Under the pieces are notes generated by a model, which was not told where the DNA came from, searched no databases, and worked only from the letters and a program-made list of their open reading frames with translations. A program made the translations under genes and the position numbers. Positions 1 to 64,000 of a stretch of 64,000 bases of DNA are shown piece after piece; position 1 is the stretch's first letter, and every line of letters starts with the position of its first letter. Source of the DNA: Trichoplax adhaerens (lineage: Eukaryota > Animalia > Placozoa); contig NW_002060943.1 of the NCBI RefSeq assembly GCF_000150275.1, forward strand, positions 186,001-250,000. The letters run 5' to 3'.

Positions 1-3000
1 CTATGACAAATATATTTTGCTGCTGGATTTTAACAGTCTGTATCCGACGATCATTCAAGAATTTAACATATGCCTCACTACAGTTGATCGTCATCATCTT
101 GCAGCGGATGAGAACAATGATAACGTATGCCTACATTTCTGTCACTTTTAATGTCAAAAGATTTCGTTGTAGCTACATAAATGAGGTCGAATGATTATCA
201 TGATCGATACTTGCTATAGGAGTTGGAATGTGAATATCCTAGTCCAGACTTAGAGCCTGGTGTTCTTCCGCTAATCCTGAAAGGACTTGTAGAGCGACGA
301 AGAGAGGTATTTGTACAGCATATCTTATTTTGGCTGATAGTTAAGCTGCTGTTAACATCTTATGTACAATTAAAATTATAAAGGTAAAAGGCTTAATGAA
401 AAGTTGCAAAGATGAATTGGCCTATAAACAAGTAAGTATAGCCTACTACTGGTAATACCGAAATATTTCGTTTTGGGAGTACGGCCACCTGTACTTAAGA
501 CTAATATTCCTCATTCATCGTCTTGTATTGCAGTATGACATTCGCCAAAAAGCTCTGAAATTAACGGCAAACAGGTACATCATTCATATGCCTGTTACAA
601 CTTAGAATTTAAATTAAGACGTACTCTAATGCTTATTATATTGCAGCTTGTATGGCTGTTTAGGATTTTCGAATTCGAGATTTTATGCAAAACCTTTAGC
701 CGCTTTGGTAACAAGTAAAGGAAGAGAGGTAGAAAACTATATTATTTATTTGTCATGCTTGCGTTTTAAAGCTAAAGATATTTTTGTTTTTCCAAGATTT
801 TAACTAAAGCTAAAGAATTGGTGGAAAATGTAAGATATAATAGTCAAACATATTAAATAATGAATATTTCCTTCGTCATATAAAATTACTTAAATCATGT
901 TTCTTTGAATTACAGCAAATGTTATTGGAAGTTATTTATGGTGATACCGATTCAATCATGATAAATACCAATTCAACTAACTTAGACGAAGCTTATAACC
1001 TTGGTCATAAAGTGAAAGCAGAAATTAACAAATCCCATAGACTTTTAGAAATAGACATTGACGGTGTCTTCAAATCTATGCTTTTGCTAAAGAAAAAGAA
1101 GTACGATATTTACTACAATATTTATACGAAAAGCTAGATATAACGAAACGATATATTAACTTAATATAATTTCATTTTACAAGGTACGCAGCTCTTGCAA
1201 TCCAAAAGAATGAAGACGGTAGGAAGTTGTTTTTCGATATCAAAATTTTTCTCTAATAGGCTATTTGATGTCATTTGATCATTACTTTTTATCTATAGGA
1301 ACTCTTTCCGAAGTTAAGGAACTGAAAGGCTTAGACATAGTCAGAAGAGATTGGTGTCAATTAGCAAAGGACGTTGGAAAGTAAACACTATGGATACATA
1401 AAATTTATAAATTTAAATCATTTGCTATAACAAGTTTAAAACTTTTCCAGCTACGCCCTATCACAAATTTTATCTTCGGATTCTCGTGAGAATATTGTCG
1501 ATAAAATTCATTCCTATCTCACTGAAGGTAATTTATTACTATCTTCCTGAAATAATAATTAAGTTAAAACGTTTGTTTATCTTGGAAGTTCTACTTTATT
1601 AGCCAGTAAAAACTAAATATTGATGAAAATTTTAAAATTTCGTTTTTGTTTTATAATTAGTTGGAGACGACGTCCGTTCCGGTCGCATCGACATAGATAA
1701 ATACGTTATTTTAAAAGTATGTCTTCATATTATACAGGAAGTTAGATATTCTGACTATGGTAAATGTCTATTTGCTTTAAAATTTTAATTCCTCTACTGC
1801 CAATACAGACTTTGTCGAAGTCGCCTAACGATTACCCTGATAAAAAGAGCTTACCTCATATTCATGTGGCGTTATGGATGCAAACTGAAAATCGTAGAGT
1901 GCAAATTGGTGATGCTGTTCCTTATGTAATTTGTGATGTAAGTGCTGCTACCAAATTATGCACGTATATATCCATGGAAAATAATTACTGGATGACAACA
2001 GTTAACTCCTATTGCAACTTAGGATGGATCGCAGTTAAATGTCGCCCAACGAGCCTTCCATCCTGACCAATTTCGCAGATCTGATTCCCTTAAGATTGGT
2101 ATGTGCTAAGAATTCTATTCTTGAAATTAAGCTATTATCAATAGTTATTCCGAATTCGAACAGATTCTATCCCTGCGATTTGTGAAATTATAGTAACTTC
2201 ATTTTTAATTTACACTTGTTGTATTTGTACCTTTCATGCAGATTTTAAGTATTATCTGGCATATCAAATACACCCCGTTGTTTCACGCCTATGTGATCCT
2301 ATAGAGGGTACAGATTCCGCTCGGATAGCTGACTGCTTAGGTATTATATTACGAATTTAAAAAAGTCTGTAGTAGCTGTTGCAAATGATTCTTTGTACTG
2401 AACAGTTTCTTATGTTTCGCTAGGTTTGGATGGCTCACAATACAAACATAAGAGCTATTCAGCAGAACAAAATGAATCTGATGCCATGCTTGGTGATATG
2501 CATATGAGCTTGGAAGAACAGTTTAAGGTTAATTTACAATATTAAGATTAATTGGGAATTCTTATTAATGATTAATTTCAATTCTACTATGTCACAGAAC
2601 GTGGAACCTCTAAAAATTAGTTGTCCGAAATGTAAGGTAACAGAAGATTTTGCCGGTGCATATAATAAGGTAAGGACCAAATACAATTTGTTATTTGCTG
2701 CTACGTTGTTATATCAATGATATTATCATCAAAAATAATTTACAGACTACGAAGCAATCGGGACTAGTATGTCCTCATTGCAACAGCAACTATAATGTTG
2801 TTACGATACAGAATAAAGTTGTCTCAGAAATCCGAAAATTTATTAAAACATATTACCAGGTTTGATTGTAATTATCAACCTATTATAATTCGATATATGT
2901 CAGAAGGCAGTATTAAACTGATGTGTATGCTATTAAATATTTTAGAATTGGATGCAATGTGATGATCCATCTTGTGATTATAAAATGCGGCAAGCTCCGT

Positions 3001-3465
3001 ATTTTATCTCTGGTCGTACTATTCGTTGTCCTGCATGCGAAAGGGGACATCTAACTCTAACGGTAAGATGCTACTGAATAAAAATGTTATCGAAGTTTTA
3101 CTCTTTTTATCTTGCCTAAAATTGATCATGTTACTATTAGTACTCTGAAAAATCTTTGTACAATCAAATTCTCTACTATCAACATTTATTCGATATCGAT
3201 CAGATTGAAAAGGGGATCCGTATAGGTAATCTATAGGAATTATAGGATATTCAGAAATGAAATTAAATCTTGTGTTAATAACTTACTGTCTTGAATCGGA
3301 TAATTTACTTTTACGTCTTTTGTTATTGATATAGATCAAAATATTAAAGCCGATTTTAAGAATTTGTATGGCACCGTCAACAAGATCATATCGCGCAATG
3401 GCTATTCAGAAATTAATCTCAGCAAGTTATTCCAACGATTATTTACTGGTCCAGCTAAGCGTTAA
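1..3465 (+). CDS. POLA1: DNA polymerase alpha catalytic subunit, 3' portion (multi-exon; 5' end lies outside the window)
   Basis: Spliced exons give family-B motifs [19 protein letters not shown] (from base 2), [45 protein letters not shown] and [20 protein letters not shown]. The C-terminal Zn-binding Cys pairs are CPKC/CPHC and CDDPSC/CPAC. The last exon ends [22 protein letters not shown], with TAA at 3463-3465. Introns are short GT-AG. Confidence 0.96.
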
Positions 3466-4399
3466 AAAAGTACCGCTAAAGGCTTCAATTGAGACCAAGC
3501 TAAATCTGATGAAAGTACTTTACTGTCTTGTCATGAATGTTGTTATTATATTATTATTACTAGTAGATCTGCCTGCATTATTGAAACGTGTTGATGTGGA
3601 TGGATATCATTTGGTATGCCGTGTAATCATTTGATTTCATACTGTAAAGTTTGAAAATTTTTATGTGTATCATCCATTTGACTTTAGGGGCAGGCTAGTA
3701 CATATTATATAGGATTATGTTTGATTTAATATGTATACTAAATATTACAAGTCTAATGTAATTACTTATACAAAACTGTGTGATAAGTCTATATGCAATA
3801 CGATATCAGTACGCTGGAATCCTTCAACAAGTACAGCATACATTCTATACTGTAGCTTAATAATGGGTGCATTGCAATTTGTTAACCTAGTCTAGATTGG
3901 CCACCTATGCAATTGAAATCAGAAGAGAATTCAGTTTGATCCGATAGCAACCTCCTACAAAACGATTATACTCGTCTAACCGGACACTGTAAACAGTGCT
4001 ATTTTCGGAGAGATGGAGCGCGAAAATCTGGATAGATCGAATCTACTACCTAGGATAATTTACATCATTGTCATTGACTTCTAAATTATCTATAAAAACA
4101 TTACGCAGTCATTGCCGAAATAGATAATACCATATATCCTGGTATCACACGCCTAGCATAGCTGTAGTCTACATACAGTGCTACTGTATGTAAGGCAAAT
4201 TAACATTCCAAGCTATTGCAAATAAATCATTTTAGAGAGCGAAACAGTACCAAGACCTGCATGCTGCATTAGTTCACAGAAAGGTTACTCAAGACCTCCA
4301 AGATTTTACTCTAACTCCAGGTGTTTTGCTGAAACGGCTTAGCCCGTCAGACTTGGTATCCATTGCAGTTGGTACCAAGCTAGAGCTTCGAAGAACTTT

Positions 4400-4972
4400 G
4401 CTACGATTGAAAGTTTTTTTCCACCTTATGCTGAAATAGCTCAGCTAGAAGCACTTGTTAGAGCATACTGTCGTTCTCAAGTCATTTAGTAAACACTGAG
4501 TGTTCACTTGTTTCTGAAATAGCTCAGTTATTAGGCGTATCGTAGTTATTAGAACGTACTCAGTAGCGTTTAGTACTAAAGTTACAGCAAACTTCCTTAA
4601 TTCAAGATTGAAAGTTCTTCTTCATCTGTTGCTGCAACAACTTAACCGATCAACAATTTCAATTGGTGCAGAGCATCCAACTTTTAGCAAGACGGAGACA
4701 GCTCGGCTAATAGTACTGATTAATGATTTCGAACTAGAATGGACTCAGTAGCGTGCAGCACTCATTTTCAGTCAACTTTCTTCAAGATTGAAAGTTTTTT
4801 TCATCTGCTGCTATAGCTAAACAGATAATAACATCATTCTTCTTTGGTGAAGAGCATCCTCGTTGCAGTAAACTTTTAGTAAGACTGAGACAGCTCAGCA
4901 AATGGTCCTTGTAAATTATAACTAGAATCCACTCAGTAACATGTAGTACTAAAGTTTCAGTAAACTTCATCT
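4400..4972. repeat. Degenerate tandem repeat, ~180-190 bp unit, about 3 copies
   Basis: Recurring blocks gattgaaagtt (about 4405, 4606, 4786), ga(a/g)a(t/c)agctc(a/g)g and actcagta(g/a)c appear in the same order in each copy. Confidence 0.7.
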
Positions 4973-5029
4973 AATTTTTAAAAATGGGAAAATCGATACA
5001 GATTCTCTTCCATTTCACTGACATTTGTA

Positions 5030-5150
5030 ATATACTGTACAGCGGCCGAGGAGGACCGACATGTTGCAATCAACCACGTTAGCATGACCGTAATAAGGTC
5101 AAAGCAAAGGCCGCGCGGTTGAGTGTACACAGTACAGTGTCACGTGTAAA
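5030..5150 (+). promoter_or_regulatory. Putative IPO5 promoter with E-box GTCACGTG and TACTGTAC-type motifs
   Basis: A GC/CpG-richer patch ~550 bp upstream of the ATG. GTCACGTG is at 5139-5146; tactgtacag and gtgtacacagtacagtg lie nearby. Confidence 0.5.
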
Positions 5151-5704
5151 ATCCATGATATCGTATTTGCGATGGCGTGGGAGATATTCTATTTCGTGTA
5201 CAACAACATTATGCCATACAAGCCAACAATATCACCACCCCAGCGGCATTCTTCCATATTCATACACTATCAGGGACTACGAAAAGGAAAGAAATTTCTA
5301 GTTTTTAGCAGTCTATGATCAATTTGAAGTGACCACTGAATGGAATCTCAAAGCTATCCTATAACTATACAAGGATCCATTCCTGAGTAAAACGAATGTC
5401 ATCATTTTGTAGTACTCTGTAGGCCAATGACAGACATAACCTACTTCATCCACTACAGACCATACAACACTGGTCAAAAGTGTGTACGACGTGTTCCGGT
5501 ACGGTACCATACAGTCCAGTCGCAGTGAAAGTCTACTGGGAGTCTGTCGTCGAAGCATGACACCTCAAGACCACAGTGTGGTCTAGAGTCTGTAAGCAAC
5601 CAAACTTTGGCGCCAAAGTCAACGCTTGCGTAGTACTAAAGCACTCGTCCACACTAGAAGATCCCTCATACCCGGCAACCCAGGCTGCAGGTCGTTCTTC
5701 CAAA

Positions 5705-8700
5705 ATGGAGTACAACAAGTCTTTTGACGATCTCCTAAGCAATTTAATGCTAGCTGACAATGATATTAGAAATGCTGCTGAGGTTTGTCTTATTATCTAG
5801 TACAATTCTATCTTAAGATATTGAATAACTCTGTAAATTTGGACCCAAAATCAAAACCCATTTAAAGTATCTAGCTTGCCATTTCTGTCTACAATTTTGG
5901 GATCCGCTGATTGTACTCTACCTCTTACTTACCATGCAGTATAATATCCAGTATGTTGTAGTCCACCTCGCTAGGGACAGTACGGACAATCTGTACATCA
6001 AATCGTCTTGATTTAATAACGTATGATATCTAACAATGAATGATCTTGGGACATTTTTATACTATTCGATCTGTATGGAGCTTTTGGATGATTCAATCCC
6101 GCTCGATCTACTTACAACATACTAGTTGATGAAGCGTGTAAAATCTTTCTTGGTCACTGGAAAGAGTTAACGCCTGCATTGAGTCAGTCAGAATCCCCAC
6201 TAGGATCCAAGCTCATGGAAGAGAATTCTGAACTTGGCGCGTTCTTTCTTCCCACTTGACTCATCGTTCCACCAAGTAGAACGGATTTCAAATTTCAATC
6301 TGTTTTTTCTATCCTCTTTTATTAGCGATCGTTACTCTCGATTACTAGGCATAAAATGGACTGCAGATTAATTTCTTCATCAATGAAGCGATATCAGAAT
6401 ATAGAATCCCACGCCTCAACACTCATGCTGCGGTAGTACTGCTATCCGATTGTTGTACAGTAGGATATAAATGTGGACTTAAAAGAGAGTAGGGAAAAAA
6501 TAGAGAACATACATGGTTTTACTACTTGTTAACAACACACCGATTATCGCAATCGTCCTACTCTTCATCTGATACCACTGACTAAACTCCGTCGGATCAA
6601 GTCCGAAATACGTCTATCGATGAAAAGTCCATACCCATACATCCTACAATGTCGACAATAATGAGCGAACTTGCCTTGACTACAGATTGTCCGGAAGTTG
6701 ATATAATATCGTACAGTATTGCAAATCTTGCATTGAATACTTTTTTCTACTCCATATTGTAATGCATACCAATTCATCCAGTCTTGGTAAAATCTGCAAT
6801 ATACTAATCGCAAGGATCAATCAAGCAAAGTGTGATATCGTGCTAGAACTACTTTTCCAACTAATTTATTCTGTATGTTCTTTACCCTTAAAATGAAATT
6901 TCGCGCGAGTTGCTTATTATTTTAATGAGAATGGAGACCCTAGCAGTACGGTAACGCTGACCCCTGTGTCTGATACATACGTGACGCATAGTCATGATGG
7001 TATCGAGCCATCAATTGACCGTTTGTTACACCCAATGTCGACGATTTCACACGCCCCTCTTGTCCACGACTAGGTAGTATTATGGTAGTACTATAGCATG
7101 GTGATAGAGTCCAGGGAGGACTTCAACGCTCTGTCCTACTCCCCTAAAAAGGATGTCAAAACTCTCATCTTCAAAATAAAGAAGAGAAAATAGTAGTAAG
7201 TGTACGATCGGTGACTTAATATCATTTTGATGGGAAAGGAAGATTTGAGTAGCTCGTAGTAAATCATTTCATGCATCTTCACTACAGTACACTGTATCGA
7301 TTGGGAAGACTGTCTTCACCATAGCTTGCATAGAAAAGATTGATATTTCTATTGTAAGAAATTGAGTGCTTGATAGTGTTTTTCACTATAATTTTACTTT
7401 CTCCATATTGTATTTACCCATCGCACTAGACCTAAATTTAGTCCATTGAAGAAAATAAGATTTAATCGACTATTAATTAATCTGAAGCATTGACAAAAGC
7501 CAATCCATTTCTTGTCTGATTCACAAGGCATGCTAGCTACGGACATGCGGACTGAACAGAAATTCGGTACTGTACTAACTTGCAATCATTTTCCAAAATA
7601 GCCAACTGAGACACCAGTTATATTCATGGCTAGAATAAATATACTTACTGATGCACAAAACTGGCTGCTAGATGATTGCTAGTATATCGATAACGTTATC
7701 CTATCGACCTGTTCTATAACTTGCTATTCAAACTTGGCGATGTTTAGTTCTTACAAAATAAAAGACAGCACATCACAGTAGCCAAGACTACAGGGGAAAT
7801 GGGGATTTTTAACACTTTATGCTAAAATGAATATTAAATATTACTTGTAGAATATGGCAAAATCGAATCCCTGTAATGAAACATCTCTTGACACCAGGCA
7901 GAGATCGCTTTTTGCAACAAGTTATTCACTATTCAAAATTATATATTATTTATAGAGATGCATCCCTACTAAACAGGAAATACTCCTATTCATACCATCG
8001 TTATTGTAACTGGCATTTTAATAATCATTAATACGAGTCACTGCAAATTTTCCGATCGTGGCCACATATTCTGTATACCCCCATTTCTAGCGATGCACAG
8101 GTTGGATACTGTTGATCCATACATCAAAACTATAAATTAATTAACGGACCATACAGCAGGGGTAGAGCGTGGATGTGCACGTAATACCTATCGATTGCAA
8201 CCGCTTGATTAAAGACTAACATACTTTTTGCATGTTTTCATTTTTGAACAGCAACAATATTCCAATTTTCCATTCTCTACAAAATTGCCTATGCTAATTC
8301 AATCCATACGAAATTCTCCAAACATCGAGGTAAAGATCTCTAGTAATATAGTATCAAAATAGAAATTCCTTAACTAAATACACGTATGGTTGAAAAGTAG
8401 TAATAGACATTATTACTTTGTCAGCTCAACGTAGTATGACAACCAATATTTTTCAAAGCTATTATCACTTATTTTATAAATCTAATTACTAATTATATTG
8501 TTATAGAATCGACAATTAGCTGCCGTCCTTTTTAGAAAAGTTTTAAATGACAAGAACGATGAATATAGAAAATTAGATGAGTCTTCTCAGCAATACTGCA
8601 AGACGGAATTATTAACAGCACTTCAAAGCGAAGAAAGCGATTTAGTGAGACGAAAAGTCTGTGATGCTGTCGCCGAATTAGCTCGACTTTATGTTGGTTA

Positions 8701-11700
8701 GTAAATCTACGTATAGGCTATTTTTCTGTGCTTAAATGAAATTACAAATTATCCTTTTATACGTTGAATTTTATTAATTACAGATGAGTTAATATTATGA
8801 CGTGCGAAATGGTAGTAATTAATTAATTACTTGATAATTTAGTCACCTTACGCGTGATGTTAAAATCTCTTAAAATAGCACTTGCACACTAACATTCCCT
8901 CTACTCAAAACCATTGGCTCTCTATATCTATTATAAAGTCATTCTACTTGTAGTATACGATAAAAAATAAAGCAGTTAACCTGTTCTACAGTATTGATAC
9001 ACTACATGCAATACTCATATTGAACACACCTATTGTAGCCTAACTCATTTGAAAGAGTACGCTCTGATACCATACTAGACTATAGATCGACCTTAACTTA
9101 TTGCATGCCCACGGAAGGTTTCAATAACTAAAAAAATTGCCAAGATCACTGCTCTCACTCAAGCAATACAACGAAGCTGAAATATTCTTGCTTGATAAAA
9201 TAATAAAAGTGATAGAGAGTAACTGTATCTCTTGGCTTGAATCTGTAGTTTTGAAGCGAGTAAATAATTACAATCAACAATCGCTCGATAGAAAATGCTT
9301 AATTTTGAAGACGTAGACCAAAAAAAGCTAAATGTAATGATTTTAACATTCATAGCTTTCTCTTAGACGGTTATTCCTCCTGATAATTTATCCCTACTGA
9401 GTATCACCGAGCGATATTTTATTACAGATATAATTATTACGCAATTTTAAATTCTAATATTTTTATATAAGCATACCGCTATGGCTTGTAAAAATTGTGC
9501 TACTATGATACAGTTTAATACCTAATATTATGAATATTCAGAAATTTTCCATTTTGTGATAACTAGACGACGACAACCAAAACCTATGGCCTGAAATACT
9601 GCAATTTTTGTTTCAATTTGCTAACTCTCCAAATTTATCTCATAAGGAAGTTGCCTTACAAATCTTTCGGTAAATGTGATTTTATTAGTGTTTGTAATTA
9701 GTGTTTAGGTTAATATTTTTTGCTCAAAGTATTCAGATATGGCACGCCTGCTGTATTTACTAATACTAATGATAAAAACGTAGGATAAAAGTTTGGTTTC
9801 ATATAATTTTTACACACGGCTACCATCTATTAATCAACAAGGACATATAGACTTTGTAAAATAGATTTCGATGCTGTCTCTTATATTATTTATTGATACT
9901 AAACTCTTTCCGGTATTAATGCCTGATTTTATTCTATTATCATAGTAACTTCCCAACGATATTTGGTAATCAACAAACTCACTATTTAGAAGTCATTAAA
10001 AGAATGCTATTTCAGTGTATGTCAGATACAACCAATCACAAGGTTAGTTTAATAGCTAGCGATCTTTCTCATGTGCAACATTTAAAGTTATTCACAATGA
10101 TCTCATTGCTGTTAAGTTTTTTTGGTTAATAAACTTATCCAATTCTATAGATGTACTCATAGACTAAATGTTAACCATGGTATTTATTAATAAATACTAT
10201 ACAATATCAATTGTTCAATTGTTATCGCAGATTGCATATTTAGCTGTCGATGCCACTACTGCGTTTTTAATGGTAAATGATAACGATCAACTACGTAGAC
10301 ATTTTCAAGATATGGTACCACCGATACTAACGGTAATTCTAGAATGGTTCTTAGATTTTACGTAATCTGCTGTATAAGTAACGTTATCATTTTGATTACT
10401 TTCTATCACAGGTCGTTCAAATGTGTCTAGCTAAAACCGACGATGACAGTCCGTTAAAAAATTTAATCGAAATTGCTGAAGCAATACCGAAAATAATCAG
10501 GCCTCATTTGAATGACTTAGCTGTTGAATTAATAAAGGTACAGACTTTATCTACTGATTTCATCAGAGTTGAATAACTGGAATTATGAATTCGAATTATA
10601 TAAATATTACGCTTGTTATAGAATATCAGCAATTCGCAAGCAGAAAGCAACTATAGACAATTATCTCTGGAAGTATTAGTGACTTTAGCTGAATCAGGTA
10701 GATACATCACAGCAATACTTTTTTGCTCGTACAACAGTTTGTTATCATCAGAGTACTAAATAGTTTACTTTCATTTATTGCATACATTTTTTTTTACAGC
10801 CCCAGCTATGATGAGAAAACACGGACAAATTATTATACAATTGAGTAAGTAATTCTATTTCTTTTCTTAATTCTACAAGATGTAAAATTGCAATCGCACG
10901 CAATAATTAACGATTTAAAATCTGCACTAAAACCTCTATACCTAATATTTTTATCTGATAGTACCCCAGTGTTTGTCAATGATGATAGATCTGGAGGATG
11001 ATCCTGAATGGAGTGCTTGGGATAATAGTGATGATCCGGAAGATTCTGACAGGTAAGCCTTATTACTGTTAAATTTCTTTACAATGTCAATAGAAAATTT
11101 CGCTTACGTCTTGTTTGCTAAAAATGGAATAGCAACCCTATCGTGGCTGAATTTGCTCTCGATCGTTTAGCTATGGCACTTGGTGGTAAAGCCATTTTAC
11201 CTCATATTGTCAGTGTTGTACCACAAATGTTGCAAAATGGTGAGTAGTTACTGATGTAGCAATTATTTGGCCAACTTATACTAACGCTATAAAATATCAC
11301 TTACGTTACATAGGAGATTGGCGATATAAGTATGCTGGATTAATGGCTATATCGGCTGTTGCGGATGGATGCCAGAAACAAATGATGCAACTTTTAACCA
11401 ATGTAGTCATGACAATACTTCCGTTTTTAAAAGATGAGGTTAGCATTTGTACTGCTTTATTATCCAATATCATGTAAGATTTATAAATTGACGCAAATCT
11501 CAAATCAAATATAATCTAGCATCCTCGTGTCCGCTACGCTGCCTGCAACGCGATTGGACAAATGTCAACTGATTTCGCAGAATACTTCCAAAAAAAATTT
11601 CATGATAAGGTATCAACAAATTTGTTACATTTATCTTGTTTTGATTATATATATATTTATTGTACCCGATATGAAAAATTTTTTAATACTATTATGATAT

Positions 11701-14700
11701 TTTAGGTCCTTCCGCAATTGCTGGATCTCATGGATGATATCGCAAATCCTCGTGTACAAGCTCACGCATGTGCTGCGCTCTATCATTTTTGTGACGATTG
11801 CCCATCCCATATCCTGAAAATTTATCTGGAGCCAATAGCTATCAAGTTAAAAGCATTATTACAATCAAAGCTTCAGGAGGTATCTGATTTATTGATCTAC
11901 GGTATATAAATGTTCTGTCAACTTAAATTTTCCCAGTACATAACGTTATACGTATCTTTAATTATGTAGCTAATGCAGCAAGGTACTAAAAATGTCCTGG
12001 AACAAGCGATTACGGCAATATCTACCGTAGCACAGAGAGCTGAAGGGAACTTTTTACCTTACTATGATCACTTCATGCCTAGTCTAAAGTTCATAATACA
12101 AAGTGCTACTACTCCTGAATATCGTTTACTGCGTGGTAAAACTATTGAATGTGTCAGCTTTATTGGCTTAGCTGTTGGTACCGATAAGGTACATTCTTGT
12201 TCTCAAATTTAAACAAACTAATACACCTTCTCACTACCTTTATCATTTCAAATATCAAAATTCTAAATAATTTACAAATTTTTGAATTGTTATGTAGTTC
12301 CTGTATGATGCCAATGATGTTATGCAGTTACTTCTCAAAACACAAACTGGTGATATCGAAATGACAGATGATGATCCACAGGTTAGTAATATAGTATTGG
12401 CCTTGCTCGGATAATCGCGTTTTTCATAAATTTTAAGTATTTTATTCAAACCCATAATTAAAATAGGTTTCATATATGATGACGGCTTGGGCTCGAATTT
12501 GCAAGATACTTGGAAAGCAATTTGTCCAGTACCTACCAGTTGTAATGCCGCCTTTAATAAAAGCTGCTTCTGCCAAGCCTGAAGTTGCAATATTTGATGG
12601 TTAGTTGAATATGCGTAAAACCGTTCAGTCTTAGTGATGCTTGGAATTTACAATTACTATATCAATTATTAATTACAGAAGACGATGAAAAAGCTCAAGA
12701 CGACGGATGGGAATTTGTAAAAATTGGGGAGCAGGTACACAATTTAATAACTTTTAATATTACATCTGATATCAACTATTCAAAATTTTAATTTTATTAT
12801 TACCGATTAATTTAGCAAAAGTTTGGAATAAAAACCGCTGGCCTCGATGATAAGGGAACAGCCTGTCAGATGTTGGTATGCTATGCCAAAGAATTAAAAG
12901 ATGGATTTGTTGATTACGTGGAAGAGGTTAGTAGCATGTAACAATGTAGATACTATGCATAAATTAGCACTATAGTAAAATAAAATTGACCGCTCTCCTT
13001 GATAGGTTACAAAGATAATGGTCCCGCTTATGAAATTTTACCTGCATGAAGATATCCTAATACTATTTCTTATAAAACTGATTTATTATTATAATAAATG
13101 TAATCTTCTACACTAATTTGATCCTTAACAAAGGACACGTGTTAGAGGTGCAGCTATAGAATCATTACCTTACCTCATTGAAAGCGCTAAATTTAAAGGT
13201 ACTTGATTACGATTACTTAAAGGATCCTTATAATTATTTTCAATGAGAGCTAGAAATAATGCTTAAACTACCACATTACAGGTGGTCTTGTAACGCAAAT
13301 ATGGCAGTTTGTGTTGGAAGAGATTTTTCAGGCTATTAAAATGGAACCTGAACCTGAAATGCTAGCCAATGTATTAGACTCTTTTGCTAAGGTTGGTATA
13401 GGAACTGTTATAGTCTAGATTATATATAATTATAAATATCGTGACGCGAGCTATCATTAATGCATCTATCTTTCACTTCGTTAGTGTATCGAATCATTAG
13501 GAAAAGGATGTGTAAACGGCAAAGATATGGAAAAGCTGACAGAGATTATACATGAACAAATCAAGAAATTGCAGACTAATGCTCAATTGCGACAAGGTAG
13601 ACTTTATTGATGATGTCTTCGAATTGCCTTCAAGTTATGCATTTTAATCTTTATTCATCACAGAATTACGCGGCGATGAGGACTATGATGAAGAAGTTGA
13701 AGAAAATCTTCAAGAAGAGGTAGCAGATAATATTCAAAATTAGAGTAAATTCAAGGCGGTACTAAATAATAATATTTCTAATGTTATTTGTATTTGATAG
13801 AACGAATGTGACTCGGAAGTACTTGGAAAGGTGAACGATTACATTACTTTTAAATTATTCCTATCAAAGGATTAAAATTTCTTAACAAGTATTTTCTTTG
13901 CTGTACTAGGTTACAGATCTAATTCATGTACTGTTTAAAACTTACGGTCAAGAATTCTTACCAGTTTTCGACAAGTTATTGCCGGACTTTGCTGGTTTAA
14001 TTGTACGTATGCATTTGTTAGGATTTTGGCAGTTACGTTAAGATCAGCTAAATCAGACCATAAAATTGTAAATCTAAATTCTGATTTACTTCCCTAGACG
14101 CCTGATCGAAACTGGCAGGAGAGGCAGTGGGCGATTTGCGCATTTGATGACTTGATTGAATATACTGGAAATGTAGAAGCCTTTANNNNNNNNNNNNNNN
14201 NNNNNNNNNNNNNNNNNNNNNNNNNNNNNNNNNNNGTATATTGCGTAATTACAGTTTAATTATTCCTATACATAGCTTGACTGACCTTGTACTTTAATAA
14301 TTATTATCAATTAGGCCTCTTTTGCTTATCACGGATATTTCTTGGAACAGTATATTAATAGTATTACTGATGTTCATTGTGAAATTCGACAGGTAAAAGC
14401 CAATTTAGTGTATTTACATTTTTTCAGCTTTATTTTAATAAATTATTTGATATTTTATGTAGTCGGCGTCATATGGCTGCGGCATTATCGCACAATTTGG
14501 AGGGGAAGAATATTCTAAGTTTATACCAGGTCTACTTAAATTTGTATTTCATGCTGATTATTCTAATCAATTTAATTTCAAGCTACGACTAAATATATGC
14601 CGCATGGTGACTCATTTTAAAGTTGTCTATAAATAAATTATTCATGTTTTTCCCTTAGAATTTGTTCCACCTTTACTTAAAGTTATTACCGATGCATCAG

Positions 14701-15278
14701 CTAAAGAAATAGAAAACTTGACTGCGACAGAAAATGCAATTTCGGCTATCGTTAAAATTTGTGTATATAGATCGAATTTGATAGATGTGAACTTAATCCT
14801 AGCACAGTTTCTTAATTGGTTACCTATAACTGAAGACGAATTGGAAGCACCTCACATTTACGGTTTCCTTTGTAATTTGGTTGAAAGGTTGGTCAAATGC
14901 CTACTTTGCTGGAACATTATTTTGTCATTCTTTGTCGTCTGACTATTTCTATATTTCTATATTATTTTTTGGGCAACAGCAATAACGAGATAATTTTGGG
15001 CAAAGACAACTGTAACCTTCCTAGAATTTTATCAATATTTGCATCTGCTTTTATAACCGGTATTCTAGCCGATGATGTTAATACTAAAACGAGAATGGAA
15101 ACCATTGTTAATCAAATTAAGGTAACGTGGCCGTCGTTGGCTTGATCAAATAATAATTTTTTGAATCGTAAACTTTCAATAAACTTTTCATCTTTATACG
15201 AAAATTTAGTCTGTCCCAGAAATGTGGAACTCTTGCCTACAACACCTTCCGGAAAGTGATAGGCAGATTTTTCAATAA
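5705..15278 (+). CDS. IPO5: Importin-5 / karyopherin beta-3 (HEAT-repeat nuclear import receptor), many exons
   Basis: Exon 1 (5705-5782) encodes [26 protein letters not shown]. Later exons encode [90 protein letters not shown] and [12 protein letters not shown]. The stop TAA is at 15276-15278. One N-gap lies inside an intron. Confidence 0.96.
13052..13138 (+). other. U12-type (minor spliceosome) AT-AC intron in IPO5, 87 nt, phase 1
   Basis: The 5' site is G|ATATCCTAA, the branch site TCCTTAAC is at 13122-13129, and the 3' site is CAC|GT. Removing the intron gives [17 protein letters not shown], collinear with the importin-5 segment recalled as FYFHDGVRVAAAESMP. Confidence 0.92.
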
Positions 15279-18200
15279 CCATTGCCATTGTGTTGGTATA
15301 GCTAGAAGGAAGTAATGGATGTATTTTATCATTTACCATAAGTCAATCACACCGCCTAGCTATTATCGATATAGATGCTAAGGTGTTAACTATCTATTCG
15401 TTACGACAATGAAGACTAAAAAGCAACTCCTGTATAGTTAAAGTTGGGTTTTTCTGAGATATTTCATGTATATTATTTCATTTGGTCATCAGCGTCACTG
15501 CTCTTGTCAATTTCTATTTGCTGTATGACATTTTACTATTATATCAACAAGTAAAAATGTATTCTTTGTTGTTAAGTCTATAAACGATAGCTCTCTTGAA
15601 TTGAAACAGAAATAACTTTGTCAATGCGTTTAAAAAAAAGTAACCTTTAAATCGTTTTTACGTTTCCACACTGTAGAAGGAATGTAAAATTTTGGATAAT
15701 TTTGTGAATACGACATTGGCAAATGTACGTTGCATCACCGTCATTGTGCAACAGTTGTAACATTTAACTATGGTTATTATGTTGTAATGAATGCTAATGT
15801 AGTATTAATAAGACTACATGATCACGTTAAGCCACAATCAATAGTTATAGAGGAAAAAGTTTGCAGTACTGATTCAAAAATTGATGCAAGATTAAATGAA
15901 ATGCTTACTATGTAATCGTTATTTTTAGCCTTTCTAATCCTAATCACTAAAATAAAGCGAATTATGATGAATTCGCTGCATGTAGTTTGTACGATATTGC
16001 AAGTGCTTGAAAGAGGTATTTGTTAGTACTGTGACTAGCAATTTTATTCTTGGTATATTTTGTTGTTGTTTTATTTTTGCCTTGTTTGTAAATTTGCAGT
16101 GTCAGAGCGATTTCTACGATAGCTACAGTTTGGTGGACGTACGTATAGAATGCATTACCGTGCAGGCTCAATAGTAAGCGAATACATAAGACATTGTGTA
16201 AAGTTCTTATACTGCTTTTTTCTTCGGTACAGTATTAATGATCACTAAATTGCATACTAAAAGAATTTAAAATAAATGCAGGAATTGTATTGCTGTACCC
16301 ATAGATGTTGCTACCTTCAATTAATTCGACTACGCGCGTTGTAGTACTTTGCTATTGTACCTCTCAACAACCATGATCGAGTTAATAACTTTATACCATA
16401 GTAGAGAGTACTAATTGTAACTGCGTGATACGTCGAATAATTCCAGTTAGAGTCAATATAGAGATATTCATGATTTGCAAAGTATGACATACTTGTACTT
16501 GTAATGTATCGTCTATTTCTACGTACACTAGATGTATAGTATATCTCGTCACTACTCCCAACGTCGGAGCAAAATCATGATAATGGATTTAAATATCAAT
16601 CATACTGGACGGTGGTTAGTCTAGACGATATTCAATGATGGGCAAGGTGAGGCAATGCAACATTTTTCATGACAGTATTAGCACTGGTAGTTAAAGTAGT
16701 CGATCGTAGATTGGAAAGAATTTTTTTTTTGGGGGGGGGGGCATCTAAAATTAATACTAGAAGTTTCACTGTACGTAAAGTGATTAAAGTATGAGCCTGT
16801 ACGGTATTGAAAAATAATTGACCAAAAATGAGAGAGATGAACCCTACTGCACTGCAGTGCTCTGGTAGACTACCAGATGTGATATATGTAAGAATGCATT
16901 AACCTGTTGTACTGCACCTAACGGGTTAGCATAAGATAAGGCAATGAATTACTAAGGTAAGGGTATAATACGTCATTATGGCTATACTATTTAAATGCAG
17001 TAAATCCTAAATAAAAGAGACTTTTAGTAAGCTTACCAGGAGGAGTGTATCAAAGTCTCTCGTGCTAACGTTAACGACTAAAAGAGTGGAAACACTACGC
17101 CAGTCACTACTGGTTGAGTCAAAGCACCTAATGTATCATGGCGTGATTTATTACGAATAGTTTTGCAGCAATCGTAACAATGGTAGGATGCCTACAGTAG
17201 AAGTACTACTCGATGCGATTGCTAGAGCTCTTTCAAGCCTACTCGTAACGTCTACCTTGGAAAGTGTCGAGTAGTATTGTTGATGATGAGGAATTGACTC
17301 TCGTATTACTTAAATGACAAAGCCATTAATATCATATTTTTGATGACTGATGTTTGGCCAGTGTTGGAATAGAATCAGAATTAAATGGACTTTGATAGTT
17401 GCTACTAAGACAAATGGTAGATCTTACAGTAAGTATTTCAGGGTAATTATTTCTTTTTATTCTTGAAGGGAACGTCGCTACGTTTCCACGACAACGTTGG
17501 CGTCAATGCATTGTTGTGATGGCGTAATTAATTAATTTACGGTATCTCTTTGTCTAATTATTGACCTATTTGCAAATTTAGAATCAAACTAGCAATAAAA
17601 AAATAGAGACCCTTCCATATTGATAGCCATACCAGACTGGAATTTAATCAATACCTCGACTGACGTACAAAAATTAATTAATTATATCGACCATCGTTGA
17701 TTGCCAATACGGTATTGACGATTTGATCATCGAGTTCGCTACTCGGTATGATCACAAGCAGAATATTGGAAATTGAGTAGGCAGTGACTGATGAAAGTGA
17801 AAGAGAGTTACCTATCATGTTTTATTTTACATAGGTAGCATATTTTCTCTTCTCTACTTTCTCGATCGTCTACCATGACGTTGACCAGTAATATTCAGTT
17901 AGGGAAAAGGAGAAAAAATGATAATTACATTTATTACTAATTGATTGATTAAAGATTCACTTCCTGTTTTTATTAACCTATATTGGCATACTGCAAGTAT
18001 CTCTTTATTTTGTAAACACAGGTCGTATTTTACATTTTTTTTTTTTCGCAGCTTGTAATGCTAACTCGGGTAGATGGACAAGAATGATAGCGATAAAGAA
18101 AAGATCTTTATTCGAGAATCAGATTTACCTAACTAGAAGAGATCAGCTTTAGCATGGAGCCATGTTAGAAATGCTACAACTGCGTCAGTTACATCTAATA

Positions 18201-19989
18201 GCCATATACTTTGTATCTATAGTACAAGGCAGTCAGCGTAGCAATGTCGTGATATATTGTGGTACGTTCTACTGTACGACAGAGCTGAGTATTATTTTTA
18301 AGCATTCAAAAGCGATGTCAAATCTGCAGGCAATAATTTATGCCTATGTTGAATCACGAGCGAGTGGCAATAGAGTAAAATGTAGAATGGATTTCTTACG
18401 AGCACTCACTCCTCTTGTCTTGCAATGAAATAGTATTGTGGTTGTCATCTGTTATTTCTGTCTACCCCTTTTGCTATTTGCTATTGATCGATTAACCTAT
18501 GCTAGGCGAAAGTGCCCTGACGGAGCATTCATTTTGGTATTGAGAAATGGCGCCATGGACACGGTATAGATTAGCTATTTGTAAATTGCTAATGACTTCA
18601 TGAAACACGCTATCCAAGTTTATTCAACTATCTTGCACTATACTGATTCCAGTTCTTCTTGTAATGTACAGTATTCGGAGAGAAATGAAGTCGCTGTCAT
18701 GAAATTGAGCGAGTTGATGATGCAATGTGTATTCATTATCTCCACTTTGTGATGGAAAGTATTGGATCTGACGACTGCTGCTTGATCTCATTTGTACCAT
18801 TGATTGTAATGTAATAATTAATTAATACGCGTAAGTTGATTGGACTGCCTACTGGTAAGCGTTAACGGAGGGATTACCGTAGTGAGTAGTGAGTGTTGTT
18901 CAATCATGCCTAAGCTGTAGTCTGTTGCCCATCGACTTTGTCTATCCTGTAGGTTAACAAATCAGTCGCAAATCATGTCATTTTATGAAGCAAGACGATA
19001 GAATAGAGATGATTGGCTTTGAATTTTCCGGTCGGCAAGATAGAGTGTTGATGCTCCCGCTCTGTACTTGATGTACATGTTATTCACTCACAGCATGTAC
19101 TGTATGTCCACTGTTTTCAGTGGCTAATTGCCGACGACTAATTGTATGTCTATATCTCCATATGGATTATCAAGGGGTATCGCTAAAGTCGCTAACAGAG
19201 GTATAGTAGAAGTGCCAAGAAAGGTGAAAAGGACACGAGTTTGAATAAGTCTATCCACTCGTTGTCATGATATCGATCCTCGTCTGGACTGGATTAGTAG
19301 GCCATCAAGTCTATGAAGCGATTACCCCAGTACTGACTGTATCAGCAAGTTCGGTCGTGTAGGCATGATGGTCATGCAAGCATGTAGAGAGAGAGAGAGA
19401 GAGTGGCCATCGTCGTTGTCTTGACGAATCAATTAGGGGGGGGTTTAATATGTCAAGGTAGAGGAAATTTTAATGGAGTCAATGTATTTTCTTATCCAAC
19501 AATGACTACCCTACTAAATCAACAAGTCACAATGGAGTTGTTGTTATTGATGTAGGAATAAGCATCATGCAGCCATGCCTGGATGGCAAATCATCTCCTC
19601 GATACAAGCGAGATGCAATTGTGAAAGAGTTTTGCAGTTGTTGTTGCACCCACTGTGATCGTCATCGGGTGGACTGTCCAAGTATTTCACTTGGCTATTT
19701 TTTAAAAAGGGAGGGCAAGGCGATCTCTCCCTTGTTGGCATCGCCATCTTGGCTATCCTCGTCGTTGGTGATGATTTGTTTGCCATGGTCGGATCGCATT
19801 TATTTAGCATCCGTCATCGCTGACTAAATCAACACCCTAATGTCTACAAAGACTCGCATACAATCACGTAGACGACGTGAAATTCCTCTTGCACAATCGC
19901 CATTTGTCATGACTGATTGGTCCTTGTCCATACCCCCCTGTTGGTGTGTCGAAGCGCCGTAGCCTAGGTAACCCCACCGAGTCGTCGTC

Positions 19990-20255
19990 CATCTTTACAC
20001 GTACTGTACCGTCGAGTAGGAGGAGGGATGACGTCGACGCTACAGTCAACCCCATCCTTCAACGTCATCTAAGCAGACTACGGCGTGCACGCGTGGTTGA
20101 TGCGTCGAGCGTCACCACCGCTCAAATCCAGCACTAGTAAAGCGCATGCGTCCTCTTGCTTTCTTCCTCCTCCCTCCCTCTTTTCAACCCTACCGTGGAT
20201 ACCAAGCGGGTTGTCGACTTCTCTTTGTTTACTTGTTTACAGTAGCCAATACAAT
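19990..20255 (+). promoter_or_regulatory. Putative promoter of the NWD-type gene
   Basis: CpG-rich island with GTACTGTAC (20001), CRE-like TGACGTC (20029), NRF1-like GCGCATGCG (20142), tandem forkhead TTGTTTAC x2 (20225-20240) and CCAAT (20246). It lies ~350-600 bp upstream of ATG 20608. Confidence 0.55.
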
Positions 20256-20607
20256 TCGTCGTCTACAGTAGAGTAGAGTCCAGGCTGGCCAAGCTTGCTG
20301 AAGGAGGAACGATCTTGAGTTGACCCAATCGTGGCCATGGTAGATGGCAAGATGACGAATTAACCATTGGTATTGATCCATCGTTGTTGGTAAAGTGTTG
20401 ATCCAGCAGATTGATAGTCCGTATTCTTTATTCTTGTTGTTGACTAAACGTTGAAGAAGATCGACAAAGTGGTCGATTTAAAATCCATTGGGTGGTAAGA
20501 CAGGCAGAGAAAAAGCCAAAACACGCTGGCAGCAAATTCACCCAATTGACTGCCATCATCGACCCCCAAAAAAAAAAAAAAAACAACAACAACAACAGGC
20601 ATAGAAA

Positions 20608-23600
20608 ATGGGATCGTCTTGCGCCAAAGGCAATCGCAATAATCAAGCCGATAAAGTCAAAGATGAAGAATCCATGTCCTCAAGTAGGACATCGCGAGCG
20701 CCTGCAGGGTAATGTTGATAGTCTAATTAAAAAAATTGCTTGTTTTTTTTCATCATCGTTCATTCGTTCAACGATCGACCACTTCATGCTATCCTATATC
20801 CATCAATCAGTCAAGATGACACAAAACAATCGTAGCTCTTGTCGTTCATCATCTTACATCACTTGTAGGCCATGTTATCACTTCAAGCCCCCTAGTTAGG
20901 CTATCATCGTTCAAGACCCAATTCTCTCCATCATGATGGCTAGCATGATGAGACGGATGCGATGTGGCAACGGATTCAATCATCTGATGTCGACTTGCAA
21001 TATAAGCCATCCTTGTTCTTGACTACACTCATCATCCACTTATTTTTCATCAATCGATCGCTATGCTATTCATGCAAATAACTCTATCCAACGAAAAAAA
21101 GCAAGAACCGGGCCCTACTTTTTAATCGACGCCAATCCATCCCATAGGCAGACAATCCTTTGTACTATATACTATATCGATACAGGTGATGATGATGAAA
21201 AACAATCCTAACCCTGGACAATTTGCACTCTTGATACCCAACACCAACCTCTACAACGGTAGACGAGGCTACTTCCATATCGATCCCAACTGTACGATCG
21301 ATGCGGATCTACTGCCAAATTGAACTCTTATTTTCAACCGGCAATCTTTCCTACTACAGCCATCCCTTGTGGATGCTTTTGCAAATCCCATTGACTAGAA
21401 GTTGATTCTATGCATATGATCGGTCTATTAGACGACTTTCCTAATCGCAATAGGCAATAATACGATAATGCCAATCAACAAGGCTTGAAACTCCATCGAA
21501 ACACCGCAATCGCTTGATCAATTCATCACAGCGTGAATAGACGATGTCAACATCGTTTATACTAACTCGTCTTGATGGATGGCGTTTCTATCGGCCATCG
21601 CAAATAGGCGCTCCACGTATTCTACTGACTATCCTATCGCACACCGACGTCAATCGATATCCATGCCCAAAATAAATTCAACTACATACCCATGCAATCA
21701 ATCCTGACTTGGATACATAATATCATCATCATGTCGACAACACAAGCTGCACTGTCATGACTAGCCTAGAATGGAACATCATTGAATTTCCAACATGCCC
21801 GGAAAAGAGTTGAATTGAACAATAGTAATCGATCCTAGTAGTACGGACTTGGATTCCTATTTCAACTCATTCTAATTGGCCTAGTATACCAAATTAAAAT
21901 GGATCCCAGCAAAAGCATAGGTCACAAGCAATTTGCGGATGGCAGGCGCAGAGAATCCACTCGCAATCCATCCTATAGAACTTGACTTCATCTCATGACA
22001 ACAGCATTCATGTTACTCTTCTCAATCATGTCATGCGAGTAGTAAGTAAAAGACGAGATTAAAAATCAAAAATTTAACGCCTTACTAACTCATTGGGGAC
22101 AATACCCTGAATATCAATTTGCAATGGAGTTGTTCAACAACGATTGAACCAGAAACTCTTTGCAATCGTTGTTGAATACTGCCTTGCTACTCTCAATCAT
22201 GTCGTGCGAGTGGTAAGTAAAAGACGAGATTAAAAATCAAAAATTCAACGCCTTACTAACTCATTGGGGACAATACCCTGAATATCAATTTGCAATGGAG
22301 TTGTTCAACAACGATTGAACCAGAAACTCTTTGCAATCGTTGTTGAATACTGCCTTGCTACACGACACCACCTACTTCAACTGGGCTACCAACCATTCCT
22401 ACAAGGATAACAAGCGATAGTGGAAAAATCATTTGCCAATACTGTAGTCAACCCAAAGTGTCTCTCCTATCTACCGGATAGAAAGGATTATGAATTCATC
22501 CAAAATAATCATAATGGACTACGGTAGCGTCACGATTGATTTCAATATTCACATGCAAGCAATTGCCACCTTTTTAATACTGCTTGTCTGTCATATCCGC
22601 TACCTTTATACAGTATTTTGTAATCGTAAATTGTCACTGATTAGACTTCCATTAAAGTCTCCTTCAAGTTGCCATTATTTCCAATTTTTTTCCCATCCTC
22701 CATGAAAAAAAAGTCATCCAATCACCTTGTTGACTCTATGCAATACTCTACTACGCAAGAAACGTCCCCACCGACCACGATACTGTACGTAGTGCCAACT
22801 TGGAAAAATGACATTAGTTCTCTAATTGAAGAAGGAAAAAGTAAATTGTTGCAAAATCACTCATTTACACGATCTATCCTTACTGTCTTGATGACGATGA
22901 TCGAAAAGTGATTGGGCCCCCCAAAATGTCTTCTTTTTTTTTTTCCATCAAAAATGATTGTATGGCTAATACGAAGATGCTGTAGTGTGATTGCATCCTT
23001 CTCGTCATACTGACTACAGCACCCTTTTGGCTAGCTAGAAAGTTGTATCAATCTTTCCCCATTTTTGATTAATTCAATTCATTAATATTACTTTTAACAA
23101 GCCTCAATTTATTTCTTCAAACTGACTTCTATCCACTTTGACGGTGGATCACCACCAATATTCTAACTTTCTCAACATGCAAACTTGAAATGTTAAAGAA
23201 GGAGCGTCTGGATGGACGCGTTGCGAGGGGTAATTAATCCATTCCAATTCAACTCTACATTTATAATGAAGTCGATAATTAAATCGATCATCATCTTAAT
23301 CACAGTAAACTTTGGATGTTAAAAATTATGCCAGGCATCTTGTCTTTTTCCCGCTATGGTTACCAGGCTTTACCGTCCGATTTTAATGTCAATCCTCACT
23401 GAAAACCATCGGCTTACTCATCCCTATTGCATATGCTAATATGGCGTATTCTACTTCTTGTCATATTCATTTGCTTTTCCATGATACAATTTGCCCTCGA
23501 TCGATGCATTTATTTCCCCTCTATATCCAGACAGGAACCCAACTAGGATTGATACACTGCTGTTGAAAGCCTACTCATGACATTGCCTATCAGCGATCGT

Positions 23601-26600
23601 TTTTCCTCCTATGCATTAGCGTAGAAGGAATAATTTGCTTCTCTCGACACTGGCTATCAATCAGCATAGCCGGCTTGGGAGATAGGAATGTATCATCACT
23701 GTCGTCGTTCTCATCTCTGCACTTACAGTAGTTCAAATCGACTTGATTCATGCATTCTCTGACCAATTCACCATAAGCAACGTAGTATCATTCAATCAAG
23801 ATGGAAAATGTATCCTCAATTCCATTTCGATAGTATTCTATCAGTGTTAAACGACACCATACGACATGATGTCGTGTTGGCCTTGATCAACCTACGATGG
23901 AGTACTATTCAATTTGTTGTTGTTCAAGCAGGCGAATATTCTCAGTCCATTTCGCCGCCGTGATCAACACATGATGTAGACCTATCCTCGTATTGAATTT
24001 AGTGGTCAAGCCGGCGACTATTCTTAGTCGAATTGGCCGCCGTGATCAACATAGGATGGAGATGTCTTGAACTTGTTAGTCAAGCAGATGAATATTCTGT
24101 GTCCTGAACTTGTTAGTCAAGCACGCGAATATTTTATGCCGGAAACTTGTTAGTTAAGCAGGCGAATATTGTATGTCCGATTGACTGCGATCAACACCAA
24201 TTTGTTAGTCAAGCAGGCGAATTGTAGATGCCTTTGAAATTGGTTTTTCAAGCAGTCTACGTCTGCCTAAAATACTCCTAATTTATTTTCATGGAGAAGG
24301 AATAAACTAGTCTTCAATGTCCAACACCATGACAACGAAGTGTCCAATCGATAGGTCGAGACGGTGTCGTTTATACTTTTGAAACACTTGCCTTAATTCA
24401 TGTACTCATCAGGCAAACTAGTCATGGCCGCCAGCGTTTTTCCTCCGTTTTAATGCCTATAAAAATGGCCACTACATCATTCATTGTAATGTTCACTAGA
24501 ACCATCTTATCCCTTTTTTTTCCTGACTCAACCATAGCCATAAGAGTCGTCGTTGGACATTTCGCCATGGTACGCATATATCAATATGAGGATTTATTCA
24601 AGAAAGATCTTTGCGGCTGTAAAAACTCCCCATACAGCTACAAATTTTCCTTTAGCAATCTCCCTATCGTCATGATAACGGATTGACCATGATCGACTAG
24701 TGTATTCTACCTTGTTATTGGGGGGGAAATGAATTCTATACTTGAAATTCTGATACAAAATGTCGCCATAGGCTATCAAACGGAGCGATCAATGTCGTCG
24801 CGCTCGATCGTATTGGAGAGCCATGGAGTAGTACTGTAGTAGTAGTAATTTTAGATCAAGTTTGAGAAGAAATGGAGGATAGGAATACACTGTACTATCG
24901 TCCGTCATTTGAGAGAAATTTGTCAAGTCTGGATACCAATACGATCAGTCAATACGCCATCAGCAAGCGATATTATTTTAGGCCGGTAAATAAACAGATC
25001 CATTTCAGAATGTTTGCTACATCTTGATTTAATAAGAATCTTATCCAACTGCTAAATCTACTTGAAGAATAGCCATGCCAACAACTTGATCCATTTTATA
25101 TTCCTGTACTACCTTTTGATTGCCCCCATAGAAATGATTCATTGACTAGGACGTCGTGATATTCGCTGCAAATTATCCCTCGTCTCATCATCAATCTGTT
25201 ACGATTATCTTGTTGATAGACGACCTCAGTAATCTGATTGCCCTCCCATCAGTTCCATTGGAATCCATTTCTTGATGATATGGACACATGCTGTCAACGT
25301 TGTAACAACGGAATCGGTGACGATAGGAGAAATGGTTTGCCTGCAGTAAAGTAAAACTCCTTGATCGCCAGTTTCTTGATACTAGATTGATTAGACTAAA
25401 AACTCTCCATCACCATCCCCCTGTTGGATCCATAGACAAATGGACATGACTTCGTTTATCCAACTGGAAGTCGTCATCAATTCTTTTTACCCCTGAAGTT
25501 ATGCTTGGATGCAGTTTCAATGAGATCCAATTCGATTATTCCCCAAGCATGATCTATAGTAGATGATTGCATTCTGCCCTACTTATCGTTCCATAAAATA
25601 GGAAAAATTGCAGCGAACGCTATCGCAAAATGATGACTTTAAAAACTTTGTTTTATGCTGTTGAAATTATGATCGTTATTCATTCTACTCTCATCAAAGA
25701 ATCAGAAAAATGGATAGGAGAAACCCTTGATCTGCACAGTATATTCCATTCGGGAAAGGACAAACTACCCGACAATTTAAAAAGCTATACAGTATTTCCT
25801 TGAATGAGCCGAGCCGGCTTCCATACTTTTAGTATTCCTGTACTATAAAAATTAGAATAGTCACCGTCAAGAACGTATTTTAGTAGGCAAGACGATATCG
25901 TGTCAAGTATTTGGCTGGCCTTCATAGGCGTTCACATAGGACTAATCATGAAAAATGAAGATAGAATAGCTGTAGTAATGTAGTGGTGACATAATATTGT
26001 AAGCTAGAAGAAATATGGAAACATGTCTCGTCATTATCCATCAAGAAGCTAAAAATAGTGCGATCCTATACACTGCCTACGTTCAGAATACCCCCCCCCC
26101 CCCCCATCAAAGCTGGTATACTTGTCAATGGAAAGACAGATATTGCAATCATGGACGATGATCGATACCCTGTCATCATTTCATTGACTTTCTAGCTAAT
26201 TTGAGGTCTTTCCACTGAAGTAGTGCCTAGCAATTGATCGATGTAAAACCACCAATGGAGCTACTTCAATAGAATGAGTCAACCATGGATTCTATCTTGC
26301 TTGCCAGATCATATTTCAATGATTGCAAGCTAACCAACGAATACTCGTATTGATTCCTTGGCCATTTCTACCCATTAGCAAATTGGAAATTTCGTTACCC
26401 ACGTATTCACAGTATCCACCGTTGATACGTAGGTTAACAGAATACCCGTAGAAAAGTTGGGCTAGGATGAACTAGTTGCATCGATTACTATACTTAGATT
26501 AAAAGTGAAATAATACCAATCTCCGACATCAAACCAATTTGTCGATGATGGACAACATCCGATGGTATAGCCTTTCAAGGTAGATGCTGCCTCGATCGAC

Positions 26601-29600
26601 TTTGAAAAGCAATGTCAAATATCAGCCATGATCGCAAAAACTTTGATCGACCTAGACAAGATTATAGATCATGACAACATCCAATCGTATAGCCTTTCAA
26701 GGTAGATACTATCTCAATCTACTTTGAAAAGCAATATCAAACATCAGTCATGATCATGAAAGCTTTCATCGACCCGTACAAGGAGAGTTCAGAAATGGAC
26801 ATGATGGGAATCGTGAGTGAAATAGAGTGGTGATAGAATAGGGGATAGACTTAATAATGGTAATAACTTTAGTCTTAATGAAAATAATATACCTGTACCA
26901 ACGCAATTAAATAATCACATTAGAAAACCTCGGGCTATAACGTCATGGATTATAAAGAGTCGATAGAGAAAAAGAAGATATTCTAACCCTAACCCCCCCC
27001 CCCCTCCATTTTTAAAAGCGGTTGTCGTTCTTATTGATATTCGTACAGTAATTTTACAGATTAGAGTAAAAATAGCGTTCAGTCAATGATAGATTGTCAA
27101 TGGTCTGTACACTTTATCACCAAGACGTGAATAACATGTACTCAATATTTTGTTATGGTGAGAATTCATTTTCTAATCAAGATTGATGGATACAGTCCTT
27201 ATCCTTTACCTATATCGGACTAGCCATCAAAATGGCGCCTTGAGAAAGTATCGCCAGTCAACGATAGAAATGTCTTTTCATATTGAACTTAATTCTACTA
27301 CGTCTATAGCGACTGGATTGAATATTTTTATAACTTGATTCGTCTGCTCAATCGGTCATTATTGCAGTAGGAGAGAAGTAGATACAGTATGATTGCTTGA
27401 ATCGGTAGCAATAGTTCAACCATTTTATAACCCTTGCAATTGTATCAACAACTTCTACTTTATTGGCTGCAATACAACCTTTGACCGCTTGAAAATGGCC
27501 ATTAAATAGATATTGCTGTACCACATGCAAACTATTGATAAATGTTTTCTAATTGACCCAAAACAATGTGACTTAATTGATCATCATCAAATAGATTGAA
27601 TTCTTGACAATCCACTATAAAAATAGACTTTACTTTTTCCTAACGCACAATACTTACCCATGCATCTAATTGGATTGTAGAAGTTGGAAAAAAAATGCAG
27701 CTTCTACACTTATTCCTTTTTCATTTCGTCTACAATAGCAGTTATGTCATTACGGTTGATTTCAATACCATCACTTAAAGAACGACAAAAGATGGCGATG
27801 ATAAATGATTGCTTTATTGAACAACTCAATGTCTATTTTAATCAGTAGAGAAAAACGCCTAGAATAGGATTGTATTGATCATCACTAGAGTATGTTAGCT
27901 AAGCATAGAATCAATCTCGAAGGGTAAAAATGAACATAGTTGACATGGCATGATCGATGAAAGCTGCAACCTATTATCTGATGGTATTCCTAATGATTTC
28001 TTGCTAGTTTCCTTGATCAACTATCCCATTCCGATAGACTATTCCATCAGCCAATTCATTAGCAATAGAAATTGAGTCAGAAATGTTGCTATAGCATTCT
28101 TTTTCGGAAGAATTATTTTATACTTTGTTCATTTTGACAAATGATTCATCATCTACCTCGCCCCAAATGAAAGTACAGCCATGATTAATAGGACACCGTA
28201 ATCGTTCAACTTTTGACAAAGACTACTCCAATCTTCCTCATTGAGTAGTCCATAACCTTGACAAGGATTTCATTGACTGTATTACAATTTTGAACAATCA
28301 ATATCGGAGATGACGTTAACCTTGTCAACATGGACAATCTATTCTCCATATCCAAATTTAATCATCATGATAGACTAGAGGAACGATGTAACCAAGTTGA
28401 CAGCAGGAACAGGAGTATCAAGGTTATGGATACTTTTACAAATGGATAGGAATGACAATGATAATTTATTATCATAACGTTATTTTGGTTGAAGTATTTT
28501 TCCTTAATCATCTCTATCCATAATCTATCTATTATGACCTTGATAGAAAAAAAAATAGTACTATTGTACGTCCATACAATTTCGATCATTCTCTACTTTG
28601 GTCTACAAGTGAGTAGAATAGACTAGTTCATTATGGATCCATTTTAAAAATGGATTCTTTTTCCCCCTACCATAGTTATCCATAGAGCAAGAATCGCTAA
28701 TAATATATTCTATAGCGTTGATGATCATTGTCATTGCAACAACTAAACTCGTCGTCCCCCCCCCCCCATCATATCAAATTATTTTACTATAGCGATAGGA
28801 TGATATAGAAAAATTTCATGTTAGAGTGGCGAGAACCTTGGGTATACAGTATAGTAACTTAGACTTTTAAGTGAATATTAAAATATCTGGTAATACACTT
28901 GTACCTGTTATAACTTATTCGTCTTGACCAAGCTTGCTACATGTTATTAGCAATCCGTCGTATTGATTGTCATCACTATTGACATAGACACTAAATTAAT
29001 GAAAGACGGGATGGGATGGCTTGTAGAATAGTAATTCATCAAGCTACTGTACTAGCAAAAAATCGAAAATTTTTTTTTCCATACAATCGATCAGAGCAAC
29101 CACTTTTATAGTCAAATTTGAAAATTTTCCCTTCGTCATCAGTAGATGATTGTGGTCAAGCTAAGCTTTATAGGATATCTATCGACAGCATAGTACTTAT
29201 TTCGATTAATGTGTCCAAGCATAAATCGGTATGCAATCGATTGATTTGTAATGGAGACCGACCCAATCTTTTCCAATCCATTTGGTAGGGATAATATAGA
29301 AATAATATCCATTGGAAAACACCCTGCCTTCATTGCACAACCGTTGAAAACTTCTTAGGCATGTCAAATCCATTGCAATAGAATGGCTATCAGTAATACA
29401 TCATCGATATACTGTAGTAGTATTCTATTTGCATAGAATATCCACCAATAGCGTCCATGATGGACATATTAAAATATTAATGACACTATAAGTTAGTACT
29501 GGACCGAATTCCAATGATCAATAAATAGAAAGCTTAATAACAAATAACACTTGAACAAACGTAAAATTAAGACGATTCCATTGCGCGATGACAAGGATAT

Positions 29601-32600
29601 CATTGACAGACAACAGCTATTGTATCCGCCATTGCTGTTATTGACTCTAGTTAAAATAGGAATCAATCAATCATTTTTTAAAGCCGATCGCTAGAGTAAT
29701 TACTTTTGCAATAAATTTCAAACGTCAACATTTTGGATCTATCTTGAACTACAATCAATCCTCTGACTATAGATTATAATAAATATTTTTATTCATCAAG
29801 AGAGTATCACGAATAATCGTTCTATCTTGATGCATTTAAATGCTATTTCTACTTTTACATTCAAAGAAATGAGTCCATTATCCATCTGATTCTATTGTCT
29901 TCAAACTGACATTCATAACTATTTAAATCAATAAAAATGTTCAATTGACATTGACTACCTTAAAGTAGTTATAATATCTTGACTAGAATAGCAGATAGAA
30001 TCGAAGCTAATTTTTTTTTTCACTTTCGATATCAAAGCTGTAACTTGTTGTATTAAACTAAATTAGTTAGGATAAGCGTGAAATAAAATAAGAAAAGCGA
30101 TTTTACAAAGTAGTGGTAGTGTAATATTCTCTCCCAATATCTATACCTAGCATCGATATTGGAACATGAAGATACTTTCATCAACTTGGGTAACAAATTC
30201 ATTTTACAGTACAGCGGTATTCCAATGTACTACATCGACATGCTTACAGTCGATAGGGAGAATAAATCAACTAAATTGAATAGAAATGAACAGTTTTGTG
30301 TAGAATGTTCAATTGGCATAGGACTACCGTAAAGTAGTCATATCTTGACTAGAATAGCAGATAGAATAGAAGCTAATTTTTTTTTCACTTACGATATCAA
30401 AGCTAGAACTTATTCTATTAAATTAAATTAGTTAGGATAAGCGTGAAATGAGATTAGAAAAGCGATTTTACAAAGTAGTGGTAGTGTAATATTCTCTCCC
30501 AATATCTATACCTAGCATCGATATTGGAACATGAAGATACTTTCATCAACTTGGGTAACAAATTCATTTTACAGTACAGCGGTATTCCAATGTACTACAT
30601 CGACATGCTTACAGTCGATAGGGAGAATAAATCAACAAAATTGAATAGAAATGAACAGTTTTGTGTAGAATGTTCAATTGGCATAGGACTACCGTAAAGT
30701 AGTCATATCTTGACTAGAATAGCAGATAGAATAGAAGCTAATTTTTTTTTCACTTACGATATCAAAGCTAGAACTTATTCTATTAAATTAAATTAGTTAG
30801 GATAAGCGTGAAATGAGATTAGAAAAGCGATTTTACAAAGTAGTGGTAGTGTAATATTCTCTCCAATATCTATACCTAGCATCGATATTGGAACATGAAG
30901 ATACTTTCATCAACTTGGGTAACAAATTCATTTTACAGTACAGCGGTATTCCAATGTATTACATCGACATGCTTACAGTCGATAGGGAGAATAAATCAAC
31001 TAAATTGAATAGAAATGAACAGTTTTGTGTAGGTTGAGCATTTCAAAATGAAGTGATACTAGTACAACACATACATAACTTGTTAAGCTACGTATACCGA
31101 AAGAGTAAATTTGGCCTACTGTATTTCTTAATATACCTAGAATGAATTGGCTATGAAGGTAAAAAAACGAAATCAATTTTATTTTATTTTTTTTTTTTTG
31201 CTGTCTATTCTAAACTACCAAATTTCACCTAGTTAATACAATAGACCAAAAGGTACAATTTTTTACAGATCACAAACCATACAAAGAAAGGGGTAGCCAA
31301 CGATAAATGAATTCTAGGTACCAAAAAAAATGAAATAACTCTCTAAACTAGTGCTCAATGGTAGTAGTCGGTCAAAGAACGACAATTAATAATTGAATAT
31401 CAAACTAAATATTTTGGATTTGAAGGCATCATCACTCAAATTTAAGCCAACCTTGACAGTTGATAACTACCATTTTTAACCATTGACTATATATCAAAGA
31501 ATGAAATAGATTAGTAACTGCGATGTATTCATTTTTAGCTTAAAACAACCCTCCTACTGTATTTAACACTTATGGACTTGACAGTGGATAACTATCATTT
31601 TATTTTTCAGCATTTATTATATTCAAGAATGAAACATTAATAGCTGTAAGCTATGCAGGCATGGATCAATTTTAACTTTAAAACAACCTCTTCTTTCTGA
31701 TTTAAACACCTATTCACTGGATCATTGATAACTATTACTTCATGCTTGAGCATCCATTCTATTGAAGAATGAAACATATTAATAACTGTAAACTAAAGAG
31801 ATATGTATTCATTTTTATTTTAAAATGACTCTCGTCTTTGTAATTGAAATACAAGCGTACTTTTGATCAATTCAAAGATATTGTGAAGACATAGATTGAA
31901 TTTAAAATAACTATCTTACTACTGCTTAATAGAAGTCATTCTCCTATGAAGTAATTGGGGTGGAACGATAATACATAAAAAAACGCTTGACTATACAAAA
32001 TAACCCCGTCCTCAGAAATAGAAATGAGTAGTTGTATCAATAGAAGTATGATCATGTATTGATTGATTTAATTTTTAAGGCCTAGCTCTCATTATTCTCT
32101 GTTCCTTATTTACTTACAATATGTATGTATCATCAAATATAGATAAAGCGATAAACGGTAGATATTGTATGTGATAAGGTCATAAATAGAACTAGCAGAA
32201 GATTAGGGTGCGATTAATTTGCACTTAAAAATTCATCAATTGCATACACTATACATCTACCCTTAATACCTTTTGAGGACTATCAATCACCGTAGATAAG
32301 AACAAATTGAGATTATTATCGATGGAAAATATAAACTAGTAATGGACTTGATAAATTTTTTAATAAAGATGTACAGTACAGTATATTCTCCTCTAGCATA
32401 ATAATTTTATAGTTTATATTATTGTAAACGGAAAATATAAAACTAGTGATTCACTTGACAAATTTCCTCTAACGATACATCTTAGACGTTAATACATTGA
32501 TTTTATATCGTTATGTTATACTTGAAAATAACCAATTTTTTAATCATTTTGCACTACACTGTTAAGCTAATATTGTTTCTATAATTAATATTAGACGAAA

Positions 32601-35600
32601 TGGTACCCGAAGACCTACGATAATTCCATTCGAGCCTCCAGAACTATCGATACAAAATAGTGAAAAGCAGCTAAAACCATGCAATCCAGGAGTATTTATA
32701 CTACATATGGTCAACCGACAGATATATCTTAGCTACAAGTATGTAAAAAGTGAATTATATAGTTATACAATTCTATTTCATCAGCTATAATGTTAAATTG
32801 ACGTTATTAGCTATACTTTAACTCAATTAATAATTCAACCAGTATGATGTAACAATGTTGCTTATAATGTCAATATAGATCAGCTGAAAGGGAAATTAGC
32901 CATGCGCCAATATCGGTCACCGCAGAAGGTTATAACCTGAACAAGAAAAATTATACCGATATTAAAATGCTAATAGAATTTCATAGCAAACACCCTATCA
33001 ATGGCACCTTACTATCGATACAGGTAAATTGAAATAACTTGAAAAGTTAACATATAAACTGTATATTTAGCCATAGCTGTTACCTCATAATTTCGTTTTT
33101 ATAATGTACGATATATATGTATACTTAATTGATACGAAATATAGCAACAACCTGAATGCAACATTCCTGTTTGGAACGCTCCTGACATCAACCCTCAAGC
33201 AAAGAGTAAGCATCATCATCAATTAATGATTGGTAACGCGTTTGATGATATTCGCAAGAATGGACGCATCATTAAAATTTTAGTCAGTGCATCTCACACT
33301 GGTTAGTAATATGAATAAATCATTTTTAGTACAATTGTAGTTTTTATCGATCATCGGTAGATGCATTTATTTCGTTATTTTAATACTTGTTCAATCAATC
33401 ATACATACGTATATTCATTGTAGACTTCAATCAAGAGAGACAGATGTTATTAGAACGAGTCTTTCCGAAAATACGACTACATTGTTTTGAGCATGGATAT
33501 GATTTTCAAGCTATTGATGTAACCTGGGGTATTAAAAGCCTTATATTAGATGAGCACAATATTACTCGATTGACGTTAGATTTGCTACGTTACTGCCAAG
33601 AGCAATCCGTTGGGCCTAACTTTATCGTAAGTCATACAATTATGTTATAAAAGATTATTAAAAAAAATTACTGCTGTGTAAAACGTTTTGACATTTTAAA
33701 ATCATAAATATGAAACGTATTCGATATTTTTAGACCTTAGTGGGTGACAGATATGGTTATCGTCCACTGCCAACTAAAATTTTCGATAAAGAATTTAAGC
33801 AGATGTTAGCAGCTATTGAAAATCAGGAGCATAGGAAATTTTTTACCGAGTGGTTTGTGTTAGATGAAAATTCTGTTCCTGCGACGCATGTATTACAGCC
33901 AATTAGTTCAGTATACCGTGATTTTAACTCAACAAGTAGCAATGCACGCAAGGCTGCCGAGGGAAATTGGCAGAAAGCATTCAATAGATTGCAAGATATT
34001 TTATATTCAAGTCTGAAAGGAATATCTGACGAAAAAGCAAGACCGAAATATTTGCTATCTGGTCAGTATTTCAATATATATAGAGAGAGAGATAATGACG
34101 TACGTCTTGCTCTCCTTTTACAATTATAGACTTACATAATTGGTATTATCTTACATAAATGACCATCCGTTAGGTCCATTAACAAATAATCTTTTTCTCA
34201 TTTCCACAGAAACCCATATGATCGCTCAGGAAGCCATATTGCGATCAGATAATCCTAACTTTAATTGTATCTTAATGCGTAGAAATATTACAGATATTAA
34301 AAAATTCGTTGGCAATGATTCTAAAATAAGTGATTACTTAGATGTTAACCCTGAATCTGGCGTTATCGATAGCCACGCTCAAGATTTGTTGTCAACACTT
34401 ATTGATAACTACATTCCTTCTAGACTACACCATACCAATATATTGAGTTATGATGTAAAGTGGAAAGCTAATGTTGGAATCGACAAGAACAAATCAACAG
34501 ATCATTCCAAGTATATGAATGGACTATGTACTGACGTTACGGAAAAGTTAACATCCTTAGTTGATCAAGCGATCCAAACGCATTCTTCGCTAAACTTTAA
34601 TGATGATGATCTCTATGAAGAAGTTAATCACCATACTGCGCTGTGTTTAACAAAATTTAATGAATTTCATGGATGCGAAGATCTCTTACAAGCTATCGAA
34701 CGTTATGTACGAAGTAATAGCAAGCAACCTCTTGTATTATTAGGTCCCTCAGGATGTGGCAAAACATCATTAATATCTGCAGCTACTAGAGAATGCAAAA
34801 AATGGCTAGGATCATCTGGCTGTGTTGTTGTACGCTATTGCGGTACATCACCTGAATCTGGTAATATAAGATTACTGCTAAGAAGCGTATGTCAACAATT
34901 TCGAAAAATTTATAACGGTGACCCAGCTACTACACCAGAGGTAAACCTATCAACATAACTCTTTTATTCTATCATAATTTACAACGTATCACTTGAGTAG
35001 TCCGTAATTATAACTTCCTTAACTATGCAGACTTATAAAGAACTAAGGGACGACCTAATGAAACGGTTAAAAATGGCTACCACCTTTTTTCCGCAAGTTC
35101 TTATAATTGATGGTTTAGATCAATTATCAGATGATGATAATGCACACGAAATACAATGGTTACCGAAGACATTACCGGAGTACGTTAAAGTTATCCTATC
35201 AGTGAGATCAGACTCATCTAGTCCTGCTTTACGAAGTTTAAGGGTAAATTTCATTCACTGTGATTTATGTAATTATTCTTGCTCAAAATTTTTCTATTCA
35301 AAAAATTTTCCACAATCTTGATGTTTTAATAAATATACTCTTGATGTTGACCGTTTACACAGACAATATACGCAAGTGAATCAAACTTTCTAGAAGTACC
35401 CCCTATGTCAGAATCTGAAGCCAGCATCGTTTTTGATATATGGATGAATACCAAAGCACGACGCCAAGTTGGTAGTGATCAAATAAATGCGATTATGCGT
35501 ACTTTCTCCAAATGTCCTAAACCACTTTTTCTCAAGTTAATTTACGAAAGATCATGTAAATGGCATTCATATTCTAAAGGTGACGTAACATTTTTAGCCT

Positions 35601-37934
35601 CAACCTTAGAAGAAATTGTTGAACAACATTTCGAAACTTTAGAACAAAAACATGGAAAAGTTTTAGTTAGCTCTGCTTACGGATATATTACAGCCTCACG
35701 CTATGGTTTAACAGAGTCTGAAATAGAAGATCTCTTATCATCAGATAACGACGTTATTACCGCTATCTATGATAAAAATGTCCCGACAGTTGCACGTATT
35801 CCACCGATCACATGGATCCGATTACGAGCTGATGCTGGTAGCTACTTAAGCTTGTATACCGCCAATCGATGTCGTGTACTCAAATGGTTTCATCGATTTA
35901 TTGATGAATGCGCCGCAAGGCGATATCTATCTTCAGAACAACAACGTAAAAATAATTACACTGCCCTAAGTGACTATTTTCGCGGTACTTGGAGTAATAA
36001 TCGGAAAAAGCCTTGTAAGAATACAAGTGTGGACAGGTTATTACCTCCTCAACCACTAATATATAGCACCAAGGAAGGAAATAGGCCAATATACAATTTC
36101 CGTAAATTGGCTGAACTACCTTATCACTTACTTCGTGCAGGTAACAACTATCGTAAAAATGTACCATAATATAGTGTATGAAACGTTTAACAAAGAATTT
36201 TTGTTCTCTTTTTAAAAATACTACTAAAATAATATTGTTAGCATACCACTCACATGCACTACCGATTAATTATGGTATATCCCAAAAAGTAAATCATTCA
36301 TTTTATCAACTTATACTTTCCACATAGGTGAAATTGACAAAATGAAGGAAGAAACACTTTGTAATTATGAATTTATTTTGACCAAAGCTTGTGCAATGTC
36401 AGTGGCACAAGTTTTAGACGACATCAATCTTGCCCTTCAAAGTCCAGGAAGTGTCGGCGACAAAGAATTACAACTTCTACATGATGCTCTAGTAATATCT
36501 ATGAATGCCCTCAAAATGGACCCTACTCAGCTTGCATCTCAATTAATTGGTCGAATTGGTCGAAGTGTTGATAAAAAATTAACACATTTAAATGCTCTCT
36601 TACAACAGGCAATGAAGCCATCAATCCCTAATTTAATTCCACGTCGAGAATGCTTAACTAGGCCTGGTAGTGAAAAACCAAACCTAGCTAGCATCGATAT
36701 GGCAAGTCTTAATATGGAAAAATTATATATGAATAATTCAAACGTCAATGTTACAACTACTTCAAAGAAACGTAAAACTTTTACAGTATGGAATGTTAAC
36801 AGTTGCCTTCCAGTCCGCTCATTTCGAAATATTACCGTTGATCAAATTGTTATCATGAAAAGCAACAAAATAGCTGTTTACTTCGATCGTCGAATTGTTA
36901 TCATTGATTTAGATTCCGGTGAAGTATTAAACAAGATCAAGGGATTTCACTATCAGCCCAAATTTCTTGATAATGAACACCTAGTAACTCTTTCTCGTGG
37001 TAGAAAATTTGTCAAGATCGTTAATGCTATATCGGGTGACTCTATTGCATCTTTAAAGGCAGATCAGAAAAATTGTATCGATCGTTTAATGGTTAGTAGT
37101 GCAGGTAGTTTAGCTTTATGTATTTACAAGACCGAGGAAAATATCATCGGATTTATTTCTTGGGACCTTAAAACAAAGCAACAATTACCTAAATTTGATA
37201 TCAAAGATTATATCTTTAAAGAGCATATTATAAGATATTCGTCTCTAAGTGATGATGGCGAAATATTTGTTGCCGCTTCTGATGGAACACGTAAATCAGC
37301 AGAAAAGCAAGCTGCCGTAGTATTTGACGTAAAAAGCGGCAAAGTTAACTTTGGCCTATTGTATGAATCATCTCAAGCCAGAGGATTGCCAATTGGTTTT
37401 ACATGTTTTACCATCTCGAAAGATATTATATTATCTGGTTGCAAAGATAGTAGCCTTCGTTGCTGGAATAGAATTAACGGTAAAGTAATTCACTCATTAA
37501 AGGGCCATAGTAGGCCAGTTCAACAGATTCGAGTAGATGAAGATAGCTACCGTGCTATCACGGTTGCAAACCATCGTGAAGATAACAGTATCAGACTTTG
37601 GGATGTCAGACAAGGTTTACCTCTAAGTTGTTTTATACCAGATGAAATTCCTAAATGTGTTGGTATCACAAACTGTGGTTCATGGATTGTATTCTCCGTT
37701 GAAAAAGCCGAGAATTTAGGAGTACTTGGCCTCTTTTCGAATAAATCCGAGCCTGGTACTGTTAATGAAGAACGTGCTATCGATGATGCCTTCACTGAAA
37801 TCGATCTTGAACCTTGTTGTACAGCGCCGCATGATCCATTTGATGGCGATGACGATGTTGATGAATATGAATTTGATGCAGTCACAATCGAAACCGACAC
37901 CTCAACAGACCCTATGACCAGTGATGACTTATAA
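20608..37934 (+). CDS. NACHT/STAND NTPase with WD40 repeats (NWD1/NWD2-like), with predicted N-terminal myristoylation motif and SH2-like domain; ~1468 aa
   Basis: Ten phase-compatible GT-AG exons: 20608-20708, 32595-32738, 32879-33023, 33145-33301, 33424-33626, 33734-34061, 34210-34940, 35031-35243, 35363-36140 and 36328-37934 (4407 nt, open). Motifs: DUF4062-like IKILVSASHTDFNQER...DVTWG...GDRYGYRP, Walker A GPSGCGKT, Walker B VLIIDGLD, GLTESEIEDLLS, RKLAELPYHL, and WD40 segments (LKGHSRPV...SIRLWD). The exons from 33145 onward are solid; the link to exon 1 is inferred. Confidence 0.85.
22014..22361. repeat. Tandem duplication, 2 x ~171 bp, each copy with a 14-bp perfect inverted repeat
   Basis: Near-identical copies start at about 22014 and 22188. 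TTCAACAACGATTG...CAATCGTTGTTGAA is at 22133-22176 and 22304-22347. Confidence 0.93.
23915..24256. repeat. Short degenerate repeat cluster, core TTGTTAGTCAAGCAGGCGAATATT, ~7 copies
   Basis: Copies lie near 23919, 24000, 24073, 24110, 24146, 24202 and 24241. The central three have a ~37-bp period. Confidence 0.8.
26551..26782. repeat. Tandem duplication, 2 x ~122 bp
   Basis: gacaacatcc...tatagcctttcaaggtagat...ctttgaaaagcaat occurs at 26551 and 26673. Confidence 0.85.
29936..31032. repeat. Tandem repeat, 3 x ~365 bp, nearly identical
   Basis: Unit starts (aatgttcaattg) are at about 29936, 30304 and 30669. Copies 2 and 3 differ at only a few positions. Confidence 0.96.
31450..31830. repeat. 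Degenerate tandem repeat, ~125 bp, ~3 copies
   Basis: Recurring gataacta...aagaatgaaa...taaaacaac blocks. Confidence 0.7.
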
Positions 37935-40900
37935 TAAAATAGCTGTTCCAACTTTTAATTATTAAAAAAATTTTTAATATTTTACAGACTTGTCTTGAAT
38001 GATAGATGTTTGTTCGTGCCATCAATTTAGACAACTGAATTTGTTCATTGATTCGAGCGTTGAATGACATGTGTAGAATGCGTTATTTGTAACGCTATTT
38101 ACACTCATTCCGTTAAATACGTAATTACGATTTATCATTGAAGTTTACAGTATTTTCTTGCTATAAATTAGCTATAATGTTACGCTCGATTCTTAAAATG
38201 ATAATTTCAAATATCGTAATTGCTGCTTCTGCTTCAGTAAGGGTAACATGTTTCACAGTTCTTACATATACCATATTTTTATTCTACCCTTATAACGGAT
38301 CTGATTGAAGTAGTCAAAGCTGAAAAACGCGGTTGTCAGAAGACAACTACAATGACAGCTGCTTTATATCTATATGACATGGATTTAGGAGACGAAAAAT
38401 ATGATGTAGTTTATTCTAAGAATTGAAAAATATTTTACTTTCCTACTAAAGTGCTATGGCTAGATCTTTTAACGGAGATTGCCCATTATTAATATTATGG
38501 TATGCGGACTTTAGATGAAATAATCTCAATTGTAGGAAATAACAACTGATCTTTGCTTTTAACGGTAGCTGTAAAGTCTTGACTTTATTCTTTAGGTAAG
38601 TGATGGCTAAGTTCCAACACTACTCCTTCTTGATTTTCTACTAATGCGACGTTTTAAATATATTTGAATTGTATCACCTCGACTAAGATAATTACAAAAT
38701 TTTTTCAGTTTCAATCGAATATTCCAAAAAAATTTGTCCTAATTTACTAAGATCTCATTTTACTTGTACAATGATCTTCAACGTTACTAATCTGCCTACC
38801 ACAAAGAGTATGCAACGGTTTACTACCGAAATTGTTGTTGACTTAACTGATGATCTATGTAACGTTGTAATATTTGAACTTTGTAGATAAAAATTTACTT
38901 TGCAGTTTGCACTTCCCTTTGAAAAGAAGGATAATATTAAAGTTTTTATGATAATAAATAAGGTATATGAGTATTAGAATTTCCGGTGTTACATTTCGAT
39001 CGGTGGATGATGTACTAAAATAGAAAAAATAAAAATAGTTAATGTTGTAAACTTGTAAAATAATACGTTATTACACGTTTACCTATATTAAAATACTACA
39101 TTATTTATAGGCAGCGCAGGCCAATAGAAGATAATGCAAAGATAAATTTCAGCTATATGATTATTGAGATTGAAACGGATAGATAATAGGACTCTTATTG
39201 TGTTTTACAATAATATCTGTATTGCACATGCATAATTATCTATCAAATATCAGTAATACAGTAGATAAACCATCGAAACTGCTGCAACAACACATGAAAT
39301 AAAATAAATGTTTAGAAGTTCGTGTTTGCAGTATATGCACTGTACCACTCATATTCTGTAGTCAATACTGAAGACTATTATAAGATGAAATTTACTACTG
39401 TGATGCACTCCCATTTTAAAAGATCATTATGAACTAGTAGAAAGGTCCAACTTGGACCGTAACTGCTAAAAGAAAAAGTAAAACCTACTTGAACTGATTC
39501 GATTTATTGGAGAAGTTCTTGAATACTTTATTTCCACTCACTTGCTACAACCTACAACGAGATTACGCTGTCTCTCGGTTGTGGATGATTTATGAATAAA
39601 ATTTTTCTGTAACTTCTGTAAGAGTAAAGTCAAGAAAATCATAAAATTCATGCTAGGAGGACCTTCAGCAAGCCCTAACTATAGATAATTACCCAAGTTG
39701 GTTATATCCGCAATTAAAATAATAGAATTGCGAACACCAAATGCCATACTAGAAGAGAAAGAAAAACTCTGCAGAGTAGCAATCTTAGTTTGAACTGTAC
39801 GTGTATAAGAGCATCCTGTACATACTGGTATGTATCTAGTATGTATCTAGTAGTTCTGTGGATCGATTCTAAATGATAAATAAATATGATAAGTACATAA
39901 GACACTATCGTGGACATATATAAACGTAGTAGAGCTCGCTTCCCTCATCATTTGAGCCTTTTCATATCTTTGCATAGCATTCCAGTACCTGGGCTTTATC
40001 GAAAGCCGAGGAAATGGCCTATGAAGCGGCTAGCTCAGTACTAGTATCTCCTATAACACTGATCGCAAATGTATCCTAGACATGAGCGAATTCTGATGTA
40101 TTCTATCGTATTGCCTCCAATATCCTATATGAATGCAACTTACGCTATCATACAGTAACTACATGAACTGATTTCATTCCTATGTACAGTTATAATAAAT
40201 ACTTGTAAGACCACCATTTACAATGCTATGAAACGTGGTGAAGAACTTAGAATCGGAATCCTGGCAGGCCTAACCATAAAAGAAACTGTTACATTGATAG
40301 TTGTCAACATCTAAATAAGAAAGTACCATTAGGAATCACAATTACAATCGCACAATATTATAATAACTACTATAGTATATCCAAGACTGTAATCGAATAC
40401 TATATCTAACAAATACCGAAGTTAATATCTATTTATTTAGAACTACATTCAACTGTATTCCGGCAAGGCTCTACTGCTAAATTTTAGTGCGCCACTGTCT
40501 GTCTCTTCCTTAATCATTTAAAATAACGTTCGGTAAATGCCAGAAGAAAACATAACAGCTACCGTCCCAAATCGGTAAGTAACAAGTAGAAGTAATCTAC
40601 CACTTAGCCACAAGATACGGTAACTGAATTCATAGCATACGCGTAATCACAGTTACTGAATAATGCCGCAGCATAGTATCTGTACACAGTGTACGGTCAT
40701 AAATTACTGGAAAAAGAAGACTTTTATTAATTTTCCAGTAGCCCTGAAATTATCATAGAAATCTACCATTTCCAGGTATGTCTACTACTGTACAACATTT
40801 CTATTTCTATTATTCCTATTTCTGGGCAAATAAGCTATTTTTGTTATTAGAGCTTCAATAATCAATAATCTATATCAGGTCCAAAAGAAGTGAGCGTACT

Positions 40901-41250
40901 AAGAAAATTGAAATGTTCAAGTCAGAAAATCAGCCATGATATCGGTACCGCGACTTCAGTTGTTATTTGTTAATGACAAGCTATGCGTAGATTTATTTGC
41001 AAGCGAAAATAGCCAGCATACCATGGTCTGTTCACAGTATACCGTAAACATATAAACTACTACAGGTAAGAACATCCAGTAGTATACAGTATTACACAAC
41101 ATTGAATAGCCCAATTTAATTTCAATCAATCAATTGAGCTACAACATTAACAAGCAGCCATGTTGAACCTTGCGAGTTTTGCCTATTCCGCAGTGCTGCA
41201 AGAATGTAGAGTAGCTATAAATAGTAAAATCTCCCATCCTATCATCGGTT

Positions 41251-41324
41251 GGCGCTGTGGCTTAGTTGGTTAAAGCGCCTGTCTAGTAAACAGGAGATCC
41301 CCGGTTCGAATCCGGGCAGTGCCT
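41251..41324 (+). tRNA. tRNA-Thr (anticodon AGT)
   Basis: Acceptor stem GGCGCTG/CAGTGCC, D arm GCTTAGTTGGTTAAAGC, anticodon arm CCTGT-CTAGTAA-ACAGG and T arm CCCGG-TTCGAAT-CCGGG. T-runs follow as a Pol III terminator. Confidence 0.98.
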
Positions 41325-43536
41325 CTCTTTTTGTTTTTTTTTCCTATTTCCATCCGTACTCTACTGTACACTGTACAGTACTGACGACACAGTATAGGGG
41401 ATCATTCCATAGTACTGTATACTAGGGTACCATATAGATAGAACATCCCGTAACAACAGTTTAAGGCGGTGACGTTAATGGGTTGTTTATTTGCCTTGTT
41501 TACTTCCAGTTGTTGTATATTGTTTATTTTATTTTTCATTAACTGAACCCGCTGAGCAAGGCAAAAGATCATTCCTTCCTTGCTTCATGTTCTATAACCA
41601 TGTAGTCATGGATAATTGGTATCAATTCCTCTGAAACTATCGTTAGTGAGGCATCATTAATTCTTGCATAAAAACATCTTGAAATACGAACTATATTAAC
41701 CAAATTATGGACAGGCCATACGGTCGATGATGGGATATACAAGCTTGATACGAGTATAGTCAATTAGTCATGGACCACTAGATACTTTCTATAGGGTATA
41801 GTATCTAATGGTCTAGGGTACAGTATCAAAACACGATAATAAAGTGTCCAATAAATTAACTCGACTGTATATCAAACCCTCCCAATATTGTACAATATTG
41901 TCGCTACAGTATTCACTATATTGATATATCATATAATGTCGACGGTGATAGCCTTGCATGCAATTCTGCCAACTGCTCTAGGACTACAATTAACAATGTC
42001 AACATAGTATAGCAATGCTGAAATGGGTTGCATTGTAAGCTGCTAGAAGAGTTTGTTGTTGTAGTCATGAAGTTACTCAAATCACTTTAGAGTAGCCTAC
42101 GATCGTTCAACCTAGAAAACACGGCTTTAGTATACTTATATCTCTACGTGACTTAATGATGAAGATCCTTTCGAGGATTTTTTAATACATGTGCTACGCT
42201 AACAAATTTTAGCTTGCTTTTCGTATTTCATAAAATTAAAGAATGATCTTTTGTTTAAACATTTCAATTAACGAATAGTAATATGATTCTATAATAAAAC
42301 GGACAGCATCGAGGATTGCTAAATGGAGATTGAGCTATTTTACAATAAGGAAATGCGCTATTTTATTGCAAGCACAATCTACCTTAACCATGTATGCATA
42401 CAATTCCTTTTCATTTGACGGAGTGGCTACTAACAATACAATTGCGATAATCTCTCATCGCTAGAATTCAAAGTAGATTTTAATATCTGGGAAATTATCC
42501 CCGTGGTAAAATTATTACATACAGTACAGTAAAGCATCTATAATCAATCATGCAAAAACGTCAACAACTTAGCAAATAAAATACTCATAGACACGAAGAT
42601 TTCAGCTAAATTAAAAGCTTTTATGTCCATGTATAAATTTGATAAATTGCAATAATTAAATAAACAGGCAGGTAGCTCAAACGGAATATAATGATTACAA
42701 TTGATTCACTAATTTCGAAGCTGTAATAATTAATTAATTATTACTAGATTGTAATAACTATGTATTACCATTGATATGAACCTTAGTCAATTTACATTCA
42801 CTAAATGTAACGAGCATATGAATAGGAATGGATCCTTAAACACATACAGCAACAAGTATATTTGTGAACGAATACTGCAATACATTGTTAATGATTCAAT
42901 ACGATTATAAACTATAGTATAGATACAACTCCGCATAAATTCATATATCAGATACTGACAGTCCAAGCATAAAGATGAGAACAGTTGTAGTATATTTTGC
43001 GAAGGATACATGAAAATATTGTATTATAAATCCAATAGTTATTATCTTTGAATAATATTAACTACATAGAAACTAGATTCATGATGTACTTTAAAAATAG
43101 AACGAATAAATCGCTAAATAATGCAACATTATGCAATACCGTAATCGAGTGTAGACATTCCTAATAGTAACCTATTTTATAATTAGTGATTATGATCTCT
43201 CATACGTGTAACATGTAACTATGAAACCCGAAAATCATTAAAGCATGATTTCAATATTTTCCTCTTTCTAATACAATCATCGCAGTACAGAAACATATTC
43301 CTCCCTTGTAAAACATGACAATAAATCAGCACGTACACAGTATACATTAGCCATATCTCAAACATTATCTACAATTATAATAGCACAAAACGAAGAATTA
43401 CTATCAGATCAGCAACTTTGCAATGAGTAGTAGCCTAGCTATATGTCATCCTAAACTTTAGCTAAGTTGATTATATCAGAATACAAGACAAGAAGTTACA
43501 TTTGTAATTTCATCAAGGTTTTATATTAATAATTAA

Positions 43537-46500
43537 CTACGGTTTTTGCAGCTTGGTGATTTCCGTAATCAGATAGGATTTTTCATCCATAAATTGCTCG
43601 TCATCTAAAATGTCAATGGCAAAACAATTATTATTTTAGCAATACGCGTATAAAGTATATTATCAAATCAAATTTAGCCTTGATAACTATAAAAGCACCT
43701 GTTCTATCTGTTTGAAATTTAGGCAAGAATGTTAATAGTTTCTCCTTATTCTTAAATAAAATATCTATTATGGGTTTAGCCTTATTAGGGTTCGCAACAA
43801 AAACCTATCGTAGGAATACGTAAGTTGTTATTATCACTATTATAGCAATGATATAGAAATTTATCTGATATATTTTATGGTATTAGTCTGAATCATCGAT
43901 AAGAAATAGCTATAAAGTGCACCTTAAACACATGGAAGGCTTCAAATTGAATATTTCTACTCTTATCCTTGAGTAAATTCATGATAAGCTTAAGATTTTC
44001 CGTATTACCAACGTATTTCGTCATCGAAGAAAAATTGTGATGATCCAGCAAGATTTCTCCCAATAACTGCAATCAAAAGATTCCCTTCTTTTATTAGATG
44101 TATGTTATCTATACGTGTGTGTATACGATATAAATTATATTATTGGTTCTTGTATACCTTCAAAGATTGCCTTTTGGTCACATAATTTTCTGACGTTAAT
44201 AACTTGACGTAATGTTCAAAAAGCTATCACAAGAATTATGAACAATCATGATATTTTAGTTCGTATTATTCAGTAGATGAAAATGATAGTACATTTCCTA
44301 GCTGCTTTAACAATTAGTAACACTTGTATATACATCATCTACCTTGTCATAATTTTTCTCGATAAATTCGGCACATAGCGTTTTATGCTTTGTTAATAAA
44401 TCCTAAAGGCAAATGGTAATCATTTTTACTACAGCTGCTATTTGACAAGGGGAATAAAATTAGCAAGGCACGGAAATACTCGTATGCAATTACCTTAAAC
44501 GTAGAGAATGCATCAGAAGCAACATCAAAAGCAGAAAGTTCGACATAAGTAAAAAATTGATAGAAGGCATCAGAACTTAGAATAAATTTCGCCAATATAT
44601 CGTATTTGACACACTCTCTTAGAATTATGCCACAATTGAGGGCAATATCTGAATTTTCGTAGCTTCAATTGTTGCATGTTGTAAGTTATATAGCAGTAAA
44701 ATAATACAAATTTTGATTATAACCTTGATAAACACCAAATAACGTATACTATTAACTGAAGTTGAGAGTAAGACGATTAATAGCATAATAATTAAAGTTA
44801 CCCTTGGATTAAAGTGAAAAGGATTTCATTTTTACTGCGAACATATTCAACAGTAGGTGAGCGAGTGCCGATTTGTCTCCTAAGTAAAATATTAAAAATC
44901 TGGACGACATCCTTTTTCGCCTAATCAAGAGTCAAAAATTAGATTTATTAGAGAAAGAAGAACAAACTTGTTTCTAATATGTTAAATCAAATACTGGATG
45001 CCATTTTTATTCACCTCAAATTCCAATCTATGAAGATGATTAACCAGAAACAGCAATAAGTCGAAGTTATAAATTTCTTGCGCTAATTGAGCGACTTGCT
45101 CTGTTTGTGGCTCTTGATCTATAAATAAAAAAAGTAGTAGTATTTTAATATTTTGCAGATGTTCCTTCAATGTACGTACTCTACTCTGCAAGAATAGACG
45201 ACTACATCCATGGCCTGATCATTATTTACAAAGATTAATTGAACTAGAATCTAAATTGAAAGTACTACACCGAGCTTATAACTAGATAATTCAGTGTAGA
45301 GTACTGTACAAGTATGATGTCAACTTTTTGAACCATGACACGCAGCTTTCTTAATTATCGTATTATTTTGACCTTTCAAAGCACAATTATAATGACGGTT
45401 ACAATTAATTAATACTATCCTCTACAGCTGTACGCTATAACGAGATATTTCGATGGTGTACGATTTATCTACTATAGCATAAAAAAACAGTATCTTACTT
45501 GTCAATAACTTGTTACTAAGTATAAGTTAACGTACTACCATGCATGCCACTTCCTCACATTGATGTGTAATCGTTCAATACAAATTAGAATTAATATATA
45601 ACATTGACGTAATGTTACCAAAATCGCCGTACTAAAGGTAAATAATTGATAGCAACTCTCTTACAACTTTACATCATTAACCAATTGTAAATTGGCCAAT
45701 ATTGTATCAAAATAAAAATGTATTGAACTACAGTATTAGTACCACTATCAAACTGGAACATACGTCAGTAAGTGACAGCAATTATCTTGTTTACATCACA
45801 TCGTTTATATCATTAACTTAACCAATTGTAAATTGTAAAGTTGCTAATACTGTATAGAGATAAAACGTCTTGAACTATAGTATCAATACCACTATCAGAG
45901 GGGAACATAAATGTAAGTTTCAAAAATTGAGGGAAACACTGTGCTGTACACTGTACAATCAAGCCATCTTACACCTTGACATCATAAACAAATTGTAAAC
46001 TTGACAATCTGGAGATAAAACGTATTGAACTATCAATACCATAATCAAAGTGAAAAATAAATGTACTGCTCAGTTGTCGCCTTAACTGGCAAAATGCTTA
46101 CCTCCAACTCCACATAATATATTCTTCATTGCTACCAATTGCTTACCAATTTCATCTGTAGCCTAATGATAAGGTGAATAGAATAGATTAGTAATTATAT
46201 AGCGAGGCTTTTATACCTTTGCAATACATAACCTCCAAAATGAAATACCATTGGCATTGCATGTTACAGTCTAACCACACTATTTTTGCGTGCAGTAGTA
46301 GTCAATGTAATCTGTCATCGTTGAGAGTTATCTCTATGCGTTGAACAACTCGTGTTCAACGCTATCGCATTCAGAGGTAGAGAAAAGAGGTAAAAGTCAT
46401 GGCAAAAATCATACGCACGCCCCAATTTTGTAACATAGCTTGATAACAGTGCTGTTACTCCCTATGATATTAGCACTATACTGCATCATCATGCAATTCA

Positions 46501-47643
46501 ACCAATGTATTGAGTCTAAATCGTTCTTCATTGATTAAAAGCAATCAATCTTGATCACGTTCCAATCAATCATTTAAGAGCTCAATGGACTTTAAAATTT
46601 TGGCTTGAAATTCTGTCGTACAAACCAACTAAGTGAACCGCTTGTATTGATAGCTTAGCAATGGCACAAGGCAACAGTTTAACTGTATTTCATCTTTGTA
46701 GCATTTGGTCGAAGAATAAGGTTGACATATTGAATCCATCACGGCTTGTCCTAGACCGCATTCCAAGATACAATACTGTATGTTTGCCGTGACGATGACA
46801 GCGCCATTGAAGAGATAAAATGATCAGATAGTATCGAGTAAAGTATAAAGAATAAGCACGGGCATTTCTGATCTATCCAGTGTCATCAAGACAACTACAA
46901 CAGTTGAAGAAAGAAAACAACTAGCCAACTCATTAGAGAACAGTTTTTGACCGTGCCTTGTTGCAGGGGATTACCCTCATCTACACAGAGTCGATTGTAC
47001 TTGCCTAGTTTATGTCTACTTCTATGATACTCTGTATGCGTTATTACCCAATTGCATTGTGACAAAGAATAAGGCGAAGTTATTACAGCAAGATTGAAAA
47101 ATCATGGTGTCTACAATCGATTGAGTCGTATCGTTTCCGATGGTTGAAATTGGAATTCTACAATGTCGTTGTGGTTAAAATGGATTGCACTTGGATATTG
47201 TATGTTGTCCTAAGCAAGTATAGTACTACCCATGTTTTGTAGAGTAGTCTCATTACTACTAAGGCAATAGTATGCCAAGTTAGCCTAGCCCTTGAGAGAA
47301 ACCCATTCATTATCATCGATCAGACTCTAAACTTAAGTTAAGACTACAACCGAGACAATACCGTTCAAGCCCACCAATGCCATTCATTGCATTGATGACT
47401 ATGGTATAGGATAACACTTTACAATTAGAAAATGATGGCGGAGTCATGAGTTGAGATGAACACCAAGTCGGAAAGCTTCAAAGCACTATGTCGACAACAG
47501 CAGTAGTGGATGACAACGTTGTAAGTAGGGTTTACCTTCTCTGCTTTCTTGCCAGAACCTTCTTTAATGATTGTCGCCAAAGCATCGCGAGAAATCCGAA
47601 CAAGCTCATAGGGCGATTTCTGCTTGGAACCAAATAGCGGCAT
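43537..47643 (-). CDS. CAB39: MO25 / calcium-binding protein 39 (scaffold of LKB1-STRAD and STE20 kinases), multi-exon
   Basis: Exons encode [15 protein letters not shown]..., [87 protein letters not shown] and [22 protein letters not shown]. The stop TAG is at 43539-43537. Confidence 0.96.
45655..46060. repeat. Degenerate tandem repeat (~3 copies) in CAB39 intron 2
   Basis: Recurring aattgtaaa(t/c/g)ttg...ataaaa...ttgaacta...tacca(c/t)(t/a)atca blocks. Confidence 0.75.
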
Positions 47644-47829
47644 GGTCGACAAAACAAGGTTGATTACTCCTTCTAATCCTTACAAGGCAGCGATTGCTGA
47701 CGACTTTTGAAAAAACTGCAAATCCAAAATCAAGTCCAATATTCAACTCCTGCTGCAACTTGCTCTGCTGTATCCCACAGCTGTATGGACGTATGGACGT
47801 ACTTACGCTTTCTTGTTGTCGAGGCGAGG

Positions 47830-48740
47830 AACGGCGCGCCGTACTGGTCTGTACTAGACCGTACTGGTACGCGGCGCATCGGTCTACAGTACACTGTACT
47901 GTACTGTACAGTGTACAGTGCTGACAGCATGATCCCAGAGCAAAGGATCCTCCCTCGTCTACAGTACTGTACTACAGACTCTGCACTCTACAGTGTACAG
48001 TACAGTACTGTAGAGGTCCGCAGAACAACTCCAGTGTGTGGCACGTGACTTGCGGCGCCTTGGATGTTGTTGACTGGAAGTTGATTTGGCCGCTTCGCTG
48101 GCGCTGCCAGTCTTTTACGGCGTACTGTACACTGTACACTGTACGCTACGGCTCGATCAGGCTAGATGTGCAGTACTGTACTGTACTGTACTGTAAAACA
48201 CAAGTTGTTGGCTTTGTTTCCAGTACAACAGCAAGAAATAATACGACAAGTATTTTACACATTTTGGTACAGTACTGTACACTGTACAGTAGAACACCAA
48301 GAAATACTGTACTGTATGTACTGTACTGTACAGTGTACAGTACTACTGTAGCACGAAGAAAAAGCAGATTTTCCTTTCAGTACTGTAGCAAAATGTGTAA
48401 AATATTGCACATGTCCTACAGGATTACTGTCTACTGTATACAACAACGCCAGCTAAAATGTCTTCAATTAGAATTATTCAACCTATTCTTATGTCCAATC
48501 TTACAGTAAAAATGAACGCGATGACGTAAAACAGACCGGTAAAACAGATGAAATCGATGAAAAATAAATAAAATAAAATAGATAAAGTAGATGCAAAACA
48601 GATGTCGTTCCTTAGGGCTTTGCTTCCACTATAATACCAAAAAGTGAAAACGACATCTATTTTACACATTCTGGTACAGTACTGTATCGTCCAGTCCTGG
48701 TACAGTACACTGTACTGTGCACTACAGTGTACAGTATTGA
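47830..48740. promoter_or_regulatory. CAB39 upstream region densely packed with TACTG/CAGTA palindromic repeats and an E-box
   Basis: Dozens of TACTGTAC, GTACAGTA and ACTGTACAGT instances, and a (TACTG)4 run at about 48174. CACGTGAC is at 48042-48049 (GTCACGTG on the CAB39 sense strand). Confidence 0.6.
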
Positions 48741-49440
48741 AAGCAAAAGATGCTTTTTCTTCGCGCTGTTAACTAGGAACCCAAGGCAAAATGTCACTAA
48801 TCGGAACAAATTAATGATTCAACCCATTCTTATGTCCAATCTTACAGTAAAAATGAACGTCTAATGTCGAACTACTAGTAGGACGTTGGTGAGAAGAAAA
48901 GTTTGACTTTTTCTTGGCGCTAGTACTGCACTGTGACTATGCTATGCCTACCATAGCAGCAACTTCAGTAGTTAACTCAAGGCAAAGCCCCTACTGGACT
49001 CAACCAATTCTTCTGCCCAATCTTACAGTACAGTACAGTAAAAATGAACAGCATGTCCAACTACACGTTAGTGAGAAAGAAAAGCTTGGCTTTTTCTTGG
49101 CGCTAGTACCGCACTCTGACTATGCTACGCCTAGTGAGTAGTGAACAAAAAGCAAAGCCCCAATTGGACTCTACCAATTCTTTCTGTACCTGTCTGTACA
49201 GTGTACATTGTGTATGCCCAATCTTACAGTAAAAAGAAGGGACACTTAACCACGGTGGGGGTGAGAAGAAAAGCTTTTGCTTTTTCTTCGCACTAGTACT
49301 GCACTGTGACTATGCTACGCCAACAATAGCAGGGACTAGTCAACAAAAAATTTTCCATATCCATTAGCAACCCAAGCCAAAGTCCCAATTAATTCATTAT
49401 TCAACTTGACAAATTCTTATGTCCAATCTTACATTGAAAA
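48480..49440. repeat. Degenerate modular repeat, ~5 copies of (t/c)ccaatcttacagtaaaaatgaac plus associated blocks
   Basis: The core recurs at about 48485, 48826, 49007, 49217 and 49414. The block gtgagaagaaaag...tttttcttggcgctagtactgcactgtgactatgcta occurs three times. Confidence 0.8.
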
Positions 49441-49799
49441 GGACAGAGAAACACCACTACCTACTCACTGTACAATATATGTCACATACAAGACCGGTAT
49501 TACGACGCGACTTGGACAGTAAAATGGTTGCAGCGACCGGACATCAAACAGCGAATGATCGCTTGAACTCCAAACTTGAAACAAATAGAATCATTCAATA
49601 CTGCAATAAAAAGGAATCACAATACCAAGAGCCAATTGCTCAAGGTTGTACTGATCTATCTGCATGGAATTGGAGCCAAATTGAAAGTCCATTTCTTCAA
49701 AATGGATAATGGAAGCAACTCTTGTAGAGTGGAACATCTTTCAACCATTTTACAGCGCTCGCCGCGCCCCTGGAAGAGTGGTCTTATACAATTGCAACC

Positions 49800-50451
49800 C
49801 TAGAGGAAGGCTATGGAAAAATCGCGGAGTTTTACCAAGGGTGGTGAGAAACAGAGGGAAAGTTGGGGGTTGACTAGTCTCTGACTTGTATCTAAGCAAT
49901 GCAATTATTACAATTGACAACTTTAGCATCTTCAACTAAAGGCATCGAAGTGTAGTATAAATACCACGGCGCCGCTCATTTTAGGAAGACTATGGAAAAA
50001 TCGCGGAGTTTTACCAAGGGTGATAAGAAACAGAGGGAAAGTTGGGGGTTGACTAGTCTCTGACTTATATCTAAGCAATGCAATTATTACAATTGACAAC
50101 TTTAGCATCTTAAACTAAAAGCATCGAAGTGTAGTATAAATACCACGGCGCAGCTCATTTTAGGAAGACTATGGAAAAATCGGACTTCTGGTAAGGGATG
50201 GTGAGGAACAGTTGGAAAATTGAGGGTTGACTAGTCCCTGACCTGTAACTAAGCAATGCAATTACTGCAATTGACAACTTTTGCATCTTAAACTAAAGGC
50301 ATCGAAGAGTAGTATAAATACCCCGGCCGGCGCCGCTCATTTGAAGCGAGGGTGGGTGGCATATACTTTACACTAGTGTACACCGTACGGTGCAACCCTT
50401 TAGGAAGACTATGCAAAAATCGGAGTTTCCCCAAGGGGTGGTGAGGAACAG
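49800..50451 (+). repeat. Tandem array, ~180 bp unit, 3 full copies plus a partial copy running into an assembly gap
   Basis: Units begin aggaag(a/g)ctatg(g/c)aaaaat at about 49804, 49983, 50162 and 50402. Each full copy ends with AGTATAAATACC...GCTCATTT. Confidence 0.93.
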
Positions 50452-51840
50452 NNNNNNNNNNNNNNNNNNNNNNNNNNNNNNNNNNNNNNNNNNNNNNNNN
50501 NNNNNNNNNNNNNNNNNNNNNNNNNNNNNNNNNNNNNNNNNNNNNNNNNNNNNNNNNNNNNNNNNNNNNNNNNNNNNNNNNNNNNNNNNNNNNNNNNNNN
50601 NNNNNNNNNNNNNNNNNNNNNNNNNNNNNNNNNNNNNNNNNNNNATCAACAGGGCAAAGAAAAAGTATAACAGAGCTAATGTACTATATTGTGCATGAAT
50701 TTATTTAAAAAGATCCATAAGCATAATCTAGACAGTTGTAGCATCGTCAGACGCGTAAAAATCACACAACGCATGCATTCACATTCTAAATTTATCTCCA
50801 GTTAGTAGCTAGTACATATCCGTGGGCTGTACTCCTAGTAAACAGCTTGATATATTTAAAACGCAATATTTAGGACTTTTTAAATGATCGTTTATTGGAA
50901 TATTATCAGATTATAGTTTACATATTTAATAAAGGCAAGGTACAGACCGCATAAAATGAGGTATATCTTTAATTGACATCTATCTTACTTCATGACCAGC
51001 TATACCTACATTTTTTTATGGATAGGGTCACATTATTAATAGGATTGGGTAACGTTCAATGTAGATATTGCACAAGCTATAGCTTCTACTCAATACTAAT
51101 CTATCTTCTTTAATTGCTAGATGATATTATATGACATCTTTTCATCATATGGGCTCAAGGTTAATTCTGCCAATTATTTGCAACTTTAATAAAGCCCACT
51201 TGGGTAATATAATACTCCTTCCTGTATACACGTCCTAAAAAAGAAATAAAAAAGTTTATCAATAAATACGCTATATTAACTATATATACAATAATCCTGA
51301 CCGTAGTTATTGTTATTGTTAGGCAAGTATAGCTAATAATATATTATTATTAACGACTAGAATACTGCTGGGTCTTGTGTATTATAATATTTTTAGAACG
51401 ACTAGATTAAACTGCATCTAATAGTAACTCGCGACAAGTAGAGTACGCGCGTAAACGGATGCTCGACATATGGACTGCAAGAGGACCTACCTACCATTCA
51501 TTCTAATGTAGCGTAAAGTAACATTTAAAATCTATTTCAATCCATAAGCAAAAAAAGCAAAATTGTTGGATCTACTTTAATTTCATCCTTGTTCAATCTT
51601 TAATCCCATTAGTATTCTTACTATACTGAAACATTGTATCTGGTATCAGGAACATCAAGAAAATATAAAAATAAAAGCAACTCAAATTTGATCCTAATAG
51701 CTGATATCAATTACAGTATCTATCGTGTAAACTCATACAGCAGAAAGAAAGCTAAATTCTATTTTGAACACAAAACTAACATTTGTATTCGATCAACTAC
51801 AGTAGTACAAATCTTTACCAATAATTTGGCCGGTATAGGC

Positions 51841-52857
51841 TTAGGCTTTCGATTTTAGTATGTTTGAGCTATGATGGAGTTTCTCGGTATTGAATTTTTT
51901 ATTATAGCCATCTCTTTTCTGCGAAACCGACAATTTATCGTTCCGCTTGGCTGATAAAATGCCTTTGAAATGAGTACTGCCCTTTAATCTTAATTGCGGG
52001 TGATAATTGGTTTTTGATAATTTCGCATTAGAACGAAATTCTCTCTTGAACAAACTCAACCCAGGAATATTTTTATCTTCCTCTTCCTCTTTATGAGAAG
52101 TAGCAGTGGGATCGTGCCTAACATTAAATTCGCTAAATAGTGGATTGTGTCTTTCGTTAAACCAACTAATGAGAGGGTCTTCTGACTCTTGTCTTTCCTC
52201 AAACCAACTAATTAGGGGATCTTGCCTTCGTTTCAAATTATTGAAATCTGCGTCTGAAAAGATGTGTCTCTTCTTAAACAGACTAATACCAGTATTAGAA
52301 CGAGCTTGTCTTTCATTAGATAAGCTAATACTAGCACCAGGAGGAGCTTGCCTATCGTTGAATAAGCTAATACCAGGTCCTTGTCTCTCATTAAATAAGC
52401 TAATACCAGGTTCTTGTCTCTCATTAAATAAGCTAATACCAGGTTCTTGTCTCTCATTAAATAAGCTAATACCAGGTTCTTGTCTCTCATTAAATAAGCT
52501 AATACCAGAGTCAGGAGGCGCCTGTCTTCTTTTAAACCAATTTATAATAGGTTCTTGATTGTTCTTGTATACATGACGATCAGTTATCTCTGTTACGATG
52601 CAGTTAAAAAATATTCAATACGAGTATACAAGTAAATTATAAAGTAATCATATCAGTTGATTAATCTACGACTAATTAACTTCTAAATCATCGTTTCACT
52701 TAAAAATTGCAAGGAGCTTTGTCAATGAAGTATGGAGCATCGTTAATTTTTGTTTGCATAGTTATATACGATATATGCAATAGCGTATTGCTTTACCTTT
52801 GCATGTTGCGATAGCATTAAGGCCAATGATGGTAACAACTAATAGACAGATCTTCAT
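51841..52857 (-). CDS. Secreted neuropeptide precursor, LFNE-type (QEPGISLFNE repeats), 269 aa, 2 coding exons
   Basis: Exon 52857-52797 encodes the signal peptide MKICLLVVTIIGLNAIATCK. A phase-1 intron spans 52796-52590. Exon 52589-51841 encodes QAPPDSGISLFNER, 3x QEPGISLFNER, QGPGISLFNDR, QAPPGASISLSNER, QARSNTGISLFKKR, QDPLISWFEER and QESEDPLISWFNER, with mono- and dibasic cleavage sites and N-terminal Gln. A likely 5'UTR intron spans 53175-52863. Confidence 0.93.
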
Positions 52858-55699
52858 TTCGCCTAATCTTTCAATAAAAGCGTTATTAATATTGGACTAT
52901 AAAAATATTTGCGAAATATGGTTCAAGTTCATACTTTGATAGTAGAGTAGTTACAGGTGAAATTATTTTTTAATCATTTGTTCAGTAAGATCTGTATAAT
53001 TACACTATTTGCAGTTCTTAACTTAAAATACAAGCAAAAGATTAAACAAATAATACTTGATTAATAAATTTACCTCATATACACACATTACATTTTTTTG
53101 TATATTAAATACGCATAAAATACTTATTCCAAAATATTCAAACTTTCTAAGATACGCTAACTTTTTAACAGTTACCTTCTGATAAATCCCTTAATTGGTG
53201 TTGCTCAACTAAACTGCAATATTTAACGAAAAAGTTGCAATTCGCCGCTATATATCTAAAAAGTGAACAAAAGAATTCATTCTTCCTAATCTATTTCTAT
53301 TTAACTTTATCAGACTCCACCTACCCGTACCTAAGTATAATTATGATAAATAGATAAAATAAAATTTTCTTAGCCACAATAGGTCATTTCATACTCTGGC
53401 CCAATCTGTCAGTAAATAAAATATTTCCCTGAAATACTCATTACAACACACAACAGTGGCAAAATTAATAAAACCAAAGATCAGTAGCAATAAATCTAAT
53501 TATAACGATGATATGTATTTTATTTATTCGCTAAGGCATACTATCCATTATTGTAACAGATAAATAGTAATACTGTGTTGCATCACTATATTTCAACCCT
53601 TAAGAAATTAAAAGCCGCCATCTAAAATGAAATATAATTAACTTACCTCTTTTGTTATGCTAGATTAATGTATTTGTAAATATAGTTATACTAAATACTG
53701 ATTATAAGTAACGGATACACTGATCATTAGATTATATCTATGGACAATAATTTAATTTAATATAATGTTGACTTAATTGCTAAAAATGTTATATTAATTT
53801 TAAGGACGTATTTAACACCATAAAATTTTCAAAGTGAACTTTTCGTTATCAGAGAAGAGGAATGGCAGACTTTGTGTCTGACCATTTTTGACCTAAATTC
53901 TATCAAAGTATCTTGCCTAAAGTATTCACGTTCAATAGAAACTGCTATAAATAGATTAATAAAGTTATCTATTCCACACTCACTTAATTTCATCATCACG
54001 TAAACCACAATTACAATTATTGTTGACCTTATTTTTAATTGTTTCATAATATCAACAATGGTCTGATTTACCAATATCTTATTATATATCAAACAGATTT
54101 ATCTTGGATTTATTCATGTGAAAGGTACGAATAAACTAAGAATCAACTGAAGAATATATAGAAGCTTAGGAAATTAATATTATGATTTACTAGATGCTTA
54201 GATAACAACAAAAATGCCTAACGGTAGCTCTATTTGTCATTATTATTATTGTCTAGAATGCCTAAGCTACTGTGTGTAAATAACTTAATAGAGAGAATGC
54301 TATCTTTACAGCAAGATACACAGCTGCAACTAGACCAATTTAAGGAGCATTATTTTACGCTCTCATTGTATTAATATTATCATGCTTTATTGCGTTTAGG
54401 AAGAAGCATAGTTGGTAGAAAATGAGGTTTATATCTATATCCTAAAAAATTTCATCATTTTTCTGTTTATAGGTTAAGGTATATGTAATTATGTTATTAA
54501 TTTAACCTTTTACTTATACATCACATCAAATCATTTTGAACAATAACTGTATTATACATGCCTAATAAACAGATTGTGCGAAGAACGCATTTGGAATTCT
54601 AAAATCTATATTTAATTATGATGTCAAAATCTTTTTCTATAGTGCAGTAATAATATATTATGGTTATATAATTTTTATCTGATTATTTAAGATAGAAAAT
54701 TAATACAAAATGATTTGAAAGTTTAGTTGAGTTTATCATTACTTAAACCGTTGCTTTATTATTCGAAAATTGAGTTTTAACCATCATAATTATACGAGTA
54801 GTTATAATCAATTTCAAATTTGCTACTGGCAATGACATAACATAGGTGATTGTAAACAGAAGGAAATTTTTATTTTGATCACAAGCAAGTTCATTTTTTA
54901 TTACAAAAAAAATCTTAGCGAAAGAGGTGCAGGTGGATCTATCTTTCATAATTTCAATACTTGATTAAACAAATTAATTTCTGGAATTGTAAAAAGAAAG
55001 TTTCTGAAAAATTATTTTGTTTACATCTTATTGATAATTATTATAATAGAATTATTATTATAGACCACAAAATACATTTTTTTAGCAAGCAGATACTATT
55101 GTACTTAATTATATACATAAAGACAGTATGATTTCATATTTGCTTCCATTGTCTAAATGGGATAAAAACCAATAAAATTTTCCATATCATATTATAAATA
55201 TCTGTAAAAATCCACTGAAATAATCATAAAGTGTACCTGCAAAGTCCTGATAATCTCTATGATTATTACCAAGACTACTTGTATTTATTATAATGAAGAA
55301 CTTAATACATATGTTACCATTCTAGTATAAAACGGAACAAGAAAGCTATAAACGCGATAATAAGTAATGTCTGCTGCATATTAACATTTTATCGTTACCG
55401 CTAACGGTTAAGTATACAATCGAAATTTTTAGAACTAAAATTACCTCCCCCTGGCAATAGTTATAGGATAATCATATTTGAACAGTTACCATAATTGAGC
55501 TTACAAATTGTGGAATTATCGGAGTTCTACTCGTATATCTGTATTGTTGAATCAGACAGGATAATCATATAAGTCAACTGGTTAAGCCTTCAGAAATACC
55601 TTAATAAAGCATCTAAGAATAGATATCGAGCTAAATATCAAGGGTATTAACATACTGTAGTGCAGTCTTTCATTTAACGTTTAGCGGACACGGAAGTAT

Positions 55700-57120
55700 T
55701 GCTATTACAAGTCATTGAAATTTCAACTAGCATCATAGCGGCATAATGCTTAAATATAGACACTTTTTTGTCTGTAAGGATTAAAGACTTATTGTTAATA
55801 AATCCTGTAACAAGATTCAAATATAGCTTATAGACTGAAATTAGCAATTCTCTAATGATCATATGGGATAAATATCATAAATAGGTGTGATAGTCAAGCC
55901 GCACAAGTATATAATAGAATTCCATTCTGTTATAATTTGTTTCTTATTTGGGTGAAGTATAGTGATCACATACAATAAAGTATCTCCTTATTTTTAGGCA
56001 CCATAATCAATAGTTTATATTTTCGGTTGTGAACTATTAGACCACCTGCACCCTTTTCGAGCGTAATACCAATATTAACAAATGAAATACTAGAAAAATA
56101 TGCATTGATTTAACCGCAAATTGCTCATTATGAGTCCTTAATAGAACCTTCAATTACTCTTGCTCGCCTGTAATTTAAATGATCTGATGGAAATAAATAC
56201 AACTAAACTTTCACTACATTTATTACAATTTTACTCACCACTTAGTTTTATCAATAAACTATTATCTACTTCGTTATATTTACTATATTTACTTTAAGCA
56301 AATTAGCAATTTACGTGTAGAACTTTCAGTACAATTGTACTATTACTTTGATCGTGATTTGGGATGTGTATATGTCCTCTACAGTACATCTCCACATTCA
56401 TTTATTTTTTTACTTACCTATCTTTACAATGACAACGCCATTAAGGTTTTAACGCTAACTAATAAGACGGTAAACAGATAATATACTTTATTATTGGCGT
56501 AAGGTACTTCAGTAAAATTGATGGCTGATAATCATTTGCTCGCCTTGTTATTTTAGAGTGTAGGAATGACTTTGGAGCATAGCATGTCATGGAGAGCCTA
56601 TAGTACATATAAATGGAAAGAGGCCTGTAATTATCAGTGGTTTTTAACTCCCCCACGGAAATAATAATTGTATTCTACATCGATAGTTGAAATCTGCATT
56701 CCATTTCAATTTGCAAATTCTTTGCCCTCATGGTCTATCGTTTAGAATCATGATTCCCTAGCAGTAGAATTACTATATCTAAAATATTATTTATAGAGTA
56801 ATTGTAAATTTGGCAGGTGAAACTGATTTTATTAGACTCTTATTTACTCATAAGTAGGACTGGATAAAGCAGCTTTATTTTACAATAACGGCTAAAGCAA
56901 GTATTCCAACGGAAGTAAACCAACTTCACATTGGGAATTTCCGAGAAGTAAAAACATAAATCTTTGTAACCAATTAACGAAATCTCCTAAAAGGATTATA
57001 GTATTGTTAGTCATCGAATGTAAGACCTTCTCTACACTTGCAGTATATTTTTTCGGACTACTATCGTGTCTAGACGAGTCGTTTGTATTGCTATTACCTA
57101 TTTTTATTTTATTACACAAA
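55700..57120 (-). mobile_element. Highly decayed non-LTR retrotransposon (LINE-like) fragments
   Basis: On the same strand and in the expected order: IILLGDF (APE endonuclease GDFN-like, ~56985), DNYRPLSI (RT N-terminal NYRPISL-like, ~56630) and a weak FIN...YA (~55740-55800). Frames are broken and spacing is non-canonical. Confidence 0.42.
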
Positions 57121-59096
57121 TCTGATATTTAAACTAACATTTTCATTTTGAAAAGAACGTTCATTAAATTAATTTATTTTCCGCATTGACCCTTGCCCTT
57201 ATACGAAGAACTTAATGTCATCTCGTCATCCTGGCCTCTGACCCTATAAATGGTTGCAGTTTTAATATCTAGGCTAATGGATTATAATAACCAGTAATTT
57301 ATTGCCTTGTATTGCTATGTATAAAATTAAAAGTAACTAAATTTGTAATCGTTATTGCACACTGCTCTGATCCGTAATAACCTCGTTATCGGTTTACCCT
57401 CAGCACTTATTGTACTGTATAATCTGATAAAATAATGTGGAATACTCGTATATCCATTAAAAAGTTACACCTTTAATGCCTTCTATTTTATAAGTTTCGG
57501 CTTATAACAAGGCCAATTCAATTGCTACGGAGAGCTGTAAGATGATTTAGTTAGAATCGAAAATAAAAATATTGTCTATTGCATTTCAGGTTGCTGTCGA
57601 CAAGTTCTACAAGTTATCTAATCTAAATACTCAATTTCATTTCACCTGTTTAAATTCTAAGTAACCCTGTCATTGAAATATATTGCATGCTAATACCGTC
57701 ACAATAAGAACTCTTATAAAACACCATATCCGATTTCTAATGATTTGCTCATTTTAATTGCTATCAGAATAAACTCAATTAAAATAAATAGTTACAGAAA
57801 TGGAAGTAAGAAATCAACGAATGGTTGATGAAGCTATTTAAATAATTTCAGTTCATTAATTCGTGTGATAAAGTCACGTAGGATTTACCTTCGCCATTAA
57901 AAACATATTTTGAAGTAATTTACGTTTATGAGTTGTTAAAATAATTGCAAAAGGAAATGGAATTTTATTTTACAGGGTAAGAAATCTAGCGTAATGTTGG
58001 ACCATACATATCATCAATCTTTTTGTACGGAATATATTGCTTTATACACGTATCGAGGGAATCACAAAAGGAATCTGTGCTAAGGACCAAGTTATAATCC
58101 ACAAGTATTTTAAACCAATAACAACCCTATTACGGTAATACCAAAGTTGAAAATTGATTTTAGTTAAATTTCGTTTCTTTTCTAACTAATAAGCTCATTC
58201 TGGATTATAAATACAAGCACCACTTACAATACCTACGACTTTTAATATCCTTGCAAAGCACTATTAGATCTACTGCATCGCAGTAAACTTGGAAAATAGA
58301 GCTACTACACCGGTCTTGATCCCCTACTGTGAAAATCTATGATTGTGCTTAAAGGAAGTCAGTGTAAAACAAAATCTAAAAATCTGCAGCAATACCAAAT
58401 TGTAAGCACAGTTGCAATATCAAACTATTTTCTAGAACAAATAATAAGAACTAACGACTCTATTTTCTTTTACTTTATCACATAGATAGGCTGCGCTTAG
58501 ACCTAGATGTCTATGACTGCAAATACGATACCTCCGACTACAGTTGCGGATATCAATGTCAAATACTACTCCATTAAACTGTCTAGATAATAAACCGGCA
58601 AGCAACCTTCTTTAAGACGATCTTTTACCTTGCCATGTTATTCAAACTGAAAATAATAAGAAATATAGTGATCTTAACGTCGAAATCTGCAGATGCTACA
58701 TCTTGACAAATCAGCGGGTAAAAAGTGTTTCCTTGAAGATATTGCATCTAATAATCAGCTATTCCTAATTACGTGTAGAACTCGAATATAGGCGGCTAAG
58801 GATTAACGTATGATAGAAAACTCTGTTGCATGAGCTCAAAAATTATTACAACATGCATTTCTTTTTCTATGATTTTTATCTACTGTTATGGTACAAAACC
58901 TGCTATGTACTCCTACCATAATGTAAACGCTGAACGTGGGATTACTTGAGCAATAACTGCGTAATGAGCGCTACCATCCGCGACGCTATTACTAGCCACA
59001 GAATAAACTTTTGCTCATAAACTAGTATTTTTTCTTTTAACAGGAATGAATGCTACAATACGGTATCAATCCATCTCATTAGTTTCATGCTGTTGT

Positions 59097-59345
59097 ACAA
59101 TCTTGTTCTTTATTGTTGTTATTTCTTAAATAAATTGAAAGAATCGGACTGACCGACATGCTATCAAAATAAAAGACTTGGTGGGCAATGTTAAGCTAAC
59201 GTGCAGTCTTGTTGTTGTTGTTGTTGTTTATTGCTGTTATTTCTTAAATAAATTGAAGGAATTTGACCGATCGAAATACTACCAAAATAAATTACTTGAT
59301 GGGCAATGTTAAGCTAACGTGCAATCTTGTTGTTTATCGTTGTAA
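59097..59345. repeat. Tandem duplication, ~2 copies of ~120-130 bp
   Basis: tttattg(t/c)tgttatttcttaaataaattgaa...gggcaatgttaagctaacgtgca occurs twice. Confidence 0.88.
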
Positions 59346-60732
59346 TTTTTAAACATATTTTAGCCAGAAAAATAAGACGTGGCATGATGATATGGTAATG
59401 TTATTAAAAAAATGTCCGTAAGTGGAAGCCTGGATCGCCCGAGTCAAATACCTTACGGCTTTGATTGAGAATGTTCGGAAATTAGTTGGATGCTAGGCTG
59501 AGCTCAGTATCACTTATTCGCAACTTGGTTTATACCGATTTTATCACAAATAATAATTAAAATTGGCAATACCTCACCTCATAAACATTTTGCAGTAATA
59601 GTTTACTCGACGAGAAATGCACAAAGGTGAAGATCTTACTAATCAAAACTATTCTTGGGAGAACATGGAAGGCTTTTTTTACACATGGTACCGAACTATA
59701 GTTTCCAATCATGTCAGAGCAACATCGTCTTTAAATATTGCCGACAATATCCTTGATGACAATGATTTACTCATAAACAATTTCTTTATTTTACATTGAA
59801 TATGATTGTTGTTAAAATGGCACACTGAGATTCCATAGAAGAATGCAGAAAAAATAGAATCTTTTCTGTAGGAGTCATTTGCATAGCGTAAAGGAAAAGC
59901 CTTTCACTCTATTTGTCCTAATGGTGAACTGTCCTTTCCTGGCCGAGCTAAGAAAAATGGACATTTCAAAAAGTAAAATTGATCACAATCAAAAAAATTT
60001 AGAAGGTTGTTAAACATTATACAATATACTAGATAGGATAAATTTTAAAAATTGAATACTGTTACCACACTATGAGCAACGAAAATGCATAACTCGTATC
60101 ATTTTTAATACTAACACTAAAGGCGAATGAATTGCCAATTTGGTCAGTTTTCAACTCTCTAGTTTAAACTAAGAACGACTCATGGAGAAAAATTAATCCC
60201 TGCACTCTAATTTGCTGCTTAGGGACTCCTTATCAAAAGCAATTTTCATCGATAAAATTGATAATTTTTACAGTAGCATGGGAGTTTTCCGATGCCTCCA
60301 TCATGGTTGCATCTGTTTAACTTGCACTTGGAAATAAAGGGAGTAATAACTGAGACTTTCCGGTCTCCCCATTTACTCTCTCTCTCTCTCTCTCCCTACT
60401 ATATAATCCCCGGGGATTAGAGAGAGAAAGTAGACGGTGGAAAAAGGATTAATACTTTACTTAAGTAGTTTCTGGTCATAAAGAGAAACCAAAATACGAA
60501 AAAATAAATTTTGCAAAAGAACCAAGAATTGAAACCCGTTTCGTTCTGAAATCAATGTTCTAGATTTTACAAGTGCAGTATTTTGATGGTTAACTTAATT
60601 GATGATCCATAGGTCATCAATAATGATTTAACAATTCACACAAATACTTCAATTTGGATTTCTTTTGAAATCTGCATACTTCCACTTATTCTTATAAAAG
60701 ATATATCTAAATTTATTCCTAGCCAATTAACG

Positions 60733-63060
60733 AGAGAGAATTCTATAGTAGCTTTAGCGCGATAGTTGTAAACCTATTTCAACAAGGAGAACTAGAGCAA
60801 ACTTTCAGCTTAGAGATGTGCATCACCTTATGATCAGGATCCCGACAGAACAGTGAATTCACACAAATCTTTCACTTTGGGCATCGTTTTAAAATCTAAA
60901 CACTTCCATTAATTCTTAAAACGTCAAGATAAAATCCAAATCTATTCCAACATGGTGAGCTGGAGAGAATTCTGTATTAGCTTTAGCACTGCATATGTAA
61001 ATCGATTCAAACAAAAAGAACCGAAGCCATCTTCAGGCTACTGGATATCAGGAACATTATCATCGGGATTTCTGTAGAACAGCAAACACCACATATGTGT
61101 AGAATATCTTAAGCTAGACAACATTTCTTTTAAAAGTTGGTTTCTTCATCAAGTATGTGAGTTTACTAGAGCTGAGATATCTACAAAGTATTCTTATTAC
61201 TCAATTTAACGGATAGTCGATGATTAAAAAATATTCTTTACAAGTCCAAATTGCTAACTCCTATGTTTAAAGCTTACTCTACATTATTTAATGTATAGAG
61301 ACTCGCGAAAGTCTGTTGAGACCGGCTTCCTCATATGCGAGAAATTCTCCTTGATAATATATCCTATTTAGTTTTCCTCAGCTATTTTTAAATCTTTCTG
61401 TTGTCAATATACAATCAATCTCGTGTATTTAGCCATGAGGATTAGCTCTTTTGCAGAAGTCAGTTCCTTTCACGATCTAGATTAAATCATTGTAGAGAGA
61501 CTCGCAAAAGCGTGATTGAGCAAGGAGCCCTGAGATAGTTGACTCTATTTCATGTACGGTCTTCTTGACCTTACTGCTGTAGTATAAATTAAGCCTTATT
61601 AATATTGGTAGTAATCCCTTCTAATAAGTAAAAATTTTAAATGTTTTGACGTTATACGAAGCCTGTACTTGATGAAATATCAATTTACTGCAATTATCCA
61701 TGAGCTAACTTCGCTGTGTAAGACTACTTACAGACCAATTTCTTTCTTGATCAAAATTAATCCATGTACAGAGACTTCCAAAAGTACAATTTGATCAAGA
61801 AATTATAAGGTACGAGAAAATGCATGACTGAGAAATTCCTCTTGGCGATATACGTATTCTATACGGTCTTATTGATATTATTACTGTAGTAAGTCAAGAT
61901 TTTTTAAACATCATGTTGTGATGCATAGACAGAGTTAAGGAAATATCAAGTTAATGTAATTGCCCACGAGCTGGCTTTTCTTTGTAAGACCCTTTGTATA
62001 AGACCAGTTGCTCTCTTAACATCTTGCTGCTAGTCATAGACAGAAATCAATGAAATATCTAGTGCAAATTAATGCACATTATTCACGAGCTAGCTTCTCT
62101 GTAAAAACCTTTTACAGGCTCATTTCTCTCAATCCAAAGTAATCAGTATAAACAAACTTTCAAAAGTGCGATTTGACCAAAGAAACTTAAGGTACAAGGA
62201 ATGCCTCCATGACAGTGTATAATCAGTTCCGTCTTATTGGAAAGTAACTATTTCGCTTAGTAATGATTAATCATAATCCATTCTAGTAAGTAAAGATCGC
62301 TAACATCATGTTGTTATACGTAGATTGCATTTCACGAGCTTTGCAAAGTCTAGTAATCAAGCAGTCTAAGTAATGCCTGCTCTTTTTGTGAATTGTATCA
62401 GAAAGAACGTCCAAGGAGTACAAGTAGAATCGATTTACTTGTCGATTTCCATTAGAAAGGCACATACTTACGGAGCACTACTCGATCTCATAAAGTGTTC
62501 AGTTGACATGTTCTAAAAGTATTATCATATAAGAAATGAACTGTGATCAACTAAACTACAGTACAACAAGGTTATATTTGCTCCGTTTTCAATGTGCTGC
62601 CACGTTATGATTAAACAAGGTAAAGTGACTTTTCATGATATTTCTAGTCCATTTCAGTAACTATGAGTGTAATAAAAGCATTCTTAATTAAGTATCCATT
62701 TTTTCAATGCCAACCCTAACCTTAACTTTTACTTATACTGTGGCTTTAGCCTTTTTTGTATGACATATCTCGGCTTGTAGCAGATACCCATCAAAACTGC
62801 CAATTTACTGCTCCATCTTGGCTATGCAATTCTTCACACGGAGTCAATAGAAATATGCTTTCTTGAGTTTATTGTAATTAATTACGTGTCACTATAAGTA
62901 GTAGTAAGAGTTTTAACTTTTACTTATTCTAGGCCGTTAGCGTTTTTCCGTACAACATATTGCAGCTTGTAGCTGATACCGATTAAAAAACTGTCAATTT
63001 ACTGCTAAATCGTAGTTATGTAATTTTTCACATGCACTCCATCAAAACATGCTTTCTTAA
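60733..63060. repeat. Cluster of old degenerate tandem duplications (about 60733-61090 x2, 61293-62200 x4, 62720-63060 x2)
   Basis: gagagaattct(a/g)ta(g/t)tagctttagc occurs twice. gagactcgc(g/a)aaag / acttccaaaagt blocks with cca(t/c)gagct recur. ttaacttttacttat...gcttgtagc(a/t)gatacc...caatttactgct occurs twice. Confidence 0.7.
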
Positions 63061-64000
63061 TGCTTTCATAGATTACTGGTCAAAAATCGAGTCATTCTAC
63101 TATTTACTCAATTGTAATATTGCATAGCAACTCGAGAAGAAAATATTGCACAACAGGAATACGAGTAAAGACTTCTTTTATTTCATTGGTAATTCTTATA
63201 TGATCTTATTTCGCTAGAGAGCTAATACGTAGACGCCTAGTTCAATACATTCACATAGTTTATGGCATCAATTTGTATAACTTGATTATCGTTATTTTCT
63301 TCCACTACTATACTTATTGGCATCTGTATGGTTGCTTTCGCTTAAATAATGACTATAGATCATGACTATATCATTTGAATTTATGTATTACGATTGATAG
63401 ATTAAGGCTAAAGTATCTACGGAAGATGGATAGTTGAGAATAACATATAAACAACATGACTACCTCAACGATAGACAACTGCAGTAGTAAAGCATGTAGC
63501 CAATACGAGATAAAGCTATAGCATTATTATCCACACTTGGTCAATCTAACTGGAGATTTTGTTACACATTTGAATTACCATTAACCGTTCAATGGGAAAG
63601 GAGGATGTTGGATAATCCTTCGGTTGAGACTTTCAAGCCATTTTTTCCGATCGACTAGATAAATCACCAAGGAAAATTTTCTTAAATGGGTTAGAGTTAG
63701 GTATGTAAGATAGCCTTTTGTGACCTCTTTTAAAAGGGATAAATCCTTGCTTTCTTGTATCTCTCTGCTACAGTGAGGATAAAATAAAGCCATGTTTACA
63801 TTAAGTAAGCTAGGATTAGCATTTTTGTAATGAACTTAAAAATACTGAAGATTTCATCGAATAACTTCTCTATAATATATACCATTCATCTGTAACTAGG
63901 TATCACTTATTTATTATCGACATGAGACTTACTGAAAACCAAGATACTACATTCTTTGCTTCCGATTTCTCACTATCATCATCTTGCTATCAATAATAAT

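Follow-up and report, generated by a model that had tools for sequence, protein, structure and literature searches.

Two small exons that lack annotation and lie upstream of an NWD1-type NACHT/WD40 gene of Trichoplax adhaerens probably encode, judging from their sequence, a divergent SH2-type domain without the phosphotyrosine-binding residues. The fused gene extends from about 32.6 to 37.9 kb on the + strand of the window, the whole stretch of 64,000 nucleotides that we analyzed. We think it fairly likely that this gene encodes a STAND ATPase of the NWD1 type with an SH2-derived N-terminal module that would have a phosphotyrosine-independent docking or regulatory role.

The two exons are joined in frame to the downstream gene. 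Exon 1 (32595..32738; this and all features below are on the + strand) encodes a linker and the N-terminal half of the SH2-like domain, with a proposed alphaA, betaB (GVFILH), and betaC (IYLSY), and is bordered by an acceptor, TATTAG/A, at 32595 and a donor, AA/GTATGT, at 32738/9. The intron that follows (32739..32878, 140 nt) is in phase 2 and lies within the K codon after LSY (junction codon AA/A). Exon 2 (32879..33023) has the acceptor ATATAG/A at 32879 and the donor CAG/GTAAAT at 33023/4 and encodes the C-terminal half of the SH2-like domain: betaD (ISHAPIS), GYNL, alphaB (YTDIKMLIEFH), and HPING. A phase-0 intron of 121 nt (33024..33144) separates exon 2 from exon 3 (33145..33301, acceptor ATATAG/C at 33145), which encodes a linker and the first strand of a DUF4062-like domain (IIKILVSASHTG). 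The intron between exons 3 and 4 is in phase 1. With phases 2, 0, and 1, the frame continues through exon 3 into the DUF4062-like exon (DFNQERQML...). An earlier note on this DNA had proposed this in-frame splicing, and the borders and phases bear it out, with exon 3 as the connection; translating 32596-32738 plus 32880-33023 also reproduced the peptide given there. As the note had said, both exons are missing from the list of open reading frames, because neither has an in-frame start codon.

Exon 3 contains an in-frame ATG at 33226 that is a possible alternative start, and this bears on whether there is one gene or two. The SH2-derived exons might be real and belong to a separate upstream transcript that ends with TGA (...SIQVN, stop), with the NWD1-like gene starting at 33226. 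Unspliced read-through into intron 33024-33144 would indeed stop at once, at a TGA three codons past 33023 (QVN, stop), and the ATG at 33226 gives MIGNAFDDIRKNGRIIKILVSAS..., a typical short lead to DUF4062, which starts at residues 4-40 in homologues. In addition, the fusion of SH2-like and NWD1 parts was found in no relative. However, the two genes would be only about 110-190 nt apart, and the upstream gene would still be without its own start exon. Furthermore, the AG at 33143-33144 marks the very point at which G+C content rises from 0.23 to 0.40, as is found at splice acceptors, and the frame is open from the acceptor at 33145 to the ATG at 33226, with the junction in frame. We consider two separate genes quite unlikely and favor the single fused gene.

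Exons 1 and 2 look like real exons, based on their splice sites, phases, G+C contrast, and rarity in non-coding DNA. The G+C contents of exons 1-4 are 0.389, 0.379, 0.401, and 0.364, those of the introns are 0.236, 0.231, and 0.246, and that of the upstream DNA is 0.234; the contrast falls exactly at the exon borders. Both exons are open and bordered by AG and GT. As a null set we used both strands of approximately 20 kb of likely non-coding sequence and collected segments with an open frame of at least 140 nt between AG and GT. A G+C content of 0.37 was reached by 4 of these 78 segments, all 4 of them in a stretch that may contain real exons. Codon usage gave no information on exon 1, whose score was equaled or exceeded by 42.6% of open null windows, and little on exon 2 (8.5%), and exon 3 had the best score among the small exons; this scoring has low power, and the true exon 4 itself is only in the 4% tail.

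Three methods recognize exon 2 statistically as the second, C-terminal half of an SH2 domain. The Pfam family SH2_2 (PF14633) matched exon 2 with 18.5 bits (E 1.4e-3), less than its cut-off of 27; the match covers positions 176-209 of the 211 in the model, where the non-canonical second SH2 ends. In a six-frame scan of the 105-Mb genome with SH2_2, only the three exons of Spt6 ranked above the locus, and a true SH2 gene came below it. We also built an SH2 HMM from the organism's own genome, using 10 complete Trichoplax SH2 domains together with 8 first and 6 second halves and excluding the exons of the window. The exon-2 open frame scored 15.8 bits (HMM positions 47-87) and came out on top both among 565 (E 3.6e-4) and among all 2366 window ORFs (E 1.5e-3). 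A STAT-like SH2 half that had been left out of the HMM as a control scored 16.7 bits, so the score of exon 2 is within the range of true divergent SH2 halves. In the ESM Atlas, the neighbors of exon 2 were SH2 clusters (0.92, 188/256 shared features, 20/30 hits SH2, recognition 2992). An AF2 model of the exon-2 half alone had a hairpin and a helix at 22-37, as expected for SH2; Foldseek with this model found nothing, and neither AF2 on single halves nor Foldseek on the exon-2 half was informative.

Other searches with these exons were negative. The canonical Pfam SH2 model (PF00017), named as a check in the earlier note, had no match at E<=10 to either exon searched singly, and the locus was absent among the 48 hits of a genome scan with that model. 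There was no match for either exon, searched separately, in phmmer against PDB sequences, none for exon 2 in BLASTP against the Trichoplax Spt6 C-SH2, and none for exon 2 in hhalign against an alignment of 10 Src-like SH2 domains. With a narrow HMM made from 10 SH2 domains of the Src-like kind, the exons came no higher than 29th and 44th among the 565 ORFs of the window (548 result rows); the broader own-genome HMM was needed.

The sequence signal of exon 1 is weak. Aligned by hhalign with 10 Trichoplax SH2 domains, exon 1 matched in the expected register (P 0.0027), and mafft also placed it in the expected SH2 register. The own-genome HMM gave it only 1.8 bits (rank 44 of 565), and BLASTP against the Trichoplax Spt6 C-SH2 gave a weak match (E 0.37). 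By itself, exon 1 had no Pfam match and no usable ESM hit (recognition 1316), and AF2 on exon 1 alone predicted a helix at the expected betaB/betaC strands. When the peptides of the two exons were entered as separate chains in a complex prediction, the score was 0.19, with the mark at 0.34, which counts neither for nor against. No second exon for a first SH2 half was found in the window besides exon 1. Of the previous statement that the peptide follows the SH2 pattern throughout, the part that concerns exon 2 is supported, whereas exon 1 has no significant signal alone.

The position and phase of the intron between exons 1 and 2 agree with the structure of Trichoplax SH2 genes, supporting the SH2 reading. 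Of 10 split Trichoplax SH2 genes, 8 have an intron that interrupts, in phase 2, the codon of the R following LS(V/L/I/F), with the junction AG/GT or CG/GT. Here the intron is at the same site and in the same phase, after LSY and within K, with the junction AA/GTATGT. This agreement also bears on another explanation, that exons 1 and 2 are untranslated 5' exons or chance frames, their SH2 likeness is due to chance, and the gene is a plain NWD1-like STAND gene that starts at 33226. Such an explanation would fit the lack of in-frame start codons, an out-of-frame ATG at 32600 that opens a 7-codon uORF, the absence of significant similarity or coding score for exon 1, and the silence of the canonical Pfam SH2 model. 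It would have to account for the recognition of exon 2 as SH2 by three different methods, for the SH2-type intron site and phase, and for open frames of 74 and 54 codons with compatible phases in DNA of 31% G+C. We find it very improbable and retain the reading of a coding, SH2-derived module.

In the SH2-like domain, the residues that bind phosphotyrosine have been replaced. As the earlier note had claimed, the Arg at betaB5 is His (FILHMV in place of FLVRES) and the Arg at alphaA2 is gone; alignment identified the latter replacement as Ile (LSIQ). In addition, Ser betaB7 is replaced by Val and the basic residue at betaD6 by Pro, Trp betaA is lost, and the BC loop that binds phosphate is shortened by about 3 residues. 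His betaD4 is retained. Since the pocket residues are gone, the tyrosine-kinase-type wiring that had been offered as one of two possibilities is the less likely one, and the other, a phosphotyrosine-independent SH2, is favored. The same losses, four to five pocket residues together with the shortened BC loop and the very divergent N-terminal half, could mean that the module is translated and is a decaying SH2 relic without a binding function of its own. That is unlikely, in our estimation, as the structural core positions are retained without stops or frameshifts, and His at betaB5 is reportedly also present in working human SH2 domains, those of TYK2 and RIN2. We favor a domain that would still act in docking or regulation.

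Exon 1 begins in phase 2, and its frame is free of ATG, GTG, and TTG ahead of position 32707; one or more coding exons must therefore still be missing at the 5' end. A candidate remote first exon (MGSSC...) at 20608..20708 is phase-compatible with exon 1. It was the sole upstream ATG exon found whose donor, GTAATG, is in phase 2 and whose G+C content (0.50) is exon-like, and its use would need an intron of 11.9 kb. Two nearer candidates, at 32024-32055 and 32121-32170, were rejected for their intron-like G+C content. Between 21 and 28 kb, Pfam had no match in 10 open frames and a coding-score scan (300 nt) found no clear gene. An SH3 exon, as in a Src-like SH3-SH2 unit, was sought upstream, with no match in the window.

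The downstream gene is of the NWD1 type. Exon 4 (33424..33626) contains the core of the DUF4062-like (TIR-like) domain. By phmmer it aligned with NWD1-like proteins in their DUF4062 region (E values of 1e-15 to 1e-18), and two relatives, P0119 and P0075, have Pfam DUF4062 at the stretch aligned to exon 4; the DUF4062 model itself had no match to exon 4 or the rest of the gene. DUF4062 has been described as a TIR-like NADase domain at the CARD position in NWD1, NWD2, and TEP1 (bioRxiv 10.64898/2026.05.01.722283). Exon 5 (33734..34061; TLVGDRYGYRPLP...), with splice sites read from the sequence, encodes the rest of the DUF4062-like region and a pre-NACHT part. Exon 6 (34210..34958, 3' border approximate) encodes the pre-NACHT region and the P-loop GPSGCGKT. 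Its phmmer search gave 2071 homologues, 613 at E<=1e-10, with NWD1-like proteins up to E 2e-45. The only orthologue or paralogue candidate found for the gene is a 91%-identical ORF of this exon, P0001, from another placozoan lineage. Two exons (35025..36169, borders approximate) encode the remaining NACHT, with Walker B LIIDGLD, and the NWD1-type winged helix. Because NACHT is divided among exons, its Pfam pieces reached 14.4 and 22.9 bits, under the cut-off of 26.7; both Walker motifs, A (GPSGCGKT) and B, are present. HTH_NWD1 (PF25469) scored 67.7 bits against a cut-off of 27, and this is the genome's best locus for the family. The last exon (36342..37934) encodes a WD40 beta-propeller and the stop codon; WD40 (PF00400) scored 36.2 bits against a cut-off of 27, along with matches to many propeller families. 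The identification of a NACHT/STAND-WD40 gene with a DUF4062-like exon is supported, with HTH_NWD1 and WD40 above their cut-offs and the DUF4062-like exon aligned to NWD1-like homologues.

An SH2-derived module at the N-terminus of a STAND protein is absent from what we surveyed. It was in none of the 150 closest NWD1-like proteins (0/150), no paper in the literature searched had an SH2-NACHT combination, and the published NLR table of Trichoplax sp. H2 lists NACHT genes without SH2. The remark that an SH2-DUF4062-NACHT-WD40 architecture is unfamiliar is upheld to this extent. Searches of the own genome with the exon 1 or exon 2 peptide matched only the locus itself, indicating that there is no paralogous copy of the SH2-like exons, and a search for homologous proteins with the exon-2 open frame gave no candidate.

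The exon structure, the frame, the composition, the exon-2 SH2 signal, the intron agreement, and the residue replacements are observed, whereas in vivo splicing, the complete fold, and every functional role are inferred. The order of parts would be a 5' exon, the SH2-like domain (exons 1-2), a linker, the TIR-like DUF4062, NACHT, the NWD1-type winged helix, and WD40. The SH2-like module probably comes from a true two-exon SH2 domain that was set before a STAND gene in the placozoan lineage. By analogy with Apaf-1 and with TEP1/NWD1 models, the WD40 part would sense a signal, the NACHT part would oligomerize, and the N-terminal modules would be gathered. The SH2-like domain would then be a phosphotyrosine-independent docking or regulatory module and not a classical phosphotyrosine reader. 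A bolder scheme, which we regard as improbable, is that a STAND/NLR switch in an early-branching animal is coupled to phospho-signaling: the SH2-type domain would read a phospho-ligand via a non-canonical pocket, lipidation of the candidate MGSSC exon might anchor the protein to a membrane, and kinase activity would control the assembly of a TIR-like NADase oligomer or be controlled by it. If transcribed and folded, the module would be a natural re-use of the SH2 scaffold without the phosphotyrosine pocket, beside a TIR-like NADase domain, and would give a handle on the wiring of NWD1-type proteins. More generally, small exons without start codons can conceal domains that are missed by both ORF tracks and Pfam.

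The SH2-like module has parallels among both canonical and atypical SH2 domains. Like canonical SH2 domains (PF00017, Src/Abl/Grb2 type), it has AE..L, G.F(L/I)(V/L), Y.LS(V/Y), the betaD4 H, G.Y.(I/L), F/Y..(L/I)..L(V/I)..(Y/H), and a ..P(L/I) tail, and it is split over two exons by a phase-2 intron after betaC. Unlike them, it is not matched by PF00017 and has other residues in place of Trp betaA, Arg alphaA2, Arg betaB5, Ser betaB7, and the basic residue at betaD6. The C-terminal SH2 of Spt6 (SH2_2) is the only Pfam family that matches exon 2, and by reading of the sequence the Trichoplax Spt6 C-SH2 also lacks the betaB5 Arg; the module differs in being a single domain, not a tandem, and in its unrelated protein context. 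The Spt6 SH2 reads pSer, pThr, and pTyr via a non-canonical pocket. The replacement of the phosphate-clamping Arg by His is shared with the atypical SH2 domains of TYK2 and RIN2 and with the JAK FERM-SH2 unit, in which binding is phosphotyrosine-independent, whereas the partner domains differ and no sequence relationship is shown.

The whole gene is comparable to NWD1/NWD2 and to other STAND proteins. As in NWD1/NWD2, the order is DUF4062-like domain, P-loop NACHT, HTH_NWD1 winged helix, and WD40, and the closest full-length matches among NWD1-like proteins are 33-38% identical over the pre-NACHT/P-loop exon. Unlike NWD1/NWD2, the Trichoplax gene encodes an N-terminal addition of approximately 100 residues that has SH2 features. 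Proteins of the STAND/NLR type are built by exchange of the module at the N-terminus, for example a CARD, PYD, TIR, or death domain. The gene has the three-part layout of Apaf-1 and the NLRs, with an N-terminal effector, a STAND NTPase, and a repeat sensor. In placozoan NOD-like proteins the repeats are WD40 or TPR, not LRR, and at the N-terminus CARD, death-like, or DD domains have been reported so far (PMC6321704); in contrast to those N-termini, that of the gene described here combines an SH2-like and a TIR-like domain.

The base composition of exons 1-4 is the strongest intrinsic sign that they are real exons. The window, C1414:186001-250000, comes from an AT-rich host genome (105.6 Mb in 1414 contigs) with short GT-AG introns. 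The G+C content of exons 1-4 was 0.389, 0.379, 0.401 and 0.364, compared to 0.236, 0.231 and 0.246 in the introns and 0.234 in the upstream DNA, and the shift coincided exactly with the proposed splice sites. In about 20 kb of adjacent non-coding DNA, segments made up of an AG, an open frame of at least 140 nt and a GT, with a G+C content of at least 0.37, were nearly absent. Codon-usage scoring had too little power to contribute. Exon 1 (32595-32738, + strand) is bordered by TATTAG/A and AA/GTATGT and exon 2 (32879-33023, + strand) by ATATAG/A and CAG/GTAAAT. Translation gave exactly the peptide claimed in the earlier note, and both exons were, as it had said, absent from the ORF list, because neither has an in-frame start codon.

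Exon 2 resembles the second half of an SH2 domain. The SH2 tests were run exon by exon. The canonical Pfam profile (PF00017), the check that the earlier note had put forward, had no match at the locus. The sole Pfam match of exon 2 was to SH2_2, the tandem SH2 of Spt6 (E 1.4e-3, 18.5 bits, below the cut-off of 27), and fell at the C-terminal end of that model. When all six frames of the genome were scanned with SH2_2, the locus ranked right after the three Spt6 exons and ahead of a bona fide SH2 gene. We also used an SH2 HMM built from the host genome itself (10 single-exon domains plus 8 first halves and 6 second halves from split genes, with the window exons excluded). The exon-2 ORF was the best match among all six-frame ORFs of the window, with 15.8 bits (E 3.6e-4 for 565 ORFs and 1.5e-3 for 2366 ORFs), and the alignment spanned the whole second half (EREISHAPISVTA-EGYNLNKK-NYTDIKMLIEFHSKHPING). 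For comparison, a STAT-like half left out of the HMM scored 16.7 bits and the C-terminal SH2 of Spt6 scored 7.9 bits. An ESM Atlas feature search placed exon 2 among SH2 clusters (0.92; 188 of 256 features in common; 20 of 30 matches; recognition 2992). BLASTP against Trichoplax Spt6 gave no match for exon 2, and phmmer against PDB sequences gave none for either exon.

The SH2 evidence for exon 1 was much weaker than that for exon 2. Exon 1 had no match in Pfam and no usable ESM match, scored 1.8 bits with the own-genome HMM, and matched Trichoplax Spt6 only weakly by BLASTP (E 0.37). In hhalign it aligned in the expected register over alphaA-betaB (PELSIQNSEKQLKP--CNPGVFIL; P 0.0027), and mafft --addfragments placed exon 1 on the N-terminal half and exon 2 on the C-terminal half of the SH2 alignment. 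No further SH2 first-half exon was found in the 64-kb window. Half-domains are poor objects for fold tests, which applies to the AF2 models of exon 2 alone (a hairpin and a helix at the expected betaE/betaF and alphaB, pLDDT 69) and of exon 1 alone (a helix at the expected betaB/betaC site), and to Foldseek, which gave no match for the exon-2 half.

The position of the intron between exons 1 and 2 provides evidence that is independent of sequence scores. In eight of the ten split SH2 genes of Trichoplax, the first-half exon ends in ...LS(V/L/I/F), and the intron interrupts the next codon, for Arg, behind its second base (AG/GT or CG/GT); it is thus a phase-2 intron right behind betaC. Exon 1 ends in ...IYLSY, and its intron interrupts a Lys codon at the same point (AA/GTATGT), so that site and phase agree. 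Because of this match and the SH2 signal of exon 2, descent of exons 1-2 from a two-exon SH2 domain is the most economical reading, and we consider it very likely. The phase-2 intron in the Arg codon after the betaC LSV is common to most split SH2 genes of the host genome (loci L015, L017-L021, L023 and L024), and is a useful marker for spotting divergent SH2 exons.

The binding pocket of the SH2-like domain is degenerate. The alignments bore out the earlier claim that the pocket arginines were lost: Arg betaB5 is His (FILH) and Arg alphaA2 is Ile. In addition, Trp betaA is Pro, Ser betaB7 is Val, betaD6 is Pro, and the BC loop is shorter by about three residues. The domain retains His betaD4 and its hydrophobic core positions. 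With the pocket residues replaced and the BC loop shortened, classical phosphotyrosine binding is unlikely. Of the two functions suggested earlier, a phosphotyrosine-independent SH2 fits these replacements better and a module wired to tyrosine kinases fits them worse.

A multi-exon + strand gene lies directly downstream of exons 1-2, and its large exons encode, in addition to a P-loop/NACHT signature and WD40 repeats, a winged helix of the NWD1 type (PF25469, 67.7 bits versus a cut-off of 27). There are two rival readings: a plain NWD1-like protein translated from the in-frame ATG at 33226, or an exon 2 that is left unspliced, whose frame would stop after QVN. The splice sites between exons 2 and 3 are in frame (phase 0); the G+C content goes up at the AG preceding 33145, as at an acceptor, and the frame is open from there on. 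As had been proposed, the frame then runs through exon 3 (33145-33301, ending in IIKILVSASHTG) into the DUF4062-like exon 4 (33424-33626, starting with DFNQERQMLLERVFPKIRLHC), which phmmer aligned to the DUF4062 stretch of NWD1-like proteins (E 1e-15 to 1e-18). Provided that exons 1 and 2 are real, we think it likely that they are fused to the STAND protein.

Exon 1 starts in phase 2 and lacks a start codon. The only upstream ATG exon that combined exon-like composition with a phase-2 donor was at 20608-20708, 11.9 kb away in a G+C-rich stretch. It encodes MGSSCAKGNRNN… (MGSSC...), and its donor (AGG/GTAATG) fits exon 1 at 32595. Its start looks like a myristoylation/palmitoylation signal, and the join over 11.9 kb is an unproven candidate. 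The interval between this exon and exon 1 contained neither an SH3 exon nor a Pfam domain nor a clear coding block. In exon 1, a uORF of 7 codons (MVPEDLR and a stop, 32600-32623) begins at an out-of-frame ATG at 32600 and would precede any start inside that exon. The stretch 20800-28000 has a G+C content of 0.36-0.43 and strongly negative GC skew; long open frames were absent, 10 frames tested against Pfam gave no match, and neither strand had a coding-score signal. At 30120-31034 there are about three tandem copies of a unit of about 365 bp, all carrying one and the same open frame (…LEHEDTFINLGNKFILQYSGIPMYYIDMLTVDRENKSTKLNRNEQFCVECS…), and the 57-aa ORFs include two that are identical. Assembly gaps (N runs) are at 14186-14235 and 50452-50644.

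Most probably, the locus encodes a STAND protein of the NWD1 type to whose N-terminus a degenerate domain of SH2 descent has been added. The 272-aa open frame of the pre-NACHT/P-loop region, run in a full HMMER scan, gave 2071 homologues. One, P0001, is an exon-sized ORF of 247 aa on a 4.3-kb Logan contig, 91% identical and evidently from another placozoan; another placozoan lineage therefore has the orthologue, and the contig might reach as far as the SH2-like exons. The others are NWD1-like proteins with at most 41% identity. Similarity to exons 1-3 and any SH2 signal were absent from all 150 closest NWD1-like proteins, and six of them with long N-termini had no Pfam domain ahead of DUF4062. 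No second copy of exons 1-2 was found in the host genome. Other HTH_NWD1/DUF4062 loci in this genome (G000) are at C1384:76302, C1414:6353113, 6375635 and 6387480, and C1410:5246217 plus a cluster at 7.56-7.64 Mb. At several of them the open frame runs uninterrupted for 900-1600 aa; the NWD1-like genes of this genome thus make up a small family, with some members apparently intronless.

The phrase SH2-NACHT was not found in the searchable literature. For Trichoplax sp. H2, three NACHT genes are tabulated, with CARD, death-like and DD effectors and no SH2; one, TrispH2_006365, is NACHT+WD40+IPR025139 (DUF4062) (Kamm et al. 2019, PMC6321704). TrispH2_006365 may be the counterpart of the present locus in H2. 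According to a 2026 preprint, the DUF4062 domain is a TIR-like NADase, active in bacterial Swarozyc and human TEP1; purified NWD1, NWD2 and NPHP3 had no DUF4062 NADase activity, and the domain occupies the position of the CARD of Apaf-1 (bioRxiv 10.64898/2026.05.01.722283).
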